Assembly (NCBI RefSeq): GCF_003334255.1 | Contig: NZ_QOWU01000013.1 | Length of the DNA stretch: 64,000 nt | From: Escherichia coli | GTDB taxonomy: Bacteria; Pseudomonadota; Gammaproteobacteria; Enterobacterales; Enterobacteriaceae | Reading direction: 5' to 3' (one strand) | Shown: piece after piece, positions 1 through 64,000 of the stretch | How the letters are laid out: every line of letters begins with the position of its first letter | Position numbering within the stretch: position 1 is the first letter of the stretch | Program-made: the position numbers and the translations under genes | Notes under the pieces: model-generated | What the model saw: only the letters and a program-made list of their open reading frames with translations | Databases searched by the model: none | What the model was told of the DNA's origin: nothing

Positions 1-76
1 ACGCGAGGCATCGTCTTAACGAGGCACCGAGGCGTCGCATTCTTCAGATGGTTCAACCCTTAAGTTAGCGCTTATG
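1..76. mobile_element. IS186 terminal segment (element continues beyond window start)
   Basis: Sequence ends ...GGTTCAACCCTTAAGTTAGCGCTTATG near 76, matching my recollection of the IS186 terminal inverted repeat; in K-12 an IS186 copy abuts the 3' side of dnaJ. Boundary is +/- a few bp; no transposase ORF lies inside the window. Confidence 0.55.
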
Positions 77-167
77 GGAGTGATCCCCGCCACTTTACAG
101 GTGCTCGCATATCTTCAACGCACCCTATTTTTACCCAGGCCTGCCCACGGGCAGGCTTTTGGGGAGG

Positions 168-1298
168 TTAGCGGGTCAGGTCGTCAAAAAACTTCTTCAC
201 ACCATCAAAGAAGCTCTTTGAGCGCGGGCTGTTGTGCTCGCCGGTTGGGCCACCGAAGCTTTCTTGCAGCTCTTGCAGCAGCTGTTTCTGCCTTTCGTTC
301 AGGCCTACCGGTGTTTCGACGACAACGCGGCACAGCAAATCACCCTGTGCGCCACCGCGGACAGACTTGACGCCTTTACCGCGCATACGGAATAGCTTAC
401 CGGTCTGGGTTTCGCCAGGCACTTTCAGTTTGACGCGACCATCAAGGGTCGGTACTTCGATTTCGCCACCCAGCGCCGCCATAGCGAAGTTGATCGGGAC
501 TTCGCAATACAGGTTGTTGCCTTCACGCTCGAAAATCGGGTGCTGTTTAACCTGAACCTGAACGTACAGATCGCCTGCCGGTGCGCCATGCTCGCCCGCT
601 TCACCTTCGCCCGCAAGACGGATGCGGTCTCCAGTGTCCACCCCTGCCGGGATTTTAACGGACAGCGTTTTGCTGCGCTCAACACGACCATGACCATGAC
701 ATTTGTTGCACGGATCTTTGATCAGCGTACCGCGGCCCTGACAGTGTGGACAGGTCTGCTGTACAGCGAAGAATCCCTGGCGCATCTGCACCTGACCAGA
801 ACCATGACAGGTCGGACAAGTCTGCGGCTGTGTACCTGGTTTTGCACCGCTACCGTGGCAAACGTCACACTCTTCCAGAGTCGGAATGCGGATCTCTTTG
901 GTCACGCCACGTACAGCTTCTTCGAGGGTGAGCTCCATGTTATAGCGTAAATCAGCACCGCGCGCCGCACGTTGACGACCACGTCCGCCGCCAAAAATAT
1001 CGCCGAAAACGTCACCAAAAATATCGCTGAAGTCTGCGCCGCCGCCAAAACCGCCGCCGCCCATGCCACCTTGCTCAAACGCAGCATGACCATACTGATC
1101 GTATGCCGCACGTTTTTGCGAGTCGGTCAGAACTTCATAAGCTTCCTTGATCTCTTTAAATTTCGCCTCGGCCTCTTTGTCACCCTGGTTACGGTCCGGG
1201 TGGTATTTCATGGCCAGGCGTTTGTAGGCCTTTCTGATTTCACGCTCTTCCGCTGTTTTGGAAACGCCTAAAATCTCGTAATAATCTTGCTTAGCCAT
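168..1298 (-). CDS. dnaJ: Chaperone DnaJ (Hsp40), 376 aa
   Basis: J-domain with HPD motif (KYHPDRN), Gly/Phe-rich linker, four CxxCxGxG zinc-finger repeats; start taken at [11 protein letters not shown] (ATG, window 1296-1298). ORF-track start at 1328 is an upstream GTG extension. Confidence 0.97.
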
Positions 1299-1386
1299 CT
1301 TTTTTAAATTGCCCCTAGATGAATGCACGGGCGGAGAGGAAATTCCCCTTCGCCCGTGTCAGTATAATTACCCGTTTATAGGGCGA

Positions 1387-3303
1387 TTATTTTTTGTCTT
1401 TGACTTCTTCAAATTCAGCGTCGACAACATCGTCATCTTTCGCGTTGTTTGCAGAAGCATCAGCACCGGCAGTCTGCTGCTGGGCATGTTGCTGCTGGGC
1501 GATTTCCATCAGTTTCTGGGAAACCTGTGCCAGTTCCTGCATTTTCGCTTCGATAGCGGCTTTGTCTTCACCTTTCAGAGCAGTTTCCAGTGCAGTCAGC
1601 GCAGACTCGATAGCAGTTTTGTCGTCAGCCGGCAGTTTGTCGCCTGCTTCTTCAACCTGCTTACGGGTGCTGTGCAGCAGATGGTCGCCCTGGTTGCGAG
1701 TCTGTACCAGCTCTTCAAACTTACGGTCAGCTTCGGCGTTAGCTTCTGCGTCGCGTACCATTTTCTGGATTTCATCTTCGTTCAGACCAGAAGAAGCCTT
1801 GATGGTGATCTTCTGCTCTTTACCGCTGTTTTTATCTTTCGCGGAAACGTGCAGGATACCGTCAGCATCGATATCGAAGGTAACTTCGATCTGCGGCATG
1901 CCGCGCGGTGCCGGGTTGATACCATCTAGGTTGAACTGACCCAGAGATTTGTTATCAGCCGCACGTTTACGTTCACCCTGCAGCACATGGATGGTTACCG
2001 CAGACTGGTTGTCTTCAGCGGTAGAGAACACCTGGCTGTGCTTGGTCGGGATAGTGGTGTTTTTCGCGATCAGCGTCGTCATCACACCGCCCATGGTTTC
2101 GATACCCAGAGACAGCGGGGTAACGTCCAGCAGCAGTACGTCTTTTACGTCACCAGTCAGAACACCACCCTGAACAGCAGCACCGATTGCTACAGCTTCG
2201 TCCGGGTTAACGTCTTTACGCGGCTCTTTACCAAAGAACTCAGCAACTTTCTTCTGAACCATTGGCATACGAGTCTGACCACCAACGAGGATAACGTCGT
2301 CGATATCAGATACGGACAGGCCAGCGTCCTGCAGTGCAACTTTCAGCGGCTCAATGGAACGGTTTACCAGATCTTCAACCAGGCTTTCCAGTTTCGCACG
2401 AGTCACTTTGATGTTCATGTGTTTCGGACCGGTCGCGTCTGCAGTGATGTATGGCAGGTTAACGTCGGTCTGCTGAGCGGAAGACAGTTCGATTTTCGCT
2501 TTTTCTGCCGCTTCTTTCAGGCGCTGCATTGCCAGCGGATCGTTGCGCAGGTCAATGCCCTGATCTTTCTTGAATTCTTCAACCAGATAGTTGATCAGAC
2601 GGCTGTCGAAGTCTTCACCCCCCAGGTGGGTATCACCGTTGGTTGCCAGAACTTCGAAGGTTTTTTCGCCGTCAACTTCGTCGATTTCGATAATAGAAAT
2701 ATCGAAAGTACCACCACCCAGGTCATAAACCGCGATAGTACGGTTGCCAGTGCCTTTGTCCAGACCGTAAGCCAGCGCAGCTGCGGTCGGTTCGTTGATG
2801 ATACGTTTTACTTCCAGACCAGCGATACGGCCTGCGTCTTTGGTTGCCTGACGCTGAGCATCGTTAAAGTATGCCGGTACGGTGATAACAGCTTCAGTTA
2901 CCGGTTCACCCAGGTAATCTTCAGCGGTTTTCTTCATTTTTTTCAGCACTTCAGCAGAAATCTGCGGCGGTGCCATTTTCTGGCCTTTAACTTCGACCCA
3001 TGCGTCGCCGTTATCAGCAGCAATAATTTTGAACGGCATGATGGAAACATCACGCTGTACTTCTTCGTCCTGGAAGCGGCGACCAATCAGGCGTTTAATC
3101 GCAAACAGAGTGTTTTGCGGGTTCGTCACTGCCTGACGTTTAGCCGGCTGACCAACTAGAGTTTCACCATCCTGGGTATAGGCAATGATAGAAGGCGTGG
3201 TGCGATCGCCTTCGGCGTTCTCCAGCACGCGAGGAGTGGTGCCATCCATAATCGCTACACAAGAGTTGGTAGTACCCAGGTCGATACCAATTATTTTACC
3301 CAT
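1387..3303 (-). CDS. dnaK: Chaperone DnaK (Hsp70), 638 aa
   Basis: Full-length [20 protein letters not shown] and IDLGGGTFD Hsp70 signatures; 88-bp spacer to dnaJ, typical dnaKJ operon. Confidence 0.98.
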
Positions 3304-3350
3304 CTAAACGTCTCCACTATATATTCGGTCATCATGTGGTTGTGAGTCTG

Positions 3351-3458
3351 TAATAGGGGCGAAACGTCTGGTTTCAACTGCCCAATTTCATTTTTTTGCA
3401 GACTCACTCACTGCGGTTGACTACTAAATGGGGTCGTAAACCACGTCATCAAGGGGGA
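3351..3458 (-). promoter_or_regulatory. dnaK heat-shock (sigma-32) promoters P1 and P2
   Basis: On the dnaK strand: P2 -35 TTGAAA (3372-3377) and -10 CCCCTATTA (3351-3359); P1 -35 CCCTTGA (about 3449-3456) and -10 CCCCATTTA (3425-3433). Both match the sigma-32 consensus CTTGAA / CCCCATnT. Confidence 0.75.
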
Positions 3459-3679
3459 GATGCAAAAATTTTTTGTGCTTTTGCGCAGAAATTTCGCGAT
3501 ATGGCAGGACAAGACGTAAAATTGACAGCAATTTTATTCATATAAAGAATGAATCGCAGCCAAGGCATTCATCAAAAAATTGTAATAAAAAGAAAAGATT
3601 ACGTGCCTGAATCTTCTCTTTATCAGCAGTAAACTAGTGGGTATTCATCCCCCTACCTCTTCCCACTAAGAGAATCCTT

Positions 3680-4084
3680 ATGAAATCCGTTTTTACGATT
3701 TCCGCCAGCCTGGCGATTAGCCTGATGCTGTGCTGCACGGCGCAGGCAAACGACCATAAACTCCTCGGCGCCATTGCAATGCCGCGTAACGAAACCAACG
3801 ATCTGGCGCTGAAACTTCCTGTTTGTCGCATTGTGAAACGCATACAACTCTCTGCCGACCATGGCGATTTACAGTTAAGCGGTGCATCGGTTTATTTCAA
3901 AGCCGCCCGTAGCGCCAGTCAGAGCCTGAATATTCCTTCAGAAATAAAAGAAGGGCAAACCACTGACTGGATCAACATTAACAGCGATAACGACAATAAA
4001 CGCTGCGTCTCAAAAATCACCTTTTCGGGTCATACGGTGAACTCATCGGATATGGCCACGCTGAAAATTATCGGCGACGACTAA
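3680..4084 (+). CDS. yaaI: Small secreted protein YaaI (DUF2541), 134 aa
   Basis: ORF with N-terminal signal peptide ([23 protein letters not shown]); position between dnaK and yaaW as in K-12. Confidence 0.85.
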
Positions 4085-4109
4085 CGCCAGAATATAGAAG
4101 CCACAAAAA

Positions 4110-4823
4110 ATGAATGTTAATTACCTGAATGATTCAGATCTGGATTTTCTTCAGCATTGTAGTGAGGAACAGTTGGCAAATTTCGCCCGATTGCTCACCC
4201 ATAATGAAAAAGGCAAAACTCGCCTCTCCAGCGTACTGATGCGCAACGAACTGTTTAAATCGATGGAAGGGCATCCCGAGCAACATCGCCGCAACTGGCA
4301 GCTGATTGCCGGAGAATTACAGCATTTTGGTGGCGATAGTATCGCCAACAAACTGCGCGGACACGGTAAATTGTATCGGGCCATTTTGCTCGATGTTTCA
4401 AAGCGATTGAAGCTGAAAGCCGACAAAGAGATGTCTACGTTTGAAATTGAGCAACAGTTACTGGAACAATTTCTGCGTAATACCTGGAAGAAAATGGACG
4501 AGGAACATAAGCAGGAGTTTCTGCACGCGGTCGATGCCAGGGTGAATGAGCTGGAAGAGCTGCTGCCGCTGCTGATGAAAGACAAATTATTGGCAAAAGG
4601 TGTGTCGCATTTGCTTTCCAGCCAACTGACCCGCATTTTACGCACCCACGCAGCAATGAGCGTACTTGGGCATGGTTTGCTGCGCGGCGCGGGGCTGGGA
4701 GGCCCTGTAGGTGCGGCACTAAATGGGGTTAAAGCGGTCAGCGGCAGCGCCTATCGCGTGACGATTCCAGCCGTACTGCAAATCGCCTGCCTGCGCCGGA
4801 TGGTTAGCGCCACTCAGGTCTGA
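4110..4823 (+). CDS. yaaW: UPF0174-family protein YaaW, 237 aa
   Basis: Full-length ORF at the expected locus; carries a long antisense ORF (see findings). Confidence 0.85.
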   Translation: MNVNYLNDSDLDFLQHCSEEQLANFARLLTHNEKGKTRLSSVLMRNELFKSMEGHPEQHRRNWQLIAGELQHFGGDSIANKLRGHGKLYRAILLDVSKRLKLKADKEMSTFEIEQQLLEQFLRNTWKKMDEEHKQEFLHAVDARVNELEELLPLLMKDKLLAKGVSHLLSSQLTRILRTHAAMSVLGHGLLRGAGLGGPVGAALNGVKAVSGSAYRVTIPAVLQIACLRRMVSATQV

Positions 4824-4971
4824 TACCGGAAACCGGGGAAAATTTTCATTTTCCCCTCAAAAGATCGTAGACACTGCCCCACTGGCTGATTATTATGCCG
4901 CGCCCTGAAAACACTACAGTTATTCAGGGAAATTATTTCACCATTCATTCGATGATGATTTTTGAGGAATT

Positions 4972-5538
4972 ATGGGCAACACTAAGTTGGCTAATCCGGC
5001 ACCGCTGGGCCTGATGGGCTTCGGCATGACCACCATTCTGCTTAACCTGCACAACGTGGGTTATTTCGCTCTGGACGGTATTATTCTTGCCATGGGCATT
5101 TTCTACGGCGGCATCGCGCAAATTTTTGCTGGTCTGCTGGAGTACAAAAAAGGCAACACTTTCGGTTTAACCGCATTCACCTCTTACGGTTCTTTCTGGC
5201 TGACGCTGGTTGCGATTCTGCTGATGCCGAAACTGGGTCTGACCGATGCGCCAAATGCACAGTTCCTTGGTGTCTACCTGGGTCTGTGGGGCGTATTTAC
5301 GCTGTTTATGTTCTTCGGCACGCTGAAAGGCGCACGCGTTCTGCAATTCGTTTTCTTTAGCCTGACCGTGCTGTTTGCCCTGCTGGCGATCGGTAACATT
5401 GCCGGTAACGCCGCAATCATCCACTTTGCCGGCTGGATTGGGCTGATCTGCGGTGCCAGCGCAATCTATCTGGCGATGGGTGAAGTACTGAACGAGCAGT
5501 TTGGTCGCACCGTTCTGCCGATTGGTGAATCCCACTAA
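4972..5538 (+). CDS. satP: Succinate-acetate/proton symporter SatP (YaaH), 188 aa
   Basis: Six-TM hydrophobic protein with NPAPLGL motif typical of the GPR1/FUN34/YaaH family. Confidence 0.9.
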   Translation: MGNTKLANPAPLGLMGFGMTTILLNLHNVGYFALDGIILAMGIFYGGIAQIFAGLLEYKKGNTFGLTAFTSYGSFWLTLVAILLMPKLGLTDAPNAQFLGVYLGLWGVFTLFMFFGTLKGARVLQFVFFSLTVLFALLAIGNIAGNAAIIHFAGWIGLICGASAIYLAMGEVLNEQFGRTVLPIGESH

Positions 5539-5550
5539 TTGTTTTGAGAT

Positions 5551-5575
5551 CCCCCCGCTCGGGGGGATTTTTTTA
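5551..5575 (+). terminator. Rho-independent terminator after satP
   Basis: CCCCCC-GCTC-GGGGGG hairpin (5551-5566) followed by a T-run (5568-5574). Confidence 0.65.
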
Positions 5576-6160
5576 TTCGCTAACGTCGCGTCTTGCACTC
5601 TTCGGTCTGAATGCTGCAACCACTTCCGGTGCCGTTTCAACGTATGGCCCTTCCAGCAACTGAATGCAGTACGGTACGCTGGCAAAAATACCGTGTACCA
5701 CAACGTTACCCTCAGCGTCCTTCACACCTTCCAGCGTCTCTTTAATAGACTTCGGCTGACCGGGTAAGTTAAGGATCAGCGCCTGTTTGCGAATCACGCC
5801 CACCTGACGCGAAAGGATCGCAGTTGGTACAAAATGCAGGCTGATCTGGCGCATCTGTTCACCAAAGCCAGGCATCTCGCGGTCCGCTACTGCCAGCGTC
5901 GCATCGGGCGTTACGTCACGACGCGCCGGGCCAGTTCCGCCCGTGGTGAGCACCAGATGGCAACTCATTTCATCCACCAGCTCACACAACGTTTGCTCGA
6001 TGATCGCCTGCTCATCGGGGATTAAGCGGGTTTCCAGTTCAAACGGCGTGGTTAGCGCCGATGTCAGCCATTCTTCCAGCGCAGGGATGCCTTTATCCTG
6101 ATAAACGCCGCTGGATGCGCGATCAGAGATGGAAACTAAGCCAATACGTAAAGTATTCAT
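5573..6160 (-). CDS. mog: Molybdopterin adenylyltransferase Mog, 195 aa
   Basis: MogA/MoaB-family sequence (MNTLRIGLVSISDRASSGVYQDKG...GGTG); start taken at the second Met of the ORF-track product. Confidence 0.93.
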   Translation of the reverse strand: MNTLRIGLVSISDRASSGVYQDKGIPALEEWLTSALTTPFELETRLIPDEQAIIEQTLCELVDEMSCHLVLTTGGTGPARRDVTPDATLAVADREMPGFGEQMRQISLHFVPTAILSRQVGVIRKQALILNLPGQPKSIKETLEGVKDAEGNVVVHGIFASVPYCIQLLEGPYVETAPEVVAAFRPKSARRDVSE

Positions 6161-6274
6161 CAAGATTTTTCCGTTTAAACAGTCTCGTTAAACAGAATGA
6201 TACACTGCGAAGGGAGTGACAGACAGGCTTCAGAAGAGGTAGCGTGACCGACTTCCCGGTCACGCTAAGAATGA

Positions 6275-7228
6275 TTACAGCAGATCGCCGATCATTTTTT
6301 CCAGTTTTTCCTGGTCAATAGCAAACTTACGGATACCTTCCGCCAGTTTATCTACTGCCATTGGATCCTGGTTGTGCTGCCACAGGAACTCGGACTCAGT
6401 GATACGCGCCGGACGCGCTTTCACTTCGCCGGTGTAAGACAGTTTACGTTCGATAGCCCCTTCGCTCTCCGCCAGCTCTTTCAGCAGTGCCGGTGCGATG
6501 GTCAGACGGTCGCAGCCTGCCAGTTCCAGAATTTCGCCGATGTTACGGAAGCTTGCGCCCATAACCACGGTTTCATAACCGTGCTCTTTGTAGTACTGGT
6601 AGATTTCAGATACAGAAACCACGCCCGGATCTTCTGCCGGAGCGTACTCTTTCTTATCGGTATTCGCTTTGTACCAGTCAAGAATACGGCCAACAAACGG
6701 CGAGATCAGGAACACGCCCGCTTCCGCACAAGCACGAGCCTGAGCGAAGGAGAACAGCAGGGTCAGGTTACAGTTGATGCCTTCTTTTTCCAGCTGTTCT
6801 GCAGCACGGATACCCTGCCAGGTAGAAGCCAGTTTGATCAGAATACGATCGTTGCTAATACCAGCATCGTTGTAGAGTTTGATCAGGCGTTTTGCTTTCG
6901 CAATTGACGCTTCGGTGTCATAGGAAAGACGCGCATCAACTTCAGTTGAGATACGGCCCGGAACCAGTTTCAGGATTTCCAGACCAATATTTACTGCCAG
7001 TTTGTCGGTCGCGTCCACGATCTGCTGCGCGCGATCGTTGCTCTGCTGTTTCGCCCAGGCGACAGCATCATCAATCAACTTACGGTATTCCGGAATCTGC
7101 GCTGCGTTAAGAATGAGAGAAGGGTTGGTTGTGGCATCCTGCGGTTGATACAGCTTCATTGCCGCGATGTCCCCAGTGTCGGCCACTACGGTGGTGTACT
7201 GACGAAGGGAGGTCAATTTGTCCGTCAT
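6275..7228 (-). CDS. talB: Transaldolase B, 317 aa
   Basis: [26 protein letters not shown]-terminus; ATG at 7226-7228. ORF-track start at 7291 is an upstream extension. Confidence 0.95.
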
Positions 7229-7506
7229 GATAGTATTTCTCTTTAAACAGCTTGTTAGGGGGATGTAACCGGTCTGCCCTGATGATATCACGACGCAACG
7301 TCAGCGCAACCGCCGACAAGACGGTTATCGCCAGGCGAGACTGTTTCGGATTTCTGACACTGCGTTGATATCGCCCGCCATTTTTATACAAAACCTCATG
7401 TATGCTACGCAGAAGTTATCAAGTACCTCGTAGCGTATATACTTCTTAAACAATTGGTAACGTTTACACAGGAAAGTCATCGCGACCGGCAATAAGAGGG
7501 ATATGC

Positions 7507-8937
7507 ATGCCAGATTTTTTCTCCTTCATTAACAGCGTCCTTTGGGGATCGGTAATGATTTACCTGCTCTTCGGCGCAGGTTGTTGGTTCACTTTTCGCA
7601 CCGGATTTGTGCAGTTTCGCTACATCCGCCAGTTTGGCAAAAGTCTTAAAAATAGCATTCATCCACAGCCAGGCGGTTTAACCTCATTTCAGTCATTGTG
7701 TACCAGTCTTGCGGCGCGCGTGGGTAGCGGCAACCTGGCCGGCGTTGCGCTGACTATTACCGCCGGTGGACCTGGAGCCGTCTTTTGGATGTGGGTTGCC
7801 GCGTTTATCGGCATGGCGACCTCGTTTGCCGAATGTTCTCTGGCACAACTTTATAAAGAACGTGACGTCAATGGGCAGTTTCGTGGCGGACCGGCATGGT
7901 ATATGGCGCGCGGGCTGGGGATGCGCTGGATGGGCGTTCTGTTCGCCGTCTTTTTGCTCATCGCCTATGGCATAATTTTCAGCGGAGTTCAAGCGAACGC
8001 CGTTGCCCGCGCCCTGAGTTTTTCTTTTGATTTTCCCCCGCTGGTGACAGGCATTATTCTCGCTGTCTTTACTCTGCTGGCAATCACTCGCGGTCTTCAT
8101 GGCGTCGCCCGGCTCATGCAGGGGTTTGTCCCGTTGATGGCGATAATCTGGGTACTGACCAGCCTGGTAATTTGCGTAATGAATATCGGGCAACTTCCCC
8201 ACGTCATTTGGTCTATTTTTGAGAGTGCTTTTGGCTGGCAGGAAGCGGCAGGCGGCGCGGCGGGATATACCTTAAGCCAGGCGATTACTAACGGTTTTCA
8301 GCGCAGTATGTTTTCCAATGAGGCGGGAATGGGTTCGACGCCAAACGCGGCAGCGGCAGCGGCGTCCTGGCCTCCGCATCCGGCAGCGCAAGGGATTGTC
8401 CAGATGATTGGCATTTTTATCGACACCCTGGTCATCTGTACGGCAAGCGCCATGCTGATATTACTGGCGGGTAACGGCACAACCTACATGCCGCTGGAAG
8501 GTATTCAGCTTATCCAGAAGGCGATGCGGGTGCTAATGGGTTCCTGGGGTGCTGAGTTTGTTACCCTTGTGGTTATTCTGTTTGCCTTCAGCTCCATCGT
8601 TGCCAACTACATTTATGCCGAAAACAATCTCTTCTTTTTACGCCTGAACAACCCTAAAGCGATCTGGTGTTTGCGGATCTGCACCTTCGCAACGGTCATC
8701 GGCGGCACCTTGCTAAGCCTTCCGCTGATGTGGCAACTGGCAGATATCATAATGGCCTGCATGGCTATTACCAATTTGACCGCCATTTTACTGCTCTCGC
8801 CTGTGGTTCATACCATTGCCAGTGATTATCTACGCCAGCGTAAACTCGGCGTGCGCCCGGTGTTTGATCCATTGCGTTATCCGGATATCGGTCGCCAGCT
8901 TTCTCCGGACGCGTGGGATGATGTTTCGCAGGAGTAA
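7507..8937 (+). CDS. yaaJ: Alanine/glycine:cation symporter (AGCS family) YaaJ, 476 aa
   Basis: Polytopic membrane protein of expected length, between talB and yaaA. Confidence 0.9.
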   Translation: MPDFFSFINSVLWGSVMIYLLFGAGCWFTFRTGFVQFRYIRQFGKSLKNSIHPQPGGLTSFQSLCTSLAARVGSGNLAGVALTITAGGPGAVFWMWVAAFIGMATSFAECSLAQLYKERDVNGQFRGGPAWYMARGLGMRWMGVLFAVFLLIAYGIIFSGVQANAVARALSFSFDFPPLVTGIILAVFTLLAITRGLHGVARLMQGFVPLMAIIWVLTSLVICVMNIGQLPHVIWSIFESAFGWQEAAGGAAGYTLSQAITNGFQRSMFSNEAGMGSTPNAAAAAASWPPHPAAQGIVQMIGIFIDTLVICTASAMLILLAGNGTTYMPLEGIQLIQKAMRVLMGSWGAEFVTLVVILFAFSSIVANYIYAENNLFFLRLNNPKAIWCLRICTFATVIGGTLLSLPLMWQLADIIMACMAITNLTAILLLSPVVHTIASDYLRQRKLGVRPVFDPLRYPDIGRQLSPDAWDDVSQE

Positions 8938-9006
8938 TCACAACTATCGATCAACTCATTCTCATTTTTTGCTAAAGTCGGCATAAATTTCCTGCAAGGA
9001 CTGGAT

Positions 9007-9783
9007 ATGCTGATTCTTATTTCACCTGCGAAAACGCTTGATTACCAAAGCCCGTTGACCACCACGCGCTATACGCTGCCGGAGCTGTTAGACAATTCCC
9101 AGCAGTTGATCCATGAGGCGCGGAAACTGACGCCTCCGCAGATTAGCACGCTGATGCGCATCAGCGACAAACTGGCGGGTATCAACGCCGCTCGCTTTCA
9201 TGACTGGCAGCCAGATTTCACGCCGGCGAATGCCCGCCAGGCGATTCTGGCGTTTAAAGGTGATGTCTACACCGGCTTGCAGGCCGAAACCTTCAGCGAA
9301 GACGATTTCGATTTTGCCCAACAGCATTTGCGAATGCTTTCCGGCTTGTATGGCGTACTCCGCCCGCTCGATTTAATGCAGCCTTATCGTCTGGAAATGG
9401 GGATCCGTCTTGAGAATGCCCGAGGGAAAGATCTGTATCAATTCTGGGGAGATATCATCACCAACAAGCTGAACGAGGCGCTCGCAGCACAAGGCGATAA
9501 TGTGGTGATTAATCTGGCGTCAGATGAGTATTTTAAATCGGTGAAGCCGAAGAAATTGAATGCCGAGATTATCAAGCCGGTGTTCCTCGATGAGAAGAAC
9601 GGCAAATTTAAGATCATCAGCTTCTACGCTAAGAAAGCACGCGGTCTGATGAGTCGTTTCATTATTGAAAATCGGCTGACCAAACCAGAGCAACTGACTG
9701 GTTTTAATAGCGAAGGTTACTTCTTTGATGAAGATTCCTCCAGCAATGGCGAACTGGTGTTTAAACGCTACGAGCAGCGTTAA
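9007..9783 (+). CDS. yaaA: Peroxide-stress protein YaaA (UPF0246), 258 aa
   Basis: Full-length ORF starting [16 protein letters not shown]. Confidence 0.9.
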
Positions 9784-9793
9784 GTTTGCAGTC

Positions 9794-9905
9794 AATGCCG
9801 GATGCGGCGTGAACGCCTTATCCTGCCTACAAAAGCATGCAGATTCAATATATTGCAGAATTAACGTAGGCCTGATAAGACGCGCCAGCGTCGCATCAGG
9901 CGCTG
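9794..9905. repeat. REP (repetitive extragenic palindrome) pair
   Basis: TGCCGGATGCGGCGTGAACGCCTTATCC...CTAC and GTAGGCCTGATAAGACGCGCCAGCGTCGCATCAGGCG motifs in opposite orientation between convergent yaaA and yaaX. Confidence 0.75.
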
Positions 9906-9935
9906 AATGCCGGATTGTTACCCGGCATTTGTCAT

Positions 9936-10232
9936 TTAGCGGTGATGTTTGCCTGGACCATGACCGCCGTGATGATCATGAGGAGCTTTCTTATGGTGGC
10001 GCGGCGGTGGCGGCGGTCCGTGTAGGTGCCAGCGATTGCCTCGCCATTCATAATGTTGTTTCCACCAGCCGTGGTCGCGCCAGTGACCTCCATCCCAGTA
10101 ATAGCCACGATTATCACGATCGCCTATCTGTAATTTTACTGACGGGACTAACGTAATTTCCGCAGCCTGTGCTGCCATGGGAGCGACCAGAACCAGGGAA
10201 AGTGCGAGTACGATAGATTGCATCTTTTTCAC
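9936..10232 (-). CDS. yaaX: Small secreted His/Trp/Gly-rich protein YaaX (DUF2502), 98 aa
   Basis: Signal peptide ([23 protein letters not shown]) followed by an H/W/R/G/P-rich low-complexity domain (...[30 protein letters not shown]). Confidence 0.8.
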
Positions 10233-10389
10233 AGGTTACTCCTTTTATCATTGCCCGTTATGGGTCGATATCCGGAGATTACTCGATGAGAACGGCGGTT
10301 GTTATTCTCCGCAATCCTAATCTCTAAGTTACCGCATTTATTGAGAATTTCTCCTTTTTCCCTGTCATTTTTCTCCATAATTTCTTCAT

Positions 10390-10423
10390 AAAAAAGCCGG
10401 GCTGCATAAAAGCAAACCCGGCC
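10390..10423 (-). terminator. thr operon terminator downstream of thrC
   Basis: On the thrC strand: GCCGGGTTTGC...GCAGCCCGGC hairpin followed by a T-run (A-run 10391-10395 on the + strand). Confidence 0.65.
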
Positions 10424-10445
10424 TGATTGAGATAATGAATAGATT

Positions 10446-11732
10446 TTACTGATGATTCATCATCAATTTACGCAACGCAGCAAAATCGGCGGGCAGATTA
10501 TGTGAAAGCAAGGGTAAATCAGCACGTTCTGCCAGCTCTTTTGGCAGATCCAACGTTTCACCGAGAATCGCTTCCACGCTCTCTTTAAATTTCGCCGGAT
10601 GCGCGGTGCCGAGGAACAAGCCATATTCGCCTGGATTCAACTGATCACGCAGCGCACGATAAGCTACGGCAGCGTGCGGCTCCGAAGTGTAGCCCAGTTC
10701 TTTTAACTCACGCATTGTCTGTTGCGTGGTTTCATCATCCACGGCTGCATAACCCAGCTCTTTCAGTTGCCAGATTTTGCGGCGGAACAACTCTTCCACA
10801 CGCGGCCAGTTGTTCGGCTGACTCACGTCCATCGCGTTGGATAACGTCGCCTGAGTCGCTTTGGGTGACCACTGACCGTCGTGCAGGAAACGTGGCACGG
10901 TATCGTTCACGTTGGTCGCAGCAATAAAACGTTTCACCGGCAGACCGAGTGACTTCGCCAGCAGACCCGCCGTCAAATCGCCGAAGTTTCCGCTTGGCAC
11001 CGAGACAACCAGCTGGTTGCGCGTCTCCTGCGGCAGCTGCGCAACAGCTTCAAAGTAGTAGCAAATCTGCGCCAGCAAACGGCTGATGTTAATCGAGTTA
11101 GCCGAGTTTAACCCTAGCGCCACTTTCAGTTCTTCATCATCAAACGCCTGCTTCACCAGCGCCTGACAGGCATCGAAATCGCCGTCGATGGCAACAGTTT
11201 CGATATTGCCGCCCAATGTACAGAACAGTTTTTCTTGCAGTGGACTGATTTTGCCTCGTGGATAGAGGATAACCACTTTCACATTCGGTAAACCGTAGAA
11301 AGCATGAGCCACTGCCGCTCCGGTATCACCGGAGGTCGCGGTCAGAATGGTCACTGGCTTATCACCCGCAATATGGGTCAGCATTTGTGCCATAAAGCGA
11401 CCGCCGAAATCTTTAAATGCCAGCGTTGGCCCGTGGAACAATTCCAGACAACCGACATCGCTTTCAACATTGGCGACCGGAGCCGGGAAGGCAAACGCCG
11501 CGCGCACGCGCTCTTCCAGGATTTCCTGTGGGATTTCATCACCAATAAACGCCGAGAGGATCTTCGCACTGCGGGTGACAAAATCCAGCTTCAGCATCTC
11601 ATCAATTTCAGTCAGGCTGAATTCCGGCAGGTCGTGCGGAAAAAACAGCCCCTGATTTTTGCCCAACCCCTGGGTTACGGCTTGCGCAAAGCTGACCTGC
11701 TCGTTGTGATCTTTCAGATTGTAGAGTTTCAT
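10446..11732 (-). CDS. thrC: Threonine synthase, 428 aa
   Basis: Full-length ORF (MKLYNLKDHNEQVSFAQAV...); last gene of thrLABC. Confidence 0.97.
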   Translation of the reverse strand: MKLYNLKDHNEQVSFAQAVTQGLGKNQGLFFPHDLPEFSLTEIDEMLKLDFVTRSAKILSAFIGDEIPQEILEERVRAAFAFPAPVANVESDVGCLELFHGPTLAFKDFGGRFMAQMLTHIAGDKPVTILTATSGDTGAAVAHAFYGLPNVKVVILYPRGKISPLQEKLFCTLGGNIETVAIDGDFDACQALVKQAFDDEELKVALGLNSANSINISRLLAQICYYFEAVAQLPQETRNQLVVSVPSGNFGDLTAGLLAKSLGLPVKRFIAATNVNDTVPRFLHDGQWSPKATQATLSNAMDVSQPNNWPRVEELFRRKIWQLKELGYAAVDDETTQQTMRELKELGYTSEPHAAVAYRALRDQLNPGEYGLFLGTAHPAKFKESVEAILGETLDLPKELAERADLPLLSHNLPADFAALRKLMMNHQ

Positions 11733-12665
11733 TTAGTTTTCCAGTACTCGTGCGCCCGCCGTATCCAGCCGGCAAATATGAACAAAACCTTCCTGATTTT
11801 GCAGGTAGTTCTTACCCAACCAGTCGGCAACGCGCTGGGCGGTTTCCGGCTTGTCACACAGAGCGAACAAGGTCGGGCCGGAGCCGGAGATACCGCTCGC
11901 TACCGCGCCGATTTCCGCGACCGCCTGCCGCGCCTGCCGGAAGCCTGGCAGTAACCGTTCACGGTAGGGTTCAGCGATAACATCTTTCATCAGCTTCGCG
12001 GCAAGCTCAGGCTGACGGGAATAGCAGGCGTGAATGAAGCCTGCCAGATGTCGCCCGTGCGCAATGCAATCCTGGCGGCGATACTGCGCCGGTAAAATAG
12101 CCCTGGCTTCTGCCGTCGAGACTTTAATCCCCGGATACGCCAGCACCCACAGCCACTCATCAAACCCTGGCACTTGCTGGCTGATGATGTCGTTTTCTTC
12201 GATCATCAACTGCATACCACCGAGAAAACACGGTGCCACGTTGTCGTAATGAATGCTGCCGGAGATACGGCCTTCCAGCTCGCCCATCAAAGCCAGCAAA
12301 CGAGTGTCATTAAGCGGCTTGCCGCAGTGTTCATTCATCGCCATCAGCGCCGCGACCACCGAACAGGCACTGGAGCCTAAGCCCGAACCGATCGGCATAT
12401 TCTTTTCCAGGGTCATCGCCACTGGAATTTGCTTACCCAGTTCCTGGCAAAAACGCTCCCAGCACTGATAAACGATATTTTCCCGTGGTTCTGACGGCAG
12501 CTTATCGGCAAAGCGTCCGAGGTTGTTGAGACTGAATGTCTCTGCCGCCTCAACCGTGACTACATCTCCGAGCAATGCACCATCAACAGGTGTCACCGCC
12601 GCCCCGAGCACATCAAACCCGACGCTCATATTGGCACTGGAAGCCGGGGCATAAACTTTAACCAT
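11733..12665 (-). CDS. thrB: Homoserine kinase, 310 aa
   Basis: GHMP-kinase motif [10 protein letters not shown]; stop/start adjacent to thrC (cat at 11730-11732). Confidence 0.97.
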
Positions 12666-12666
12666 G

Positions 12667-15129
12667 TCAGACTCCTAACTTCCATGAGAGGGTACGTAGC
12701 AGATCAGCAAAGACACCGGCAGCTGTAACGTCATTGCCCGCACCATATCCGCGCAGTACCAACGGCAGCGGCTGATAATAGTGGCTATAGAAGGCCAGGG
12801 CGTTTTCGCCATTTTTCACTTTGAACAGCGGATCATTACCATCCACTTCGGCAATCTTCACGCGGCAGACGCCATCTTCATCAATATTGCCAACATAGCG
12901 CAAAACTTTTCCTTCATCACGGGCCTTCGCCACGCGCGCGGCAAAGAGATCGTCGAGTTGTGACAGATTCGCCATAAAAGCGGCAACATCACCCTCGGCG
13001 TTAAACTCTGCGGGCAGCACAGGTTCAATTTCAATATCCGCCAGCTCCAGTTCACGTCCCGTTTCACGAGCGAGAATCAATAGTTTACGCGCCACATCCA
13101 TACCAGAAAGATCATCTCGCGGGTCCGGTTCGGTATAACCCATTTCCCGCGCCAGCGTGGTCGCCTCGGAGAAACTCATGCCTTCGTCTAACTTGCCGAA
13201 GATATAAGAAAGCGAACCAGAAAGAATGCCGGAGAACTTCATCAATTCATCACCTGCATTGAGCAGATTTTGCAGGTTCTCAATAACCGGTAATCCAGCC
13301 CCAACGTTGGTGTCATAGAGGAATTTACGCCGCGATTTTTCCGCCGCATAACGCAACTGATGGTAGTAATCCATCGACGAGGTGTTGGCCTTTTTGTTCG
13401 GCGTGACAACGTGGAAACCTTCGCGCAGGAAGTCGGCATATTGATCCGCCACTGCCTGGCTGGAAGTGCAGTCAACAATGACCGGGTTCAGCAGATGATA
13501 TTCTTTCACGAGGCGAATTAAGCGCCCGAGATTAAACGGCTCTTTGGCTTGCGCCAGTTCTTCCTGCCAGTTTTCCAGATTAAGGCCATGTACATTGGTG
13601 AGCAGAGCCTTCGAGTTGGCAACACCGCAGACACGTAAGTCGATATGTTTATTCTTCAGCCAGCTTTGCTGACGCTTCAGTTGCTCCAGCAGCGCACCGC
13701 CAACGCCACCGACGCCAATCACAAACACTTCGATAACCTGATCGGTATTGAACAGCATCTGATGAGTAACGCGCACGCCAGTGGTCGCATCATCGTTATT
13801 TACCACGACAGAGATTGAGCGTTCAGAAGATCCCTGAGCAATGGCGACAATGTTGATATTGGCGCGGGCCAGTGCGGCAAAGAATTTCGCCGAGATCCCA
13901 CGCAAGGTGCGCATACCATCACCTACCACCGAGATAATGGCCAGCCGTTCCGTCACTGCCAGCGGCTCCAGTAAGCCTTCTTTCAGTTCCAGGTAGAACT
14001 CTTCCTGCATTGCCCGTTCAGCTCGCACACAGTCGCTTTGTGGAACGCAGAAACTGATGCTGTATTCGGAAGATGATTGCGTAATCAGCACCACGGAAAT
14101 ACGGGCGCGTGACATCGCTGCAAAGACGCGCGCCGCCATGCCGACCATCCCTTTCATCCCCGGACCAGAAACGCTGAACATTGCCATGTTATTCAGATTG
14201 GAAATGCCCTTGACCGGTAATTCGTCTTCATCACGGCTGGCACCAATGAGCGTACCTGGTGCTTGAGGATTTCCGGTATTTTTAATCAGGCAAGGGATCT
14301 GGAACTGGGCGATGGGGGTAATGGTGCGGGGGTGAAGAACTTTAGCGCCGAAGTAGGAAAGCTCCATCGCTTCTTGGTAGGACATCGACTTCAACAACCT
14401 CGCATCGGGCACCTGACGCGGGTCGCAGGTATAGACCCCGTCAACGTCCGTCCAAATCTCGCAACAATCGGCGCGTAAACAGGCAGCCAGCACCGCAGCA
14501 GAGTAGTCGGAACCGTTGCGTCCAAGCACCACCAGTTCGCCTTTTTCATTACCGGCGGTGAAACCTGCCATCAGCACCATGTGATCAGCCGGAATGCGGC
14601 TTGCCGCAATACGGCGGGTGGACTCAGCAATATCGACGGTAGATTCGAGGTAATGCCCCACTGCCAGCAGTTTTTCGACCGGATCGATAACAGTAACGTT
14701 GTGACCGCGCGCTTCTAATACGCCGGCCATAATGGCGATCGACATTTTCTCGCCACGGCAAATCAGCGCAGCGTTGATGCTATCCGGGCACTGCCCCAAC
14801 AAACTAATGCCATGCAGGACATGTTTTATTTGGGCAAATTCCTGATCGACGAAAGTTTTCAATTGCGCCAGCGGGAACCCCGGCTGGGCGGCGGCGAGTC
14901 CCGTCAAAAGTTCGGCAAAAATACGTTCGGCATCGCTGATATTGGGTAAAGCATCCTGGCCGCTAATGGTTTTTTCAATCATCGCCACCAGGTGGTTGGT
15001 GATTTTGGCGGGGGCAGAGAGGACGGTGGCCACCTGCCCCTGCCTGGCATTGCTTTCCAGAATATCGGCAACACGCAGAAAACGTTCTGCATTTGCCACT
15101 GATGTACCGCCGAACTTCAACACTCGCAT
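12667..15129 (-). CDS. thrA: Bifunctional aspartokinase I / homoserine dehydrogenase I, 820 aa
   Basis: [17 protein letters not shown] aspartokinase N-terminus; 1 bp gap to thrB. Confidence 0.97.
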
Positions 15130-15155
15130 GGTTGTTACCTCGTTACCTTTGGTCG

Positions 15156-15192
15156 AAAAAAAAAGCCCGCACTGTCAGGTGCGGGCTTTTTT
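15156..15192 (-). terminator. thr attenuator (leader terminator)
   Basis: On the thr strand: GC-rich hairpin AAGCCCGCACCTGACAGTGCGGGCTT followed by T9, between thrL and thrA. Confidence 0.85.
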
Positions 15193-15210
15193 CTGTGTTT
15201 CCTGTACGCG

Positions 15211-15279
<69 letters not shown>

Positions 15280-15299
15280 TGTTGTGTACTCTGTAATTT

Positions 15300-15360
15300 T
15301 TATCTGTCTGTGCGCTATGCCTATATTGGTTAAAGTATTTAGTGACCTAAGTCAATAAAA
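15300..15360 (-). promoter_or_regulatory. thr operon promoter region
   Basis: -35 TTGACT (window 15350-15355 on the minus strand) upstream of thrL; -10 not pinned exactly. Confidence 0.5.
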
Positions 15361-15489
15361 TTTTAATTTACTCACGGCAGGTAACCAGTTCAGAAGCTGC
15401 TATCAGACACTCTTTTTTTAATCCACACAGAGACATATTGCCCGTTGCAGTCAGAATGAAAAGCTGAAAAATACTTACTAAGGCGTTTT

Positions 15490-16176
15490 TTATTTGGTGA
15501 TATTTTTTTCAATATCATGCAGCAAACGGTGCAACATTGCCGTGTCTCGTTGCTCTAAAAGCCCCAGGCGTTGTTGTAACCAGTCGACCAGTTTTATGTC
15601 ATCTGCCACTGCCAGAGTCGTCAGCAATGTCATGGCTCGTTCGCGTAAAGCTTGCAGTTGATGTTGGTCTGCCGTTGCATCACTTTTCGCCGGTTGTTGT
15701 ATTAATGTTGCTAATTGATAGCAATAGACCATCACCGCCTGCCCCAGATTGAGCGAAGGATAATCCGCCACCATCGGCACACCAGTAAGAACGTCAGCCA
15801 ACGCTAACTCTTCGTTAGTCAACCCGGAATCTTCGCGACCAAACACCAGCGCGGCATGGCTCATCCATGAAGATTTTTCCTCTAACAGCGGCACCAGTTC
15901 AACTGGCGTGGCGTAGTAATGATATTTCGCCCGACTGCGCGCAGTGGTGGCGACAGTGAAATCGACATCGTGTAACGATTCAGCCAATGTCGGGAAAACT
16001 TTAATATTATCAATAATATCACCAGATCCATGTGCGACCCAGCGGGTGGCTGGCTCCAGGTGTGCCTGACTATCGACAATCCGCAGATCGCTAAACCCCA
16101 TCGTTTTCATTGCCCGCGCCGCTGCCCCAATATTTTCTGCTCTGGCGGGTGCGACCAGAATAATCGTTATACGCAT
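15490..16176 (-). CDS. lasT: SpoU/TrmH-family RNA methyltransferase LasT (YjtD), 228 aa
   Basis: MRITIILVAPARAENIGAAARAMKTMGF N-terminus; ATG at 16174-16176. The ORF-track start is 7 codons upstream. Confidence 0.9.
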   Translation of the reverse strand: MRITIILVAPARAENIGAAARAMKTMGFSDLRIVDSQAHLEPATRWVAHGSGDIIDNIKVFPTLAESLHDVDFTVATTARSRAKYHYYATPVELVPLLEEKSSWMSHAALVFGREDSGLTNEELALADVLTGVPMVADYPSLNLGQAVMVYCYQLATLIQQPAKSDATADQHQLQALRERAMTLLTTLAVADDIKLVDWLQQRLGLLEQRDTAMLHRLLHDIEKNITK

Positions 16177-16575
16177 ATTGCCACTCTTCTTGATCAAATA
16201 ACCGCGAACCGGGTGATCACTGTCAACTTATTACGCGGTGCGAATTTACAAATTCTTAACGTAAGTCGCAGAAAAAGCCCTTTACTTAGCTTAAAAAAGG
16301 CTAAACTATTTCCTGACTGTACTAACGGTTGAGTTGTTAAAAAATGCTACATATCCTTCTGTTTACTTAGGATAATTTTATAAAAAATAAATCTCGACAA
16401 TTGGATTCACCACGTTTATTAGTTGTATGATGCAACTAGTTGGATTATTAAAATAATGTGACGAAAGCTAGCATTTAGATACGATGATTTCATCAAACTG
16501 TTAACGTGCTACAATTGAACTTGATATATGTCAACGAAGCGTAGTTTTATTGGGTGTCCGGCCCCTCTTAGCCTG

Positions 16576-16716
16576 TTATGTTGCTGTTAAAATGGTTAGG
16601 ATGACAGCCGTTTTTGACACTGTCGGGTCCTGAGGGAAAGTACCCACGACCAAGCTAATGATGTTGTTGACGTTGATGGAAAGTGCATCAAGAACGCAAT
16701 TACGTACTTTAGTCAT
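16576..16716 (-). CDS. yjjY: Small ORF YjjY, 46 aa (MTKVRNCVLDALSINVNNIISLVVGTFPQDPTVSKTAVILTILTAT)
   Basis: Translated by hand; corresponds to the annotated K-12 small ORF embedded antisense in the arcA upstream region. Evidence that it encodes a protein is weak. Confidence 0.4.
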   Translation of the reverse strand: MTKVRNCVLDALSINVNNIISLVVGTFPQDPTVSKTAVILTILTAT

Positions 16717-16811
16717 GTTACGCCGATCATGTTAATTTGCAGCATGCATCAGGCAGGTCAGGGACTTTTGTACTTCCTGTTTCGATTTAGTTGGCAATTT
16801 AGGTAGCAAAC

Positions 16812-17528
16812 ATGCAGACCCCGCACATTCTTATCGTTGAAGACGAGTTGGTAACACGCAACACGTTGAAAAGTATTTTCGAAGCGGAAGGCTATGATGT
16901 TTTCGAAGCGACAGATGGCGCGGAAATGCATCAGATCCTCTCTGAATATGACATCAACCTGGTGATCATGGATATCAATCTGCCGGGTAAGAACGGTCTT
17001 CTGTTAGCGCGTGAACTGCGCGAGCAGGCGAATGTTGCGTTGATGTTCCTGACTGGCCGTGACAACGAAGTCGATAAAATTCTCGGCCTCGAAATCGGTG
17101 CAGATGACTACATCACCAAACCGTTCAACCCGCGTGAACTGACGATTCGTGCACGCAACCTACTGTCCCGTACCATGAATCTGGGTACTGTCAGCGAAGA
17201 ACGTCGTAGCGTTGAAAGCTACAAGTTCAATGGTTGGGAACTGGACATCAACAGCCGTTCGTTGATCGGCCCTGATGGCGAGCAGTACAAGCTGCCGCGC
17301 AGCGAGTTCCGCGCCATGCTTCACTTCTGTGAAAACCCAGGCAAAATTCAGTCCCGTGCTGAACTGCTGAAGAAAATGACCGGCCGTGAGCTGAAACCGC
17401 ACGACCGTACTGTAGACGTGACGATCCGCCGTATTCGTAAACATTTCGAATCTACGCCGGATACGCCGGAAATCATCGCCACCATTCACGGTGAAGGTTA
17501 TCGCTTCTGCGGTGATCTGGAAGATTAA
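16812..17528 (+). CDS. arcA: Aerobic respiration control response regulator ArcA, 238 aa
   Basis: OmpR-family receiver (ILIVEDE...D54 region DINLPGKNG) plus winged-helix output domain. Confidence 0.97.
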
Positions 17529-17545
17529 TCGGCTTTACCACCGTC

Positions 17546-17577
17546 AAAAAAAACGGCGCTTTTTAGCGCCGTTTTTA
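17546..17577. terminator. Bidirectional rho-independent terminator between arcA and creD
   Basis: A8-CGGCGCT-TTTT-AGCGCCG-T5: a hairpin flanked by A-run and T-run, between convergent genes. Confidence 0.75.
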
Positions 17578-17587
17578 TTTTTCAACC

Positions 17588-18940
17588 TTATTTCCAGATA
17601 CGTAACTCATCGTCCGTTGTAACTTCTTTACTGGCTTTCATTTTCGGCAGTGAAAACGCATACCAGTCGATATTACGGGTCACAAACATCATGCCGGCCA
17701 GCGCCACCACCAGCACACTGGTTCCCAACAACAGCGCGCTATCGGCAGAGTTGAGCAGTCCCCACATCACACCATCCAGCAACAACAGCGCGAGGGTAAA
17801 CAACATGCTGTTGCACCAACCTTTCAATACCGCTTGCAAATAAATACCGTTCATTATCGCCCCAATCAGACTGGCGATTATCCATGCCACGGTAAAACCG
17901 GTATGTTCAGAAAGCGCCAGCAAGAGCAAATAAAACATCACCAATGAAAGCCCCACCAGCAAATATTGCATTGGGTGTAAACGTTGCGCGGTGAGCGTTT
18001 CAAAAACAAAGAACGCCATAAAAGTCAGTGCAATCAGCAGAATGGCGTACTTAGTCGCCCGGTCAGTTAATTGGTATTGATCGGCTGGCGTCGTTACTGC
18101 GACGCTAAACGCCGGGAAGTTTTCCCAGCCGGTATCATTGCCTGAAGCAAAACGCTCACCGAGATTATTAGCAAACCAGCTGCTTTGCCAGTGCGCCTGA
18201 AAACCTGACTCGCTAACTTCCCGTTTGGCTGGTAGAAAATCACCTAAAAAACTGGGATGCGGCCAGTTGCTGGTTAAGGTCATTTCGCTATTACGCCCGC
18301 CAGGCACCACAGAAAGATCGCCGGTACCGCTTAAATTCAGGGCCATATTCAGCTTCAGGTTCTGCTTCCGCCAGTCCCCTTCAGGTAAAGGGATATGCAC
18401 GCCCTGCCCGCCTTGCTCTAACCCGGTGCCGGGTTCAATGGTCAGCGCCGTTCCGTTAACTTCAGGCGCTTTCACCACACCAATACCACGCGCATCCCCG
18501 ACGCTAATCACAATAAATGGCTTGCCTAAGGTGATATTTGGCGCGTTGAGTTCGCTAAGACGCGAAACATCGAAATCGGCTTTTAACGTTAAATCACTGT
18601 GCCAGACCTGACCGGTATAAATCCCTATCTTGCGTTCTTCCACGTTCTGATTGCCATCAACCATCAATGACTCAGGTAACCAAAAATGGATAAAACTTCG
18701 TTTCCGCTCCACGGTTTTATCCTCTTCCTGCACCGTATAAAGCTCGGTCACAGGAATAGCGATGAGCGGCCCAACGAGTTTTTGCGGCCCGCTGGTACTT
18801 TGGCGAATCGCATCTTCCACATCGCTACGGTAATCAGCACGTTCGACAATCACCTGCCGAATCAGCATTATCGGAATCAACAACAGCAATACTGCACCAA
18901 ACAGGCTAGTCATTTTCCAGAACAGGGGGGATTTCAACAT
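17588..18940 (-). CDS. creD: Inner membrane protein CreD, 450 aa
   Basis: Full-length ORF with multiple TM segments; last gene of creABCD. Confidence 0.9.
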   Translation of the reverse strand: MLKSPLFWKMTSLFGAVLLLLIPIMLIRQVIVERADYRSDVEDAIRQSTSGPQKLVGPLIAIPVTELYTVQEEDKTVERKRSFIHFWLPESLMVDGNQNVEERKIGIYTGQVWHSDLTLKADFDVSRLSELNAPNITLGKPFIVISVGDARGIGVVKAPEVNGTALTIEPGTGLEQGGQGVHIPLPEGDWRKQNLKLNMALNLSGTGDLSVVPGGRNSEMTLTSNWPHPSFLGDFLPAKREVSESGFQAHWQSSWFANNLGERFASGNDTGWENFPAFSVAVTTPADQYQLTDRATKYAILLIALTFMAFFVFETLTAQRLHPMQYLLVGLSLVMFYLLLLALSEHTGFTVAWIIASLIGAIMNGIYLQAVLKGWCNSMLFTLALLLLDGVMWGLLNSADSALLLGTSVLVVALAGMMFVTRNIDWYAFSLPKMKASKEVTTDDELRIWK

Positions 18941-18997
18941 AGTCTTCTCCTTTGCAATGGCAGCAGGATACGAAGACTATGTGGGAAGAATTTGAAG

Positions 18998-20422
18998 CTA
19001 TGTGAAGTGACGGTGAAGTCGAAGCGAGGCCAGCACGCCACCTTCCTGCACGTTGCGCAGCGTGACTTCGCCGTTAAACAAACGGGCGACCTCACTGACG
19101 AACGCCAACCCCAGACCGCTGCTTTTTTGCCCATTTGCACGAGGCAAAGAGTAAAAGCGTTCAAAAATACGTGAAAGCGCGTAGTCAGGAATACCACTAC
19201 CGGTATCCAGCACCTTAAGCGTGACGTGTTCCTGATCCACTTCGGCGCTTAGCGTGATGCAACCGCTCTCGGGGGTAAAATCGATGGCGTTATCCAGTAA
19301 ATTTCCCAGCGCCTGCTCCAGTAACGCCGGTTCAGCAGCAACGTTAACCTCGGTGGGCGTAACATGCAGAGTGATTTTTTTTTCTGCCAACTGCACGGTG
19401 CGCGCTTCGCTGACGCGGCGGAATAATGCCGCCACATCAACAGCAGTCAGAACGACTTCCTGACGATTCTCCAGTCTTGCCTGGCGTAGTAACGTTTCTA
19501 CCAATGCCTGCATACGCGCATTTTGCGTCAGAATGTTGTCAGTAAAACGAGCCACCACTTCCGGCGGCGGACCTTCGCGTAAAATTTCCGCCGCTCCACG
19601 AATCGCCGCCAGTGGGCTTTTTAGCTCATGAGTTAATGCGTAAACATACTGCTCAATATAGTTTTTCCCTTCCAGCTTCACGCGCATACTTTCCAGCGCC
19701 TGCGCGAGTTTACGCAACTCGCTACTACCGAGATCGGGGAGAGGAACGGGCTTATTGTCAGTGACGGAATCAGCATAGCGAGTGAGCCGGGCAATAGAGC
19801 GGTTGATCCACCAAACCATGCCTGCGCCAATCACCAGTGCAATCCCCAACAAAATGGCGCTGGCCCATAAAATTCGCCGCTCGCTACGCTTAATGACCGG
19901 AGCCATCGCCGCGTTCGGTTTGCCTACGCTCAAAACGCCAATAAGCCGCGAGCCGTCCATAATCGGTGCGGCAACATACATCACAGAACTTTCGGGATCG
20001 GCAGGATTTTGCAACGTGCTGCGCGCACCATACTGACCACGCAACGTTAGCCAGACGTCATTCCAGCGCGAATAATCCTGTCCAACGGCTTTATTTGCCG
20101 AATCGAACAATACTTTGCCCTGCGCATCGGTCATATAGACATGATATTCATTGCGCACTTTGTTAATGCCACCGATATTGGCGCGAAACGGGCGATGTTG
20201 TAGCTGATTAAACGCCTGCGCCAGTTGCCCATGCGTTGGGTCCCCAGAGAGCAAATCGGGACGCGCCAGCTCCGCCAGCAACGTTGCGGTGTCGATCAAC
20301 GTCCCCTCCGTTGCTCTTCGCACGCCCGGTTTAACTTCTTTGACAAAAATGGCCAGTACGAACCAGGCTGCCACCGCCACCAGTAAAAAATAGCCCAGCA
20401 ACAACCGCATGCCGATACGCAT
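18998..20422 (-). CDS. creC: Sensor histidine kinase CreC, 474 aa
   Basis: Two TM segments, HAMP, H-box (LTHELKSPLAAIRG), G-box (DTGSGIP...GLGLAFV); ends with a TAG stop. Confidence 0.93.
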   Translation of the reverse strand: MRIGMRLLLGYFLLVAVAAWFVLAIFVKEVKPGVRRATEGTLIDTATLLAELARPDLLSGDPTHGQLAQAFNQLQHRPFRANIGGINKVRNEYHVYMTDAQGKVLFDSANKAVGQDYSRWNDVWLTLRGQYGARSTLQNPADPESSVMYVAAPIMDGSRLIGVLSVGKPNAAMAPVIKRSERRILWASAILLGIALVIGAGMVWWINRSIARLTRYADSVTDNKPVPLPDLGSSELRKLAQALESMRVKLEGKNYIEQYVYALTHELKSPLAAIRGAAEILREGPPPEVVARFTDNILTQNARMQALVETLLRQARLENRQEVVLTAVDVAALFRRVSEARTVQLAEKKITLHVTPTEVNVAAEPALLEQALGNLLDNAIDFTPESGCITLSAEVDQEHVTLKVLDTGSGIPDYALSRIFERFYSLPRANGQKSSGLGLAFVSEVARLFNGEVTLRNVQEGGVLASLRLHRHFT

Positions 20423-21111
20423 TACAGGCCCCTCAGGCTATATCCCATGCCGCGATGAGTATTAATCGGTGAAAGATCGGGGTTGATGGCGCGCAGCTTG
20501 GCACGCAGCGTTTTAATGTGGGTATCGACGGTGCGATCGTAGGTGTCCTGCGCATCTTCCCATACGCTATCCATCAGTTGCTGGCGGGACCAGACGCGGC
20601 CCGGTGACTTGAGTAACGTCTTCAACAATAAAAACTCATACCGAGTCAGCGCTAATGGCGTGTCAAACCAGCTGATCTGCGCCGCGGGTTCATTCAATTC
20701 AAAATGTCCAATACGGATGACGGGAGACGGCGTCGAGAACTTCTTCACCCGACGCAGTAAGGTGCGCACCCTGGCGCACACTTCGCGGGGTGAAAACGGT
20801 TTAGCCACGTAGTCGTCAGCACCAATTTCCAGCCCAAGCAGGCGATCGACCTCTTCACTTCGGGCCGTCAGGAACAGTACAGGTAACGCCGGATGGAGCG
20901 CCAGTAACTGGCGGCACAATTCAAAGCCGCTAATATCCGGCAGACCAACATCGAGAATCATGACGTCGGGTACCTGCTTGCGAGCTTTATCCAGCACCGG
21001 CAAGCCTCGCTCAAAGACCTCGACGGCAAAACCTTCCTGCTGCAACATGTAGACCAGCGTGTCGGCTATCCCTTGCTCATCTTCCACTAACCAGACCGTT
21101 TCCCGTTGCAT
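20422..21111 (-). CDS. creB: Response regulator CreB, 229 aa
   Basis: OmpR-family receiver and winged-helix domains; stop overlaps the creC start by 1 nt. Confidence 0.93.
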   Translation of the reverse strand: MQRETVWLVEDEQGIADTLVYMLQQEGFAVEVFERGLPVLDKARKQVPDVMILDVGLPDISGFELCRQLLALHPALPVLFLTARSEEVDRLLGLEIGADDYVAKPFSPREVCARVRTLLRRVKKFSTPSPVIRIGHFELNEPAAQISWFDTPLALTRYEFLLLKTLLKSPGRVWSRQQLMDSVWEDAQDTYDRTVDTHIKTLRAKLRAINPDLSPINTHRGMGYSLRGL

Positions 21112-21123
21112 AAATCGCCTCTG

Positions 21124-21597
21124 TTATTGCCGCCACGGCATGACAGGAACCGCGCTAATCGCGTTTTTCGGCGAACCTTCTACAACTTTGTCGGAGTAAG
21201 CCAGATAAGCGAGCGCGTTGCGTTTGGCATCATAAAAGCGCACGACCTGTAACGACTTAAAGACCAGGGACGTGCGTTTTTTGAATACTACCTCGCCCTG
21301 AGCTTTGCCGTTTTTAATACGATCCGACAGTTCAATCGGCCCGACTTGCTGACAAGAAATGGCCGCATCGGAGGTATCTTCCGCCAGACCCAATCCCCCT
21401 TTAATACCACCGGTTTTCGCCCGGCTCACATAACAGGTGACATTTTTCACATCGGGATCATCAAAGGCTTCCACAACAATTTTGTGATCCGGGCCGATCA
21501 TTTTAAATACGGTGTCGACCGAACCAATCTCTTCTGCATGAGCCAATGGCCCCAGCATTATCAGGCTTAAATACAGGATCAAATGCTTGTATTTCAT
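21124..21597 (-). CDS. creA: Periplasmic protein CreA, 157 aa
   Basis: Signal peptide ([21 protein letters not shown]); first gene of the cre operon. Confidence 0.85.
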
Positions 21598-21807
21598 ATT
21601 GTTACCATTTTTATCTATTACACGAGCAATTAGTTCGTCACGGTAAATAACATATTGATTAAGAACAAAATCTCAATACTTTTATTTCCGTCAAGCCCTA
21701 AAACATACTCTACTAAGAAAAAAACACTGAATGCTAAAACAGCAAAAAATGCTATTATCCAATTACCTGATGTCAGGTGCTCGTTGTTGAAAGGATGAGG
21801 ATATTTT

Positions 21808-33000: not shown

Positions 33001-34017
33001 ATGTCCACATTACGCCTGCTCATCTCTGACTCTTACGACCCGTGGTTTAACCTGGCGGTGGAAGAGTGTATTTTTCGCCAAATGCCCGCCACGCAGCGCG
33101 TTCTGTTTCTCTGGCGCAATGCCGACACGGTAGTAATTGGTCGCGCGCAGAACCCGTGGAAAGAGTGTAATACCCGGCGGATGGAAGAAGATAACGTCCG
33201 CCTGGCGCGGCGCAGTAGCGGTGGCGGCGCGGTGTTCCACGATCTCGGCAATACCTGCTTTACCTTTATGGCTGGCAAGCCGGAGTACGATAAAACTATC
33301 TCCACGTCGATTGTGCTCAATGCGCTGAACGCGCTCGGCGTCAGCGCCGAAGCGTCCGGACGTAACGATCTGGTGGTGAAAACCGTCGAAGGCGACCGCA
33401 AAGTCTCAGGCTCGGCCTATCGCGAAACCAAAGATCGCGGCTTCCACCACGGCACCTTGCTACTCAATGCCGACCTCAGCCGCCTGGCAAACTATCTCAA
33501 TCCGGATAAAAAGAAACTGGCGGCGAAAGGCATTACGTCGGTACGTTCCCGCGTGACCAACCTCACCGAGCTGTTGCCGGGGATCACCCATGAGCAGGTT
33601 TGCGAGGCCATAACCGAGGCCTTTTTCGCCCATTATGGCGAGCGCGTGGAAGCGGAAATCATCTCCCCGAACAAAACGCCAGACTTGCCAAACTTCGCCG
33701 AAACCTTTGCCCGCCAGAGTAGCTGGGAATGGAACTTCGGTCAGGCTCCGGCATTCTCGCATCTGCTGGATGAACGCTTTACCTGGGGCGGCGTGGAACT
33801 GCATTTCGACGTTGAAAAAGGCCATATCACCCGCGCCCAGGTGTTTACCGACAGCCTCAACCCCGCGCCGCTGGAAGCCCTCGCCGGACGACTGCAAGGC
33901 TGCCTGTACCGCGCAGATATGCTGCAACAGGAGTGCGAAGCGCTGTTGGTTGACTTCCCGGAACAGGAAAAAGAGCTACGGGAGTTATCGGCATGGATGG
34001 CGGGGGCTGTAAGGTAG
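33001..34017 (+). CDS. lplA: Lipoate-protein ligase A, 338 aa
   Basis: [25 protein letters not shown]... full-length LplA. Confidence 0.95.
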
Positions 34018-35349
34018 TTACCCGCCCATGCGGGCAACTTTCTCTTCGATTTGCCGGATTTTTTCCGGCATTTCTTGCGCAATGTGGCGAAACGCCTCGC
34101 TGATACGCGGATCTCTGGCGACCGTTTGCCAGAACTGCTGCGCCAGCGGGATCGCCGTTAACCAAGCGCTTTTACTGACGTTAAGATCAAACTTCACCTC
34201 AATGGCAGCATCACGCAGCATTCCAGCGCTGTTTGGTGCATAGACCATCGGCAGCATGTCGTAGACGGGCGTCAGCGCAAATGGCGGTTCAGATAAATAA
34301 AACGATAAATTACCTGCGTGCATATCGCTGTTGGCGATAAGTCGCCCAAATGCCCAGATCACTTCTGTTTGCGCCACGCTCTGGTGAGTGACAAGTTGTT
34401 GCTCACACAAACGGCGCATTGCCTGCGGCCACGATCCCGGAGAAGAGATAAACTCACTCTGCACCGCCTCCAGCGACACAATAGGCAAGCGACCATCGTT
34501 ACCTTTGCAGTCAAAGCGTTCCGCTTCGAGGAATACCTGCCTGTTACTTGTTACAAGCACCGTTGACTCGATGGCGTGGATCCCACCGTCACGCAGGATT
34601 TGCGCGGCAATAGATTCAGCAATTAGCAGGTCACCCCAACGTTGGCTGACCGCGGTTTGCTGTGGTACGGTGAATTTCACCAACACATGTTTATTGCCTG
34701 ACGGCGTTTGTGCATAGTAGGTAAATTTTGGCTGCTCGCCGCCCGCAGAAGAACCCACAATTTCTCCTGCCAGTGCATCACTTGCCAGCTGTTCGTAATG
34801 GGTGAGTTTTTGATCCAGAGGAATTTCCGCAGGGTGTTGTGCAGTAATCCATCGCTGATAATTCCCCTCCCCGACCAACCAACCGCCAGTATATTCACCG
34901 TTAAATACGGTCAGGGCGTAGAGCACATCTTCTTCCTGCCAGAGACGTATATCATCAGTCAGATTCAGTTGCGCGGCTAACTTCCTGCCCCACGCGCGCC
35001 CTAAAAAGCCCTGCGGTCGGAGATCGGTCAAATACCAGGGCAAACCATCAAACCACTGTTCGTCGCCATCTGCGCCTGTTACCAGACAACTTCCCTGCGG
35101 CCAGCACAACCGGATGTCGGCGAATTTATGCGCCTTTCCGGTATCGTCCACCCGCCAGACGGGAATACGCTCAATTCCGCGATAAGGACGCAGCAGTGCA
35201 TATCGCGTTGCCCGTGCTTTACCAAAGCGAATCACCCGATCTTCTCTGGCAACAAGGCGTGAGAACGTCGCCTGACTGATTGCCAGACGCTGGCGCAATT
35301 CCGGGGCAGAACGCGGCCCTTGCAGTAAAAGATCAGTCAGCTCGCTCAT
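34018..35349 (-). CDS. yjjJ: HipA-like Ser/Thr kinase with N-terminal HTH domain (YjjJ), 443 aa
   Basis: N-terminal HTH-like segment (SAPELRQRLAISQATFSRLVAR), HipA-like core with catalytic-loop-like DMHAGN motif; 3' end abuts the lplA 3' end. Confidence 0.85.
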   Translation of the reverse strand: MSELTDLLLQGPRSAPELRQRLAISQATFSRLVAREDRVIRFGKARATRYALLRPYRGIERIPVWRVDDTGKAHKFADIRLCWPQGSCLVTGADGDEQWFDGLPWYLTDLRPQGFLGRAWGRKLAAQLNLTDDIRLWQEEDVLYALTVFNGEYTGGWLVGEGNYQRWITAQHPAEIPLDQKLTHYEQLASDALAGEIVGSSAGGEQPKFTYYAQTPSGNKHVLVKFTVPQQTAVSQRWGDLLIAESIAAQILRDGGIHAIESTVLVTSNRQVFLEAERFDCKGNDGRLPIVSLEAVQSEFISSPGSWPQAMRRLCEQQLVTHQSVAQTEVIWAFGRLIANSDMHAGNLSFYLSEPPFALTPVYDMLPMVYAPNSAGMLRDAAIEVKFDLNVSKSAWLTAIPLAQQFWQTVARDPRISEAFRHIAQEMPEKIRQIEEKVARMGG

Positions 35350-35515
35350 TAATGAATAGATTCGTGAATAGATACTTGAATAGATTTATTAACACATTTC
35401 ACTGAAAAGTATAGCGAAAATATTCAAGCTGGAGAGAAAAATGAATAGATACTAAAAAGCCGGAGCAGTCTCCCGCTCCGGCTTCACAAGGCAATCGCCT
35501 TGCAGCGAAACACAA

Positions 35516-36235
35516 TTACTCTTTATCGCCCAGCAGAACGGATTCCAGTGCGATTTTGATCATGTCGTTGAAGGTAGTCTGACGCTCAGCGGCAGTGGTC
35601 TGCTCGTGAGTGCGGATGTGGTCAGATACGGTGCAGATGGTCAGGGCTTTCGCGCCAAATTCTGCAGCGACGCCGTAGATACCAGCCGCTTCCATTTCCA
35701 CGCCGAGAATGCCGTATTTTTCCATCACGTCGAACATTTCGCCGTCCGGAGAGTAGAACAGGTCAGCGGAGAACAGGTTACCCACGCGAGCATCAATACC
35801 CAGTGCTTTAGCTGCATCTACTGCGTTACGCACCATGTCGAAGTCAGCGATAGCGGCAAAGTCATGGTCTTTAAAACGGATGCGGTTAACTTTGGAATCG
35901 GTGCAGGCACCCATACCGATAACGACGTCGCGCAGTTTTACGTGCGGCAGAACTGCGCCACAGGAACCCACGCGGATAATTTTCTTCACGCCGAAATCGG
36001 TGATCAGTTCTTTGGTGTAGATGGAGCAGGACGGGATACCCATACCGTGACCCATTACGGAAATTTTGCGGCCTTTGTAAGTACCGGTGAAGCCCAGCAT
36101 ACCGCGAACGTTGTTCACTTCACGGGCATCTTCAAGGAAAGTTTCAGCAATATACTTCGCACGCAGCGGGTCGCCTGGCATCAAAACTACGTCAGCGAAA
36201 TCGCCCATTTCTGCATTAATGTGTGGGGTAGCCAT
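35516..36235 (-). CDS. deoD: Purine nucleoside phosphorylase DeoD, 239 aa
   Basis: [35 protein letters not shown]-terminus; ATG 36233-36235. Confidence 0.95.
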
Positions 36236-36291
36236 TGTTTTATCCTTTTTGTGACATAACAAAGGCGGAGTCAACGCTCCGCCCAAATCCA

Positions 36292-37536
<1,245 letters not shown>

Positions 37537-37566
37537 TCAAATTTAAATGATCAGATCAGTATACCG

Positions 37567-38889
37567 TTATTCGCTGATACGGCGATAGACAGTTGGTGTG
37601 CTTTCCGGTGCTTTATCGGCAAGTTTAATTGCCGCTTTCACCGCTTTCGCCGCTTCCTGCCAGTTGTTTTCGTCTTTCGCGTGGATAACCGCCAGCGGAC
37701 GCTGACCGTCTACCTGGTCGCCCAGACGCGCCATATCAGTAAAGCCGACGCTGTAATCGATGGTGTCAGATGCCTGACGGCGTCCGCCGCCCATTGCAAC
37801 CACTGCCATCCCCAGCGCGCGGGTATCCATTTCACTGACAAAACCTTCGGTATCAGCATAGACTGCTTTCGTCAGCATCGCTGTCGGCAGATACTTCGCG
37901 TAGTTCTCAACGAAGTCGGTCGGGCCTTTTTGTGCCGCTACCATACGACCAAAGACTTCTGCCGCTTTACCGTTGTCCAGCACCGCCTGCAATTTCGCGC
38001 GCGCTTCGGCGTCATCTTTCGCCAGTTTGCCGGAGATCAGCATCTCCACGCACAGCGCCATCGTGACATCAAACAGACGCGGGTTACGATATTCACCCGT
38101 CAGGAACTGCACCGCTTCACGAACTTCAACCGCGTTACCTGCACTGGAGGCCAGTACCTGATTCATGTCGGTGAGCAGCGCGGTGGTGCGCACGCCAGCG
38201 CCGTTAGCCACGCCAACAATCGCTTCGGCAAGGGCTTCAGAGAGTTCGTAGGTCGGCATAAACGCGCCGCTACCCACTTTCACGTCCATCACCAGCGCGT
38301 CCAGACCTTCCGCAAGTTTCTTCGCCAGAATAGAGGCGGTGATCAGCGGGATGGAGTCCACGGTTGCGGTAATATCACGGGTCGCGTAGAAACGTTTATC
38401 AGCCGGAGCCAGTGAACTGGTCTGACCGATAATCGCCACGCCGACGTCTTTAATAATTTCGCGGAAACGGTTGTCATCCGGGAAAATGTCGAAGCCAGGG
38501 ATGGATTCCAGTTTGTCGAGCGTACCGCCAGTATGACCGAGGCCGCGACCAGAGATCATCGGAATATAGCCGCCGCAGGCTGCGACCATCGGCCCCAACA
38601 TCAGCGAAGTCACATCGCCGACGCCACCGGTGGAGTGTTTATCAACAATCGGGCCATTCAGATGCAGGCTTTTCCAGTCGAGAACGGTTCCTGAATCTCG
38701 CATCGCCATGGTCAGCGAGACACGCTCAGGCATTGTCATATCGTGGAAGAAAATGGTCATCGCGAGGGCGGCAATCTGCCCTTCGGAGATAGTGTTGTCG
38801 CGAATACCGTTGATAAAGAAACGAATTTCTTCATCGCTCAGCGCATGACCATCACGTTTTTTACGAATAATTTCTTGTGCGAGAAACAA
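37567..38889 (-). CDS. deoA: Thymidine phosphorylase DeoA, 440 aa
   Basis: [29 protein letters not shown]...; TTG start codon in this sequence. Confidence 0.95.
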
Positions 38890-38917
38890 GGTAACCTCCC
38901 GAGGAAAAGAGTATGAG

Positions 38918-39003
38918 GCGGCTTTTGCCGGATGCGTCTACGCCTTATCCGGCCTACGGGTAGATACGTCTCGTAGGCCTGATAAGCGCAGCGCATCAGG
39001 CGT
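38918..39003. repeat. REP pair between deoC and deoA
   Basis: TGCCGGATGCGTCTACGCCTTATCCGGCCTAC and GTAGGCCTGATAAGCGCAGCGCATCAGGCG in inverted orientation. Confidence 0.7.
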
Positions 39004-39015
39004 AAAGCATCTTAC

Positions 39016-39795
39016 TTAGTAGCTGCTGGCGCTCTTACCGTCGCCGTGACCCAGCGCTTTCAGCAGGCTTGCCAGCAGGCTGGAAGCGCCAAAGCGGTAG
39101 TGACGCGCATCTGCCCAGTCAGCACCGAACAGTTCATCTGCAATGGCGAGATATTTCTGCGCATCTTCCGCAGTACGCACGCCGCCCGCCGGTTTGAAAC
39201 CAACGGTTTTTTCTACGCCCATATCACGGATCACTTCCATCATGATGCGCGCGCTTTCCGGCGTCGCGTTCACAGCCACTTTACCGGTAGAGGTTTTGAT
39301 GAAGTCCGCACCCGCTTTGATGGAGATTTCAGACGCTTTACGGATCAGCGCTTCGTCTTTCAGTTCGCCGGTTTCGATGATCACTTTCAGCAGTACATTC
39401 GCTGCCGCGCAAGCCTCTTTACAGGCTTTCACCAGGTCAAAACCAACCTGCTCGTTACCCGCCATCAGCGCGCGGTACGGGAACACAACGTCAACTTCAT
39501 CAGCACCGTAGGCGATTGCCGCACGGGTTTCTGCCAGCGCGATGTCGATGTCGTCGTTACCGTGTGGGAAGTTGGTTACCGTAGCGATACGGATTTCCGG
39601 GGTGCCCTGCTCTTTCAGAGTTTTGCGAGCAATCGGGATAAAGCGAGGATAGATACAGATAGCGGCGGTATTGCCGACCGGAGTTTTGGCCTGATGACAC
39701 AGGGCGATCACTTTCTCGTCGGTGTCGTCGTCATTCAGGGTGGTCAGGTCCATCAATTTCAGTGCACGCAGGCTGCTTGCTTTCAGATCAGTCAT
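39016..39795 (-). CDS. deoC: Deoxyribose-phosphate aldolase DeoC, 259 aa
   Basis: [33 protein letters not shown]...; ATG 39793-39795. The ORF-track start is 8 codons upstream. Confidence 0.95.
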
Positions 39796-39839
39796 TTCAT
39801 TCTCCTGGCTTGTCGCCAATAAAATTCACCTTGCGAGTT

Positions 39840-39941
39840 TGTTAGTATTCTAACATCTACTCCGCAACACACTTCGATACACATCACAATTAAGGAAATC
39901 TACTTACAAGTTTGCATCACTGTAATGCGATCTGGTTCAAA
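39840..39941 (-). promoter_or_regulatory. deoP2 region: DeoR operator O2 plus two CRP/CytR target sites
   Basis: O2 TGTTAGTATTCTAACA (39840-39855); CRP-like sites TGTGATGTGTATCGAAGTGTGTT (39866-39888) and TTTGAACCAGATCGCATTACAGTGA (about 39917-39941), both read on the deo strand. Confidence 0.75.
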
Positions 39942-40052
39942 TAATTCACTTTCAAATGAATGCGTCAGTGGTGGCAAACGCATCAGGATCAAAGTGAACA
40001 TCACGAAACTTCTTACAATGGCGCATCACCTTCGGCATAAAAGGAAAAGAAG

Positions 40053-41603
40053 ATGCCCACTTCTCATGAAAATGCACTGCAACAACGTTGCCAGCAAATT
40101 GTCACCAGCCCAGTGCTTAGCCCGGAGCAGAAGCGCCATTTTCTGGCACTGGAAGCAGAAAACAATCTGCCTTACCCACAGCTTCCTGCCGAAGCCCGCC
40201 GCGCGCTGGATGAAGGTGTAATCTGCGATATGTTTGAAGGTCATGCGCCGTACAAACCGCGCTATGTCTTACCCGATTACGCCCGTTTTCTGGCGAACGG
40301 TTCCGAATGGCTGGAGCTGGAAGGCGCGAAAGATCTTGATGACGCACTCTCTCTGCTGACCATTCTTTACCACCACGTACCGTCGGTCACATCGATGCCG
40401 GTCTACCTGGGGCAACTGGATGCGTTGTTGCAACCGTATGTTAGAATTCTAACACAAGACGAGATCGATGTTCGAATAAAACGTTTCTGGCGTTACCTCG
40501 ACAGAACCCTGCCAGACGCCTTTATGCACGCCAATATCGGCCCGTCTGATTCGCCCATTACCCGCGCGATCTTACGTGCAGATGCAGAGTTGAAGCAGGT
40601 TTCACCGAACCTGACCTTTATCTACGATCCTGAAATCACCCCTGATGACCTGCTGCTGGAAGTGGCGAAGAACATCTGTGAATGTAGCAAACCGCACATC
40701 GCCAACGGTCCGGTGCATGATAAAATTTTCACAAAAGGGGGCTACGGGATTGTGAGCTGTTACAACTCACTGCCGCTGGCGGGTGGTGGCAGCACGCTGG
40801 TACGCCTTAACCTGAAAGCCATTGCCGAGCGCAGCGAATCGCTGGATGACTTCTTTACGCGCACTCTACCGCACTACTGCCAGCAGCAGATCGCCATCAT
40901 CGATGCGCGGTGTGAATTCCTCTATCAACAATCACACTTCTTTGAGAATAGCTTCCTGGTGAAAGAAGGGCTGATTAACCCTGAACGTTTTGTGCCAATG
41001 TTTGGCATGTATGGGCTGGCGGAAGCGGTTAACTTGCTGTGTGAAAAAGAAGGGATTGCCGCGCGCTACGGTAAAGAAGCCGCCGCAAATGAAGTAGGTT
41101 ATCGCATCAGCGCGCAACTGGCGGAGTTTGTCGCCAATACCCCCGTGAAATATGGCTGGCAAAAACGCGCCATGTTACACGCACAGTCGGGGATCAGTTC
41201 CGATATCGGCACCACGCCGGGCGCGCGTTTGCCGTATGGCGATGAGCCAGATCCGATCACCCATCTGCAAACTGTCGCCCCGCATCATGCTTATTATTAT
41301 TCCGGCATCAGCGACATTCTGACGCTCGACGAAACCATCAAACGTAACCCGCAGGCACTGGTACAGCTTTGCCTCGGTGCCTTTAAAGCCGGAATGCGTG
41401 AATTTACCGCCAATGTCAGCGGTAACGATCTGGTTCGCGTTACCGGTTATATGGTGCGTTTGTCGGATTTAGAAAAATATCGCGCCGAAGGTTCACGCAC
41501 CAACACCACCTGGCTGGGCGAAGAAGCCGCACGCAACACTCGTATTCTGGAACGCCAGCCGCGCGTGATAAGCCATGAACAGCAGATGCGCTTTAGTCAG
41601 TAA
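40053..41603 (+). CDS. yjjI: Glycyl-radical-enzyme-like protein YjjI, 516 aa
   Basis: Full-length ORF; near the C-terminus a RVTGY motif resembling the glycyl-radical signature RV[ST]GY; followed by an overlapping activase gene. Confidence 0.85.
40439..40454. promoter_or_regulatory. DeoR operator O1 (deoP1) inside the yjjI coding sequence
   Basis: Perfect 16-bp palindrome TGTTAGAATTCTAACA, exactly 599 bp from O2. Confidence 0.7.
40718..40733. promoter_or_regulatory. Candidate distal DeoR operator OE
   Basis: TGATAAAATTTTCACA, 12/16 match to the operator palindrome, 279 bp beyond O1; tentative. Confidence 0.4.
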
Positions 41604-42438
41604 GATTATCCCCTTCTCCTGCGTTGACGGGCCAGGCAGTCGTCTGGCTCTGTTTTTGCAGGGCTGCAATCTGCGCTGCAAAAACTGTCACAATCCGTGG
41701 ACGATGGGACGTTGCAATGACTGTGGGGAGTGCGTGCCACAGTGTCCGCATCAGGCGTTGCAGATTGTTGACGGCAAAGTGGTGTGGAACGCTGTGGTTT
41801 GCGAGCAGTGTGATACCTGCCTGAAGAGGTGTCCGCAACATGCCACGCCCATGGCGCAATCCATGAGCGTGGACGAAGTGCTTAGCCATGTCCGCAAAGC
41901 AGTGCTGTTTATCGAAGGGATAACGGTGAGTGGCGGTGAAGCCACGACCCAGCTGCCGTTTGTGGTGGCGCTGTTTACTGCTATCAAAAACGATCCGCAA
42001 CTGCGCCATCTCACCTGTCTGGTGGACAGTAACGGCATGTTGAGCGAAACCGGCTGGGAAAAATTGCTCCCGGTGTGCGACGGCGCAATGCTCGATCTCA
42101 AAGCGTGGGGGAGCGAATGTCATCAACAACTCACCGGACGCGATAATCAGCAGATTAAGCGCAGCATCTATTTGCTGGCAGAGCGCGGCAAGCTGGCGGA
42201 ACTGCGTTTGCTGGTGATCCCTGGCCAGGTGGATTATTTGCAACACATCGAAGAACTGGCGGCGTTTATCAAGGGACTCGGCGATGTTCCGGTACGCCTG
42301 AACGCGTTTCATGCCCACGGCGTGTATGGCGAGGCGCAAAGCTGGGCGAGCGCCACGCCGGAAGACGTTGAGCCGTTGGCTGATGCGTTAAAGGTGCGCG
42401 GGGTGAGCCGGTTGATATTTCCGGCGCTCTATTTGTGA
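41575..42438 (+). CDS. yjjW: Glycyl-radical enzyme activating protein (radical SAM) YjjW, 287 aa
   Basis: Radical-SAM CxxxCxxC (CNLRCKNC) plus two ferredoxin-like Cys clusters ([24 protein letters not shown]); overlaps the yjjI 3' end by 29 bp. Confidence 0.85.
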
Positions 42439-42440
42439 CA

Positions 42441-42862
42441 TGCCGGATACGGCCTACGGTTCGGCACAGACTTGTAGGCCTGATAAGACGCGTCAAGCGT
42501 CGCATCAGGCATTGTGCGCCAACTGCCGGATGCGGCGCGAACGCCTTATCCGGCCTACGGTTCGGCACAAACCTGTAGGCATGATAAGACGCGACAAGCG
42601 TCGCATCAGGCATTATGCGCCGACTGCCGGATGCGGCGTGAACGCCTTATCCGGCCTACGGTTCGGCACAGACTTGTAGGCATGATAAGACGCGACAAGC
42701 GTCGCATCAGGCATTGTGCGCCAACTGCCGGATGCGGCGTGAACGCCTTATCCGGCCTACGGTTCGGCACAAACCTGTAGGCATGATAAGACGCGTTAAG
42801 CGTCGCATCAGGCATTGTGCGCCAACTGCCGGATGCGGCGTGAACGCCTTATCCGGCCTACG
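42441..42862. repeat. REP/BIME cluster: about four tandem 101-bp units
   Basis: Motif CTACGGTTCGGCACA recurs at 42455, 42556, 42657 and 42758 (period 101 bp); each unit holds two inverted REP palindromes. Confidence 0.9.
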
Positions 42863-43637
42863 GCACGTTAAACAACGTATACGTGTTATTAAGCAACGCT
42901 TGCGCAATCTCATCCGCCGGTTCCCGGCGCAACTCGCAAAGCACGGCAAACACACGGGCAGCCTGCTCCGGGCGGTTAGGCTGCCCCTGAAAACCGTTGA
43001 GCGGCATATCCGGCGCGTCGGTTTCCAGCAATAACGATGCCAGCGGTAATTTTGCGATGACATCGCGGGTTTTACTGGCGCGTGGATAGGTGATAGTACC
43101 GCCTACGCCAATTTTGTAGCCCAGCTGTACAAACCGTTCGGCCTGTTGCAGGCTGCCGGAAAAACCGTGAACCACGCCAGTGCGCGGTAAATCGTGGCGT
43201 TTAAGATGCATCGCCAGTTTGTCGTGCGTGCGCCGTGAATGCAGGATCACCGGCAGATCGTAGCGTTTCGCCAGTTTCAGTTGTTCGTCGAGTAACCACT
43301 GCTGCCTCTCAAATTGCGGATCGTCGCCAAAGAGATCCAGACCGATCTCCCCCACCGCCACCACCTTCGCCGGACGCCTTTCCAGCGCCTGCTGTAGCTG
43401 CTCAAGAGACACATCGCTATGTTTTTCCAACATACCAGGATGCAAGCCCAATGCGGCATACAGCGGTTGATAATTTTCCGCTAATGCCAACACACGGGCA
43501 AAATTTTCCGCCTCTGTTGCCGGAACAATGATCTTGCCTACGCCCGCTTGTGCCGCGCGTTGCAGGCTGGCCTCTTCATCGCCACTAAACGGCGGGAAAT
43601 CAAAATGGCAGTGGGTGTCGATAAAACGGCAAATCAA
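42858..43637 (-). CDS. yjjV: TatD-family metal-dependent hydrolase YjjV, 259 aa
   Basis: MICRFIDTHCHFDFPPF (HxH metal-binding start); the last codons and TAG stop lie inside the terminal REP unit. Confidence 0.88.
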   Translation of the reverse strand: MICRFIDTHCHFDFPPFSGDEEASLQRAAQAGVGKIIVPATEAENFARVLALAENYQPLYAALGLHPGMLEKHSDVSLEQLQQALERRPAKVVAVGEIGLDLFGDDPQFERQQWLLDEQLKLAKRYDLPVILHSRRTHDKLAMHLKRHDLPRTGVVHGFSGSLQQAERFVQLGYKIGVGGTITYPRASKTRDVIAKLPLASLLLETDAPDMPLNGFQGQPNRPEQAARVFAVLCELRREPADEIAQALLNNTYTLFNVP

Positions 43638-44707
43638 GCCAGATCCTCATTGTTAAATGTCGGGTCGTTCGCCTGCGGAGCGTCGCTCACTTCGGCAACC
43701 AGCGTATCGTTGGCGACTGGCGCAGGCGGAATGACAATCGATTCCGGCGTCACCACTGGCACCAGATGGCGGGTAAGCGGCGCTTTTTCAGTTAATAGCT
43801 TGCCAACCGTGGCGAGGAAATAACGACCGCATAAACGCCCAAGTTTATAGTCTTCACGCAGCGCCGGAATCCGACTGCCAAGCGCGATACTATGTAATGG
43901 CTTCGGCGGATAAATTTCGAATATCCGCAGCTTGCCCGGTGGTTTCTCAATAAATTGCTGAATGTCACGATAGCTGGTTTCATGATGCTGCACCAGATTG
44001 ACCAGCGGCTGCAGGCTACTGTCACCCAGCCAGCGTTCCATGCGTTTGAACCACTGCGGCGTGTAGTACATTTGTGACGGCACAGTGCGAATGACGACCA
44101 ACGTTTTAGCGCCCTGCCTTGCCGCCTCTTTAACCGGAATCGCATCACTGATCCCGCCATCCAGGTAGTTAATGCCTTCCAGCGACACTCCGCTACGATA
44201 AAAGCCAGGTATCGCACTGGAGGCGCGAATCACATCCAGCCAGTTTTGTTTGGTTGGTAAAAAGTAATTCGGCGCGTAGTCATCCTGACGACAGGCGCAC
44301 ATATAAAACGATTTGCCGCTGTCAAACAACCGCGCGGCGGTATCCATTTGCAACGGCATCTGGCTTGCAGTGGCCTCCACCAGCCAGTCGAGATCGATAA
44401 GATTTCCTCCACGGACAAAGCGCAATGGATCGAAAAATTCGCGTTTTGTGGTATAGCGCATGATGACTTTGCGCGCGTAACCGGGCTGATTGCAGATAAA
44501 CGCCGAGAGGTTCTGCGCCCCGGCAGATGTGCCGAGATAAAGATCGAAAGGATTAAACTGCGCGCGCATAAACTCATCCAGCACGCCAGCCGTGAAAATT
44601 CCACGCTGTCCGCCGCCTTCGCACACCAGAGCTATTCGTCCAGGCTGGAACGGCCTTAGCGACAACGGCGCAATATTACCAAGCGTTACAGGTATTCGCT
44701 GCCCCAC
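43634..44707 (-). CDS. yjjU: Patatin-like phospholipase YjjU, 357 aa
   Basis: Patatin motifs GGGQRG and GTSAGA; GTG start at 44705-44707. The ORF-track start is 12 codons upstream. Confidence 0.8.
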   Translation of the reverse strand: MGQRIPVTLGNIAPLSLRPFQPGRIALVCEGGGQRGIFTAGVLDEFMRAQFNPFDLYLGTSAGAQNLSAFICNQPGYARKVIMRYTTKREFFDPLRFVRGGNLIDLDWLVEATASQMPLQMDTAARLFDSGKSFYMCACRQDDYAPNYFLPTKQNWLDVIRASSAIPGFYRSGVSLEGINYLDGGISDAIPVKEAARQGAKTLVVIRTVPSQMYYTPQWFKRMERWLGDSSLQPLVNLVQHHETSYRDIQQFIEKPPGKLRIFEIYPPKPLHSIALGSRIPALREDYKLGRLCGRYFLATVGKLLTEKAPLTRHLVPVVTPESIVIPPAPVANDTLVAEVSDAPQANDPTFNNEDLA

Positions 44708-44828
44708 CTCTGCCTTCCTGTTTTTGTTGTGAAAGAATGACAAAGTAACGCAATTTATTATTCGCTAAAACCGCAAAAGCCAGTCCGCTGGACTGGCTTT
44801 GGATAAAATTTTCTTAATGGTCTGAAAT

Positions 44829-44990
44829 CTAGGGTCGTTTTCGGCCCATGAACAAACTCACCAGGAACAGAATAATCCCGACGACAAAGACAATTTTAGC
44901 TGCGCCTGCAGCGGTACCGGCCAGACCACCAAACCCAAGTGCGGCGGCGATTAACGCGATAACCAGAAATATGATGCCCCAACGAAACAT
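44829..44990 (-). CDS. ytjA: Small membrane protein YtjA (UPF0391), 53 aa
   Basis: [53 protein letters not shown], a single-TM small protein; ATG 44988-44990. Confidence 0.7.
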
Positions 44991-45116
44991 AAGCGTCTCC
45001 TTTACCATAGTTAATGTCACCGCTTGATATGAGCGTGAAAATCACTCAATGCGATATTTTTAGTGTGGTGCACATCGCGCCTCCCGACAAAGTTCGGGAG
45101 GACGAATTACGACGAA

Positions 45117-45722
45117 TTACTTAGTTTTCAGATCATTTTTAACGCTTTTCACACCATCTACCGCTTTGGCGATACTTTCAGCACGGTCACTTTGTGCCTG
45201 AGAATCGACGGTACCGGAGAGCTGAACCACGCCGTCGGTGGTTTCAACTTTCACATGACGGGAAGGGACGATATCGTCCGCCAGCAGTTTGGCTTTGATT
45301 TCACTGGTGGTGGCGGTGTCACCCGCGTAGCCCTTCACCGAGCCTTCTTTAGCGTCGCGAACGTGCAGTTTGTCGCTGACAGAGGTCACCCCTTCAACGC
45401 CTTTCGCCACTTTCACTGCCTCTTCGGCCTGGGCCTGGCTTTCAACGAAACCGCTCAGGGTCACGACTTTTTGATCGGTTTTTACAGAGATATCGGTGCT
45501 CTTGATGTTGTCATGATCCACCAGGGCCGCCTTCACTTTCGCGGTGATGGCGCTGTCATCCATGAAATTACCGACTTTATTCATAGAGCTATCGACTTTT
45601 TGCCCTGCGCTTTCATTGGTAGTCTGCGCGTTGTTTTCCGCGTAGGCAGAGCCGGTCGCGACGGCAGAGGTCAACATTACAGCCAGCAGAGTTTTCGAAA
45701 TCTTCAGTCTTGTCATAGTCAT
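45117..45722 (-). CDS. osmY: Osmotically inducible periplasmic protein OsmY, 201 aa
   Basis: Signal peptide ([28 protein letters not shown]) plus two BON domains; ATG 45720-45722. Confidence 0.92.
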
Positions 45723-46114
45723 CGATTTATTCCTGTATGTTTGCTCGTAATTTGAGCCTGGCAACACGAGGTTGCATTGCTGAATAGGGAGAGACTTCAC
45801 CCTCTACAGAAGTCAATGGTCGCCATCACAAAAGCGATGAGTGATGAATAACGACCATTACAGCCTCTGAATCAGTTATTAATATCGGTAGAATGACAAT
45901 CGACGGCTTTAGATACTGATATCTACGCATTGAACGGTATTTAACGCCGTCAGAAATGTCATCACTTTGTTAAATATAGATCACAATTTTGAAACCGCTC
46001 GGGATATCAGCGAAAACATAAGCAAAAGTGAATGTTTTAAGAACATTCCGTAAGCGGCTAATAAGGAAGGGAAATTGACAGGGCGCAGCGGCTACCGCGC
46101 CCTGGAGGCAAGAA

Positions 46115-47704
46115 TTAATGCTCGCGGGTCTGGTGGAACTGAACGTCCGGATAACGTTCCTGTGCCAGGCGCAGGTTGACCATGCTGGTAGCGATGTAAG
46201 CGAGGTTATCGCCGCCATCAAGCGCCAGTTGGCTTTCGTTCTTACGCTTGAACTCTTCGAATTTCTTCGCGTCTGCACATTCTACCCAGCGGGCAGTGGC
46301 AACGTTGACTGACTCATACACTGCTTCAACGTTGTATTCGCTCTTCAGGCGCGCTACCACCACATCAAACTGCAGCACACCAACTGCACCAACGATCAGA
46401 TCGTTGTTGGAGATTGGACGGAACACCTGCACCGCGCCCTCTTCGGAAAGCTGTACCAGCCCTTTGAGCAGCTGTTTTTGCTTCAGCGGATCTTTCAGGC
46501 GGATACGACGGAACAGTTCTGGTGCGAAGTTCGGAATACCGGTGAACTTCATCATCTCACCCTGGGTAAAGGTGTCGCCGATCTGAATGGTGCCGTGGTT
46601 GTGCAGGCCGAGGATATCGCCCGGATACGCTTCTTCAACGTGCGAACGGTCACCCGCCATAAAGGTCAGCGCGTCGGAGATCACCACATCTTTCGCAGTG
46701 CGCACCTGGCGCAGTTTCATGCCTTTTTCATATTTACCGGACACCACACGCATAAACGCCACGCGGTCGCGGTGTTTCGGGTCCATGTTGGCCTGAATTT
46801 TAAATACGAAGCCGGTAAATTTATCTTCGCTCGCTTCTACGGTACGGGTATCAGTCTGACGCGGCATCGGCGCAGGTGCCCACTCCACCAGGCCATCCAA
46901 CATATGATCGACGCCGAAGTTACCCAGCGCAGTACCGAAGAATACCGGAGTGATTTCGCCCGCAAGGAACAGCTCTTTGTCGAACTCGTTAGACGCGCCT
47001 TTCACCAGTTCCAGTTCGTCACGCAGCTGCTGTGCCAGATCTTCACCAACCGCAGCATCGAGATCCGGGTTATTCAGCCCTTTAACAATGCGGACTTCCT
47101 GAATGGTGTGGCCTTTACCGCTCTGATAGAGATAGGTTTCGTCTTTATAAAGGTGGTAAACGCCTTTAAACAGCTTGCCGCAGCCAATCGGCCAGGTGAT
47201 CGGCGCACAGCCGATTTTCAGCTCGTTCTCAACTTCATCGAGCAGCTCCATCGGGTCGCGGATATCACGGTCAAGTTTGTTCATAAAGGTGAGGATCGGC
47301 GTGTCGCGCAGACGGGTAACTTCCATCAGCTTACGGGTACGATCTTCAACACCTTTTGCGGCGTCGATAACCATCAGGCAGCAGTCCACCGCCGTCAGGG
47401 TACGATAGGTATCTTCCGAGAAGTCTTCGTGCCCCGGGGTGTCGAGCAGGTTAACCAGGCAATCGTGATACGGAAACTGCATCACAGACGTAGTAATGGA
47501 GATCCCACGCTGCTTTTCCATCTCCATCCAGTCCGACTTAGCGTGCTGGTTGGAACCACGGCCTTTTACTGTACCGGCGGTCTGAATGGCCTGTCCGAAC
47601 AGCAGCACCTTCTCGGTGATGGTAGTCTTACCGGCGTCCGGGTGAGAAATAATGGCAAAAGTGCGGCGCTTCGCCACCTCTTGCAAATAAGGAGACAACG
47701 TCAT
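46115..47704 (-). CDS. prfC: Peptide chain release factor RF3, 529 aa
   Basis: GTPase G1 motif [20 protein letters not shown]; start at [10 protein letters not shown] (ATG 47702-47704). Confidence 0.95.
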
Positions 47705-47794
47705 AATTCTTTCTTCTTGAGTAAGCGGCATCGCGCCGCGCTTGTTGAAAACGAAAAATTGCGGCTATTTTACCCATCAACGGGGGGGAGGCAA

Positions 47795-48472
47795 TCAGTG
47801 TTTACACAGGAGCTGCTCCAGTTCGTGCAACGAAGAAACGGTCCAGGTGGGCGCGATGCCTTCTGGTTGCTCGCGATGGTGTGCATTCAGCCAGCAGGTC
47901 GCAAGCCCGGCGTTGATGCCACCGAGAATATCGGACTCGGCAGTGTCGCCAACCATCAGCACGCGTGAACGGTCAGGATTGCCCGCCTGTTCCAGCGCAT
48001 AATCGAAAATTTTCTTATTCGGTTTGGCAACGCCAACTTCTTCGGAAATCACCAGCAAATCGAAGTAATCACGCAGGCCCGTGCGTTCCAGACGTACCTG
48101 TTGCAAGGCACTAAAGCCGTTGGTGATGATGCCGATTTTGGCGTTGCCACGAATGGCGTTAAGCAGAGAAACCGCGCCCGGCAGCGGCGTGCAGATTTCC
48201 GCCATCGCATTAATAAAGGCTTCGTTGAGTTTACCTGGCTCGACGTTCAGCCGTTCGGCCCAGCTCTCAAACCGCCCGTGCTGAAGCTGTAATGAAGTGA
48301 TCGCGCCGTTTTGATAATCCACCCACAGTGGCTTGTTAACGGCCTGATAGTCCTGAAAATCTTCAGCGGTAAAGGTGACGCTGTAATCAAGAAACATCCG
48401 CTGCAGGCCGGTGAATGAGTCAAAGGTAAACAGCGTTTCATCGGCATCAAAGAAAATCCAGTCCCACTTCAT
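47795..48472 (-). CDS. yjjG: HAD-superfamily pyrimidine 5'-nucleotidase YjjG, 225 aa
   Basis: HAD motif [10 protein letters not shown] near the N-terminus. Confidence 0.88.
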
Positions 48473-48486
48473 TATTCCACCTTGTA

Positions 48487-48933
48487 TTACATACTGATTG
48501 GCAACGCCATGATGATGGCGTCTTCGCGACCGTCCGTGGTGGGGTAGTAATTGCGGCGAATCGTCGCCTCGTTAAAGCCTAAACTTTCGTACAGGGCAAT
48601 GGCGGCAGCGTTTGAAGCACGGACTTCCAGCCATAGTGTCGCCACGCCGCGTTTTTCCAGTTCGTCGATCAGATGTTCCAGCAGCGCCCTTCCCAATCCC
48701 TGACGCTGATAGTCAGGATCGACCGCAATATTGAACAATGTAGCTTCATCCAGCACCACTTGCGTAATCGCAAACGCCGCCATTTTGCCGTTTTGCGTTA
48801 ACTGAAAGTTGAGATAACGCTCGCCCTGGTTGCTGGCAAACGTTTTTTCACTCCACGGAAAGGCGTGGGCGCGTTGTTCAATGTGGTAAGCCGCCGGTAA
48901 ATCAGTCGTTTCGAGGGAAGAAATCGTGTTCAT
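48487..48933 (-). CDS. rimI: Ribosomal-protein S18 alanine N-acetyltransferase RimI, 148 aa
   Basis: GNAT fold motif ([17 protein letters not shown]); 5' end overlaps the holD 3' end. Confidence 0.9.
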
Positions 48934-49315
48934 ATGTGCAAATTTGTTGCCATAACGCGGCGCGTGCCGTTGGGTTTGCCCGTAAATCGGTGAGCGCCGG
49001 TGATGCCACCTGAGCGCCTTCCAGTGATAGCGGTTCGTCAGTACCCAACCGCCAACTGTTGCAGTGACTGCCTTGCGGCAGCATCGCGATTTTTTCTGGC
49101 GTCAGTTGCAGCACCTGGTCGGGGCTGACGGTTAATGCGCGCAGAACATCGCTCACTAAAGGATCAGTCAGGGCGGGAAGATCGTTTGCCACCATCACCA
49201 GACGGACGTGTGCCGGGATCGCAATGGCAATCTCCCCCTGCAACGCGCCAGGGCGACGCAGCGACCACTGGGTAATGCCCAGTTGCTGTAACTGCCAGTC
49301 TCGTCGGGATGTCAT
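48902..49315 (-). CDS. holD: DNA polymerase III psi subunit HolD, 137 aa
   Basis: MTSRRDWQLQQLGITQWSLRRPGALQGE...; overlaps rimI by 32 bp (translational coupling). Confidence 0.9.
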   Translation of the reverse strand: MTSRRDWQLQQLGITQWSLRRPGALQGEIAIAIPAHVRLVMVANDLPALTDPLVSDVLRALTVSPDQVLQLTPEKIAMLPQGSHCNSWRLGTDEPLSLEGAQVASPALTDLRANPTARAALWQQICTYEHDFFPRND

Positions 49316-49417
49316 AGCGAATCGCTCCTGTTGTCAGGGGCGCAAATATAGCAAATTCGTCGATACCGCGCCAACATATGGCTATAATCGCCGCCAGTAT
49401 CAATTGAGGAGCATTCC

Positions 49418-50449
49418 ATGTCTGCATTTACCCCGGCAAGTGAAGTCTTGCTGCGTCACAGTGATGATTTCGAACAAAGCCGTATTCTGTTTGCCGGAGA
49501 CTTACAGGATGACCTGCCCGCGCGTTTAGATACCGCGGCCAGCCGTGCTCATACCCAGCAATTCCACCACTGGCAGGTATTAAGCCGCCAGATGGGGGAT
49601 AACGCCCGTTTCAGTCTGGTCGCCACGGCGGATGACGTCGCAGATTGCGATACGCTGATTTACTACTGGCCGAAGAACAAACCGGAAGCCCAGTTCCAGT
49701 TGATGAATTTACTTTCTCTGCTGCCAGTGGGGACAGATATTTTTGTCGTTGGCGAGAACCGCAGCGGCGTGCGCAGCGCCGAGCAGATGCTGGCAGATTA
49801 TGCGCCGTTGAATAAAGTCGACAGCGCTCGTCGCTGTGGCCTCTATTTTGGTCGTCTGGAAAAACAGCCGGTATTTGATGCGGAGAAATTCTGGGGCGAA
49901 TACAGCGTCGATGGCCTGACGGTCAAAACGCTGCCTGGCGTGTTTAGCCGCGACGGTCTGGATGTCGGTAGCCAGTTGCTGCTCTCGACGTTAACTCCGC
50001 ACACGAAAGGTAAAGTGCTGGATGTCGGCTGTGGCGCGGGCGTGCTTTCAGTTGCCTTTGCGCGCCATTCGCCGAAAATTCGTCTCACCTTGTGCGATGT
50101 CTCTGCCCCGGCGGTAGAAGCCAGCCGCGCAACACTTGCGGCCAACGGTGTTGAAGGTGAAGTCTTTGCCAGCAACGTCTTTTCCGAGGTGAAAGGTCGT
50201 TTTGATATGATCATCTCCAACCCGCCGTTCCACGATGGGATGCAAACCAGCCTGGATGCGGCGCAAACGCTGATTCGCGGTGCGGTGCGTCATCTTAATA
50301 GCGGCGGCGAGCTGCGAATTGTAGCGAACGCCTTCCTGCCTTATCCGGACGTGCTGGATGAGACATTTGGCTTCCACGAAGTGATCGCGCAAACAGGGCG
50401 CTTCAAGGTGTATCGCGCCATTATGACCCGCCAGGCGAAGAAAGGTTAA
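49418..50449 (+). CDS. rsmC: 16S rRNA (guanine1207-N2)-methyltransferase RsmC, 343 aa
   Basis: SAM-binding motif [11 protein letters not shown] and NPPFH catalytic motif. Confidence 0.92.
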
Positions 50450-50467
50450 TTATCTCGCCGAATACCG

Positions 50468-50560
<93 letters not shown>

Positions 50561-50647
50561 ATCTGCCCCCGCATGCATACCAAACCTGCACGCTAGTTTC
50601 CTGATGGACATTTTTCCAGCAATTACACCTCTGTCGATAATTAACTA

Positions 50648-50675
50648 TTGACGAAAAGCTGAAAACCACTAGAAT
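50648..50675 (+). promoter_or_regulatory. tRNA-Leu promoter (stringent type)
   Basis: -35 TTGACG (50648-50653), 16-bp spacer, -10 TAGAAT (50670-50675), then GC-rich discriminator GCGCCTCC, typical of stable-RNA promoters. Confidence 0.65.
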
Positions 50676-50716
50676 GCGCCTCCGTGGTAGCAATTCTTTT
50701 TAAGAATTGATGGTAT

Positions 50717-50803
50717 GCGAAGGTGGCGGAATTGGTAGACGCGCTAGCTTCAGGTGTTAGTGTCCTTACGGACGTGGGGGTTCAAGTCCCCCCCCTCGCA
50801 CCA
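50717..50803 (+). tRNA. leuQ/P/V: tRNA-Leu (anticodon CAG), 87 nt, single copy
   Basis: GCGAAGGTGGCGGAATTGGTAGACGCGCTAGCTTCAGGTGTTAGTGTCCTTACGGACGTGGGGGTTCAAGTCCCCCCCCTCGCACCA: cloverleaf with long variable arm, anticodon loop TTCAGGT, encoded CCA end. Confidence 0.96.
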
Positions 50804-50841
50804 ATTATCTTTACTTCCTTTCTTGTTTCTTCCTTGATTTT

Positions 50842-51078
50842 TCATCCCTGATTCAAATTCATTATCATCAGCATGATGCCAGCAATAAGTGCCAGGCACG
50901 ATGGTAGCAAAATGTAATGCCGCAACTGTTTGTGATACAGCATCATCGGCGTCAATACTAATCCCATCAGAATGACAATCCGCCACTGATCTGACGATAA
51001 ATCCGCATACATCAGCCCTGCAATCAGCAATCCCGGCAGCAACACTCCCCAGCCACTGCCCAGCGTACGTTGCAACAT
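50842..51078 (-). CDS. yjjZ: Small membrane protein YjjZ, 78 aa
   Basis: MLQRTLGSGWGVLLPGLLIAGLMYADL... hydrophobic small protein; the ORF-track product (115 aa) starts 37 codons upstream of the K-12 annotated start. Confidence 0.6.
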   Translation of the reverse strand: MLQRTLGSGWGVLLPGLLIAGLMYADLSSDQWRIVILMGLVLTPMMLYHKQLRHYILLPSCLALIAGIMLMIMNLNQG

Positions 51079-51096
51079 GATTTCATCTCTTTCATT

Positions 51097-51203
51097 GATA
51101 ATGATAACCAATATCATATGATAATTTTTATCATTTGCAAGCCAGATAAATCCCTTGCTATCGGGTAAACCTATCGCTAGGATTAGCAATCATTATCATT
51201 TAG
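51097..51203 (+). promoter_or_regulatory. Fur boxes in the fhuF promoter
   Basis: GATAATGATAACCAATATCATATGATAATTTTTATCATT (51097-51135) and GCAATCATTATCATTTAG (51186-51203) match the Fur consensus GATAATGATAATCATTATC. Confidence 0.7.
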
Positions 51204-51218
51204 ATTACTATCCCGATT

Positions 51219-52007
51219 ATGGCCTATCGTTCCGCACCGCTCTATGAAGATGTCATCTGGCGAACGCATCTCCAGCCGCAGGATCCCACGCTTGCGCAAG
51301 CCGTGCGGGCGACGATCGCAAAACATCGTGAACATTTGCTGGAGTTTATCCGCCTGGATGAACCTGCCCCACTTAACGCCATGACGCTGGCGCAATGGTC
51401 ATCACCGAATGTGCTAAGTTCTCTGCTGGCGGTCTATTCCGATCATATCTATCGCAACCAACCGATGATGATCCGCGAGAACAAACCGCTGATCTCACTA
51501 TGGGCACAATGGTATATCGGCCTGATGGTGCCACCATTAATGCTGGCGCTACTGACGCAGGAAAAGGCATTAGATGTGTCGCCGGAACATTTCCATGCTG
51601 AGTTTCACGAAACCGGACGCGTCGCCTGTTTCTGGGTCGATGTGTGTGAAGATAAAAACGCAACACCACATTCGCCGCAGCATCGAATGGAAACGTTAAT
51701 CAGCCAGGCGCTGGTTCCGGTTGTGCAAGCACTAGAAGCGACCGGAGAGATCAACGGCAAACTTATCTGGAGTAATACCGGTTATTTGATCAACTGGTAT
51801 CTCACTGAGATGAAGCAACTGCTCGGCGAGGCTACTGTTGAATCGCTGCGCCATGCCCTCTTTTTTGAGAAAACGCTCACGAACGGTGAAGATAATCCAC
51901 TCTGGCGTACCGTGGTACTGCGCGACGGCCTGCTGGTGCGCCGCACTTGCTGCCAGCGTTATCGCTTACCGGATGTGCAGCAATGTGGCGATTGTACGCT
52001 GAAATGA
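51219..52007 (+). CDS. fhuF: Ferric-siderophore reductase FhuF, 262 aa
   Basis: C-terminal C-C-x10-C-x2-C cluster (RRTCCQRYRLPDVQQCGDCTLK) typical of the FhuF 2Fe-2S site. Confidence 0.93.
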   Translation: MAYRSAPLYEDVIWRTHLQPQDPTLAQAVRATIAKHREHLLEFIRLDEPAPLNAMTLAQWSSPNVLSSLLAVYSDHIYRNQPMMIRENKPLISLWAQWYIGLMVPPLMLALLTQEKALDVSPEHFHAEFHETGRVACFWVDVCEDKNATPHSPQHRMETLISQALVPVVQALEATGEINGKLIWSNTGYLINWYLTEMKQLLGEATVESLRHALFFEKTLTNGEDNPLWRTVVLRDGLLVRRTCCQRYRLPDVQQCGDCTLK

Positions 52008-52044
52008 AAGCACTGCCGGGGAAGTAAACCCGGCATCATGCGGA

Positions 52045-52722
52045 TTAATAGGGATGCAACACATTACTTGTTTCGCAATGCCGCATACATAACAGAATAT
52101 CTGCGGCCTCCAACAACCCTGCGTCAGAACTGACGCCCAGTTTCGACATCACATTAAATTTATGTGCACGGATCGTTTTGATATTGCGTTTAAGCTGCTC
52201 GGCAATTTGTGTCATTGAGTAGCCACGCGACATAAAGCGCAATATTTCTCTCTCCGTCGGGCTTAACGTCCGGCTTTGGTTAATGTACCACTGATTGTTC
52301 AGTCGGTCGGTCGCCTGACGTACACCATTTAATGACAAAAAGAGTTCCTGATGAAAAATCTCCAGCGTTGACGCTTTACTTAATACACCGTCCAGCGGTG
52401 ATGGCGACAATGAACCAATCAGCCGAGCTTCAATATCATCATCCGCAATAACTAAACGCCGGGTACGCGGAAACTTAATCGCCAGTTCAGTCAGGCAAGA
52501 TAATCCCTCTCTGCGCTCACTTCTCATGGCAGAAAAAGAAAAAATGACCGCCGCAAACGAGATCCGCGACATGGCATCCTGAAATGACTCCTGACTGGTA
52601 TAGGTATGGAGCTTATAAGGGTTACCCGCAAACTTTCTGAATAAACTCTCAATACCGATACTACTCATGACGCATTTTTCTATGAGTGCGACATTTCTCT
52701 TCTTAATTCGGCTGTGTTCCAT
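52045..52722 (-). CDS. bglJ: LuxR-type transcriptional activator BglJ, 225 aa
   Basis: C-terminal LuxR/FixJ HTH ([36 protein letters not shown]). Confidence 0.88.
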
Positions 52723-53405
52723 TCTGCGGCATCTCCATAAACAGAAGGCAAGTTAAGTTCTCTTGCACCCTGCGCGCTATTTATCCATGCATACATTTCA
52801 GCGTTGCTGTGAATTGCCAGTCGACGCATCGCACTGTTTTTTTGGGCGCTGATAGTTTTATTACTTTTCTTAAGCAATGAAGCTATCTGGTTGATGCCCC
52901 ATCCTTTACCTAATAGCCGCAGTACCTTGCGCTCTGAAAGAGTGAGAATGACGGAGCGATAGCTAAAATCATGAGTTTCAGTCATTGCCGGGGAGGTCAG
53001 CATGGCGCTGATACGCTCTGCGTGCGTATTGCCGGAACGTACGGTCTTGACCAGATTCTCAATGGGTTCAACATCAGACAATAACGTCGCCGTAGGGCAC
53101 ATGAGCAGTTCTACTGCCTGGGAATACCAGGAGCGTGACACCATGAAAACCCAGTGAATTTCCCGATATTGTGAGATTAAAGAATAATAATGTTCACAAA
53201 CAGAACGTGGATCTTCACTTTCACCGGCTAAATCAGCAATGACTAATCCGGAACGACGTAATTGTAATAAGGTAAGGTCCTCCGCAGAGGCGCTGGATAT
53301 TATTTCATATTCAGGGAAGTGAGTCCTCATGACCTCTTTTAACCCTGCTTGCATAACAGGTATTTTACTGATAACAATTCCATTTTTGCAGCATCCTGGC
53401 AACAT
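52680..53405 (-). CDS. yjjQ: LuxR-type regulator YjjQ, 241 aa
   Basis: C-terminal LuxR HTH ([34 protein letters not shown]); overlaps the bglJ start (yjjQ-bglJ operon). Confidence 0.85.
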
Positions 53406-54023
53406 ATTTCCTCCACATCCACTGTCTAAAAATTATGATGGTTTATTCAGGATATTCATTCCTTAAATGTTTCCAGCAAATTAATAGATTAAGCGAATAA
53501 ATTATCCTTAGCATTCACTTTCATATCAGCATACTCCTGCTGCACAACAACTCCACTGCATGTGTCAGAAGGTTAGCATCAAATGATAACCTGGTGAAAT
53601 AGCCTGGAGACATTTAAAATATCTACATTAAGTTGTTAGGAATACTTAATGAAAAACAGAAATCACATTCATTTAATTTATAATTAAATGATATCCCTTC
53701 CCGCAGAATGCAAAATCACACAACCAATATTTATTCAATGAAATCTGATGGTTTTAGCTTGTTAACATTAAAAAACGTGCCCGGTTATCTATTATCCTGA
53801 TTCGTAAAGGCCAAACAATAAATTCATTATGATGATAATATTCATGTGATAGTTTGTTTGCGGCGAGAGATAATTCGCTTTTTATCACCGAGCTTCTCCC
53901 GATAACCAGGATTAATCAGCGCAATTTTGATCTTAACCTACCGCAAAACAACCGTGCTTCATGATACAAATGGATTCTCATTATCTGAACAATACGCAGC
54001 ACGTCTATGACAAAGGGCGAGTT

Positions 54024-54794
54024 ATGCAAACTGAGCAACAGCGAGCCGTAACACGGCTTTGTATCCAGTGTGGATTATTTCTTTTGCAACATGGTGCGGA
54101 AAGCGCGTTGGTTGATGAGCTTTCCTCACGACTGGGTCGGGCACTGGGAATGGACAGCGTCGAAAGTTCTATCTCTTCGAACGCCATAGTGCTGACAACT
54201 ATTAAAGATGGGCAATGCCTGACATCGACACGTAAAAATCACGATCGCGGCATTAATATGCATGTGGTGACTGAAGTCCAGCACATTGTGATTCTTGCGG
54301 AGCATCATCTGCTGGATTACAAAGGCGTAGAGAAACGATTTAGCCAAATTCAGCCATTACGTTACCCAAGATGGCTGGTAGCCTTAATGGTTGGCCTTTC
54401 TTGCGCCTGTTTCTGTAAACTCAATAACGGTGGCTGGGATGGTGCCGTCATCACCTTCTTTGCCAGTACGACCGCGATGTATATCCGCCAGCTGCTGGCA
54501 CAACGTCATCTTCATCCACAGATCAACTTTTGCCTTACCGCTTTCGCCGCCACCACCATTTCCGGATTGCTTTTGCAACTCCCCACTTTCAGCAATACCC
54601 CCACCATTGCGATGGCCGCCAGCGTTCTGCTGCTAGTGCCGGGCTTTCCGTTGATTAATGCCGTCGCCGATATGTTTAAAGGCCACATCAATACCGGACT
54701 GGCACGCTGGGCGATCGCCAGTCTGCTGACACTGGCTACCTGCGTCGGCGTAGTGATGGCACTGACGATTTGGGGGCTACGCGGATGGGTGTGA
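54024..54794 (+). CDS. yjjP: ThrE-family inner membrane protein YjjP, 256 aa
   Basis: Start taken at [12 protein letters not shown] (ATG 54024); the ORF-track start is 21 codons upstream. Confidence 0.8.
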
Positions 54795-55258
54795 TCGAAT
54801 TTCTGTTAGCGTTGGCGCAGGATATGATCCTCGCCGCCATTCCTGCGGTCGGCTTTGCGATGGTGTTCAACGTTCCCGTGCGGGCGTTACGCTGGTGTGC
54901 GCTGCTTGGCTCGATAGGTCATGGTTCCCGAATGATCTTGATGACCAGCGGGTTGAATATTGAGTGGTCAACCTTTATGGCTTCTATGCTGGTCGGTACC
55001 ATTGGTATTCAATGGTCGCGCTGGTATCTGGCGCATCCGAAAGTGTTTACCGTGGCGGCCGTTATCCCTATGTTCCCGGGCATATCGGCTTATACCGCAA
55101 TGATTTCGGCGGTAAAAATCAGCCAGTTAGGTTACAGCGAACCGTTGATGATTACCCTGTTAACCAACTTTCTTACAGCTTCATCGATTGTTGGTGCGTT
55201 ATCCATCGGTCTTTCCATTCCTGGATTATGGTTGTACCGCAAGCGCCCTCGCGTATAA
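54785..55258 (+). CDS. yjjB: Inner membrane protein YjjB (partner of YjjP), 157 aa
   Basis: Start [12 protein letters not shown] (ATG 54785) overlapping the yjjP 3' end by 10 bp; hydrophobic. Confidence 0.8.
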
Positions 55259-55364
55259 AATTGCCTCGCTTAAGCACACGGATGAGAGACAGCCTCCTCT
55301 CCTCCGTGTGTTACTATAAAAGTTATCTCCCTTCTCGTTCATCGTTCCATATTTGAGAAACAGT

Positions 55365-55904
55365 ATGTCTTCCAGAGTTTTGACCCCGGACGTCGTTGGT
55401 ATTGACGCCCTGGTACACGATCACCAAACCGTTCTGGCAAAAGCTGAAGGCGGTGTGGTTGCCGTATTTGCTAACAATGCCCCGGCGTTTTATGCCGTCA
55501 CGCCTGCACGCCTGGCTGAACTGCTGGCGCTGGAAGAAAAGCTGGCGCGTCCGGGAAGCGATGTCGCTCTGGACGATCAACTCTATCAGGAACCGCAAGC
55601 CGCTCCCGTTGCTGTACCCATGGGGAAATTCGCCATGTATCCGGACTGGCAACCCGATGCCGATTTTATCCGCCTGGCGGCGCTATGGGGCGTGGCGCTA
55701 AGAGAGCCGGTGACCACCGAAGAACTGGCCTCATTCATTGCCTACTGGCAGGCGGAAGGTAAAGTCTTTCACCATGTGCAGTGGCAACAAAAACTGGCGC
55801 GCAGCCTGCAAATCGGTCGTGCCAGCAACGGCGGACTGCCGAAACGAGATGTGAATACGGTCAGCGAACCTGACAGCCAAATTCCACCAGGATTCAGAGG
55901 GTAA
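55365..55904 (+). CDS. dnaT: Primosomal protein DnaT, 179 aa
   Basis: [30 protein letters not shown]...; ATG 55365; 2 bp gap to dnaC. Confidence 0.92.
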
Positions 55905-55906
55905 CG

Positions 55907-56644
55907 ATGAAAAACGTTGGCGACCTGATGCAACGCCTGCAAAAAATGATGCCTGCCCATATCAAACCCGCATTCAAAACGGGTGAAGAACTACTGGCCT
56001 GGCAAAAAGAACAAGGAGCGATCCGCTCCGCCGCTCTCGAACGTGAAAATCGGGCGATGAAAATGCAGCGCACCTTTAACCGCTCCGGTATTCGTCCACT
56101 GCATCAGAACTGTTCCTTTGAGAACTATCGCGTTGAGTGTGAAGGGCAGATGAATGCGTTAAGCAAAGCGCGCCAGTATGTCGAAGAGTTTGACGGCAAC
56201 ATCGCCAGCTTCATCTTTTCTGGTAAGCCAGGAACCGGCAAAAACCATCTGGCGGCGGCAATCTGCAACGAGCTGCTGCTACGCGGTAAATCCGTATTGA
56301 TCATCACCGTGGCCGATATTATGTCGGCGATGAAAGATACCTTCAGGAATAGCGGTACCAGCGAAGAACAACTGCTTAACGATCTGAGCAACGTTGATCT
56401 GCTGGTGATCGATGAGATCGGCGTGCAGACCGAATCGAAATACGAAAAAGTGATCATCAACCAGATCGTCGATCGCCGCTCTTCTTCCAAACGCCCAACC
56501 GGGATGCTGACCAACAGTAATATGGAAGAGATGACCAAGTTGCTGGGCGAACGCGTGATGGACCGTATGCGCCTGGGTAACAGTTTGTGGGTGATCTTCA
56601 ACTGGGATAGCTACCGTAGCCGGGTAACAGGTAAAGAGTATTAA
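55907..56644 (+). CDS. dnaC: Replicative helicase loader DnaC, 245 aa
   Basis: AAA+ Walker A (GKPGTGKNHLAAA) and Walker B (LLVIDEIG). Confidence 0.95.
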   Translation: MKNVGDLMQRLQKMMPAHIKPAFKTGEELLAWQKEQGAIRSAALERENRAMKMQRTFNRSGIRPLHQNCSFENYRVECEGQMNALSKARQYVEEFDGNIASFIFSGKPGTGKNHLAAAICNELLLRGKSVLIITVADIMSAMKDTFRNSGTSEEQLLNDLSNVDLLVIDEIGVQTESKYEKVIINQIVDRRSSSKRPTGMLTNSNMEEMTKLLGERVMDRMRLGNSLWVIFNWDSYRSRVTGKEY

Positions 56645-56689
56645 TCCCCGTTTCTGGCGGTATACTGCGACACAATTCCACCTTGAGTA

Positions 56690-57187
56690 ATGATGATGAA
56701 AACTGTTAAACATCTTCTGTGCTGTGCCATTGCCGCCAGCGCATTAATTTCCACCGGGGTGCATGCTGCGTCCTGGAAAGATGCGCTCTCCAGCGCCGCC
56801 AGCGAACTTGGCAACCAAAACAGCACGACACAGGAAGGCGGTTGGTCGCTCGCGTCATTAACTAACTTGCTTAGCAGCGGAAACCAGGCCTTAAGCGCAG
56901 ATAACATGAACAATGCCGCAGGCATTCTGCAATACTGCGCGAAGCAAAAGCTGGCGTCGGTAACCGATGCCGAAAACATCAAGAACCAGGTGCTGGAAAA
57001 GCTGGGCCTGAACAGTGAAGAGCAAAAAGAAGACACCAACTATCTGGACGGCATTCAGGGTTTGCTGAAAACCAAAGATGGTCAGCAACTCAATCTGGAT
57101 AACATCGGAACAACTCCGCTGGCAGAAAAGGTGAAAACCAAAGCCTGCGATCTGGTGTTAAAACAGGGGCTGAACTTCATTTCCTGA
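56690..57187 (+). CDS. yjjA: Periplasmic protein YjjA (DUF2501), about 164 aa
   Basis: Signal peptide (MMMKTVKHLLCCAIAASALISTGVHA); exact start among the three N-terminal Met codons is uncertain. Confidence 0.75.
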   Translation: MMMKTVKHLLCCAIAASALISTGVHAASWKDALSSAASELGNQNSTTQEGGWSLASLTNLLSSGNQALSADNMNNAAGILQYCAKQKLASVTDAENIKNQVLEKLGLNSEEQKEDTNYLDGIQGLLKTKDGQQLNLDNIGTTPLAEKVKTKACDLVLKQGLNFIS

Positions 57188-57440
57188 ACCGCGAAACGCC
57201 GCGTTTTAGCTGTTACCCGGCTGACGCGGCTCTCTCCTGCCCTTTTCCCTGCTCCTGGACGGTTTTACCCCTGTTACACGGGAAGTGACCGTAATCAAAA
57301 AAGTCTGTTTATAAACTAATTCCTAACAACATCGCATTTTTTTGACACTAGAATTGCAGCAATATGGCGACGCCATTACATTGTGCTTCTCAAAAAGCTT
57401 AAACGTTGGCTAAACGGCCCGGTTTAGTGAGGATCGCCCG

Positions 57441-59732
57441 TTGTCAGAACTACTCTCTTTCGCCCTTTTTCTCGCCTCTGTGCTGATTTACGCATGGAAA
57501 GCGGGACGTAACACCTGGTGGTTTGCAGCCACGTTAACGGTGCTGGGGCTATTTGTCGTTTTAAATATCACCCTGTTTGCCAGCGACTATTTTACTGGCG
57601 ATGGTATTAACGACGCGGTTCTCTATACCTTAACCAACAGCCTGACCGGTGCTGGCGTCAGCAAATACATTTTGCCGGGTATCGGCATTGTGCTGGGGCT
57701 GACAGCGGTGTTCGGTGCGCTGGGCTGGATCCTGCGCCGTCGTCGCCATCATCCGCACCATTTTGGTTACAGCCTGCTGGCGCTCTTACTGGCGCTGGGT
57801 TCGGTGGACGCCAGCCCGGCATTTCGTCAGATAACGGAACTGGTGAAATCCCAGTCACGCGACGGCGACCCGGACTTTGCGGCTTATTATAAAGAGCCGT
57901 CGAAAACTATCCCTGACCCGAAACTCAACCTGGTTTATATCTACGGCGAAAGTCTCGAGCGGACCTATTTTGATAACGAGGCTTTCCCGGATCTCACGCC
58001 TGAACTGGGCGCGTTGAAAAATGAAGGCCTGGATTTCAGCCACACGCAGCAGCTGCCGGGAACAGATTACACGATTGCGGGCATGGTGGCTTCTCAGTGC
58101 GGCATACCGCTGTTTGCCCCCTTTGAAGGCAACGCCTCCGCCTCTGTCTCCAGCTTCTTCCCGCAGAACATCTGTCTGGGAGATATCCTGAAAAACTCGG
58201 GTTATCAGAACTATTTCGTGCAGGGCGCGAATCTGCGTTTTGCCGGTAAAGATGTGTTCCTGAAGTCGCATGGCTTCGACCACTTATACGGCTCAGAAGA
58301 GCTGAAAAGCGTGGTAGCCGACCCGCACTATCGCAACGACTGGGGATTCTACGACGATACCGTTCTCGATGAAGCGTGGAAAAAGTTTGAAGAGCTTTCC
58401 CGCTCAGGTCAGCGATTCTCACTGTTTACCCTGACAGTCGATACCCATCACCCGGATGGTTTTATCTCTCGTACCTGTAACCGCAAAAAATATGATTTTG
58501 ACGGTAAACCGAATCAGTCATTCAGCGCGGTAAGTTGCAGCCAGGAGAACATCGCGACGTTTATCAACAAAATCAAAGCGTCACCGTGGTTTAAAGATAC
58601 CGTCATCGTCGTCTCTTCTGACCATTTAGCGATGAACAACACGGCGTGGAAATACCTCAATAAGCAGGATCGCAATAACCTGTTTTTTGTCATTCGTGGC
58701 GACAAGCCGCAGCAAGAGACGCTGGCAGTGAAGCGTAACACGATGGATAACGGCGCGACGGTGCTGGACATTCTCGGTGGCGATAACTATCTCGGACTTG
58801 GTCGTAGCAGTTTATCCGGGCAGTCGATGTCGGAAATCTTCCTCAATATCAAAGAGAAAACATTGGCGTGGAAGCCAGATATCATCCGCCTGTGGAAATT
58901 CCCTAAAGAGATGAAAGAGTTCACCATCGACCAGCAGAAAAACATGATTGCCTTCTCGGGTAGCCATTTCCGTTTGCCGCTGCTGTTGCGGGTTTCAGAC
59001 AAACGCGTGGAACCGCTGCCGGAAAGCGAATACTCAGCACCGCTGCGTTTCCAGCTGGCCGATTTCGCTCCACGCGACAATTTCGTCTGGGTTGACCGTT
59101 GCTACAAGATGGCACAACTCTGGGCTCCGGAACTGGCACTTTCCACCGACTGGTGTGTCTCGCAAGGGCAGCTTGGCGGTCAGCAAATTGTTCAGCATGT
59201 TGACAAAACAACATGGCAGGGCAAAACGGCATTTAAAGATACGGTCATCGACATGGCGCGTTACAAAGGCAATGTCGATACGCTGAAGATTGTTGATAAC
59301 GATATTCGCTACAAAGCCGACAGTTTCATCTTTAACGTCGCCGGTGCGCCAGAAGAGGTGAAACAGTTTAGCGGGATTTCCCGTCCGGAGTCGTGGGGCC
59401 GCTGGTCCAACGCGCAGCTGGGCGATGAAGTAAAAATCGAGTACAAGCATCCGCTGCCGAAGAAATTTGACCTGGTGATTACCGCCAAAGCATACGGCAA
59501 TAACGCCAGCCGTCCTATTCCGGTACGCGTAGGCAATGAAGAACAAACTCTTGTGCTGGGCAATGAAGTGACCACCACCACACTGCATTTCGATAACCCA
59601 ACCGATGCCGACACACTGGTAATTGTGCCGCCGGAACCTGTCTCAACCAACGAAGGGAATATCCTCGGACACTCGCCGCGTAAGCTCGGGATCGGCATGG
59701 TGGAAATTAAAGTGGTAGAACGTGAAGGGTAA
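57441..59732 (+). CDS. opgB: Phosphoglycerol transferase I OpgB (MdoB), 763 aa
   Basis: N-terminal TM segments plus sulfatase-like periplasmic domain; TTG start codon in this sequence. Confidence 0.93.
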
Positions 59733-59744
59733 TTCCTGACTGAT

Positions 59745-59773
59745 GTGTAGGTCGCATAGGGTGCGACCTACAC
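59745..59773. terminator. Hairpin between convergent opgB and lgoD (putative terminator or REP-like)
   Basis: 12-bp perfect stem GTGTAGGTCGCA / TGCGACCTACAC with a 5-nt loop; no clear T-tract, so the function is uncertain. Confidence 0.4.
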
Positions 59774-59869
59774 GCCTTCTACGGCTTACAACACATTATT
59801 AAGAAACAAAAAAAACAGCGCCCAACACTTCCCCGGACGCTGCATGGCAACTTTAATAATCTCGCCTTA

Positions 59870-60892
59870 TCAGAAAGTAATTACGCCTTTAATTAACTCA
59901 CGATTGTTAATCACATCGCGCTCGTAGGTTTCTGCCAGCGTGGCGAACGGATAGCGATGGGTTAACATCATGTCAGCAGTGATTTTTCCTTCCGCCATCA
60001 GTCGACCGACTTTAGCAAAATCTTCCGGCGTGGCGTTGCGGCTGCCCATCATCGTCGTTTCTTTTTTATGGAATTCCGGATCGGAGAACTGCAACTCACC
60101 TTTAAACAGGCCGACAAATACCACCGTGCCGCCGTGACGAATCAAATTCACGGTGTTATTCATCGCATGTTGATTACCTGTCGCGTCGATCACTTTCTGC
60201 GCCAGCGAACCACCAAACTGCGCCCGTAGCTGCGCGTCAAAATCTTCGGCTGACGGGTCCAGTAAAGGTAATTCCAGACGCGTTGCCACATGTTCACGGC
60301 GCGCCGGACTGGTATCCGCCACCACCACCTGTGCGCCATCGGCTTTAGCGATTGCCGCCGCGCCCAGACCGATTGGCCCCGCCCCGACCACCAGCACCTG
60401 CTCGCCGGGAGCAATGGCTGCGCGACGCACCGCATGAGCGCTAATAGCGAAAGGTTCAATCAATGCTGCCGCCTGCGGGTCAATACCGTCTGCGGGCAAA
60501 ATGTTCGCCACCGGCACGCTCAAATACTCACTAAAACCGCCATCCTGATGCACGCCAATGACTGAAATTTTTTCACAGCAATTGGTACGCCCGCTTTTAC
60601 ACGCCGGGCATTGCTGACAGGCAACATAAGGGATCACAGCAACTTGCTGACCATTTTTAAGATCAGCAATATTTTTACCCAGCCCAACAATCTCCCCACA
60701 TATTTCATGGCCTAAAACACGTGGATAACTAAAAAATGGTTGATTTCCACCCCAGGCATGAATATCGGTACCGCAAATCCCGACAGACTTAATTTTTATT
60801 AATGCTTCATTGTCACCCGGAATAGGTATCTCGCGTTGTTTCCAGACTAATTCTTTCGGCTGCTGGCAAATTAAAACATTCATCGTAGACAT
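59870..60892 (-). CDS. lgoD: L-galactonate 5-dehydrogenase LgoD (YjjN), 340 aa
   Basis: Zinc-dependent MDR alcohol dehydrogenase: GICGTDIH, GHEICGEI, GAGPIGLGA Rossmann motif; ATG 60890-60892. Confidence 0.88.
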   Translation of the reverse strand: MSTMNVLICQQPKELVWKQREIPIPGDNEALIKIKSVGICGTDIHAWGGNQPFFSYPRVLGHEICGEIVGLGKNIADLKNGQQVAVIPYVACQQCPACKSGRTNCCEKISVIGVHQDGGFSEYLSVPVANILPADGIDPQAAALIEPFAISAHAVRRAAIAPGEQVLVVGAGPIGLGAAAIAKADGAQVVVADTSPARREHVATRLELPLLDPSAEDFDAQLRAQFGGSLAQKVIDATGNQHAMNNTVNLIRHGGTVVFVGLFKGELQFSDPEFHKKETTMMGSRNATPEDFAKVGRLMAEGKITADMMLTHRYPFATLAETYERDVINNRELIKGVITF

Positions 60893-61030
60893 GATTCGGC
60901 TCTCCACTTTTTGTTGCCTTAGATATCAATGAAAATGAAAAATGGCAGCGGAACGGAAAATCTTTTTTGTGAAAACACACGCATAAAAATGTTTTAAATC
61001 GGGTTTTAATGGACTCACAAGGAGGAAAAT

Positions 61031-61945
61031 ATGAGTCGTTCACAAAATTTACGCCACAATGTGATTAACCAGGTCATTGATGATATGGCGCGGGGTCATA
61101 TCCCTTCCCCACTTCCATCGCAAAGTGCGCTGGCGGAAATGTACAACATCAGCCGCACCACAGTGCGTCATATTCTCAGCCACTTACGCGAATGCGGCGT
61201 CTTGACGCAGGTTGGAAACGACTATGTTATTGCGCGTAAACCTGACCATGATGACGGTTTCGCCTGTACTACCGCTTCAATGAGTGAACAAAACAAAGTG
61301 TTTGAGCAGGCTTTTTTCACGATGATAAACCAGCGCCAGTTACGCCCAGGGGAAACGTTTTCTGAACTGCAACTGGCTCGGGCCGCGGGTGTCAGCCCGG
61401 TTGTAGTAAGAGAATATCTTTTAAAATTCGGCCGTTATAATCTTATTCACAGCGAAAAGCGCGGCCAGTGGAGCATGAAGCAATTCGATCAATCCTACGC
61501 CGAGCAGCTGTTTGAGCTACGCGAAATGCTCGAAACACATTCACTTCAGCACTTTCTCAACCTGCCTGATCATGATCCCCGCTGGCTGCAGGCGAAAACC
61601 ATGCTCGAACGTCATCGGCTACTGCGTGACAACATCGGCAATAGCTTTCGCATGTTCTCGCAACTTGACAGAGATTTTCACTCCTTACTGCTTTCAGCTG
61701 CCGACAATATCTTTTTTGATCAATCGCTTGAGATCATCTCAGTCATCTTTCATTTTCACTATCAATGGGACGAAAGCGATCTTAAACAGCGCAATATCAT
61801 TGCCGTCGATGAGCATATGACCATTCTCAGCGCTCTGATTTGCCGCAGTGACCTTGATGCCACCCTTGCGCTCCGTAACCATTTGAATTCAGCTAAACAA
61901 TCAATGATTCGATCCATTAATGAGAACACGCGTTATGCTCATTAA
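61031..61945 (+). CDS. lgoR: GntR-family regulator LgoR (YjjM), 304 aa
   Basis: N-terminal GntR-type wHTH (LPSQSALAEMYNISRTTVRHIL); divergent from lgoD. Confidence 0.85.
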   Translation: MSRSQNLRHNVINQVIDDMARGHIPSPLPSQSALAEMYNISRTTVRHILSHLRECGVLTQVGNDYVIARKPDHDDGFACTTASMSEQNKVFEQAFFTMINQRQLRPGETFSELQLARAAGVSPVVVREYLLKFGRYNLIHSEKRGQWSMKQFDQSYAEQLFELREMLETHSLQHFLNLPDHDPRWLQAKTMLERHRLLRDNIGNSFRMFSQLDRDFHSLLLSAADNIFFDQSLEIISVIFHFHYQWDESDLKQRNIIAVDEHMTILSALICRSDLDATLALRNHLNSAKQSMIRSINENTRYAH

Positions 61946-62159
61946 GTACGGATTAAAAACAGCAAACTATTAGCGGGTGCACGGTTTTATCAAAAGATAA
62001 ATACCGGGAAATTCCCGCTTACCTATGCTCACAATCAGTCGACTAAAAATGTTTTTGTGAGCGGTAGTAAAGTCCTAAAACTTTAACCTGCCGTTAATGT
62101 CAACCTTGCGTAATGCACAATTACGTAAACAATTAAAATTATAAATACAGGAGTCCGGC

Positions 62160-63521
62160 GTGGAAAAAGAAAATATCACCATCGATCCGCGTTCTTCATT
62201 TACTCCATCTTCGTCGGCAGATATTCCCGTGCCACCAGATGGATTAGTTCAACGCAGTACCCGAATTAAACGCATTCAAACCACCGCCATGTTGTTATTA
62301 TTTTTTGCGGCGGTAATCAATTATCTCGACCGCAGTTCGCTGTCGGTAGCAAATTTAACGATTCGTGAAGAATTGGGATTAAGTGCCACCGAAATCGGCG
62401 CTTTGCTCTCCGTGTTTTCACTCGCTTACGGGATTGCGCAACTTCCTTGCGGCCCACTATTGGATCGTAAAGGCCCACGCCTGATGCTGGGACTGGGGAT
62501 GTTCTTCTGGTCACTGTTCCAGGCAATGTCTGGCATGGTGCACAACTTTACGCAGTTCGTGTTGGTGCGTATCGGTATGGGGATTGGTGAAGCGCCGATG
62601 AACCCATGCGGTGTAAAAGTCATTAACGACTGGTTCAACATCAAAGAGCGCGGACGCCCGATGGGCTTCTTCAACGCAGCTTCTACCATTGGCGTTGCCG
62701 TAAGCCCACCGATTCTGGCGGCGATGATGCTGGTGATGGGCTGGCGCGGGATGTTTATTACCATTGGTGTACTGGGGATTTTTCTCGCCATCGGCTGGTA
62801 TATGCTCTATCGCAACCGCGAGCACGTAGAACTGACTGCCGTTGAGCAAGCTTATCTCAATGCAGGTAGCGTCAATGCCCGCCGAGATCCGCTCAGTTTT
62901 GCCGAATGGCGCAGCCTGTTCCGTAACCGTACAATGTGGGGAATGATGCTCGGATTCAGTGGCATCAACTACACTGCGTGGCTGTATCTGGCCTGGCTTC
63001 CTGGTTACCTGCAAACAGCCTATAACCTGGATTTAAAAAGCACAGGGTTGATGGCGGCTATCCCTTTCCTGTTTGGGGCTGCCGGGATGCTGGTCAACGG
63101 TTACGTTACCGACTGGCTGGTCAAAGGGGGAATGGCTCCGATTAAAAGCCGTAAGATCTGCATTATTGCCGGGATGTTCTGTTCTGCCGCCTTTACGCTG
63201 ATAGTACCACAAGCGACAACATCCATGACGGCGGTTCTGCTGATTGGCATGGCACTGTTCTGTATTCACTTTGCCGGAACATCCTGCTGGGGCTTGATCC
63301 ACGTCGCAGTTGCTTCTCGCATGACTGCGTCGGTGGGCAGTATCCAGAACTTTGCCAGCTTCATCTGCGCCTCTTTTGCGCCGATCATTACTGGTTTTAT
63401 TGTTGATACCACCCACTCATTCCGTCTGGCACTAATCATCTGCGGTTGCGTCACCGCAGCGGGGGCACTGGCGTACATCTTCCTGGTTCGTCAGCCGATC
63501 AACGACCCACGTAAAGATTAA
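62160..63521 (+). CDS. lgoT: MFS L-galactonate:H+ symporter LgoT (YjjL), 453 aa
   Basis: 12-TM MFS architecture; GTG start with upstream AGGAG. Confidence 0.88.
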   Translation: MEKENITIDPRSSFTPSSSADIPVPPDGLVQRSTRIKRIQTTAMLLLFFAAVINYLDRSSLSVANLTIREELGLSATEIGALLSVFSLAYGIAQLPCGPLLDRKGPRLMLGLGMFFWSLFQAMSGMVHNFTQFVLVRIGMGIGEAPMNPCGVKVINDWFNIKERGRPMGFFNAASTIGVAVSPPILAAMMLVMGWRGMFITIGVLGIFLAIGWYMLYRNREHVELTAVEQAYLNAGSVNARRDPLSFAEWRSLFRNRTMWGMMLGFSGINYTAWLYLAWLPGYLQTAYNLDLKSTGLMAAIPFLFGAAGMLVNGYVTDWLVKGGMAPIKSRKICIIAGMFCSAAFTLIVPQATTSMTAVLLIGMALFCIHFAGTSCWGLIHVAVASRMTASVGSIQNFASFICASFAPIITGFIVDTTHSFRLALIICGCVTAAGALAYIFLVRQPINDPRKD

Positions 63522-63528
63522 TCTCCTT

Positions 63529-63560
63529 ATGCCCGATAACATTTTGCTTATCGGGCATTT
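63529..63560. terminator. Bidirectional terminator between lgoT and tsr
   Basis: ATGCCCGATAA...TTATCGGGCAT inverted repeat flanked by A/T-rich runs between convergent genes. Confidence 0.6.
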
Positions 63561-63569
63561 TCATGGCGA

Positions 63570-64000
63570 TTAAAATGTTTCCCAGTTCTCCTCGCTATCT
63601 GCCACGGCCATTTTACGCGGCGCAGCTGGCGTCACGGTTTTTACCACAGCCGATGTTTCACGCTGCTGTTGCTGAATCCGGAACACTGCCACTGCTTCGG
63701 TCAGGCGACTGGCCTGCTCTTCCAGCGCGGCGGCGGCAGCGGCAGACTCTTCCACCAGCGCGGCGTTCTGTTGAGTTACCCGGTCCATCTCAGCAACCGC
63801 TAAGCCAACCTGATCGATACCACGGCTCTGCTCATCAGAAGCAGAAGCAATTTCGCCCATAATGTCCGTCACGCGGGTCACGGCGCTGACAATCTCCGCC
63901 ATTGTTTCCCCGGCGCTTTCGACCAGCGTAGAGCCAACATCCACTTTCCCCACCGAGTCTTCAATCAGGCTTTTAATTTCACGAGCCGCCTGGGCGCTGC
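63570..64000 (-). CDS. tsr: Methyl-accepting chemotaxis protein Tsr, C-terminal part only (gene continues past window end)
   Basis: C-terminus ...[12 protein letters not shown] with the NWETF pentapeptide tether and MCP signalling-domain sequence; the frame stays open to position 64000. Confidence 0.9.

Follow-up and report, generated by a model that had tools for sequence, protein, structure and literature searches.

Gene content and boundaries of the locus

The window, i.e. the whole stretch of 64,000 nucleotides that was analysed, is a segment of the Escherichia coli chromosome read in the reverse of the MG1655 numbering, with dnaJ and dnaK near its start, the thr operon beyond dnaK, and the sequence then continuing as far as tsr. 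On the basis of sequence identity, its very first bases are the right, transposase-distal end of IS186, a cut-and-paste insertion sequence of the IS4 family, which here lies between the convergent hokC/mokC and dnaJ genes (Table 1). This assignment arises from the comparison with the two ends of IS186A from MG1655: the right end agrees with positions 1 to 76 at each of the 76 bases, whereas the reverse complement of the left end agrees at 35 of 76, of which 23 belong to the terminal inverted repeat shared by both ends. Since the two ends of IS186 have only this 23-bp repeat in common, the informative part is the 53 bases internal to it (window 1-53), which match the right end of IS186A and not the left one. 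The left-end repeat, CATAAGCGCTAACTTAAGGGTTG, was seen at three of the fetched genome loci (L001, L003, and L004) as the partner of the repeat found in the window. Besides, out of 5426 complete E. coli genomes, 2144 contain the 76-mer formed by the first 76 bases, on chromosomes as well as on plasmids, with a median of three copies per carrier genome, and this multi-copy occurrence on both kinds of molecules marks it as a mobile repeat and not a chance match. The exact boundary of the element is uncertain by 1-3 bases, as the MG1655 record annotates 1345 bp whereas 1339 bp separate the 10-bp duplications.

Table 1. Features at the start of the window, with their positions in the window
Feature	Position	Strand	Basis or remark
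IS186 right (transposase-distal) end	1..76	+	76/76 identity to MG1655 IS186A; no transposase coding sequence
IS186 23-bp terminal inverted repeat, CAACCCTTAAGTTAGCGCTTATG	54..76		Perfect reverse complement of left-end CATAAGCGCTAACTTAAGGGTTG
Target-site duplication, right copy, 10 bp, GGAGTGATCC	77..86		Left copy in other genomes
Right arm of the split target palindrome, TCCCCGCC	84..91		Left arm beyond the element, outside the window
Candidate fbi (fold-back-inhibition) element of the hokC mRNA, CTTCAACGCACCC	113..125	+	Predicted 5' pairing; severed from hokC
GC-rich hairpin (138-157), then TTTT (157-160)	138..160	+	Folding; probable hokC mRNA terminator
dnaJ	168..1298 (stop codon 168-170)	-	ORF list and RefSeq annotation of identical genomes; convergent with IS186 transposase and hokC
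dnaK	1387..3303	-

The initial annotation of this stretch had already read the first approximately 76 bp as an IS186 terminus ending 91 bp from the dnaJ stop codon, and both points hold: the identity with the right end of IS186A is accompanied by the inverted repeat at 54-76, and the interval from the end of the element to the stop codon (77-167) counts exactly 91 bases. It had also considered that the orientation of the element could not be judged, which has to be revised. As window 1-53 matches the right end only, the orientation is readable, the transposase gene being directed towards dnaJ, i.e. the reverse of IS186A in K-12.

The complete element in near-identical genomes

The proposal, made along with that annotation, that extension upstream should reveal the transposase and a matching inverted repeat was borne out, as all fetched genomes matching the window start carry an upstream IS186 with both of them. 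Two genomes are most instructive in this respect, namely 720632, which is identical to the window over the first 4.4 kb, and G1/2, identical over the first 25 kb, a stretch for which G1/2, G6/7, and G8 are the best matches. In these two genomes, IS186 is complete, with a length of 1339 bp, perfect 23-bp inverted repeats, and an IS4-family transposase of 370 amino acids that scores 133 bits with NF033592, the IS4-family model of NCBIfam (cut-off 115). The transposase gene is on the + strand, and its stop codon precedes window base 1 by 96 bases; the window is therefore devoid of any coding sequence of the element. On the far side of the element lie hokC/mokC, coding for a type I toxin, with the hokC stop codon 22 bases from the left end of IS186.

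No genome of the collection matches the whole window exactly, the best one, G1/2, differing by 3 bases and a 236-bp deletion, and it is from such near-identical genomes that the IS186 copy of the window's own genome is presumed to be complete. One may wonder whether the source genome contains instead a remnant, be it a copy with an internal deletion, one split by a different insertion sequence, or a lone end. Such a case does occur in PF9285, which is identical to the window over the first 25 kb, flanks included, and whose IS186 is about 187 bp shorter due to an internal deletion, with a frameshifted transposase gene; in addition, IS150 or IS1 is annotated inside the span at the hokC-dnaJ site in some genomes. 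A remnant is nevertheless very unlikely, given that the best-matching fetched genomes, 720632 and G1/2, have intact copies and that a query joining the element to its two flanks is covered to 80% or more in 914 genomes.

Target site and duplication

The 10 bp that follow the element in the window, GGAGTGATCC, also precede its left end at five fetched loci (L001, L004, L007, L008, and L010) and in MG1655, and are present as a single copy in unoccupied genomes. When the element and one copy of this repeat are removed in silico, the resulting sequence, GGCGGGGAGTGATCCCCGCC, forms a perfect 8-bp GC-rich stem closed by a 4-base loop, with a folding energy of -18.5 kcal/mol (z -4.2). This intact form is found as such in 3815 of the 5426 genomes, including JP538 (NZ_AP025180.1). 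The target is hence a GC-rich palindrome of 20 bp, GGCGGGGA-GTGA-TCCCCGCC, which lies some 20 bases past the hokC stop codon and holds the element in its loop. With its short target duplication, the site has the form of the IS186 target consensus, GGGG-N6-CCCC. An affinity of IS186 for GC-rich sequence is described in the literature (PMC3903273).

Elsewhere in the 64 kb, the GGGG-N6/7-CCCC motif occurs only once more, as GGGGTTCAAGTCCCC at window 50777-50791, within a tRNA-Leu gene (50717-50803). This tRNA-Leu(CAG) gene is single in the window, compared to three tandem copies (leuVPQ) in G1/2 and in most of the other genomes listed, and the window is 236 bp shorter than G1/2 at this place, which would fit a collapse of the array, either through recombination between copies or during assembly. 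The laboratory strains ME8067 and MC1061 and the clinical strain N18-04097 show this one-copy state with 100% identity, the coordinates of the latter being offset by 176 bp with respect to the window.

Distribution of the site states in the population

The hokC-dnaJ site was surveyed in the 5426 complete E. coli genomes with queries of 2739 bp, in which the element has 700 bases of flank on either side. The window orientation was detected in 914 genomes (about 17%), the K-12 orientation in 671 (about 12%), and an unoccupied site in 3815 (about 70%), the three states together totalling 5400 genomes. These queries replaced a first survey with 201-bp junction queries, which returned 975, 838, and 3815, a total larger than 5426; the over-count is probably due to IS186 copies lying beside similar GC-rich or hok-type flanks on plasmids.

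Other insertions are also encountered at this site. BKQWHE has an insert of about 1287 bp, MLI104K2 an unrelated one of about 700 bp to which the annotation assigns a hypothetical protein, and IS5, IS150, or IS1 is annotated within the matched span in some other genomes.

Origin of the two orientations

In 6 kb of flanking sequence, two main haplotypes can be distinguished, with about 65 base differences between them. Haplotype 1 is K-12-like, with no difference between MG1655 and the window-type genomes over the 6 kb. Within haplotype 2, ES5, in the window orientation, and S163-2, in the K-12 orientation, are separated by 2 bases over the same length. Both orientations are therefore present on each of the two haplotypes. 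A third flank haplotype, with other genes beyond hokC, contains an IS186 insertion as well.

Unoccupied relatives are available for both main haplotypes. For haplotype 2, there are at least 17 of them, with an identical sequence over 1.6 kb. On the K-12-like haplotype, JP538 is the only unoccupied genome found, and its flanks are identical to those of the window over 2737 and 4800 bases, i.e. no difference in 7.5 kb; it could be either an ancestral unoccupied relative or the product of a precise excision. Like K-12, JP538 also has an IS1A copy and the truncated fimbrial gene beside nhaR.

The occurrence of both orientations on two haplotypes, together with unoccupied genomes having identical flanks, points to repeated insertion into a hot spot. 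The window allele would accordingly stem from an independent event in which IS186 entered this hot spot while it was vacant, the site being open to both orientations of the element, as the population data suggest. Such behaviour is known for IS186 from the lon promoter, where it enters a single site in either orientation (PMC3045373). An assembly artefact was also considered to account for the difference in orientation and was rejected, since the reads at the junctions should extend past the 23-bp repeat and since each state is represented by hundreds of independent assemblies.

Another scenario would be that a K-12-type IS186A was flipped in place by recombination between its perfect 23-bp inverted repeats, an event that would invert the interior of the element and keep the repeats and the duplication unchanged. 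This fits the comparison between MG1655 and the window-type genomes, in which the 6 kb of flank, the 1339-bp element, and the duplication are all identical and the orientation alone differs, and it also fits the presence of a single unoccupied genome on the K-12-like haplotype. However, an independent insertion in the other orientation would yield exactly the same sequence, JP538 does provide the K-12-like haplotype in the unoccupied state, and haplotype 2 contains both orientations along with common, identical unoccupied genomes. Moreover, 23 bp is at the lower limit for homologous recombination, which argues against a flip on such short repeats. Given in addition the lon case mentioned above (PMC3045373), in which one site is entered in either orientation, inversion in place seems quite improbable.

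A still more speculative idea, to which we give very little credit, is that the two orientations interconvert within lineages, by in-place inversion via the 23-bp repeats or by precise excision followed by re-insertion, and so constitute a slow switch. If this were true, the switch would couple the transposase gene either to hokC transcription, in the window orientation, or to heat-inducible dnaKJ read-through, in the K-12 orientation, thereby changing transposition rates. Taken together, the data are very probably best explained by a full-length IS186 inserted at the hokC-dnaJ hot spot, inverted compared to K-12, and arisen by independent insertion.

Predicted consequences for dnaKJ

As judged from the sequence, dnaJ itself and the 91 bases that follow it are untouched by the insertion. 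In these 91 bases (77-167), a terminator scan of the minus strand finds no dnaJ-sense hairpin with a U-run behind it; the hairpin at 138-157, when read in this sense, has CUGGGUAAAAAU as its tail and thus no U-run. In the unoccupied JP538, the base-by-base comparison shows the same 91 bases, and the scan of the unoccupied locus finds no better terminator in the dnaJ sense. The lack of a dnaJ-sense terminator was therefore not created by the insertion. The hairpin that the insertion destroys is a second one, namely the target of IS186 itself. In case of read-through, dnaKJ transcripts would enter IS186 in antisense and would meet, about 550 bases inside the element, a terminator-like site of the minus strand consisting of GCCGGAAAGGGAGCTCCGGC then TTTTTTATTA.

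These data bear on the statement of the initial annotation that the insertion leaves the dnaKJ operon without an obvious intrinsic terminator. It is correct in that none is found in the dnaJ sense within 77-167, but the bases concerned are unaltered with regard to JP538 and a strong hairpin is present at 138-157. One could still propose that the insertion matters mainly through the loss of the dnaKJ terminator and the resulting read-through from dnaKJ into IS186. In favour of this proposal, the interval contains no canonical dnaJ-sense terminator, and the insertion splits an 8-bp GC stem that has GUUGCUCUU after it in the dnaJ sense. Nevertheless, the hairpin nearest to dnaJ (138-157) is intact within 91 bases that are the same in JP538, neither hairpin has a proper dnaJ-sense U-run with or without the insertion, and about 29% of genomes are occupied in one orientation or the other, so that no strong cost is evident. 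This proposal is therefore unlikely.

Predicted consequences for the hokC mRNA

The main consequence of the insertion would rather fall on hokC, as suggested by a folding model. A hokC mRNA of 402 nt was reconstructed from the unoccupied locus and folded at minimum energy. In this fold, a 3' element corresponding to window 113-125, CUUCAACGCACCC, is base-paired with the 5' end of the mRNA, GGGUGCUUGAGG; the duplex energy of this 5'-3' pairing is not discriminating, 422 of 500 shuffled sequences being as good. The GC hairpin located just past the stop codon is the IS186 target, and a terminal hairpin with a U-run is found at window 138-160. The hairpin at 138-157 has a predicted energy of -22.2 kcal/mol on the + strand and of -19.0 kcal/mol on the - strand, with a core of -15.5 kcal/mol; it was not listed by the terminator consensus scan, which needs five T, as its + strand tail contains four. 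The hairpin and the T-run at 138-160 are probably the terminator of the hokC mRNA. At gathering thresholds, Rfam gives no match in window 1-170. Further in the window, Rfam places four tandem naRNA4 copies at 42477-42858, which have a spacing of 101 bp and are about 95% alike, as well as a solitary naRNA4 copy at 28342-28420, and a borderline match to the ES036 (CssrF) sRNA at 9831-9873, between yaaA and yaaX (38.7 bits for a threshold of 37.6).

The predicted organisation is similar to that of hok/sok-type type I toxin-antitoxin mRNAs, characterised by a 5' tac element, a 3' fbi element, and a terminal hairpin, since the unoccupied hokC fold has a candidate 5'-3' pairing, the GC hairpin after the stop codon, and the terminal hairpin with its U-run. 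The gef/hokC locus has been described with such a hok/sok-type architecture, and the IS186 located downstream of it has been proposed to disrupt both the fbi element and the processing of the mRNA (PMC3562002). Unlike a full mRNA of this type, the window would hold an orphaned 3' part only (87-160), hokC being located beyond the element and outside the window. From the fold and the published description (PMC3562002), window 87-160 is most readily interpreted as a 3' end of the hokC mRNA that has been orphaned. The insertion would thereby cut the hokC mRNA from its 3' fold-back element and terminator, leaving both stranded at these positions.

As for the transcripts themselves, no terminator-like site was found on the + strand in the 78 bases that separate, in the window orientation, the hokC stop codon from the transposase start. 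Transcription of hokC is hence predicted to enter the transposase gene, and hokC transcripts would run into it in sense according to sequence and folding.

Comparison with other IS186 sites

An IS186 copy downstream of hokC/gef and adjoining dnaJ is an ordinary, long-familiar feature of K-12, and the preference of the element for GC-rich sites is established. The present insertion is like IS186A of MG1655 (insL1, annotated at 15387-16731 between dnaJ and hokC) in terms of its 1339 bp, its site, its GGAGTGATCC duplication, and its flanks, all of which are identical. It is unlike IS186A in its direction: the K-12 copy has its left end and the start of its transposase gene on the dnaJ side, whereas the copy in the window has its right end there and its transposase gene runs in the same direction as hokC.

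In the same line, IS186B of MG1655 (insL2) is located 18 bases past hokE, within the loop of the homologous GC hairpin, with GCGGGGAGTAATCC/CATAAG as its junction, the slash marking the point of insertion, and its transposase gene reads in the same direction as hokE, an arrangement shared with the window-type hokC locus. The differences are that IS186B sits at another hok paralogue and another chromosomal position, and that the loop sequence differs by one base. On plasmid pPSS-08-2_2 (NZ_AP027681.1), IS186 is found 22 bases after a Hok/Gef gene, in the homologous hairpin GGCGGGGAGAGATCCCCGCC and with the duplication GGAGAGATCC; its junction, GGCGGGGAGAGATCC/CATAAG, is at the homologous loop position. 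The hairpin following hok genes appears to be a recurrent target of IS186. Among other plasmid matches, IS186 stands beside genes annotated as hokD.

The lon promoter offers a further point of comparison. According to PMC3045373, which cites work from 2001, a single GC-rich site is there subject to repeated insertion in either orientation, as at the hokC-dnaJ site. The nature of the target is not the same, since the lon site is a promoter in which insertion abolishes lon expression (PMC3045373), whereas the target studied here is a 3' untranslated hairpin between two convergent genes.

Implications

The orientation of IS186 in this strain being the reverse of that in the reference strain, the coordinates and the strand of insL1 should not be transferred from K-12. 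As the site is polymorphic and has been hit repeatedly, its occupation by IS186 is a poor marker of common descent. Finally, the effect to look for would concern the hokC toxin locus and not dnaKJ.

Follow-up and report, generated by a model that had tools for sequence, protein, structure and literature searches.

The pairing of yaaW with the antisense frame htgA/mbiA is cited among the few 'verified' long antisense overlaps in E. coli, and it also serves as a textbook example of genes born by overprinting. The origin proposed for the htgA/yaaW pair by Delaye et al. 2008 is overprinting within the Escherichia/Shigella lineage; the same authors place the starts of htgA at yaaW nucleotides 632 and 527 and concede that whether htgA exists 'remains controversial'. 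According to Delaye et al. 2008, data for htgA from Northern blotting, labelled protein and mapping of the promoter had been reported by Missiakas et al. 1993; induction of htgA by sigma-32 was later not confirmed (Delaye et al. 2008). Several ORFs of E. coli O157:H7, namely nog1/citC, laoB, ano, asa and pop/ompA, are likewise fully embedded antisense to an older gene, taxon-restricted and proposed as products of overprinting. For htgA itself, promoter-gfp activity and a mapped transcription start were reportedly obtained in EHEC by Fellner and co-workers in 2014, and a strand-specific stop-codon htgA mutant of EHEC is said to have shown biofilm and metabolite phenotypes in the same work. Later papers cite Fellner et al. 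2014 as a verified htgA phenotype.

In this study, we analysed the yaaW locus in a 64,000-nucleotide stretch of E. coli DNA (contig NZ_QOWU01000013.1), referred to below as the window. The first-pass annotation had reported a 164-codon ORF opposite yaaW, fully embedded in that gene, and had identified the locus as htgA/mbiA. The coordinates, length and embedding were all correct (Table 1), and the naming was borne out: the window yaaW showed zero differences from yaaW (b0011) of K-12 MG1655, the overlapping mbiA/htgA/htpY of K-12 (b0012, UniProt P28697) occupies the same locus with identical sequence, and the literature agrees. The ORF is the long-known and disputed htgA/htpY/mbiA reading frame. 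Three starts have been used for the frame, CTG 4741, GTG 4645 and ATG 4636. The ORF as first noted begins at GTG 4645, which gives the longest ORF under an ATG/GTG/TTG start rule, whereas the annotated K-12 mbiA begins at ATG 4636. Genomes annotated by PGAP carry no mbiA feature opposite yaaW. The MreB-interacting MbiA of Caulobacter is an unrelated namesake. The earlier wording 'same-phase-shifted' has to be replaced: codon position 3 faces codon position 3 across the two strands, a phase named '123/213' in Delaye et al. 2008 and '-2' in Mir & Schober 2014.

Table 1. Features of the yaaW locus and of its antisense frame, in window coordinates
Feature	Position	Strand	Remarks
yaaI (DUF2541, 134 aa)	3680..4084	+	25 nt 5' of yaaW, same strand
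yaaW CDS, "mother" gene	4110..4823	+	237 aa; from the ORF listing and the RefSeq CDS
Antisense ORF as first noted, 164 aa	4151..4645	-	GTG start; TGA stop at 4151-4153
mbiA (b0012), 161 aa	4151..4636	-	ATG start; K-12 RefSeq 10830..11315 mapped onto the window, labelled mbiA, 'uncharacterized protein MbiA'
Whole stop-to-stop frame, 199 sense codons	4151..4750	-	Closed upstream by in-frame TAG 4751-4753
CTG start of the original 591-nt htgA/htpY	4739-4741	-	Inside the stop-free stretch
Trp8 codon TGG	4622..4624	-	4622 C>T is a yaaW-synonymous, stop-creating transition; natural "knock-out" site
Lys107 codon AAA	4325..4327	-	TAA in 7/7 non-Escherichia 714-nt orthologues
Trp149 codon TGG	4199..4201	-	4199 C>T (yaaW-synonymous) gives TGA; ORF cut to 148 aa
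Polymorphic stop	4151..4153	-	T at 4151, TGA; C at 4151, TGG (Trp)
Downstream TAA	4121-4123	-	Ends the 4151C form 10 codons further, 174 aa from GTG

We weighed several explanations for this frame. Probably, the ORF is a 'shadow' ORF, a by-product of the YaaW sequence and the phase rather than a frame that selection maintains for a protein product. The frame opened in the Escherichia lineage through one YaaW change (Tyr73->Phe) and a few synonymous third-position changes, and it has drifted since, with a polymorphic stop position, a segregating premature stop and antisense-only changes at the neutral rate. Transcription and translation of the minus strand would represent low-level pervasive expression, and the old htgA phenotypes may reflect effects on yaaW or on antisense RNA rather than a selected MbiA protein. 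We regard it as unlikely that htgA/mbiA truly codes for a protein, as a very young gene overprinted in the Escherichia/Shigella lineage. Such a gene would have its promoter within or just past the yaaW 3' end, start at ATG 4636 or GTG 4645, and encode a Ser/Cys-rich product of roughly 145-171 aa with a conditional stress or biofilm role. It seems quite improbable that a non-coding antisense transcript modulates yaaW or yaaI, whether transcription of one strand interferes with the other or RNase III cleaves the duplex (an 'excludon'), with the ORF within it being incidental. Finally, we see only a slim chance that mbiA is a de novo protein specific to Escherichia that is truly translated, or else an antisense RNA that undergoes translation. 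Its expression might then be coupled to the jukA-family defence gene yaaW and might modulate it; mbiA would be too young for detectable purifying selection, and its dispensable C-terminus would still vary.

We compared the length of the ORF with a null model of 20,000 synonymous shuffles of yaaW, in which the protein and the codon usage were preserved. The results showed that an ORF of at least 164 aa arose in the same antisense phase in 19.8% of the shuffles (P = 0.198). The longest ORF in that phase averaged 123 aa, and ORFs of at least 164 aa almost never arose in the remaining two antisense phases. An antisense stop in this phase needs NNT-CAN or NNY-TAN on the sense strand (the hyphen marks the codon boundary), that is, a His or Gln codon after one ending in T, or a Tyr codon after one ending in a pyrimidine. 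Such stop contexts are few in YaaW, and long open antisense frames therefore arise easily. The length of the ORF is no greater than chance predicts from the amino-acid sequence and codon usage of YaaW, which speaks against a young gene. The first-pass remark that antisense ORFs this long are not rare in the window also held. Since the window matches strain 720632 for about its first 23 kb only, the annotated genes were remapped by blastn, and 11 antisense ORFs of at least 164 aa were found within 10 of the 53 mapped genes. The other long antisense ORFs lie opposite dnaK (390 and 181 aa), deoB (270 aa), yjjW (248 aa), deoA (244 aa) and serB (206 aa), among others.

The antisense ORF was also compared with the annotated genes in sequence character. 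Its codon log-likelihood (gene-like versus antisense-phase-like) was -0.54 bits/codon, whereas all 53 annotated genes reached at least +0.15, and its CAI of 0.54 lay below that of the lowest annotated window gene (0.567). The predicted product contains 23.2% Ser and 9.8% Cys, compared with averages of 5.7% and 1.25% in window proteins; the highest Cys content among annotated window proteins was 5.6%, and the other same-phase antisense ORFs had 17.7% Ser and 4.3% Cys. Predicted Shine-Dalgarno pairing was -3.9 kcal/mol at ATG 4636, -0.9 kcal/mol at GTG 4645 and -2.4 kcal/mol at CTG 4741, where the median for annotated genes is -6.1 kcal/mol; that of yaaW itself is weak too (-0.2 kcal/mol), and the low pairing of the ORF is only suggestive. 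NCBIfam and PADLOC returned no match to the antisense protein, and a search of 5.8 billion proteins for homologues gave E. coli's own 174-aa cluster (P0001) as the sole true match. P0002 and P0003 were rejected as independent open antisense frames, as they are frameshift-ridden assemblies of E. coli-like yaaW. A single-sequence AlphaFold model had a mean pLDDT of 28 and no secondary structure, which is weak evidence in the case of an orphan. Codon usage, composition and orphan status fit a non-coding antisense frame. Codon usage below that of every annotated window gene, the weak Shine-Dalgarno pairing and the missing predicted fold argue against a young gene. Young de novo genes are often without homologues, odd in composition and little constrained, which argues for one.

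We scanned one genome per species for the distribution of the frame, and 17 yaaW loci were returned. Two divergent (cryptic) Escherichia lineages share the open frame with E. coli, and it was restricted to Escherichia; in E. albertii it is shortened by a premature stop. In Citrobacter, Salmonella, Kluyvera, Pseudescherichia and their relatives, about 2-7 in-frame stops lie between the equivalent of the GTG and the K-12 stop, nearly all of them TGA at NNT-CAN contexts. The TAA at 4325-4327, common to all seven equal-length non-Escherichia orthologues, is gone in Escherichia via Tyr73->Phe in YaaW (TAC->TTT), a required step for opening the frame; the other stops were lost through yaaW-synonymous third-position changes. 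In favour of a young gene, all E. coli sequences examined and both cryptic lineages have an open frame, its range is clade-restricted, and a specific YaaW change was needed to open it. The Escherichia-only range matches the 2008 report and would equally result from neutral drift in a frame already prone to be open.

Variation within E. coli was measured by megablast with 55-nt variant-centred queries against 5,426 complete E. coli genomes, in which no 28-base exact word is found without an allele match. The yaaW gene was found in 5,425 of the 5,426 genomes, and the 1.4-kb yaaW region, which has 100% identity to strain 720632, was single copy in 5,425 as well. The K-12 stop (4151T) was carried by 1,501 genomes (28%), while 3,882 genomes (72%) carried 4151C and read through to the downstream TAA, which adds the ten residues WRKSRSESFR; the sum of the two alleles, 5,383 genomes, validates the census method. 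The K-12 stop form is thus the minority form in E. coli. The truncating allele 4199T (Trp149->stop) was found in 248 genomes (4.6%), is present in strain CREC-544, and has an independent origin in E. albertii. Among 13 E. coli sequences, three ORF lengths from the GTG were seen (148, 164 and 174 aa), and the first ~148 codons were unbroken in all 13. A start and a stop conserved across the clade, as would be expected of a functional overlapping gene, are not seen here; the ends vary. The trimorphic C-terminus and a truncating allele that recurs in E. albertii argue against a young gene. Six single-base changes are both yaaW-synonymous and stop-creating, and the transitions among them are those at 4199 and 4622; the other four, at 4271, 4361, 4523 and 4607, are transversions. 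The 4622T allele (Trp8->stop; Ser->Ser in yaaW) was found in 0 of the 5,426 genomes, an absence that leans towards a young gene; as a sign of selection it was rejected, a single site being uninformative.

We then assessed selection on the antisense frame from the changes that are synonymous in yaaW and non-synonymous in the antisense frame, with substitutions inferred by parsimony and an expectation that reflects mutational opportunity and the transition bias seen in the data. Among 16 Escherichia sequences, 30 of 125 yaaW-synonymous changes inside the ORF altered the antisense protein (expected 18.6%; omega 1.38, 95% CI 0.88-2.10), compared with 63 of 248 in the control clade with a broken frame (expected 21%; omega 1.28, 0.94-1.71), and the two values did not differ (Fisher P = 0.80). 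Twelve distinct E. coli sequences gave 4 of 23 (expected 18.6%; omega about 0.9). An omega of 0.5 or lower was rejected in Escherichia (P <= 8e-6). Purifying selection on the antisense frame beyond that on the mother gene was not found in the 16 Escherichia sequences, a parsimony test that could miss weak or very recent selection. These results suggest that the antisense frame behaves neutrally, and an antisense omega of about 1.4, the same as in broken-frame clades, argues against a young gene. The missing protein-level constraint is compatible with a role at the RNA level, and in this respect favours an antisense RNA.

Delaye et al. 2008 found that yaaW evolves slower where it overlaps htgA, a result that supports a young gene. 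In this phase the third codon positions coincide, so a change that is silent in yaaW is mostly silent in the antisense frame too, which thereby inherits an appearance of purifying selection. Mir & Schober 2014 likewise described conservation in this phase as inherited from the mother gene, and a mother-gene artefact of this kind weighs against a young gene. Excess synonymous constraint in yaaW over the overlap, proposed as a check in the first-pass annotation, was not significant: the density of synonymous changes in the overlap relative to the 3' non-overlapping part of yaaW was 0.80 in Escherichia and 1.08 in the controls, which are saturated. The roughly 20% lower density is a weak trend (Fisher P = 0.11, 16 sequences). 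This non-significant dip leans towards a young gene; a structured or sequence-specific RNA would be expected to show significant excess synonymous constraint, and the result argues against one.

Scans of the minus strand for expression signals returned no match to the sigma-70 promoter consensus upstream of the ORF and nothing useful as a terminator downstream of it. The Rfam scan gave no family at the locus; one sub-threshold match lay outside it. These results argue against an antisense RNA, whereas an intragenic promoter in htgA/yaaW that is active in vitro argues for one. Also for an antisense RNA, ExcludonFinder (PMC12288877) classes yaaW-mbiA as a divergent excludon, detected in at least 50% of the RNA-seq samples from E. 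coli, but this call hinges on mbiA being annotated in K-12. Based on this listing, the minus strand is probably transcribed. The earlier caution that sequence alone cannot show expression was upheld.

The first-pass annotation had proposed minus-strand ribosome footprints and an initiation peak near the start as a check, and the ORF is missing from the published antisense-ORF lists of both kinds. In Zehentner et al. 2020, from a group that favours the existence of numerous antisense genes, the sole table to include the ORF (EDL933 10736-11362) is S12, which gives BLAST hits. The ORF is missing from table S4 (864 antisense ORFs transcribed under 12 conditions in EDL933), from table S6 (216 footprint-positive ORFs in EDL933) and from table S11 (BL21 ORFs with a retapamulin start-site signal); such tables are threshold-based and cover few growth conditions, and they speak against strong expression, not against any expression. 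This absence from the RNA-seq, footprint and retapamulin lists counts against a young gene, and absence from the 864 differentially transcribed EDL933 antisense ORFs counts against an antisense RNA. The main support for a young gene is the strand-specific mutant phenotype reported by Fellner et al. 2014, as cited in later papers, and mbiA is still annotated in K-12 RefSeq. We continue to favour a shadow ORF as the probable explanation.

The host gene was characterised in parallel. The locus order is dnaJ-dnaK / yaaI-yaaW-satP / mog-tal. In YaaW, Pfam recognised DUF3944 at residues 5-39 (E=1.4e-14) and Ubiq_cyt_C_chap (Cbp3-like) at residues 58-220 (E=1.3e-15), and the PADLOC JukA profile matched it over its full length (residues 1-234, E=1.3e-57). 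By these profile matches, YaaW belongs to the JukA phage-defence family. JukA is described as the sensor of the Juk anti-jumbo-phage system, and DUF2541 genes as putative jukA operon partners (preprint 10.1101/2022.09.17.508391); protection against nucleus-forming jumbo phages is a JukA trait according to that preprint only. It is likely that yaaI is the operon partner of the JukA-family gene yaaW. In RefSeq, essentially every E. coli genome has yaaW labelled "msyB / acidic protein MsyB", a misnaming that arises because NCBIfam NF007593 bears that name. The true MsyB (b1051, 124 aa) is recognised by another model and is without similarity to YaaW.

These findings bear on the use of the locus as a reference. 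A neutrally behaving frame, a stop other than that of K-12 in most E. coli and a segregating truncation weaken mbiA as a positive control for the detection of overlapping genes, and the results back the decision of PGAP to leave mbiA unannotated. If mbiA were a true gene, its product would offer a rare view of a de novo protein at a stage when selection cannot yet be detected. For annotation practice, the JukA-like nature of YaaW and its misnaming as MsyB weigh more than the antisense ORF.

Compared with the described systems, the phase, the Escherichia-only range and the CFT073-type truncation of Delaye et al. 2008 were all seen again here, whereas the claimed protein-level or extra synonymous constraint on htgA was not reproduced. 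The O157:H7 antisense candidates were chosen from RNA-seq and ribosome-profiling signal, and the yaaW antisense ORF is missing from the lists of the same group. JukA and YaaW share the architecture of DUF3944 plus a Cbp3-like chaperone domain, and YaaW also adjoins the DUF2541 gene yaaI; in the assayed Escherichia jukA operon, by contrast, the partner is an Xre regulator (10.1101/2022.09.17.508391). This likeness is a property of the sense gene yaaW and not of the antisense ORF. The antisense ORF itself resembles the shadow ORFs opposite dnaK, deoB, yjjW, deoA and serB, whose length is likewise set by the codon and amino-acid usage of the mother gene, and which have a Ser/Cys-rich, antisense-typical composition and neither homologues nor constraint of their own. 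Among these antisense ORFs of the window, the one opposite yaaW alone has an annotation history and published phenotype claims.

Across 5,426 complete E. coli genomes, the stop codon of htgA/mbiA, the antisense ORF inside yaaW, was TGA at 4151-4153 in 1,501 genomes versus TGG in 3,882, the latter allowing read-through to a TAA ten codons on, at 4121-4123. The minority TGA allele was present in both K-12 and the window, indicating that the mbiA annotation of K-12 is unrepresentative of most E. coli. Antisense ORFs exceeding that of yaaW in length were also observed in several annotated genes of the window.

Coordinates of the yaaI-yaaW locus and antisense ORFs in the window
Feature	Coordinates	Length	Remark
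yaaI	3680-4084	134 aa	DUF2541 gene
yaaI-yaaW spacer	4085-4109	25 nt	
yaaW	4110-4823	237 aa	
htgA/mbiA, antisense in yaaW	4151-4645 (-)	164 aa	
Antisense ORF in dnaK	host 1387-3303	390 aa	
Antisense ORF in deoB	host region 37165-38388	270 aa	
Antisense ORF in yjjW		248 aa	86% of host gene
Antisense ORF in deoA		244 aa	
Antisense ORF in serB		206 aa	

A yaaW match was wholly absent from only 1 of the 5,426 complete genomes. In one E. coli genome, NZ_CP180600.1, an IS1 element splits yaaW into two pieces, one of which PGAP calls "DUF3944 domain-containing protein" and the other "ubiquinol-cytochrome C chaperone family protein". The Shine-Dalgarno complementarity of yaaW was near nil (-0.2 kcal/mol), which, together with the short distance to yaaI, hints that its translation could be coupled or leader-dependent.

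The window was identical to strain 720632 only over its first ~23 kb. Past yjjX/trpR (~23,880-24,360), indels offset the coordinates and identity to this strain fell (95% for yjjV), a pattern that points to a recombination or mosaic boundary, or else to a different strain as the origin of the window.

In the PGAP annotation of ~5,400 complete E. coli genomes, yaaW goes under the name "msyB: acidic protein MsyB", a label taken from the NCBIfam equivalog NF007593 (PRK10236). True MsyB is the 124-aa product of K-12 b1051 and matches NF008544, and BLASTP detected no similarity between it and YaaW (E=2.6). The MsyB label on yaaW is thus a systematic misnaming.

YaaW gave a full-length match to the PADLOC models of JukA (E=1.3e-57) and has a DUF3944 plus Cbp3-like chaperone architecture, which is of the JukA type. 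In the Juk anti-jumbo-phage system JukA acts as the sensor, and the DUF2541 family is among the putative jukA operon partners (10.1101/2022.09.17.508391). Since yaaI adjoins yaaW in the same direction, these sequence matches indicate that yaaI-yaaW may be a Juk-like pair located beside dnaK in the E. coli core genome.

Follow-up and report, generated by a model that had tools for sequence, protein, structure and literature searches.

Spy, CpxP and ZraP, which are helical, and Asr, which is fully disordered, are small exported proteins that are induced by envelope stress. Histidine-rich metal-binding segments are known from the His/Asp-rich loop of ZnuA, the N-terminus of ZinT and the tails of SlyD and HypB, and His/Asp-rich disordered segments of exported proteins are typically metal ligands, as in the ZnuA loop and ZinT. 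Ivy and MliC are lysozyme inhibitors under the control of the Rcs system, and Enterobacterales are the group that has this system. YaaX, a small protein of E. coli, lies outside every characterised metal-binding, chaperone, wall-binding and defence family; where it is like any of these proteins, the likeness is one of composition or regulation.

With Spy, CpxP, ZraP and Asr, YaaX shares its small size, its export and its induction by envelope stress. Spy is present in the same RcsB table as yaaX (PMC2731931), and cusS mutants show joint changes of zraP and yaaX (PMC10920338). Unlike these proteins, YaaX has a predicted β-hairpin mini-domain for which no fold match was obtained, and its similarity to Spy is confined to the signal peptide. 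The segments of ZnuA, ZinT, SlyD and HypB are like the YaaX tail in being disordered, His/Asp-rich and part of an exported protein, but no homology to them was detected and YaaX carries no attached solute-binding or chaperone domain. Neither sequence nor fold homology of YaaX to the ZraP/Spy/CpxP, ZinT, ZnuA, RcnB or CusF families was found. Designed tryptophan zippers and WW domains are like YaaX in having short hairpins with Trp or Tyr on both strands and a Gly-containing turn, with which the strands of the AlphaFold model coincide. This likeness is at the motif level only; YaaX gives no Pfam WW match and no PDB match.

E. coli has a paralog of YaaX, YpeC (b2390), with an overall identity of 48 %. 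YpeC has the same type of signal peptide, the same core, with YEWRxNRW, and a low-complexity tail ending in His, and it is RcsB-dependent in published data (PMC2731931, PMC5343319). The tail of YpeC is rich in Arg, Gly, Tyr, Trp and Asp, with few His residues save at the very end, whereas that of YaaX is His/Pro-rich. The gene ypeC has its own, equally stable locus, yfeO -> ypeC <- mntH, and a MarA/SoxS site upstream that yaaX does not have. It is always convergent with the manganese transporter gene mntH (Nramp), also in a distant two-repeat homolog (P0172), and two conserved elements lie in its upstream region, the MarA box TTTAGCAAAAAATGC and TTWARGAGTT (ypeC loci: L001:8002-8328 (MG1655), L049, L059, L066, L068, L070-L072, L075, L076, L078, L079, L081 and L084-L086).

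The gene yaaX, the DUF2502 family to which its product belongs and its Rcs induction have all been catalogued before, and the gene is an ordinary, real one. A full-text search of the literature library returned no study dedicated to the function of yaaX, ypeC or DUF2502 and no title naming any of them, the matches being omics tables and lists, and the sole abstract match to 'yaaX' was an unrelated Leptospira paper on wild rodents; the original prediction that no function has been assigned thus holds. Added here are the split of the protein into core and tail, its repeat ancestry, the finding of no fold relative, the observation that neither the tail charge nor the polyproline run is conserved, and a conserved block upstream that has no canonical RcsB box.

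The yaaX gene and its locus

The window, i.e., the whole stretch of 64,000 nucleotides of E. coli DNA that was analysed, is the start of the E. coli chromosome in reverse orientation, since the sequence around yaaX matches MG1655 at 100 % and yaaX lies between thrC and yaaA. The features of the locus are as follows:

11733-12665, minus strand, thrB (ORF list)
10446-11732, minus strand, thrC (ORF list)
9936..10232, minus strand, yaaX coding sequence (ORF list, 100 % identity to MG1655, Pfam DUF2502 match)
9007-9783, plus strand, yaaA (ORF list)
7507-8937, plus strand, yaaJ (ORF list)

The ORF at 9936..10232 (minus strand) has a GTG start, 98 codons and a TAA stop, giving a product of 98 aa, and its translation contains verbatim the stretch quoted in the original prediction. 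With a DNA identity of 100 % to MG1655, it is yaaX (b0005) of E. coli K-12 (MG1655 coordinates 5234-5530), the fifth gene on the K-12 map, so that the name it had been given is right. Over 801 bases, the sequence in which it lies shows 100 % identity to MG1655, to other K-12 strains and to many further strains. The annotation in MG1655 and K-12 agrees ('yaaX: DUF2502 domain-containing protein', with thrC and yaaA on either side). It is near certain that this gene is yaaX (b0005), and that it is monocistronic with its own promoter, flanked by the terminator of the thr operon on one side and a cluster of REP elements on the other.

Since the yaaX coding sequence was found in 5425 of the 5426 complete E. 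coli genomes, yaaX is a core gene of this species. It is extremely unlikely that it is a chance ORF or a decaying gene with an odd composition stemming from GC-rich repeats. Such a reading could draw on the rapid evolution of the tail and on some database variants with frameshifted tails past the Pro run. Against it stand the core-gene status, orthologs with an invariant core at the same locus in more than 25 genera, the conserved Shine-Dalgarno sequence and start position, a translation pause observed on yaaX, and regulation in many transcriptomes; the conservation data rule it out.

Translation start, export and composition

The start region and the signal peptide are laid out as follows:

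10239-10244, minus strand, strong Shine-Dalgarno sequence (AAGGAG) 6 nt upstream of the GTG, conserved in 28 aligned upstream regions
10164..10232, minus strand, signal peptide, residues 1-23, predicted cleavage AQA/AE (hydrophobicity profile, -3/-1 rule)

The annotated start is supported by the alignment of upstream regions, because an ATG aligns with the yaaX GTG in 24 other genera. The N-terminus has the Sec-type n/h/c layout, in agreement with the signal peptide proposed originally: KK in the n-region, a hydrophobic core with a Kyte-Doolittle value of 2.95 (residues 6-16) and a cleavage site AQA|A, the A-x-A of which is kept in 18 of 18 aligned homologs. Weak NCBIfam matches of YaaX concerned only the signal peptides of Spy and porins. 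YaaX does not contain any Cys and therefore no lipobox, and its mature part does not exceed a Kyte-Doolittle value of 1.32 in any window. These features are those of a type I signal peptide, and a soluble periplasmic location is expected. Judged from its sequence, the yaaX product, which belongs to the small DUF2502 family, is predicted to be a Sec-exported, soluble periplasmic protein of ~9 kDa.

A set of 36 long ORFs from the window served as the background for the composition of the mature protein (75 aa). His makes up 13 of the 75 residues (17.3 % versus 2.3 %, binomial P=1.5e-8) and Trp 6 of the 75 (8 % versus 1.3 %, P=4e-4); for His and Trp together, P=1.3e-11. The His+Trp fraction of yaaX is the highest among the 163 six-frame ORFs of at least 60 aa in the window, and 10 of the 13 mature His residues lie in the last 30 residues. 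Gly and Pro show mild enrichment (P about 0.02 and 0.01, respectively), and Arg shows none (P=0.17). That the composition is extreme, as originally claimed, is confirmed. The calculated pI of mature E. coli YaaX is about 10.

The DUF2502 family

The single Pfam match of YaaX is DUF2502 (PF10697; E=2.3e-13, 50.6 bits, residues 25-73 versus positions 1-61 of the 90 of the model). Searches of NCBIfam, PADLOC and the PDB (by sequence) with YaaX gave nothing meaningful, and the PADLOC defence models hold no family for YaaX or YpeC. The DUF2502 family is very small, because only 104 of 1.84 billion cluster representatives reached E<=0.001 in an exhaustive profile search. Among 5.8 billion proteins 153 relatives of YaaX were found, which carry the same Pfam label except for a few fragments, and the named members of which are all Enterobacteriaceae. 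Fold-level matches in AFDB50 added Klebsiella, Salmonella, Yersinia, Serratia, Hafnia, Pantoea and Erwinia, while cluster look-ups brought in a gammaproteobacterial MAG and, from the Betaproteobacteria, a few members (Jeongeupia, Azonexus). A Pantoea DUF2502 protein of 112-116 aa (AFDB A0A0B1RBG7 / P0229) bears the UniRef/AFDB name 'Zinc ABC transporter substrate-binding protein'; this name has probably been transferred via the His/Asp-rich low-complexity tail and is not functional evidence.

Scanning one genome per species in 100,044 species revealed 232 encoding sites. The best 80 of these 232 sites show two stable loci, thrC -> yaaX <- yaaA and yfeO -> ypeC <- mntH. Fourteen of the 80 are of the ypeC type, and the great majority of the fetched yaaX-type loci have the order thrC -> yaaX <- yaaA; six of the 80 have yaaA/yaaJ without a thrB/thrC match.

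A conserved mini-domain behind the signal peptide

The original prediction described the protein as a signal peptide followed by one His/Trp/Gly/Pro-rich tail. This description is wrong, in that residues 24-70 form an invariant core and only residues 71-98 are variable:

10023..10163, minus strand, DUF2502 mini-domain, residues 24-70 (invariant columns, AlphaFold2 pLDDT)
9939..10022, minus strand, disordered His-rich tail, residues 71-98 (pLDDT <50, variable length and sequence)

An alignment of 18 sequences shows 24 invariant positions in the stretch from residue 18 to residue 68, among them W46, W51, W57, Y61, W63, W68, R39, R52 and R64 as well as D38, D40, D47, D53, G37, G43 and G48; past residue 70, both length and sequence vary freely. 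G37, D40, G43, W46, D47, G48 and W51 are invariant in a wider alignment of 44 sequences, too. The GDRDxxGxYWDGxxWRD motif that DUF2502 requires is present behind the signal peptide, and the layout of the mini-domain is that of a strand-turn-strand, a DRDxxG loop and two aromatic hairpins, YYWDGGHW and YEWRGNRW. AlphaFold2 gave the full-length protein a pLDDT of 84-93 over residues 31-70 and of 46-49 over the last 20 residues; in a trimmed model made with the 44-sequence alignment, it was 83-92 over model residues 11-50, with a pTM of 0.57. Strands are predicted at YW/HW and YEWR/RWHL, with a short helix in between. Residues 24-70 are a conserved mini-domain that is probably folded. The PDB holds no structural match of it, and no fold or sequence match outside DUF2502 was found; if borne out, it would be a new, very small, Cys-free periplasmic fold.

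The YxW-(Gly turn)-xW motif resembles designed tryptophan-zipper hairpins, a resemblance taken from the motif and the predicted strands only. Read in this way, the invariant aromatic residues may mainly hold together a mini-fold that has neither a core nor disulfides.

Distant DUF2502 members consist of two tandem units of ~25 residues, [IF]G[DS]xDxxGxYWDGxxWRDxxWW. These two-repeat proteins, from Brenneria, Pantoea-like Enterobacterales, Jeongeupia and Azonexus (P0134, P0140, P0143, P0144, P0146, P0160, P0172 and P0217), have the same ~25-aa unit as YaaX and tails rich in His, Asp, Gly and Pro. They carry two full tandem units, whereas YaaX carries one and the hairpin of a second. In a joint alignment, YEWRGNRW of YaaX aligns with YYWDGxRW in the second copy of the two-repeat homologs, and YaaX and YpeC are therefore each one full repeat followed by the hairpin remnant of a second. 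Some of the two-repeat proteins (those of Jeongeupia, an Azonexus MAG and the gammaproteobacterial MAG) end in CPPGQAKKGxC, unlike the enterobacterial forms and YaaX.

The variable tail and its proline run

Among 128 family tails, the median His content is 28 %, and 109 of the 128 carry a His among their final three positions. If His is taken as neutral, the net charge is positive in 50 of these tails, about neutral in 40 and negative in 38. Pooled, the tails contain 16 % His, 14 % Arg, 10.5 % Asp, 10 % Gly and 8 % Pro; in some distant members, His accounts for just 5-11 %. Selection appears to keep the tail His, often together with Asp, rather than a fixed charge or fixed positions, because His composition is shared while the sign of the net charge varies. 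The His/Trp pattern had been expected to be conserved in orthologs. Its Trp residues are indeed invariant, while His is conserved in composition and not position by position. A constant polycationic tail is ruled out, since the sign of its net charge is not conserved. For the same reason a His-based role, i.e., metal binding or pH switching, would be favoured over simple polycation binding.

The E. coli tail contains an uninterrupted run of proline codons:

10002..10016, minus strand, five proline codons CCG CCG CCA CCG CCG, residues 73-77 (read from the sequence)

The PPPPP run is restricted to Escherichia and Shigella alleles and absent from other orthologs, and even PPP occurs in just 20 of the 128 family tails. 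It can thus be ruled out as a conserved functional motif, for example as a ligand for the Trp hairpins of the protein itself. A proline-related ribosome pause in yaaX has been seen both by Ribo-seq and by nascent-chain profiling (reviewed in PMC13410324), from which it follows that yaaX is translated. With at least three Pro codons and a reported pause, YaaX has the marks of a polyproline-stalled protein, the synthesis of which may depend on EF-P. A number of deposited variants (P0009, P0010, P0016, P0019 and P0020) have hydrophobic, frameshifted tails that begin at or just past the GC-rich CCG/CCA proline run (10002-10016), as a consequence of either sequencing or assembly error or of real slippage. 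At the boundary of core and tail, codon 70 (10023-10025) encodes Leu70 in K-12 (HLHG), and residue 70 is Pro (HPHG, HPQG, HPYG) in about a dozen other fetched Escherichia and Shigella sequences; Leu70 looks like a lineage-specific substitution at this boundary.

The upstream region

Two elements lie between thrC and the start region of yaaX:

10388..10424, minus strand, intrinsic terminator of the thr operon, stem and U-run (fold -20 kcal/mol, z=-3.97, then UUUUUU)
10299..10390, minus strand, conserved non-coding upstream block (alignment of 28 upstream regions)

The strong terminator rules out that yaaX forms an operon with thrABC and, being located just upstream, places a promoter of yaaX itself within 10233-10390. 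The upstream alignment comprised 28 regions, 27 from other loci and that of the window, from about two dozen genera of Enterobacteriaceae. Block 10299-10390, which follows immediately on the thr terminator, is conserved more strongly than the adjoining signal-peptide codons. Its near-invariant cores are TTAGGATTGCGGAGAATAAC (10301-10320) and GAGAAATTCTCAATAAATGCGG (10332-10353), the latter also given as GAGAAATTCYCAATAAATGCGG. Most simply, the block would be a promoter together with a putative activator site. A scan of the intergenic region for the sigma-70 consensus gave no match on the yaaX strand and two on the opposite strand. The upstream block and leader have no match in Rfam, and the yaaX leader folds no better than shuffled sequences (z=-0.26).

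The consensus of the RcsB box is TN(G/A)GAN4TC(T/C)NA (PMC7913699). Allowing at most one mismatch, no RcsB homodimer box was found in 10233-10445; the region upstream of yaaX has TNRGA half-sites only, and a GAGAA-A-TTCTC palindrome the spacer of which is one base short. Because a canonical box is lacking there, control of yaaX by RcsB could be indirect, or it could be direct through a heterodimer or a non-canonical site.

An ORF of 49 aa (10229-10378, minus strand) spans the upstream block, its TGA overlapping the yaaX GTG (GTGA). In the 25 regions that could be anchored (24 genera and the window) it was rejected as a conserved uORF, as 13 of the 25 have no start codon for it and its end varies in position, between +58 and -78 nt as counted from the start of yaaX. 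The 49-aa ORF is most likely not a gene.

Regulation of yaaX and ypeC

The gene yaaX is listed in the RcsB regulon, as is that of Spy (PMC2731931). Its expression rises by 4.1 log2 units after colicin M treatment (PMC3599342) and 8- to 12-fold with a LolCDE inhibitor, in a study that also noted it as RpoS-induced (PMC5105897). In an O157:H7 strain with a disrupted rcsB, the paralog ypeC was down 23.7-fold (PMC5343319), and the rcsB-dependent promoter of a Serratia DUF2502 gene serves as an Rcs reporter (PMC8470065). The paralog is also a MarA/SoxS target (PMC5684230). In LB, 23 genes changed in every cusS mutant, yaaX, zraP and the cus genes among them (PMC10920338). According to these published transcriptomes, the Rcs phosphorelay, with RpoS, turns yaaX on in response to disturbances of peptidoglycan, of lipoprotein sorting or of the outer membrane, and yaaX is among the more strongly induced genes under colicin M, Lol inhibitor and Rcs activation. 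The envelope interaction that had been suggested from composition fits with this membership of the Rcs regulon. No link of yaaX to Zur, Fur, CueR or NikR was found; its known inducers are envelope damage and not metals.

Possible functions of YaaX

The explanation that is tentatively preferred, at appreciably less than even confidence, is that YaaX carries a periplasmic metal-binding His(/Asp) tail on a scaffold of Trp hairpins. It is preferred because the family tails conserve His content and a C-terminal His, not charge. Residues 24-70 would fold as a tiny Cys-free scaffold of aromatic β-hairpins (YxW-turn-xW), a protease-resistant and possibly self-associating or docking body, from which a disordered His-rich and often His/Asp-rich tail would bind transition metals in divalent form (Zn, Ni, Cu, Co) within the periplasm. 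In this role YaaX, induced by stress, would buffer metals or hand them over while the envelope barrier leaks, and in E. coli and Shigella the PPPPP run would make its synthesis depend on relief of ribosome stalling. Faint pointers in this direction are the shared response of yaaX, zraP and the cus genes to cusS mutation (PMC10920338), the constant adjacency of ypeC and mntH, even for a two-repeat homolog, and the automatic annotation of a Pantoea member as a zinc ABC substrate-binding protein. However, the positions of the tail His residues are not conserved, the E. coli YpeC tail has few of them and some distant tails contain only 5-11 %, the inducers are envelope damage instead of metals, and ypeC and mntH are convergent and not co-transcribed. 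The strongest selection, moreover, acts on Trp, Tyr, Asp, Arg and Gly of the core, for which the metal-binding model offers neither ligand nor partner. In a rather unlikely alternative, the Trp/Arg/Tyr-rich core would bind a sugar or phospholipid head group of an envelope polymer or membrane, with peptidoglycan glycan strands, LPS/lipid A, osmoregulated glucans and colanic acid as candidates; the tail would provide electrostatic adhesion, and YaaX would patch or shield the damaged envelope. An invariant set of aromatic and Asp/Arg residues is typical of carbohydrate- and interface-binding sites, yaaX is induced by damage to peptidoglycan, by mis-sorting of lipoproteins and by activation of Rcs, the family hardly extends beyond Enterobacterales, and the calculated pI of the mature E. 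coli protein agrees with such binding.

The lack of a conserved charge at neutral pH, next to a conserved His richness, would suit a pH-switchable disordered stress protein, the tail of which becomes strongly cationic below about pH 6 and which, comparable to Asr, HdeA/B or Spy, serves in the periplasm as a holdase or as a modulator of aggregation. The predicted disorder of the tail and an expression that tracks RpoS and envelope stress, with Spy in the same RcsB-regulon list, are consistent with this; YaaX is related neither in sequence nor in fold to Spy, CpxP, ZraP, HdeA or Asr, however, no report of acid induction of yaaX was retrieved, and the invariant folded core is left unexplained. 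The switch is improbable. Should the His tail indeed buffer metals or switch with pH in a damaged periplasm, YaaX would be a small missing piece of the Rcs response. A combined view, in which DUF2502 is an unrecognised natural fold of tryptophan-zipper hairpin repeats without a PDB relative and YaaX and YpeC use it to dock to an envelope component or the Rcs sensing machinery, would make them a periplasmic pair under Rcs control that, as effectors or as feedback modulators, links envelope damage through the His tails to the buffering of metals or pH, with the 90-nt block as the site of a regulator or RcsB partner; taken as a whole, it is decidedly improbable. A defensive role as decoy or inhibitor of a host enzyme, bacteriocin or peptide that reaches the periplasm, like Ivy and MliC, is very unlikely. 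The Rcs regulon is common to ivy and yaaX, induction by colicin M is strong, and YaaX is small and, by prediction, periplasmic. This support is purely guilt by association, and it is set against a lack of similarity to any inhibitor family, the lack of a PADLOC match and a fast-evolving low-complexity tail that is untypical of a specific inhibitor.

Elements downstream of yaaX

The space between the convergent genes yaaX and yaaA contains two features:

9907..9928, minus strand, hairpin UGCCGGGUAACAAUCCGGCA, 8 nt past the yaaX stop (fold -15.1 kcal/mol, z=-2.89)
9762..9927, no strand assigned, REP/BIME cluster between convergent yaaX and yaaA (Rfam matches)

The hairpin at 9907-9928 is not followed by a U-run and is probably a 3' end or stabiliser element. 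In Rfam, the REP cluster matches naRNA4 with 47.2 and 38 bits, which is below gathering, and ES036 with 38.7 bits, which is above the gathering threshold of 37.6. A query with the flanking sequence hit 169,422 places in E. coli genomes by megablast, a number that is accounted for by the REP cluster.

What the first reader, a model, noticed from the sequence alone, without database searches (positions are those of the whole stretch)
16198..16811. 600-bp arcA upstream region with an embedded antisense small ORF (yjjY)
arcA is preceded by an unusually long AT-rich region without a large ORF. On the opposite strand it encodes a 46-codon ORF (16576-16716), annotated in K-12 as yjjY. The layout suggests a multi-promoter leader with possible antisense transcription.
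Basis: partly seen in the sequence, partly recalled or inferred. Interest (0 to 1): 0.3.

Follow-up and report, generated by a model that had tools for sequence, protein, structure and literature searches.

The report
arcA control region; yjjY probably non-coding
This is the already-known promoter and long leader of the E. coli oxygen-response regulator gene arcA; the small antisense "gene" yjjY inside it is conserved as DNA, not as a protein, so it is probably not a real protein gene.

Summary
The window is E. coli. arcA (16812-17528, +) is preceded by a 635-bp gene-free region (16177-16811), and the 46-codon ORF at 16576-16716 (-) is the annotated yjjY.

The region has two parts:
- A distal AT-rich half (16177-16492) that is poorly conserved.
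- A proximal ~320 bp that is nearly invariant across Enterobacteriaceae. It differs at 7/289 positions from Salmonella, although arcA synonymous sites have dS 0.5-1.2 against these genera.

Published full-length transcript data place arcA start sites at 16523 and 16610. An FNR box overlaps the first start and lies at -82.5 of the second. An ArcA direct repeat lies at -36 to -21 of the second. This module keeps its spacing out to Vibrio.

yjjY shows no sign of selection on a protein. Its dN/dS is about 0.8-1.0, its substitutions are spread evenly over codon positions (17/16/16), and it has no Shine-Dalgarno sequence. It is truncated in Serratia and absent further out. An ORF this long is expected by chance in over half of random sequences.

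Antisense transcription is real: published double-stranded RNA data cover 16350-16771. Published insertions in yjjY act through arcA.

Verdict: a known locus of low novelty. What keeps the leader so conserved is unexplained.

The parts
16177..16811 (.). Whole intergenic region between the divergent genes yjtD/lasT (-) and arcA (+), 635 bp
   Evidence: ORF list; RefSeq annotation
16177..16492 (.). Distal AT-rich half, poorly conserved. Probably holds the yjtD promoter and, by inference, distal arcA promoter(s). It is a recurrent site of IS insertions.
   Evidence: GC 0.30-0.36. In 30-column sliding windows, 0-40% of alignment columns are invariant across 7 Enterobacteriaceae genera. IS insertions are reported.
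16347..16400 (-). ytjE (b4824), a 17-codon TTG-start small ORF annotated in K-12. It is E. coli-specific.
   Evidence: K-12 annotation 4640718-4640771 mapped to the window; translation. The ORF has an in-frame stop in Salmonella and Citrobacter and is unrelated in the other genera. It is named in the Stringer et al. ribosome-profiling preprint (text not read).
16507..16515 (+). Extended -10 element TGcTACAAT of the upstream arcA promoter (P1)
   Evidence: Sequence. It ends 8 nt before the mapped start at 16523. Invariant in 9 genera including Yersinia and Serratia, and in Photorhabdus.
16523..16523 (+). Major arcA transcription start in aerobic cultures (K-12 4640595), giving a 289-nt leader
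   Evidence: SMRT-Cappable-seq supplementary table, transcript 4639539-4640595, first count column 116. Coordinate map derived.
16521..16534 (+). FNR box TTGATATATGTCAA (9/10 to TTGAT-N4-ATCAA). Its centre is at +5.5 of P1 and -82.5 of P2.
   Evidence: Pattern search. Conserved in Enterobacteriaceae, Yersinia, Serratia, Tatumella, Photorhabdus and Vibrio. An FNR site at the arcA promoter is supported by Reg-Seq and comparative genomics.
16574..16589 (+). ArcA-type direct repeat TGTTA-N6-TGTTA (11-bp spacing), at -36 to -21 of P2
   Evidence: Only exact match in the 64-kb window, against 0.05 expected. Present in all 13 taxa examined out to Vibrio. arcA autoregulation has been predicted in the literature.
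16597..16602 (+). -10 element TAGGAT of the downstream arcA promoter (P2)
   Evidence: It ends 8 nt before the mapped start at 16610. The equivalent position reads TAGGAT, TACAAT or TAACAT in the other Enterobacterales and TAGAAT in Vibrio at the same offset from its ArcA repeat (my reading of the L009 sequence).
16610..16610 (+). Second arcA transcription start (K-12 4640508), giving a 202-nt leader
   Evidence: SMRT-Cappable-seq transcript 4639539-4640508, first count column 16
16523..16811 (+). arcA 5' untranslated leader, conserved far more strongly than neighbouring coding DNA
   Evidence: Differences from E. coli: 7/289 Salmonella, 7/289 Citrobacter, 14/289 Klebsiella, 31/289 Siccibacter. 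arcA dS for the same pairs is 0.51-1.18.
16576..16716 (-). yjjY ORF (46 codons plus stop), antisense to the arcA leader. Evolves as non-coding sequence.
16650..16722 (.). Most conserved leader block; function unknown. In 16650-16716 it differs at only 3/67 positions from Yersinia, and the alignment stays near-identical to about 16722.
16763..16811 (+). Conserved block just upstream of the arcA start codon. It holds a weak Shine-Dalgarno (AGGT) and a tandem 12-nt repeat ATTTAGTTGGCA/ATTTAGGTAGCA.
   Evidence: 3/49 differences from Yersinia; TTTAGGTAGC kept to Vibrio with one change (TTTAGGTACC). Repeat found. SD pairing energy -3.8 kcal/mol.
16350..16771 (.). Published double-stranded RNA cluster S-383 (sense plus antisense transcripts, RNase III products)
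   Evidence: PMC7373196 Table 2, coordinates 4,638,370-4,638,791 in the older U00096.2 numbering. I converted them with the 1,977-bp offset between the two versions of the K-12 record. That offset comes from my memory of the older record's length; it fits the arcZ coordinates in the same paper to within about 1 bp.
16812..17528 (+). arcA coding sequence. The transcript 3' end maps to about 17579, at the terminator.

Best explanation
The interval is the control region of arcA, and it works in layers.

1. Upstream promoter P1. A sigma-70 promoter with an extended -10 (TGcTACAAT, 16507-16515) starts transcription at 16523. It makes the main aerobic mRNA, with a 289-nt leader. This is shown by published transcript ends.

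2. FNR box (16521-16534). It sits on the P1 start and exactly at -82.5 of the second promoter P2 (-10 TAGGAT, start 16610). By inference, anaerobic FNR blocks P1 and activates P2 as a class I activator.

3. ArcA box. An ArcA-type direct repeat occupies -36 to -21 of P2, where P2 has a poor -35 element. By inference, phosphorylated ArcA autoregulates there in a PhoB-like position.

4. Leader. Both mRNAs carry a long leader whose primary sequence is almost frozen in Enterobacteriaceae.

5. Antisense transcription. The opposite strand is also transcribed, so sense and antisense RNAs pair and are cut by RNase III. This is shown by published dsRNA data; its regulatory effect is inferred.

yjjY is an ORF that happens to lie open on the antisense strand of this frozen leader. 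Its apparent 90-96% protein conservation is a by-product of nucleotide conservation. It most likely does not encode a functional protein.
For: Start sites: SMRT-Cappable-seq transcripts 4639539-4640595 and 4639539-4640508 map to window 16523 and 16610 (coordinate map). Each has a -10 element ending 8 nt upstream.

FNR box. ArcA repeat: unique in the window, 0.05 expected by chance. The FNR-to-ArcA spacing is 53 nt in 10 taxa, 52 in Tatumella and 43 (one helical turn less) in Vibrio, although the sequence between them varies. FNR control of arcA and predicted ArcA autoregulation are in the literature.

Leader conservation: 2.4-10.7% divergence where arcA dS is 0.5-1.2.

yjjY as non-coding:
- dN/dS is 1.07 (Klebsiella), 0.79 (Siccibacter), 0.90 (Yersinia) and 0.66 (Serratia). 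This is the same range as the other five reading frames (0.6-1.5). arcA gives 0.002-0.055.
- Variable columns by codon position are 17/16/16. arcA gives 1/1/15 and yjtD 13/3/29.
- SD pairing is -1.7 kcal/mol, weaker than the median random 20-mer.
- The ORF is cut to 34 codons in Serratia and absent in Tatumella, Erwinia, Photorhabdus and Vibrio.
- An ORF of at least 46 codons is expected by chance in 52-82% of random sequences.

Antisense RNA: dsRNA cluster S-383.

Genetics: a yjjY::FRT scar and arcA-sense Tn5 insertions in yjjY raise fitness, and the authors attribute this to altered arcA regulation. IS insertions upstream raise anaerobic arcA transcription and are selected in the mouse gut, s about 0.09.
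Against: - The ORF is open in all eight genera from E. coli to Yersinia, 46 codons long in seven (48 in Salmonella). A start codon is kept (ATG to GTG in Enterobacter), and the only indel (6 nt, Salmonella) is in frame. This is what a real gene would show, although with so few substitutions it is weak evidence.
- If the leader constraint freezes every site, dN/dS loses power.
- I could not access ribosome-profiling or tagging data for yjjY, so translation is not excluded.
- The FNR and ArcA roles are inferred from positions. I could not read the primary paper (Compan & Touati 1994).
- The only start-site data I could read were SMRT-Cappable-seq tables, which I took to be from aerobic cultures. 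The FNR-dependent start has therefore not been seen directly.
- The minus-strand start site is not mapped.
- The cause of the leader's sequence conservation is unexplained. There is no excess folding energy and no covariation.
Confidence: 0.75

Rival explanations
1. yjjY is a genuine small-protein gene. Its synonymous sites look frozen only because the same bases also serve the arcA leader, so tests based on substitution patterns cannot see the protein-level constraint.
For: The ORF is intact from E. coli to Yersinia, 46 codons long except for 48 in Salmonella. The start codon is retained as ATG or GTG, and the Salmonella 6-nt indel is in frame. NCBIfam has an equivalog model and RefSeq annotates the gene in essentially all E. 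coli genomes. The minus strand is transcribed.
Against: - Where the sequence does vary (E. coli vs Yersinia, 27 differences) most changes alter the amino acid: protein identity is about 63% against nucleotide identity of about 80%, and dN/dS is 0.90.
- There is no codon periodicity and no Shine-Dalgarno.
- The ORF is truncated in Serratia and absent beyond.
- Read-through and frameshifted versions exist in deposited genomes.
- The ORF length is expected by chance.
- Published phenotypes are attributed to arcA.
Confidence: 0.15
2. The functional product of the minus strand is a non-coding cis-antisense RNA, or the long 5' leader of a yjtD transcript. It pairs with the arcA leader and sets arcA mRNA level through RNase III cleavage or transcriptional interference. 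This is an excludon-like arrangement. It can coexist with the best explanation.
For: The dsRNA cluster covers 16350-16771, that is all of yjjY and most of ytjE. It ranks among the top 20 clusters over coding genes and was confirmed by an independent dsRNA pulldown and by overlapping-transcript maps. ytjE, further along the same strand, is annotated as a translated ORF. Orientation-dependent effects of insertions in yjjY have been reported.
Against: - No experiment that I could read shows any effect of the antisense RNA or of RNase III on arcA expression.
- Perfect complementarity in cis needs no sequence conservation, so this does not explain the frozen leader.
- The one consensus promoter found on the minus strand would start at about 16699, inside yjjY. 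No minus-strand transcript appeared in the held parts of the SMRT-Cappable-seq tables.
Confidence: 0.35
3. The conserved leader is a structured RNA element (riboswitch, thermometer or protein-binding fold) that controls arcA translation.
For: Conservation over 289 nt is exceptional. The leader length (ArcA box 228-250 nt before the ATG) is kept out to Vibrio although the sequence is not. arcA has a weak Shine-Dalgarno.
Against: - The folding energy equals that of shuffled sequences (z = 0.00).
- RNAalifold on 9 taxa finds 0 of 54 pairs with compensatory change, and the covariation term is unfavourable.
- The one neat hairpin (TTGATG-N7-CATCAA) loses a pair in Serratia (A-U becomes A-C) and in Siccibacter.
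- No Rfam family matches the leader, even at E <= 1.
Confidence: 0.1

Closest known systems
The arcA regulatory region of E. coli K-12 as described in the literature (Compan & Touati 1994, Mol Microbiol 11:955; FNR site in Reg-Seq, PMC7567609; comparative genomics, PMC1805755)
   Same: It is the same locus: 100% identity to E. coli genomes, the same genes and order, an FNR site, and predicted ArcA autoregulation.
   Different: Nothing differs in kind. This analysis adds the positions of the sites relative to the mapped starts (+5.5/-82.5 for FNR, -36 to -21 for ArcA), the conserved spacing out to Vibrio, and the near-invariance of the leader.
Overlapping divergent transcripts that form RNase III-processed dsRNA (Lybecker et al. 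2014 dsRNA transcriptome; p19 capture, PMC7373196), and the 'excludon' arrangement described in Listeria
   Same: A long 5' leader of one gene fully overlaps an oppositely oriented transcript, and dsRNA is experimentally detected over 16350-16771.
   Different: In a classical excludon the long antisense transcript represses one operon while serving as mRNA for the divergent one. Here no reciprocal regulation has been shown, and the overlapped 'gene' (yjjY) is probably not a gene.
Class I FNR/CRP-dependent promoters, with activator sites near -61.5, -71.5, -82.5 or -92.5 (established knowledge; Wing, Williams & Busby 1995, from memory)
   Same: The FNR box centre is at -82.5 of the start at 16610. 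In Vibrio the spacing to the ArcA box is 10 bp shorter, keeping the same face of the helix.
   Different: The same box also overlaps the start of the upstream promoter, so one site could repress one promoter and activate the other. Activation from this site has not been measured here.
YjjY family small proteins (NCBIfam NF052365, equivalog)
   Same: The ORF matches the model over its full length (96.5 bits).
   Different: The family's conservation is at the nucleotide level. There is no purifying selection on the amino-acid sequence and no ribosome-binding site, and the family is restricted to Enterobacteriaceae plus Yersinia.

Membership tests
Protein-coding small gene (YjjY family, NCBIfam NF052365) | Sequence matches the family model above its curated cut-off | tested here: met
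   96.5 bits against a cut-off of 70, residues 2-46
Protein-coding small gene (YjjY family, NCBIfam NF052365) | Purifying selection on the protein: dN/dS well below 1 and an excess of third-position change | tested here: not met
   dN/dS 0.66-1.07, the same as the other five frames. Variable columns 17/16/16 by codon position. The neighbouring arcA gives 0.002-0.055 and 1/1/15.
Protein-coding small gene (YjjY family, NCBIfam NF052365) | Translation initiation signals (Shine-Dalgarno at the right distance) | tested here: not met
   Best pairing to the 16S rRNA 3' end is -1.7 kcal/mol; 64% of random 20-mers do as well or better.
Protein-coding small gene (YjjY family, NCBIfam NF052365) | ORF longer than chance allows | tested here: not met
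   52-82% of random sequences of the same length and composition hold an ORF of at least 46 codons.
Protein-coding small gene (YjjY family, NCBIfam NF052365) | Direct evidence of translation (ribosome footprints, tagged protein, peptides) | not testable with these tools
   No held paper or supplement gave data for yjjY. A preprint instead reports a translated sORF on the arcA strand that overlaps yjjY in Salmonella.
FNR-regulated promoter | FNR box close to TTGAT-N4-ATCAA | tested here: met
   TTGATATATGTCAA, 9/10. One-mismatch sites occur 2.5 times per window by chance, but this one is conserved to Vibrio.
FNR-regulated promoter | Box centred at a position from which FNR can act (-41.5, or -61.5/-71.5/-82.5/-92.5; or overlapping the core promoter for repression) | tested here: met
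   Centre at 16527.5, which is -82.5 of the start at 16610 and +5.5 of the start at 16523
FNR-regulated promoter | FNR-dependent change of transcription | not testable with these tools
   Reported in the literature (Compan & Touati 1994, cited; Reg-Seq low-oxygen footprint). Not measured here.
ArcA-regulated promoter | Two or more TGTTA-type direct repeats with 11-bp centre-to-centre spacing | tested here: met
   TGTTATGTTGCTGTTA at 16574-16589. Unique in 64 kb, 0.05 expected. Present in all 13 taxa.
ArcA-regulated promoter | ArcA binding in vivo or in vitro at the site | not tested
cis-antisense / excludon-type overlap | Transcripts from both strands overlap and pair | tested here: met
   From the literature, not computed here: p19-captured dsRNA cluster S-383, also seen by dsRNA antibody pulldown
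cis-antisense / excludon-type overlap | The antisense transcript changes expression of the overlapped gene | not testable with these tools
   No data found
Structured cis-regulatory RNA (riboswitch or thermometer type) | Conserved secondary structure supported by covariation or unusual stability | tested here: not met
   z = 0.00; 0/54 compensatory pairs; no Rfam match in the leader

The most novel reading that the evidence does not exclude
The 289-nt arcA leader, and especially the block 16650-16722 that is almost identical from E. coli to Yersinia, is a primary-sequence element under very strong selection. Protein coding (in any frame), RNA secondary structure and the known FNR/ArcA sites do not explain that selection. 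It could be a dense landing pad for still-unidentified post-transcriptional regulators (small RNAs, or RNA-binding proteins such as CsrA, Hfq or ProQ), or a set of internal promoters and operators on both strands. In that case yjjY would be an annotation artefact propagated through thousands of genomes.
Probability: 0.35. Interest if true: 0.5.

Novelty: already known. Interest (0 to 1): 0.22.

Why it matters
ArcA is one of the main regulators of respiratory metabolism. Its control region is a repeated target of adaptive IS and transposon insertions in the mouse gut and in laboratory evolution.

It helps to know that 'yjjY' hits in such screens are really hits in the arcA leader, and that yjjY is probably not a protein gene. 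This prevents misreading of knockout, TraDIS and evolution data, and it flags an annotation (an NCBIfam equivalog) that may be spurious.

The fixed FNR box / ArcA box / promoter geometry gives a concrete, testable model for the aerobic-to-anaerobic switch of arcA transcription. The unexplained near-invariance of the leader points to regulation that has not been described yet.

Tried and rejected
- Rfam scan of 15300-17700 at E <= 1. Nothing in the leader; only sub-threshold hits on the arcA/creD terminator.
- Thermodynamic fold of the leader and of its antisense. z = 0.00 and +0.56, so no unusual structure.
- RNAalifold on 9 taxa. No compensatory pairs.
- ArcZ pairing with the leader. ArcZ was reported to affect arcA translation in Erwinia, but I saw only the search hit. 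The duplex energy of -36.1 kcal/mol is no better than shuffles (80% of shuffles are as good).
- CpxR-type motif scan. Non-specific, and nothing in the conserved leader.
- Generic promoter/terminator scan. One minus-strand promoter-like site (-35 TTAACA at 16735-16730, -10 ending at 16706), which would start inside yjjY. The number of sites is not above chance.
- Start-site and ribosome-profiling supplements (Cappable-seq, Weaver preprint, Salmonella small-protein census, acid-stress Ribo-seq, Conway 2014). They were either not held or had no entry for yjjY.
- Hemm 2008 and the EcoSal small-proteome review. Not held under the PMC ids I guessed from memory.
- The genome-contig scan with ArcA. 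I recovered more taxa through exact-protein look-ups.
- The plus-strand small ORFs in the leader (8, 25, 25 and 27 codons) also show no coding signature in the segment overlapping yjjY (frames table). The most proximal one (16729-16806) lies outside that segment and is not conserved in Yersinia (my reading of the alignment).
Full report
WHAT IS THERE

The window is E. coli. An 801-bp query around the finding matches 5,424 of 5,426 complete E. coli genomes, and the best match is 100% identical.

RefSeq annotation of that genome and of K-12 MG1655 gives this layout in window coordinates:
- thrA and thrL on the minus strand
- yjtD/lasT at 15490-16176 (-)
- yjjY at 16576-16716 (-)
- arcA at 16812-17528 (+)
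- creD at 17588-18940 (-)

The gene-free stretch is 16177-16811, 635 bp.

GC content is 0.30-0.36 in 16200-16500 and 0.445 in 16500-16800. The flanking genes are at about 0.50-0.54. The 'AT-rich' description therefore fits the distal half best.

This is ytjE (b4824), at window 16347-16400 on the minus strand: 17 codons with a TTG start.

IS THE ORF MORE THAN CHANCE?

No. Among first-order Markov random sequences with the length and composition of the region, 52% contain an ATG-started ORF of at least 46 codons. With ATG/GTG/TTG starts the figure is 82%.

TWO VERY DIFFERENT HALVES

I collected the same region from:
- Salmonella, Citrobacter, Enterobacter, Klebsiella, Siccibacter and one further, unnamed assembly that shares the Enterobacteriaceae locus layout
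- Yersinia, Serratia, Tatumella, Erwinia, Photorhabdus and Vibrio

In the seven-genus Enterobacteriaceae alignment the distal half (16177-16492) has 0-40% invariant columns per 30-column sliding window. From about 16493 to the arcA start codon, 57-97% of columns are invariant per window. That is more than in the yjtD coding sequence (37-67%) and similar to arcA itself.

The 289 nt from 16523 to 16811 differ from E. coli as follows:

| Taxon | Differences |
|---|---|
| Salmonella | 7/289 |
| Citrobacter | 7/289 |
| Klebsiella | 14/289 |
| Siccibacter | 31/289 |

For the same pairs the synonymous divergence of arcA is 0.51, 0.77, 0.97 and 1.18 substitutions per site. The leader therefore evolves roughly ten to twenty times more slowly than neutral-like sites next door.

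Against Yersinia (arcA dS 1.9) four islands remain:
- the promoter/FNR block, 6/63 differences
- the ArcA-box block, 4/31
- a block at 16650-16716, 3/67
- the 49 nt before the start codon, 3/49

WHERE TRANSCRIPTION STARTS

The supplementary tables of the SMRT-Cappable-seq study (PMC6131387) list two full-length arcA transcripts in NC_000913.3 coordinates: 4639539-4640595 and 4639539-4640508. The first count column gives 116 and 16.

The arcA start codon is at 4640306 in K-12 and at 16812 in the window. The two starts therefore map to window 16523 and 16610, giving leaders of 289 and 202 nt. The common 3' end maps to about 17579, at the hairpin after arcA.

The start at 16523 is preceded by an extended -10 element, TGcTACAAT (16507-16515). 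The start at 16610 is preceded by TAGGAT (16597-16602). In both cases the hexamer ends 8 nt before the start. The left edge of the ultra-conserved block coincides with the upstream promoter.

REGULATOR SITES

TTGATATATGTCAA at 16521-16534 matches the FNR consensus at 9 of 10 positions. One-mismatch matches occur about 2.5 times per window by chance, so the motif alone proves little. However, it is conserved in Enterobacteriaceae, Yersinia, Serratia, Tatumella, Photorhabdus and Vibrio. An FNR site at the arcA promoter is also supported by Reg-Seq and by comparative genomics.

The box centre (16527.5) lies at +5.5 of the upstream start and at exactly -82.5 of the downstream start. From established knowledge of FNR and CRP, -82.5 is one of the class I activating positions. 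This point comes from my memory of Wing, Williams & Busby 1995 and was not checked here.

TGTTATGTTGCTGTTA at 16574-16589 is two TGTTA elements 11 bp apart, the ArcA direct-repeat architecture. It is the only exact match in the 64-kb window, with 0.05 expected, and it is present in all 13 taxa. It covers -36 to -21 of the downstream promoter, whose own -35 element is poor.

The distance from the FNR box to the ArcA repeat is 53 nt in ten taxa, 52 in Tatumella and 43 in Vibrio. That is one helical turn less, although the 17 nt at 16556-16572 between the two sites are the least conserved part of the leader.

The -10 position reads TAGGAT, TACAAT or TAACAT in the other Enterobacterales. In Vibrio, TAGAAT lies at the same offset from its ArcA repeat (my reading of the sequence).

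My inference is a promoter switch:
- Aerobically the upstream promoter dominates.
- Anaerobically FNR sits on its start and activates the downstream promoter from -82.5.
- Phosphorylated ArcA is bound in a PhoB-like position over the -35 region.

This agrees with the title and with the way Compan & Touati 1994 is cited. I could not read that paper. I took the only start-site data I could read to be from aerobic cultures.

yjjY TESTED AS A GENE

A search of about 5.8 billion proteins finds YjjY only in Enterobacteriaceae, at 83-96% identity. That looks like strong conservation, but it disappears on inspection.
- In seven genera the variable columns in the yjjY frame fall 9/6/4 on codon positions 1/2/3. 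The first 99 nt of arcA give 1/1/15 and those of yjtD 13/3/29. Adding Yersinia and Serratia gives 17/16/16.
- Nei-Gojobori dN/dS against E. coli is 1.07 (Klebsiella), 0.79 (Siccibacter), 0.90 (Yersinia) and 0.66 (Serratia). The other five reading frames of the same segment give 0.6-1.5. arcA gives 0.002-0.055.
- Between E. coli and Yersinia the DNA is about 80% identical but the protein only about 63%.
- The ORF keeps 46 codons in Yersinia, is cut to 34 codons in Serratia, and is absent in Tatumella, Erwinia, Photorhabdus and Vibrio.
- The C-terminal ILTILTAT is simply the reverse translation of the ArcA repeat and the TAGGAT -10 element.
- There is no Shine-Dalgarno. The best pairing with the 16S rRNA 3' end is -1.7 kcal/mol, weaker than the median random 20-mer.
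- Deposited genomes include a stop-loss read-through version, a 3-codon deletion and frameshifted versions. These are single records and may be sequencing errors.

Points in favour of a gene:
- the ORF is open in eight genera
- the start codon survives as ATG or GTG
- the Salmonella 6-nt indel is in frame

With so few substitutions these points are weak. I found no ribosome-profiling or tagging data for yjjY. One preprint reports a translated small ORF on the arcA strand overlapping yjjY in Salmonella.

ANTISENSE TRANSCRIPTION

[quoted passage not shown] It was also found by dsRNA antibody pulldown and in overlapping-transcript maps.

I converted the coordinates with the 1,977-bp difference between the two versions of the K-12 record. 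That figure rests on my memory of the older record's length. It fits the arcZ coordinates given in the same paper to within about 1 bp. The cluster then covers window 16350-16771.

Two things follow by inference:
- Some minus-strand transcript starts within about 40 nt of the arcA start codon and runs through yjjY and ytjE towards yjtD.
- Some plus-strand transcript starts upstream of 16350, that is from a distal arcA promoter in the AT-rich half.

I could not find mapped minus-strand starts.

GENETICS FROM THE LITERATURE

In a TraDIS and evolution study, insertions in yjjY were among the ten most enriched genes. They lay mostly in the arcA-sense orientation. A yjjY::FRT scar raised fitness whereas the kanamycin-marked deletion lowered it. 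The authors conclude that the effect is on arcA regulation rather than on YjjY.

In the mouse gut, IS insertions in the arcA regulatory region arise repeatedly, raise anaerobic arcA transcription, and carry a selection coefficient of about 0.09.

A natural human faecal isolate (IAL7255) carries an IS-type element whose junction is at about 16479, 44 bp upstream of the main start.

WHAT KEEPS THE LEADER FROZEN?

This is not resolved.
- The leader folds no better than shuffled sequence (z = 0.00). The same holds for its antisense (z = +0.56).
- A nine-taxon consensus fold has no compensatory pair among 54, and its covariation term is unfavourable.
- No Rfam family matches.
- No reading frame shows coding constraint in the segment overlapping yjjY.
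- ArcZ pairing is no better than chance.

Remaining candidates, none tested:
- internal promoters and operators on both strands
- binding sites for RNA-binding proteins or small RNAs
- the 12-nt tandem repeat just before the start codon

VERDICT

The 'multi-promoter leader with antisense transcription' reading is right and already in the literature.

The embedded yjjY is best seen as a chance ORF preserved by the nucleotide conservation of the arcA leader. I give about 0.75 confidence to the overall picture and about 0.7 to 'no functional YjjY protein'.

Novelty is low. The useful additions are:
- the evolutionary test of yjjY
- the site geometry and its conservation out to Vibrio
- the unexplained ultra-conservation of the leader

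Noticed in passing
It is named in a ribosome-profiling preprint. It is not conserved as an ORF even in Salmonella or Citrobacter.
   Followed up: partly
locus L102 (E. coli IAL7255), junction at about window 16479: A human faecal isolate carries an IS-type element ('integrase core domain-containing protein', oriented towards arcA) inserted about 44 bp upstream of the main arcA start. This mirrors the IS insertions selected in mouse-gut evolution experiments. 14 of 5,424 genomes lack a single match covering at least 80% of this region.
   Followed up: partly
window 16561: A published IS186 insertion from a laboratory evolution line (K-12 4640557, 'yjjY/yjtD intergenic +15/-379') maps into the only variable, GC-rich stretch (16556-16572) between the FNR box and the ArcA repeat. 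It would uncouple the upstream promoter and FNR box from the downstream promoter.
   Followed up: no
window 16785-16808: A tandem 12-nt direct repeat, ATTTAGTTGGCA / ATTTAGGTAGCA, lies immediately before the arcA start codon. The second copy contains the weak Shine-Dalgarno. It is conserved in Enterobacteriaceae and Yersinia. Meaning unknown; two-copy repeats can be chance.
   Followed up: no
window 16655/16656; locus L091 (Salmonella): Salmonella has a 6-nt tandem duplication (TAATGA) in the leader, giving a GCTAATGATAATGATG run that loosely resembles Fur-box hexamers. It lengthens the yjjY ORF to 48 codons. Another Salmonella record has a 9-nt deletion nearby.
   Followed up: no
window 17510-17674: Several sub-threshold Rfam hits (STnc240, PrrB_RsmZ at E = 0.002, sraA and others) pile up on the hairpin between the convergent arcA and creD genes. 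All are far below their gathering scores and most likely reflect a bidirectional terminator. The arcA transcript 3' end maps here, at about 17579.
   Followed up: no
window 12667-16176: The window runs across the zero point of the K-12 coordinate system in reverse orientation: thrA and thrL (start of the K-12 map) sit directly next to yjtD and arcA (end of the map).
   Followed up: yes
locus L003 (Photorhabdus) 633-2500; loci L093 (Yersinia) and L101 (Erwinia): yjtD is missing upstream of arcA in Yersinia and Erwinia, where thrL/thrA follow directly. In Photorhabdus about 1.8 kb upstream of arcA has no ORF of at least 90 codons. Despite these rearrangements the FNR/ArcA module stays 230-300 nt before arcA, except that Erwinia has lost the FNR box.
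   Followed up: partly

Follow-up and report, generated by a model that had tools for sequence, protein, structure and literature searches.

The sequence analyzed here is a 64,000-nt stretch of Escherichia coli DNA (hereafter the window), in which deoC and yjjI lie back to back. The deoC coding sequence (39016–39795, minus strand, with its ATG at 39795; tblastn 100%) heads the deoCABD operon in the K-12 annotation, which places the genes on the minus strand in the order deoC-deoA-deoB-deoD. Beyond an intergenic gap of 257 bp, the divergent gene yjjI (40053–41603, plus strand) encodes a protein of 516 amino acids (PF11230), an NrdD-like glycyl radical enzyme that is FNR-activated; yjjW follows it on the plus strand in the K-12 annotation. 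The 3.5 kb around the operators described below are 100% identical to E. coli K-12 MG1655 (NC_000913.3 position = 4,657,118 − window position), and the same 3.5-kb region was found in 5,424 of 5,426 complete E. coli genomes. A scan of positions 39000–42500 against Rfam returned no RNA family at E ≤ 1. The yjjI open reading frame is full-length and conserved in 80 species, and is a genuine, conserved and expressed reading frame around the two operators that it contains.

Three DeoR operators, all assigned to the minus strand, are spread over this locus. Operator O2 (39840–39855; TGTTAGTATTCTAACA, reading TGTTAGAATACTAACA in the deo sense) has a single mismatch to the palindrome, overlaps the putative extended -10 of deoP2 and lies 44 nt from the deoC ATG, on its upstream side. 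Operator O1 (40439–40454; TGTTAGAATTCTAACA) is a perfect palindrome that carries the putative extended -10 of deoP1, and at the same time forms yjjI codons 129 (third base) to 134 (TAT GTT AGA ATT CTA ACA, encoding Y V R I L T). The weaker operator OE (40718–40733; TGATAAAATTTTCACA) matches the palindrome at 12 of 16 positions and forms codons 222 (third base) to 227 (CAT GAT AAA ATT TTC ACA, encoding H D K I F T). Measured from start to start, the spacings are 599 bp for O2–O1 and 279 bp for O1–OE, the latter in keeping with the published distance, for which the literature figure is about 300 bp. The first-pass annotation had reported a perfect 16-bp palindrome about 130 codons into yjjI, a one-mismatch copy adjoining deoC and a third, weaker match beyond O1, and its account was exact for each of them: the position of the palindrome at codons 129–134, the sequence and distance of the copy, and the coordinates and sequence of the third site.

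The proposal, made in the same annotation, that these sites represent the three-operator looping architecture of DeoR is supported by the literature, as the sequences and spacings in the window agree with the published ones (PMC5326754, PMC3334521, PMC8053113). The DeoR palindromes are quoted in a paper of 2017 (PMC5326754), with reference to the original work, as TGTTAGAA-TACTAACA and TGTTAGAA-TTCTAACA. The former is equal to TGTTAGAATACTAACA, the reverse complement of the site at 39840 (O2), and the latter is equal to TGTTAGAATTCTAACA, an exact match to the site at 40439 (O1). A distance of 599 bp between the deoP1 and deoP2 promoters and operators is quoted in PMC3334521. According to PMC8053113, O1 and O2 belong to tandem promoters and are separated by about 600 bp, OE is found upstream of them at a further 300 bp or so, and loops have been observed between all of the sites. 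The match to the primary operator work of 1985–1987 is made through these later papers, which quote it. Within the window the strong sites stand apart from background: chance would produce about 1.5e-5 perfect 16-mers per 64 kb, and at up to three mismatches O1 and O2 are the only matches, where 0.21 are expected.

In the deo sense both O1 and O2 read TGnTAGAAT, an extended -10 form (TG-T-TAGAAT), with the putative -10 of deoP1 located within O1 (TAGAAT at 40451–40446, TG at 40454–40453). Judged from these elements, transcription from deoP2 would start at approximately position 39840, the last base of O2, and transcription from deoP1, by the same offset, near 40439. A simple promoter consensus scan called neither P1 nor P2, no clear -35 hexamer was found for P1, and neither deoC nor yjjI nor the expected coordinates are listed in the TSS supplements of Kim 2012. 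Two CRP-like matches on the minus strand precede deoP2: site 1 (39873–39888) is centered at -40.5 from the putative P2 start, and site 2 (39926–39941; 8 of 10 positions) at about -93.5, the positions that we take to be those of the tandem CRP sites of deoP2. A tandem CRP/CytR architecture has been published for this promoter (PMC3454398), and site 1 corresponds to the motif TGTGATGTATATCGAA identified by CRP ChIP-seq in ETEC in the yjjI/deoC intergenic region (PMC4287617). A further CRP motif, predicted by MEME inside yjjI (40377–40392), shows no synonymous conservation and is probably not under selection.

From the putative -10 within O1, together with the 599 bp that separate P1 from P2, the deoP1 leader transcript is predicted to span 39796–40439 on the minus strand. 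By this geometry it would run antisense to codons 1–129 of yjjI and to the promoter region of that gene. The leader contains minus-strand open reading frames of 72 and 76 amino acids; the 72-aa frame, which was the one compared across species, was rejected as a gene, as stops interrupt it even in E. albertii. Beside O1, upstream in the deo sense, lies a conserved block (40473–40492, minus strand) that forms yjjI codons 141–147 (R I K R F W R). It is the top 16-nt window of yjjI for conservation (0.99, with third positions at 0.86–1.0) and a candidate for a -35/UP-like part of deoP1. Since the KRFW motif encoded here is also conserved and the synonymous excess of the block is not significant alone, its assignment to the upstream part of P1 is tentative.

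We compared 80 yjjI loci from species-representative genomes; Klebsiella, which seems to lack yjjI, did not appear among them. Wherever deoC is the divergent neighbor in this set, across Escherichia, Citrobacter, Salmonella, Enterobacter, Kosakonia and Kluyvera and as far as Hafnia and Edwardsiella (YjjI proteins 73–99% identical), yjjI carries an O1-like site. The operator-bearing clade comprises 77 species-level loci. O1 is found at yjjI offset +386 in all 77 of these loci, from Escherichia to Edwardsiella and Hafnia; it is perfect in 55 of them and has at most two mismatches in the others. Poor conservation of the palindrome in Escherichia yjjI orthologues had been named beforehand as a possible refutation, but it was not observed: the O1 palindrome is free of mismatches in four Escherichia lineages besides K-12, E. 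albertii and E. whittamii among them. OE is identical to the K-12 sequence in 65/77 loci, and the distance between O1 and OE is 279 bp in every one. In the loci where deoC is adjacent, O2 is present upstream of deoC with no more than five mismatches, at 567–626 bp from O1 (mostly 596–604 bp). The O1–OE distance is locked at 93 codons because the reading frame fixes it, whereas the O1–O2 distance drifts across the intergenic region. Cooperation by DeoR was reportedly found to be tolerant of distance. At the level of E. coli, exact 30-mers were recovered from 4494 and 5160 of 5426 genomes, counts that are uninformative for the 16-mers because megablast drops matches with SNPs in the flanks.

To separate conservation of the DNA from conservation of the protein, we used a codon alignment in which synonymous-codon diversity per column was normalized per amino acid and summed over six codons, with 5,000 column permutations. 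The lowest six-codon windows in the whole of yjjI are O1 (-2.56) and then OE (-2.06); the permutation minimum has a mean of -1.24 and a 1% quantile of -1.76, giving family-wise p-values of < 0.0002 for O1 and 0.0006 for OE. As the clade loci come from related species, the counts given above are not independent, and the permutation allows for this only in that it compares columns within one alignment. The edges of the synonymous conservation coincide exactly with the 16-bp operators. For third positions, the majority frequency rises from 0.40 at 40436 to 1.00, 0.97, 0.99, 1.00, 1.00 and 1.00 along O1; at OE it is 0.53 at 40715, then 1.00, 1.00, 0.87, 0.99, 1.00 and 1.00, and 0.47 at 40739. Moreover, the amino acid at codon 131 varies (R, K, I or G) while the flanking operator bases stay, indicating that the DNA signal is better conserved than the protein. 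Elsewhere in the gene, the block encoding FFENSF (40938–40955) shows borderline synonymous conservation (family-wise p approximately 0.1), consistent with preferred codons.

Lineages that lack the operators served as controls. In four Proteus loci, in Providencia and in several other Enterobacterales orthologues (65–72% identical), yjjI is located away from deoC; these control genes are devoid of operator-like sites and show free variation in their codons. Their O1 segment reads YVG-x-L-T, with GTG, GTC or GTT, GGT, GGC or GGG, and CTC, TTG or CTT among the codons, and their OE segment reads QDAVFG, HSAAFD, QKKSFD or HQQAFD. Two further loci are informative with respect to gene order. In one (L088), deoB-deoA-deoC is divergent from yjjI, two strong CRP palindromes and a site resembling O2 occur in the intergenic region, and yjjI itself has neither O1 nor OE; in the other (L089), deoD-deoB is directly divergent from yjjI and there are no operators. 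Together, these loci demonstrate that adjacency to deo genes is separable from the internal sites. P1, O1 and OE belong to one clade: they were acquired once the adjacency existed, or else were lost in the L088 lineage.

The same comparison offers an explanation for how YjjI tolerates the operators, namely their location in variable segments of it. When YjjI is aligned with 25 operator-free homologues, the O1 segment is at the 84th and the OE segment at the 94.5th percentile of column variability, and both border stretches that are prone to insertions and deletions. An AlphaFold model of YjjI (pLDDT 91.9), confident for the GRE fold and structurally closest to the anaerobic ribonucleotide reductases, places residues 130–134 in a loop between two helices and residues 222–227 at the end of a short helix and the loop that follows. 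Rare codons (AGA131, CTA133, ACA134, CGA141 and ATA142) are grouped at O1 and P1; CGA141 is the only CGA codon in yjjI and ATA142 is one of two ATA codons.

Taken together, we consider it very probable that the three sites are the known DeoR operators of deoCABD, and that O1, OE and deoP1 lie inside yjjI, where they are kept under a dual constraint. That O1 and OE are constrained both as coding sequence and as binding sites is well supported, as the synonymous excess is confined to the sites and is absent in lineages without the regulatory context. It could be argued instead that demands of yjjI itself, for instance on its protein, mRNA structure or codon usage, maintain the 16-mers, and that the likeness of these to DeoR operators is incidental. 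Conserved protein motifs do lie near the operators (LLxPYV, KPHIAN, YGIVSC and KRFW), and some of the nearby nucleotide conservation is therefore driven by the protein. The excess at the sites, however, is synonymous and stops exactly at the operator edges, the codons used in the O1 region are rare ones, the residue at codon 131 changes within operator bases that do not, and the sequences of O1 and O2 equal the experimentally defined operators as these are quoted in PMC5326754. As the residues encoded at the operator segments vary in every operator-free orthologue, the control lineages already contradict this explanation, and we regard it as extremely improbable.

The case of OE deserves separate consideration, since it could be a chance match, with O1 and O2 alone being functional. 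At up to four mismatches the window contains four sites (O1, O2, OE and an unrelated one at 12665), and shuffled sequences give an expectation of 2.15; with two extra matches against 2.15 expected, OE is at chance level by its sequence alone. Its context argues otherwise. OE is located 279 bp from O1, where the literature places it about 300 bp upstream (PMC8053113), it is identical in 65 of the 77 clade loci, and it forms the second strongest island of synonymous conservation in yjjI (p = 0.0006), in a stretch of the protein whose variability is otherwise among the highest (94.5th percentile). A chance origin of OE is therefore strongly disfavored, and we judge it very unlikely; OE is a real operator, validated by its position and its cross-species conservation and not by the match itself.

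For the known DeoR operators, a mechanism can be outlined in which the DeoR binding, looping and induction are those of the literature: DeoR binds the sites, loops the DNA between them and is released by deoxyribose-5-phosphate (PMC8053113; PMC5326754). In the arrangement proposed here, O2 would overlap the -10 of deoP2 and O1 that of deoP1, 599 bp upstream, with OE a further 279 bp beyond. A DeoR oligomer holding two or three operators at once would form single or double loops that lock both promoters, until deoxyribose-5-phosphate frees DeoR from the operators. With an intergenic region of only 257 bp, P1, O1 and OE fall inside the divergent yjjI. When active, P1 would direct antisense transcription across yjjI from codon 129 back to codon 1, and over the promoter region of this gene, before reaching deoC. 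The same DNA encodes YjjI residues 129–134 and 222–227 and would also bind DeoR; across the clade, from Escherichia to Hafnia and Edwardsiella, selection has fixed synonymous sites together with the residues encoded there.

The overlap may also be regulatory for yjjI itself, in which case the DeoR regulon would include yjjI as a member so far overlooked. The loop between O2 and O1 (and that between O2 and OE) would then enclose the first third of the coding sequence as well as the yjjI promoter, which depends on FNR; in the repressed state DeoR at O1 and OE would act as a roadblock, and in the induced state deoP1 would fire head-on into the yjjI promoter and cause transcriptional interference. 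The geometry fits, as transcription of yjjI passes O1 and OE and transcription from P1 crosses the yjjI promoter, and on these positions roadblocking and transcriptional interference at yjjI are plausible. An FNR ChIP peak for yjjI has been reported at 4,615,181 in older K-12 coordinates (PMC3688515), which converts (offset 1,977) to approximately position 39960, between O2 and O1 and 93 bp upstream of the yjjI ATG. The divergent deoC-yjjI arrangement is kept across many genera, the nearest structural relatives of YjjI are the anaerobic ribonucleotide reductases, and some Enterobacterales have nupC-type nucleoside transporters or deoB-deoD as neighbors of yjjI-yjjW, which hints at a nucleoside-related role. 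Against this, nucleoside genes are missing from the surroundings of distant YjjI homologues, and a general functional link between YjjI and nucleoside genes shows up only in some Enterobacterales. L088, which combines adjacency to deoC, an O2-like site and a tandem of CRP sites, likewise shows that adjacency does not require internal sites. Furthermore, FNR ChIP and expression data cover yjjI and show it to be measurably FNR-activated in wild-type cells (PMC3688515; PMC2634741), and yjjI is also induced anaerobically in Yersinia. In the open-access literature searched, no paper mentions yjjI together with DeoR and no expression data link the two. On balance, we view membership of yjjI in the DeoR regulon as possible but doubtful. 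The complete scheme, in which yjjI is an unrecognized target of deo control with DeoR loops trapping its FNR-dependent promoter, elongation blocked at O1 and OE and induced deoP1 colliding head-on, appears rather unlikely.

The operators belong to an already known, textbook system of long-range repression and do not constitute a new kind of element. Looping through O1, O2 and OE at E. coli deoCABD was reportedly worked out by Dandanell & Hammer in 1985, Valentin-Hansen et al. in 1986, Dandanell et al. in 1987 and Amouyal et al. in 1989; organism, sequences, spacings (599 and 279 bp) and position relative to deoC are the same, and the elements do not differ. The original deo operator work is older than the annotation of yjjI, and the overlap with yjjI follows directly from modern annotation. 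A literature search found no paper on P1, O1 and OE lying inside yjjI or being conserved as a second code, and the two papers that name both yjjI and deoC do so for other reasons. What the present analysis adds, having computed the sequence identity, the geometry and the dual constraint, is the comparative evidence for dual coding.

Auxiliary operators within coding sequence are known from lac, with O2 inside lacZ and O3 at the end of lacI, and from gal, with OI inside galE. Like the deo sites, these take part in looping from within coding sequence, hundreds of base pairs or less from the main operator. However, the internal operators of lac and gal lie in genes of their own regulatory unit and have no embedded promoter, whereas at deo a whole promoter (P1) and two operators are contained in the unrelated, oppositely oriented yjjI, so that the operon's own transcript would be antisense to yjjI. 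In this respect the locus resembles the pR/pL pair of coliphage 186, face-to-face promoters that cause transcriptional interference. deoP1 and the putative yjjI promoter would likewise be convergent, approximately 400–500 bp apart.

The deoC-yjjI locus is thus a very clean natural case of a complete promoter and two operators written in the reading frame of another gene, in which the operators impose rare codons and, over many genera, hold residues constant within protein segments that otherwise vary. As a practical consequence, a deletion or recoding of yjjI, or its allele in a knockout collection, removes deoP1, O1 and OE. Conversely, yjjI expression may depend on DeoR. If it does, expression of yjjI would be tied to the availability of deoxyribonucleosides, which would hint at a nucleoside- or nucleotide-related substrate for YjjI.

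Across the compared yjjI loci (L002-L077, deoC-yjjI intergenic region), the distance between the DeoR operators O1 (40439-40454) and O2 (39840-39855) falls into classes of 567-568, 589-592, 596-604, 612, and 626 bp. The steps between these classes correspond to roughly whole helical turns, yet the main class alone covers almost one turn. In the same loci O1 is better conserved than O2, despite its location within the yjjI gene (40053-41603, plus strand).

In ETEC H10407, one of the CRP peaks listed from ChIP-seq falls within yjjI, at a distance of 544 bp from the CRP peak in the yjjI/deoC intergenic region (PMC4287617). When this distance is counted from the pair of intergenic CRP-like sites in our sequence (CRP-1, 39873-39888, and CRP-2, 39926-39941), it leads to approximately 40424-40451, that is, to O1. 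The CRP motif selected by MEME for the internal peak, CGTACCGTCGGTCACA (PMC4287617), is located at 40377-40392, where the yjjI codon alignment showed no synonymous conservation. O1 matches 8 of the 10 positions of the CRP core TGTGAn6TCACA, as does the third operator, OE (40718-40733). The internal ChIP signal could reflect either crosslinking via the loop or weak binding of CRP at O1.

On the plus strand, in the yjjI-sense direction, OE reads TGATAAAAT, a TG-extended -10 element (region 40699-40733), with TCGCCA 16 bp upstream. A consensus promoter scan of 39700-40900 returned the plus strand of the OE region as the sole promoter-like match. This region may constitute a cryptic promoter within yjjI, reading in the sense direction and controlled by DeoR.

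Synonymous conservation at yjjI codons 296-301 (FFENSF, 40938-40955) ranks third in the gene (family-wise p of about 0.1); the codons used here are mostly preferred ones, and no recognizable motif was found in this block. The final 29 nt of yjjI are shared with the start of yjjW (41575-41603), and this overlap stands out as its own island of conserved nucleotides (41576-41591).

Klebsiella, Raoultella, and Cronobacter are absent from the taxon lists of yjjI orthologs down to 65% identity, and may therefore lack yjjI. One database protein of 574 amino acids (P0004), from a 2.9-kb contig, contains both YjjI (PF11230) and DeoC (PF01791) domains; its most likely origin is an error in assembly or gene calling across the divergent yjjI/deoC pair.

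In Proteus (L078-L081, L085), smp is followed by yjjI-yjjW, with serB-radA-nadR on the opposite side. These genes also border the deo operon in E. coli, so it appears that the deoCABD block was either inserted or lost between smp and yjjI. The only neighbor retained by distant YjjI homologs is the activase gene yjjW. The folds nearest to the YjjI model, with TM values of 0.66-0.74 at 14-16% identity, are those of class III anaerobic ribonucleotide reductases, and in several Enterobacterales yjjI-yjjW adjoins a NupC-type nucleoside transporter, a 5'-nucleotidase or deoB-deoD (L082, L087, L088, L089), weakly hinting at a nucleoside-related substrate for YjjI.

Follow-up and report, generated by a model that had tools for sequence, protein, structure and literature searches.

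YjjI and YjjW of Escherichia coli, a minimal glycyl radical enzyme and its activase by homology and modelling, and their candidate role in nucleoside metabolism

What is the substrate of the YjjI protein of Escherichia coli, and does the position of its gene beside the deo genes bear on the answer? Glycyl radical enzymes catalyze chemically difficult anaerobic reactions, and recently discovered classes, among them CutC, HypD and IslA, are important in gut microbial metabolism. Of the glycyl radical enzymes of E. coli K-12, YjjI is, as far as we know, the last to which no substrate has been assigned. The preliminary description of this locus stated that no substrate had been assigned, and this statement holds for the K-12 reference annotation and the searchable literature (subscription journals were outside the scope); within the literature searched, with the same scope, no biochemical characterization of yjjI or yjjW was found.

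The gene pair and its protein family

The two genes are located in a stretch of 64,000 nucleotides of E. coli DNA, which is hereafter called the window. The features of the pair are as follows.

40053..41603, + strand: yjjI coding sequence, 516 aa, YjjI-family glycyl radical enzyme (from the list of open reading frames)
40755..40766, + strand: codons of S235-C236-Y237-N238 (SCYN), with the predicted finger-loop (thiyl radical) cysteine
41436..41450, + strand: codons of R462-V463-T464-G465-Y466 (RVTGY), the predicted glycyl radical loop
41575..42438, + strand: yjjW coding sequence, 287 aa, radical-SAM activase (from the list of open reading frames)
41575..41603, + strand: 29 bp shared by the 3′ end of yjjI and the 5′ end of yjjW (read from the sequence)
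41665..41688, + strand: codons of C31-N-L-R-C35-K-N-C38 (CNLRCKNC), the radical-SAM [4Fe-4S] motif of YjjW, which aligns with CLMRCLYC of PflA
41713..41832, + strand: two ferredoxin-like CX2CX2CX3CP motifs of YjjW, C47-C57 and C76-C86

The segment matches E. coli K-12 MG1655 with 100% identity, and 5423 of 5426 complete E. coli genomes contain it. The two reading frames have positions 41575-41603 in common, which agrees with the 29-bp overlap reported previously and suggests translational coupling; overlaps of 4-20 bp occur in three distant relatives. Moreover, yjjW adjoins yjjI in 79 of the 80 gammaproteobacterial loci and in most other loci.

The identification of YjjI as a glycyl radical enzyme and of YjjW as its activase is not new, and it is the standing annotation in NCBIfam, Pfam and RefSeq. 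The genes in the window are the name-giving E. coli K-12 members of the YjjI family (TIGR04040 / PF11230, formerly DUF3029) and the YjjW family (TIGR04041). The family is defined by sequence only (model type "hypoth_equivalog"), with no characterized member and no solved structure. YjjI scored 787 bits against TIGR04040 (cut-off 498), with 497 of the 497 model positions covered, and 732 bits against PF11230 (E = 2.8e-220), and YjjW scored 396 bits against TIGR04041 (cut-off 250). Because of these scores, the family matches cannot be attributed to chance.

The RVTGY motif that had been noted near the C-terminus of YjjI was found at residues 462-466, 51 residues before the end. R462 and G465 are invariant among full-length members, and the motif aligns with RITGY of NrdD (8p23) and RVSGY of PflB. 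In the alignment of 37 sequences, C236 is the sole invariant cysteine and N238 is nearly invariant; C236 aligns with C384 of NrdD and C419 of PflB. A search of the PDB with the single YjjI sequence returned chance matches only (E about 1). With the family profile, the matches were exclusively glycyl radical enzymes, in which RVTGYLV of YjjI was placed on RITGYLV of NrdD and SCYN on the Cys-Cys loop of the PFL-type enzymes. Furthermore, a profile comparison with hhalign gave a probability of 96% for NrdD (E 2.6e-9, 388 columns) and of 64% for PflB, with both catalytic loops within the latter alignment. The family scores, the PDB profile matches and the hhalign results thus support the glycyl-radical-type identity that had been proposed for YjjI. 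The protein is also shorter than usual enzymes of this kind, as had been claimed (516 aa vs. 712 for NrdD and 760 for PflB of E. coli).

Structure prediction had been suggested as a check for a glycyl-radical barrel, and the predicted model of YjjI does contain a ten-stranded alpha/beta barrel. In this model, C236 lies at the tip of one hairpin (strands 231-234 and 238-241) and RVTGY at the tip of another (strands 460-462 and 467-469). The model superposes on glycyl radical enzymes at 2.6-2.9 A with approximately 450 residues aligned. Homology and modelling therefore show YjjI as a minimal member, with its 516 aa, of the barrel superfamily of ribonucleotide reductases and pyruvate formate-lyases, and its closest relative as the class III ribonucleotide reductase.

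In YjjW, the translation contains the cysteine motifs that had been described, with the spacing C31-x3-C35-x2-C38 for CNLRCKNC and C47-x2-C50-x2-C53-x3-C57-P and C76-x2-C79-x2-C82-x3-C86-P for the two CX2CX2CX3CP clusters. The GGE motif for SAM is present as VSGGEAT at residues 118-124. In Pfam, the protein matches Radical_SAM together with Fer4_9 and Fer4_7 (Fer4 matches at residues 46-90), and it matches the PflA structures 8fo0 and 3c8f. These matches, with the TIGR04041 score, bear out the earlier assignment as a radical-SAM activase. The models that score next are those of the hydroxyproline dehydratase activase and the PFLE_PFLC family. Homology and modelling show YjjW as an activase of the PflC/eliminase type, with one predicted SAM-cleaving cluster and two predicted auxiliary ferredoxin-like clusters.

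Regulatory signals and gene neighbourhoods

The following regulatory features were located upstream of and within yjjI.

39840..39855, no strand assigned: DeoR operator O2 (TGTTAGTATTCTAACA), in the deoC-yjjI intergenic region, with one mismatch to the consensus palindrome
39873..39888, no strand assigned: CRP/CytR site of deoP2 (TTCGATACACATCACA), a conserved block in the shared intergenic region
39979..39992, + strand: putative FNR site (CGCATCAGGATCAA), of which only the 3′ half is conserved (GGATCAAA at 39986-39993)
40014..40019, + strand: putative -10 hexamer TACAAT of the inferred yjjI promoter
40439..40454, no strand assigned: DeoR operator O1, the perfect palindrome TGTTAGAATTCTAACA with zero mismatches, in yjjI codons 129-134
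40718..40733, no strand assigned: probable DeoR operator OE (TGATAAAATTTTCACA), inside yjjI

According to the preliminary description, yjjI shares its upstream region with the deo operators. This is true of O2, which is conserved across enterobacteria and located in the deoC-yjjI intergenic region, but O1 and OE are located inside the yjjI coding sequence. The distance from O1 to O2 is exactly 599 bp. The distance from OE to O1 is 279 bp, which we take to be the published spacing, and the site homologous to OE in locus L025 has 3 mismatches. In each of the 51 loci with deoC divergent from yjjI, O1 is found at position +386 of yjjI; it is missing in the other 29. This operator marks deoP1, which is directed antisense to yjjI, and transcription from deoP1 through the 5′ part of yjjI could make the expression of deo and yjjI antagonistic rather than coordinated.

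The expression of yjjI-yjjW is anaerobic and activated by FNR. A ChIP peak of FNR and direct FNR-dependent activation have been described for yjjI (PMC3688515), the gene has been marked as FNR-activated (PMC2634741), and a table of anaerobically regulated genes of Yersinia intermedia includes it (PMC3792023). The half-site GGATCAAA is invariant in 10 enterobacterial genera and its centre lies approximately 41 bp upstream of the transcription start inferred for yjjI; in the 10 genera, a -10 element of the form TACAAT, TACACT or TAGAAT follows it 21-22 bp downstream. No full FNR palindrome (TTGATnnnnATCAA, at most 2 mismatches) precedes yjjI; the one intergenic match to TTGATnnnnATCAA, at 39874, was rejected as an FNR site because it is the deoP2 CRP/CytR site. 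In addition, a CRP ChIP-seq site has been assigned to yjjI/deoC (PMC4287617).

In the Enterobacteriaceae, yjjI-yjjW and deoCABD are arranged back to back, and in E. coli the two units are transcribed divergently and not together. An independent study assigned YjjI to a module of nucleotide transport and of deoxyribonucleoside breakdown (Hu et al., 2009, PMC2672614). Our scan of genomes with an alignment of 13 YjjI sequences gave matches only in the Gammaproteobacteria, and an alignment of the distant clade was used for the metagenome scan. Among 57 lineages dereplicated at 80% identity, a core nucleoside gene was present within six genes of yjjI in 19 and within three genes in 17, although some of these associations may not be independent, because of vertical inheritance of operons within the Firmicutes. 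Core nucleoside genes accounted for 13-16% of the neighbours at distances 1-5 and for 0% at distances 7-8, and 65 of the 75 nucleoside neighbours were on the same strand as yjjI. The panel of nucleoside markers gave zero false positives in the remainder of the E. coli window.

The nucleoside-operon setting was observed in Clostridia-type lineages, Erysipelotrichia, metagenomic lineages and Gilliamella. The gene order is deoD-deoB-yjjI-yjjW-bmp-ABC-perm-perm-cdd-pdp in Breznakia and deoD-nupG-add-cpdB-cdd-deoA-yjjI-yjjW in Gilliamella, and six further loci have a nucleoside context (L171, L159, L154, L099, L111 and L094). Such operons, which occur in many unrelated anaerobes, contain import genes for transporters of the Bmp-type ABC, NupC or NupG families, of which the Bmp type may carry non-nucleoside ligands, and breakdown genes for DeoD/PNP, DeoA/Pdp, DeoB, DeoC, Cdd, Add, Udk and nucleoside hydrolases. 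Because nucleoside operons recur in approximately one third of the dereplicated lineages, the adjacency of yjjI and deo in E. coli is probably functional.

Alternatively, the nucleoside context may be incidental or lineage-specific, and YjjI may act on another anaerobic small molecule, such as one of nitrate/nitrite respiration or fermentation. In approximately two thirds of the dereplicated lineages, no nucleoside gene was found nearby; these include Vibrionaceae, in which the pair is accompanied by a LysR regulator only, Shewanella, Providencia, a Fusobacterium, an archaeon and one further lineage (L089-L091). Furthermore, yjjI co-clusters with nar, nir and other genes of anaerobic respiration (PMC3228777, PMC6643234) and is grouped with adhE and hyb genes in a differential-expression table for ygfI (dhfA) (PMC9068703). 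However, the co-expression is accounted for by shared FNR control, and we therefore set aside the role in nitrogen assimilation that has been proposed for yjjI (PMC3228777). The other recurrent neighbours in the Pfam/NCBIfam scans were AlkD-like, GATase1-like, HATPase/STAS, M20 deacylase, YczE and housekeeping genes, and no alternative functional theme was found among them. The nucleoside association, in contrast, decays with distance, recurs in several gene orders with three transporter families, and spans the Gammaproteobacteria, the Erysipelotrichia and metagenomic lineages whose YjjI resembles proteins of Clostridia/Fusobacteria. We consider an incidental context unlikely, and it is the strongest of the alternative explanations.

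Relation to known glycyl radical enzymes and proposed chemistry

The class III ribonucleotide reductase is the closest structural and profile relative of YjjI, but YjjI was rejected as a canonical enzyme of this class on its family scores, missing residues, zinc ribbon, N-terminus and activase type. The Pfam model NRDD matched with E = 0.6 at residues 248-360 only. The protein is about 200 aa shorter than NrdD, and residues 1-145 of NrdD, the N-terminal ATP-cone region, have no counterpart in YjjI, as the alignment starts at NrdD 146 and YjjI 44; no ATP-cone match was found in Pfam. The second active-site cysteine, C175 of NrdD, is replaced by the invariant Tyr71, and M382 and N405 of NrdD both fall in gaps. 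The C-terminal zinc ribbon of NrdD, with its four cysteines, likewise aligns to a gap of the YjjI profile, and no CX2C pair is present in residues 440-516. Whereas the class III reductase is activated by an NrdG-type protein, YjjW is PflC-like with two extra ferredoxin-type clusters, and it scored 48-64 bits on the NrdG models, below their cut-offs of 126-131. E. coli also keeps a separate nrdDG in addition to yjjI-yjjW.

These differences also weigh against the suggestion that YjjI is a true, stripped-down reductase of the class III kind, which would use formate or another donor to turn a ribonucleoside or a ribose phosphate into its deoxy counterpart, for example to supply DeoC or deoxynucleoside salvage. 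The close relationship to the class III enzyme is consistent with such a reaction, as is the presence of deoC and deoB, whose products act on deoxyribose phosphates, in the neighbourhood of yjjI in E. coli, L159 and L171. The gene is, moreover, expressed under FNR-controlled conditions, in which formate is abundant. However, YjjI lacks the residues that NrdD uses for reduction and the zinc ribbon, it has neither a second conserved cysteine, since C236 is the sole invariant one, nor a C-terminal cysteine pair, and its activase is of the PflC/eliminase type rather than the NrdG type. A reductase therefore appears distinctly improbable to us.

YjjI also differs from the PFL-type enzymes and eliminases (glycerol and propanediol dehydratase, CutC, HypD, IslA, PflD and YbiW). 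It is 250-330 aa shorter and constitutes a separate Pfam family, PF11230, whereas these enzymes belong to PF02901/PF01228. The Cys-Cys pair of pyruvate formate-lyase, C418-C419 in PflB, corresponds to S235-C236. The eliminases GDH, CutC and HypD have the motif GCxE with a general-base glutamate, whereas the motif of YjjI is SCYN, and it therefore lacks a glutamate two residues after the cysteine; the protein has an invariant glutamate, E305. Microcompartment genes were never seen beside yjjI in the loci examined. PDB entries of PflD and YbiW with sugar-type ligands are among the structural matches of YjjI, and both enzymes are therefore at least under structural study.

The view of YjjI as a decayed, non-catalytic relic, either a pseudoenzyme or a GrcA-like radical spare part, could appeal to its unusual shortness, to a mismatch at two positions (L460 and T464) with what we take to be the strict PROSITE pattern PS00850, and to the lack of a yjjI phenotype in the literature searched, but it is highly implausible given the full predicted barrel with approximately 450 residues aligned to catalytic enzymes, the retention of yjjI in nearly all of the E. 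coli genomes counted above, the dozens of residues invariant across bacteria and archaea, the nearly constant company of a dedicated activase, the transcriptional regulation and the size of GrcA-type spare parts, which are only about 130 aa.

On balance, we believe that yjjI-yjjW fairly probably represents an anaerobically made, two-protein glycyl radical system in which YjjI acts on a nucleoside, or on the pentose or pentose phosphate released from it, likely by a redox-neutral elimination. In this system, reduced YjjW would cleave SAM and take a hydrogen from G465; the glycyl radical on G465 would then generate a thiyl radical on C236, and this thiyl radical would take a hydrogen atom from the substrate. 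The substrate may be a nucleoside taken up by the cell or its sugar part, as free pentose or pentose phosphate. The chemistry would most likely be a redox-neutral radical elimination on the ribosyl 2′,3′-diol, because YjjI has a reductase-like core and one cysteine and is without the class III residues for reduction; only this similarity of fold and the single cysteine speak for the ribosyl elimination as such. The proposed reaction would correspond to the first half of the ribonucleotide reductase reaction and would follow the logic of the glycyl-radical diol dehydratases. More tentatively, YjjI may constitute a new functional class for nucleosides, with a reductase-like barrel devoid of the reducing and allosteric parts and with redox-neutral elimination at the 2′,3′-diol or at a 2′-substituent of the imported nucleoside or its pentose phosphate; we regard this as possible but doubtful.

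The candidate substrates of YjjI, previously unrestricted, are thereby narrowed to nucleosides and the pentose compounds derived from them, and the question can therefore be tested with a small panel of substrates. If a nucleoside elimination class exists, gut and sediment bacteria would have an anaerobic route for nucleoside carbon that was not known before, and YjjI could be a living link from the ribonucleotide reductases to the dehydratase-type glycyl radical enzymes. If the reaction is an elimination of the reductase kind, without the reduction step, it would also shed light on how the ribonucleotide reductases relate to other glycyl radical enzymes.

A further feature was observed downstream of the pair.

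42442..42845, no strand assigned: REP/BIME-type array of four 101-bp units, between yjjW and the convergent yjjV

The array was detected as three overlapping copies of 202 nt with a spacing of 101 bp and 93-95% identity, and the translations of the open reading frames within it are repetitive.

The yjjI-yjjW pair and its family

The segment from 39800 to 42900 is 100% identical to MG1655, marking the stretch as E. coli K-12, and was found in 5423 of 5426 complete E. coli genomes. It carries two open reading frames that overlap by 29 bp:

40053-41603, plus strand: yjjI, 516 aa
41575-42438, plus strand: yjjW, 287 aa

YjjI contains the motifs SCYN (residues 235-238) and RVTGY (462-466), and YjjW contains the radical-SAM motif C31-x3-C35-x2-C38 together with two copies of CX2CX2CX3CP (C47-C57 and C76-C86). 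The preliminary description gave both frames, their overlap, RVTGY, the CNLRCKNC-type motif and the two cysteine clusters exactly so, and it was right to read them as a glycyl-radical-type enzyme with its radical-SAM activase: YjjI matches TIGR04040 (787 bits, cut-off 498) and PF11230 (E = 2.8e-220), YjjW matches TIGR04041 (396 bits), and profile searches retrieve glycyl radical enzymes. Because of these family matches, that reading is already standard database annotation and is not new. The MG1655 reference uses the names 'DUF3029 domain-containing protein YjjI' and 'putative glycyl-radical enzyme activating enzyme YjjW', and the RefSeq pipeline uses 'YjjI family glycine radical enzyme' and 'YjjW family glycine radical enzyme activase'. 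What we add is structural support and the exclusion of YjjI from the canonical reductase, pyruvate formate-lyase (PFL) and GCxE-eliminase classes.

The Pfam NRDD model matches YjjI only faintly (E = 0.6). YjjW consists of Radical_SAM and dicluster ferredoxin domains and aligns with PflA crystal structures; its runner-up models are the activases of hydroxyproline dehydratase, the PFLE_PFLC subfamily and PflA, and NrdG models give just 48-64 bits. The activases of six yjjI loci from other genomes or metagenomes (L084-L086, an archaeal lineage, and L089-L091) are shorter (247-250 aa), with no ferredoxin-like insert detected; therefore, not every member of the YjjW family has the two auxiliary clusters.

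YjjI as a very probable glycyl radical enzyme

A PDB search with the single YjjI sequence found nothing, and a search with a profile of 22 family members found glycyl radical enzymes only: NrdD (8p23, E = 2e-4), several PFL-type enzymes, YbiW and HPAD. The profile alignments pair YjjI RVTGYLV with NrdD RITGYLV, and vvSCynsL with the Cys-Cys loop AIACCVSSM. In a profile-profile comparison with a five-sequence NrdD alignment, the match reached 96.2% probability (E = 2.6e-9, 388 columns), and NrdD C384 faces YjjI C236; the match to PflB reached 64%, yet it spanned both loops (SCYN/CCVS and RVTGY/RVSGY). Two hairpins of the predicted structure, one of strands 231-234 and 238-241 and one of strands 460-462 and 467-469, carry C236 and G465, respectively, at their tips; this placement in the model resembles that of the finger loop and Gly loop in known enzymes. 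The family is small, with 541 cluster representatives (50% identity) at E <= 0.001 among 1.84 billion proteins, and its full-length members have 490-532 aa. C236 is the sole residue invariant across all 37 aligned sequences; G465, R462, E305, R70, Y71, H159, N186, K213, N218, N238, R251, Q378, D384 and R392 are invariant or nearly so in full-length members. We consider it very probable that YjjI and YjjW are a glycyl radical enzyme and its activase.

The roles of the NrdD residues are known for class III reductases, C175 being the second active-site cysteine, and we confirmed the E. coli NrdD numbering in an alignment. YjjI is not a canonical reductase: C175 lies opposite the invariant Tyr71 and N174 opposite R70, M382 and N405 both fall in gaps, as does the four-Cys zinc ribbon that precedes the glycyl loop, and NrdD residues 1-145 have no counterpart. 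The GCxE-eliminase class is rejected because N238 occupies the position of the glutamate, and PFL because its Cys-Cys pair is absent. Therefore, YjjI is a distinct single-cysteine barrel variant.

The nucleoside link and a possible chemistry

Of 80 gammaproteobacterial loci, 79 have yjjI followed by yjjW. Enterobacteriaceae and Hafnia carry the pair divergently from deoCABD, and in Gilliamella it ends the co-directional cluster deoD-nupG-add-cpdB-cdd-deoA-(cpdB paralogue)-yjjI-yjjW. Distant relatives, gathered singly or through a metagenome scan, include an archaeon and Breznakia (Erysipelotrichia), and the nearest named protein relatives of these members belong to Clostridium species, Lachnospiraceae, Fusobacterium and Cetobacterium. 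Many of their loci place the pair inside nucleoside operons (bmp, binding protein of a Bmp-type ABC transporter):

Breznakia: yeiL-like regulator, then deoD-deoB-yjjI-yjjW-bmp-ABC-perm-perm-cdd-pdp
L171: deoD-bmp-yjjI-yjjW-ABC-perm-perm-deoC-add-deoB
L154: udk-bmp-yjjI-yjjW-ABC-perm-perm-add
L099: yjjI-yjjW-nupC-deoD
L111: bmp-yjjI-yjjW-ABC-perm-perm-PfkB-PsuG
L094: nucleoside hydrolase, ADP-ribosylglycohydrolase, PfkB kinase, PNP, phosphodiesterase-like, yjjI-yjjW, MFS, bmp, ABC

Dereplication at 80% YjjI identity left 62 clusters, of which 57 had four or more neighbouring genes and were counted. In 19 of the 57, a core gene of nucleoside uptake or catabolism lies within six genes, and in 17 within three; the expectation of about 5% for a random locus is a rough estimate from the number of such E. 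coli genes, not a computed control. Nucleoside genes form 13-16% of neighbours at distances 1-5, 8% at 6 and none at 7-8, and 65 of 75 share the strand of yjjI. Two thirds of lineages have no nucleoside neighbours, and no other recurrent theme was seen among the yjjI neighbours there; apart from deo, the remainder of the 64-kb window gave no match to a nucleoside marker panel. A link of this kind had been drawn before: in Hu et al. (2009; PMC2672614), YjjI belongs to a module of nucleotide transport and deoxyribonucleoside degradation. The present data make the link much stronger. YjjI probably works in nucleoside metabolism, and the cross-phylum link to nucleoside uptake and catabolism makes the question of its substrate testable.

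In the scheme that we propose, YjjW would cleave SAM reductively and take a hydrogen from G465; the radical would then move to C236, and C236 would attack the substrate, either a nucleoside or the Rib-1-P or Rib-5-P that the phosphorylases, hydrolases and mutase encoded alongside would make from it. We favour a redox-neutral radical elimination on the ribosyl diol because the core resembles that of a reductase yet lacks the reducing residues, only a single cysteine is conserved, and eliminases use activases of the YjjW type. Such a reaction would correspond to the opening half of what reductases catalyse and to diol dehydratase chemistry; as the specific chemistry of YjjI, it is our preferred guess, though one of low probability.

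In Vibrionaceae and Shewanella, a convergent LysR regulator flanks the pair and deo genes are absent. This regulator (about 300-340 aa in L061-L082) is usually just downstream of yjjW; it was found in 12 loci, all without a deo or nucleoside gene nearby. It may be dedicated to the pair, and its ligand could reveal the substrate.

In six metagenomic loci (L133-L138), the ORFs after yjjW encode a small membrane-like protein (135 aa, no family match) and then an AlkD-like 'DNA alkylation repair enzyme' (PF08713, E = 7e-65); they lie about 700-2400 bp past yjjW (e.g., L134:6924-7589), and the operon also carries nucleoside hydrolases. This arrangement could be a hint that the substrates are damaged or modified nucleosides. 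One metagenomic lineage with the flanks fba, pgk and a YczE-like gene has yjjI-yjjW-nupC-deoD on some contigs, whereas others have a convergent recQ directly after yjjI and no adjacent activase (L100-L105 and L112 versus L099, L109 and L118). The yjjI-recQ contigs could represent a deletion variant, or the activase could be encoded elsewhere.

Expression and operators of the locus

The yjjI operon is directly activated by FNR, with a ChIP peak upstream (PMC3688515), and yjjI is also marked as FNR-activated in PMC2634741, included in a table of anaerobically regulated genes of Yersinia intermedia (PMC3792023) and co-clustered with anaerobic respiration genes (PMC3228777, PMC6643234). When the deoC-yjjI intergenic regions of ten genera are aligned, GGATCAAA (39986-39993) is invariant, and a TACAAT-like hexamer (40014-40019) is conserved 21-22 bp downstream. 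From this spacing, we infer that GGATCAAA is a putative FNR half-site near -41, where a class II FNR promoter expects one, and that the hexamer belongs to the yjjI promoter.

The window has two matches to the DeoR operator consensus, separated by exactly 599 bp, and a weaker site follows:

39840-39855: O2, one mismatch to consensus, deoC-yjjI intergenic
40439-40454: O1, perfect palindrome, inside yjjI codons 129-134
40718-40733: probable OE, TGATAAAATTTTCACA, inside yjjI, 279 bp past O1 and 878 bp from O2

These spacings presumably agree with those of the deo operators O2, O1 and OE, reportedly published by Dandanell and Hammer in 1985-87. The upstream region of yjjI had been described as shared with the deo operators, which holds for O2, but O1 and the probable OE lie within the gene. 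O1 is at yjjI +386 in 51 of 51 loci with divergent deoC and in 0 of 29 others; therefore, the yjjI coding sequence doubles as the control region of deoP1. Because O1 and the probable OE are inside yjjI, deoP1 transcripts must run antisense over the first ~390 nt of yjjI and its promoter, which DeoR loops would enclose. A 574-aa NCBI protein on a 2.9-kb contig (P0154) matches YjjI at 100% identity over 91% of the query and has a further match to the DeoC/LacD aldolase family (PF01791); because yjjI and deoC are divergent in E. coli, this joining is more plausibly an artefact of assembly or gene calling than a true fusion.

The 3′ side holds three further features:

41644-41660, plus strand: CTGGCTCTGTTTTTGCA, inside yjjW
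42442-42845: REP/BIME-type repeat array, about four 101-bp units, filling the gap between yjjW and convergent yjjV
42858-44743, minus strand: yjjV (TatD-like metal-dependent hydrolase) and yjjU (patatin-like phospholipase), convergent to yjjW

CTGGCTCTGTTTTTGCA is reported as the strong, intragenic, sense-oriented sigma-54 binding site IS57 (PMC4591121), and a terminator-like hairpin found by scanning overlaps it. The 101-bp repeats yield spurious repetitive ORFs on both strands. The convergent yjjV/yjjU layout is kept throughout Enterobacteriaceae; in a distant relative (L088), the genes downstream are instead those of a glycerophosphodiester phosphodiesterase and an MFS transporter.

Follow-up and report, generated by a model that had tools for sequence, protein, structure and literature searches.

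In Escherichia coli K-12 the genes leuQ, leuP and leuV are transcribed as a single polycistronic transcript, which RNase P cuts to single pre-tRNAs and which ends at a Rho-dependent terminator after leuV (PMC2190699). A natural one-copy allele of the same locus exists in E. coli O157:H7, where the Sanger-finished genome of strain Sakai has one gene, annotated leuQ (ECs_R0127). At another locus, the su3/supF work is said to have involved unequal recombination between the tandem tRNA-Tyr genes tyrT-tyrV. For strain OV2, loss of a single tyr tRNA gene together with RtT has been reported (PMC12584984). Here the leuQ-leuP-leuV locus of a 64-kb stretch of E. coli DNA, referred to below as the window, was compared with these systems.

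One tRNA-Leu(CAG) gene between rsmC and yjjZ

The sole tRNA detected by ARAGORN in the window is an 87-nt class II tRNA-Leu with anticodon CAG, in agreement with the original prediction, and its sequence is identical to that of K-12 leuQ, leuV and leuT. It is the C form of the gene, with C at tRNA position 48 (window position 50764). The features of the locus and of the left end of the window are listed in Table 1. The distance of 38 bp that had been predicted between the tRNA end and the yjjZ stop was found in the open reading frame list and in the annotation, and the promoter expected ahead of the tRNA was recovered as a strong sigma-70 match (10 of 12 consensus positions) that is the same in MG1655. 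The discriminator GCGCCTCC directly behind it is typical of stringently controlled stable-RNA promoters, and going by this sequence the tRNA operon may be under stringent control; a literature search on the leuV promoter returned nothing relevant. No intrinsic terminator was found on the + strand in the 38-bp spacer past the tRNA. The locus is flanked by ...GATGGTAT on the leader side of the tRNA and by ATTATCTTT... downstream. The REP-type repeats upstream of the promoter differ between lineages, and O157:H7 genomes lose alignment there, which is why a 901-nt query was only 93% covered in these genomes.

Table 1. Positions of features in the window
Feature	Position	Strand	Description	Basis
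IS186 right end	1..76		23-bp terminal repeat at 54-76	MG1655 match, empty-site genomes, G1/2 annotation
rsmC	49418..50449	+	upstream neighbour	open reading frame list, annotation of identical loci
REP-type palindromic repeats	~50450-50600		between rsmC and tRNA promoter	
Promoter of tRNA operon	50648..50675	+	-35 TTGACG, 16-nt spacer, -10 TAGAAT	consensus scan
GC-rich discriminator	50676-50683		GCGCCTCC, directly after -10	sequence
Identical stretch	50716..50804		89 nt (1+87+1 nt) identical around leuQ and leuV in three-copy genomes	alignment, identical-stretch computation
tRNA-Leu(CAG), single copy	50717..50803	+	87 nt	ARAGORN, MG1655 alignment, identity to leuT
tRNA-yjjZ spacer	50804..50841	+	38 bp; first part of the unstructured Rho-dependent terminator region that follows leuV in K-12 (PMC2190699)	
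yjjZ (DUF1435)	50842..51078	-	downstream neighbour, convergent with tRNA	open reading frame list, annotation

Between yjjZ and rsmC, MG1655 has leuV, leuP and leuQ and the window has one gene. Pairwise alignment of the two gave one clean gap of 236 bp (87+28+87+34) with identical flanks, and a BLAST comparison of the entire window with the corresponding part of MG1655 returned two blocks free of gaps, shifted by 236 bp relative to each other, and 8 mismatches. The displacement of about 236 bp past rsmC, which the original prediction had drawn from reference coordinates, is thereby exact. What is missing is leuQ, 28 nt, leuP and 34 nt, so that both spacers of the three-copy array (AAAACCACGTTGATATTGCTCGCACTGG and AACGAGGCGATATCAAAAAAAGTAAGATGACTGT) and the leuP variant (GTGTTCTTACGG) are gone. 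[quoted passage not shown] Transcription and maturation of a one-gene version would be expected to proceed likewise, with about one third of the output of the locus.

The claim that K-12 holds three identical tandem copies was right in number, as seen in MG1655, and wrong as to identity, since K-12 leuP has T at tRNA position 48 where leuQ and leuV have C. The position lies in the variable arm, and the leuP T variant is kept in K-12 and in all four wild relatives discussed below. The 'identical triplet' accordingly consists of two sequence forms, and the single leuP base both shapes the assembly graph and marks the copies that survive a deletion. The junction of the missing 236 bp lies somewhere inside the 89-nt identical stretch, which is the finest placement possible.

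Source of the window and copy number among relatives

The K-12 parentage assumed at the outset did not stand. Over the whole window 8 SNPs separate it from MG1655, and the wild German commensal G1/2 is closer, with 2 SNPs over 39 kb and about 2 more in the first 25 kb as estimated from the bit score. Within the compared 39 kb G1/2 has every allele that parts the window from MG1655, and in the first 25 kb the best matches are wild ST10-type isolates. The K-12 strains MC1061 and ME8067 were rejected as sources, as both match 40-64 kb in one piece and lack the three SNPs that the window has there. Judged by these comparisons, the source of the window is a wild K-12-like strain and not K-12. Two of the 8 SNPs change proteins, namely YaaJ A83T and CreA S9Y (window 7753 and 21572), and each of these alleles was found in many wild-strain contigs. 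The ettA SNP at 28140 is synonymous and is the sole SNP of the window absent from all relatives compared.

The copy state was determined in the four closest relatives that were fetched (G1/2, G5, LR-21-1 and NCTC9008), which differ from the window by 2-7 SNPs each over 39 kb. In each of them the array has three copies, spaced as in K-12, and includes the leuP variant. The one-copy state is accordingly a derived one, confined to the sequence of the window. The possibility, raised with the original prediction, that the parent genome also has one copy thus found no support among them. No complete E. coli genome out of 5,426 matches the window exactly, which fits a draft assembly as its source.

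The locus had also been described as the only structural deviation from the reference, and this was contradicted by the left end of the window, which is the end of an IS186 element inverted relative to IS186A of MG1655. Bases 1-53 correspond to IS186 interior sequence (MG1655 16653-16705), in the orientation opposite to that of IS186A next to dnaJ, and an inverted IS186 transposase was confirmed in the annotation of G1/2. K-12-type genomes match the window only from base 54 and empty-site genomes from base 76. IS186 in the orientation of the window was present in 924 complete genomes (window 1-200 matched, at least 80% coverage). The window start thus lies 76-77 nt inside a multi-copy element. 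An overhang of 76-77 nt at a repeat is the expected end of a SPAdes contig assembled with k=77, and this contig-end signature suggests that the window is the first 64 kb of a short-read draft contig assembled with k of about 77. By a rough estimate, a window start placed at random would fall at such an IS186 offset about once in several thousand cases. The same IS186 edge is also where draft contigs that share the CreA or YaaJ allele begin, either 82 nt further out than the window, which fits trimming, or 49 nt further in, which fits k=127.

Copy number at the locus was scored among the 5,426 complete genomes with E-value thresholds set so strictly that a match had to be full-length and unbroken to pass. 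Counts based on coverage were dropped, as pieces of one-, two- and three-copy arrays were joined inconsistently. Three copies in the K-12 form were found in 4,960 genomes and one copy in 425, and two copies were found with the 34-nt spacer kept in 22 and with the 28-nt spacer kept in 14, with the array form of 5 genomes not accounted for. An array of three copies with both K-12 spacers and the leuP variant is thus present in 91% of the genomes, at a flank identity of 95-100%. The O157:H7 haplotype accounts for about two thirds of the one-copy genomes, judging by 41 of 60 evenly spaced rows. Among approximately 489 K-12-like complete genomes only 4 have one copy, these being MC1061 (CP195014), ME8067, OV2 and N18-04097.

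One-copy arrays outside the O157:H7 haplotype number about 130, far more than the 36 two-copy arrays. Neighbouring copies are expected to recombine at least as often as outer ones. Collapse of a graph loop predicts one-copy outputs only, and some of the 'complete' hybrid assemblies may therefore carry the artefact. Within O157:H7, strain TR01 (NZ_CP033605.1) has a two-copy array with the 28-nt spacer and other genomes have one copy; as a spacer cannot be regenerated from one copy, TR01 represents a basal lineage, a recombinant or an assembly difference.

Other repeat differences were seen in the OV2 assembly (CP195020). Its only copy at the locus (12158-12243 of the fetched piece) has 7 C instead of 8 C in the run of the T-arm, owing either to a homopolymer error of Ion Torrent/MinION sequencing or to a true indel. 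The C run of the T-arm is described as a strong indel hotspot (PMC8510543). Window 42447-42863, in the yjjV-yjjW intergenic region, consists of tandem repeats of about 101 bp with approximately 95% identity (BLAST self-hits), and the OV2 assembly is about 202 bp, or two repeat units, shorter there.

Origin of the one-copy state

The original prediction set a real loss against a collapse of the repeat during assembly and made no choice between them. These are the right two alternatives, and the evidence favours the second. The single copy is probably the result of short-read assembly collapse, with the source genome most likely carrying the normal leuQ-leuP-leuV triplet, and the one-copy state of the window most likely does not reflect the biology of the organism. 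The 89-nt stretch shared by leuQ and leuV exceeds a k of about 77 and would become one shared node of the assembly graph. With leuP one central base apart, the series leuQ-spacer-leuP-spacer-leuV would form a side loop of 236 bp on this node, and an assembler could walk from the leader through the shared tRNA node to the downstream region, skipping the loop. The output of such a walk would be one copy in the C form, 236 bp shorter and with perfect flanks, exactly as in the window, and in the particular assembly behind the window the loop was presumably skipped.

The k-mer content of the locus is consistent with this route. At k of 90 or below, all k-mers of the one-copy locus are present in the three-copy G1/2, and novel junction k-mers arise only from k=91. 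The exact repeat is accordingly longer than the k of about 77 suggested by the contig end, and the shortened path contains no novel k-mers. An explicit k=77 graph built from the three-copy locus and leuT branched at the tRNA ends, with two in-branch and two out-branch nodes that vanished at k of 91 or above, and the window sequence was a valid walk in the k=77 graph that skips the 236-bp loop. Short-read drafts do fail at this array, as seen in two contigs that stop 4 nt short of it.

The same shortened form was also found in a strain that has the full array in another assembly. MC1061 has one copy in the Unicycler assembly CP195014. A second MC1061 assembly, CP169569, was made independently, differs by 5 SNPs and has three copies, as does DH10B, a descendant of MC1061. 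OV2 has the identical one-copy form in an unrelated pedigree and comes from the same pipeline as MC1061 CP195014. Unicycler hybrids are built from a SPAdes graph. Both MC1061 (CP195014) and OV2 are Unicycler hybrids of Ion Torrent and MinION reads (PMC12584984), and ME8067 is a Unicycler hybrid of NextSeq 150-bp and MinION reads for which only 81 tRNA genes were reported (PMC6013617). No assembly method was found for N18-04097, the fourth K-12-like one-copy genome, on which a literature search returned nothing. An effect of the pipeline is a far likelier explanation than two rare deletions arising independently within one small project. The discordance of MC1061 could in principle reflect a stock-specific deletion.

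Several observations nevertheless weigh against collapse. Reads of 150 nt often let SPAdes thread an 89-nt repeat, and none of the four draft contigs sampled had collapsed: two kept three copies and two ended 4 nt before the array. Both k=77 and the draft origin are read from a single contig-end signature. Deletion between 87-nt direct repeats is mechanistically easy, and the natural one-copy state is real, being found in Sakai and in 425 of the 5,426 complete genomes. Against this, once the audited K-12-like cases are discounted, the prior for real loss in such a background is at most about 1%, and it would be outweighed if only a few percent of k=77 drafts collapsed the array.

A real and recent leuQ x leuV deletion in a wild K-12-like commensal is a possible but distinctly less likely origin. 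It would have removed leuQ/leuP and both spacers in one step of 236 bp, by RecA-dependent unequal sister-chromatid exchange or by RecA-independent replication slippage, and would have left one hybrid gene under an intact promoter. The number of tRNA-Leu(CAG) genes, leuT included, would then have fallen from 4 to 2, as calculated in the original prediction. Recombination would leave a junction inside the perfect 89-nt direct repeat and unaltered flanks, and this is what the window shows, but collapse would give the same result. The surviving copy is also the C form expected of a leuQ x leuV exchange, and natural alleles with one copy (Sakai and the 425 complete genomes) and with two copies (36 complete genomes) show that such states occur. 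Moreover, the locus tolerates loss: deletion of all three leuQPV genes is viable, although costly in rich medium (PMC9981150), leuQPV is not among the essential tRNA transcription units (PMC11480407), and frameshifts in leuQPV genes were associated with faster colony expansion (bioRxiv 10.1101/355404). Loss of one gene of the tandem tyrT-tyrV pair, as reported for OV2 (PMC12584984), is a comparable event. However, 0 of the 4 closest relatives fetched have one copy, so that the loss would have to be private to the isolate. The K-12-like one-copy cases that were audited point to artefact, in keeping with the prior of 1% or less in such a background, and the contig-end signature is that of an assembly unable to tell one copy from three by k-mers alone.

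An ancestral single copy, in a lineage that never had the triplet and with expansion in K-12 and others, agrees with the presence of one-copy genomes in several lineages but is highly improbable and effectively refuted, as the array, its spacers and the leuP variant are common to 91% of E. coli genomes, three copies are present in strains that differ from the window by 2-7 SNPs over 39 kb, and the spacers cannot be regenerated from a single copy.

Significance and comparison with known systems

The one-copy observation is confirmed; it is of an ordinary kind and serves as a caution about assemblies. If the loss were real, it would be another case of the known copy-number polymorphism of tandem tRNA genes, for which O157:H7 already provides a fixed one-copy allele. 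CUG is the most used codon, and the gene dosage of the tRNA that decodes it would be halved; as evidence on the degree of tRNA-Leu(CAG) redundancy required by E. coli, the loss would carry modest weight. A slow-growth niche that selects for reduced translational capacity could perhaps be involved. The methodological result is the more useful one, in that public assemblies can silently report one copy of leuQPV. The array is one tandem array in the window with a repeat unit (87-89 nt) longer than the common k=77, and one-copy reports of this kind come from at least one 'complete' Unicycler genome, that of MC1061 (CP195014), a strain with three copies in another assembly. False losses would be counted in surveys of tRNA copy number, models of codon usage and strain comparisons that draw on such assemblies.

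Compared with the K-12 leuQ-leuP-leuV operon (tRNA-Leu1), the window is alike in locus, promoter, leader, downstream region and tRNA sequence and differs in having one gene instead of three, with neither the spacers nor the leuP variant. The tyrT-tyrV locus resembles what a real leuQPV loss would be, as a tandem pair of class II tRNA genes whose copy number changes by recombination between the repeats, but it is another locus with an experimentally proven event, whereas the leuQPV event here is putative. The O157:H7 allele has the same architecture as the window, with one tRNA-Leu(CAG) gene between rsmC and yjjZ. It is, however, clade-wide, sits in a diverged background (97.4% flank identity) and is found in many independent assemblies, whereas the one-copy form of the window is a single K-12-like sequence with three-copy relatives. 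The window also resembles tandem-repeat collapse in de Bruijn graphs, as in SPAdes and Unicycler hybrids. With the assembler and k presumed for the window, its repeat is longer than k and a one-copy walk is valid, and the same one-copy form is found in the Unicycler assemblies of MC1061, OV2 and ME8067.
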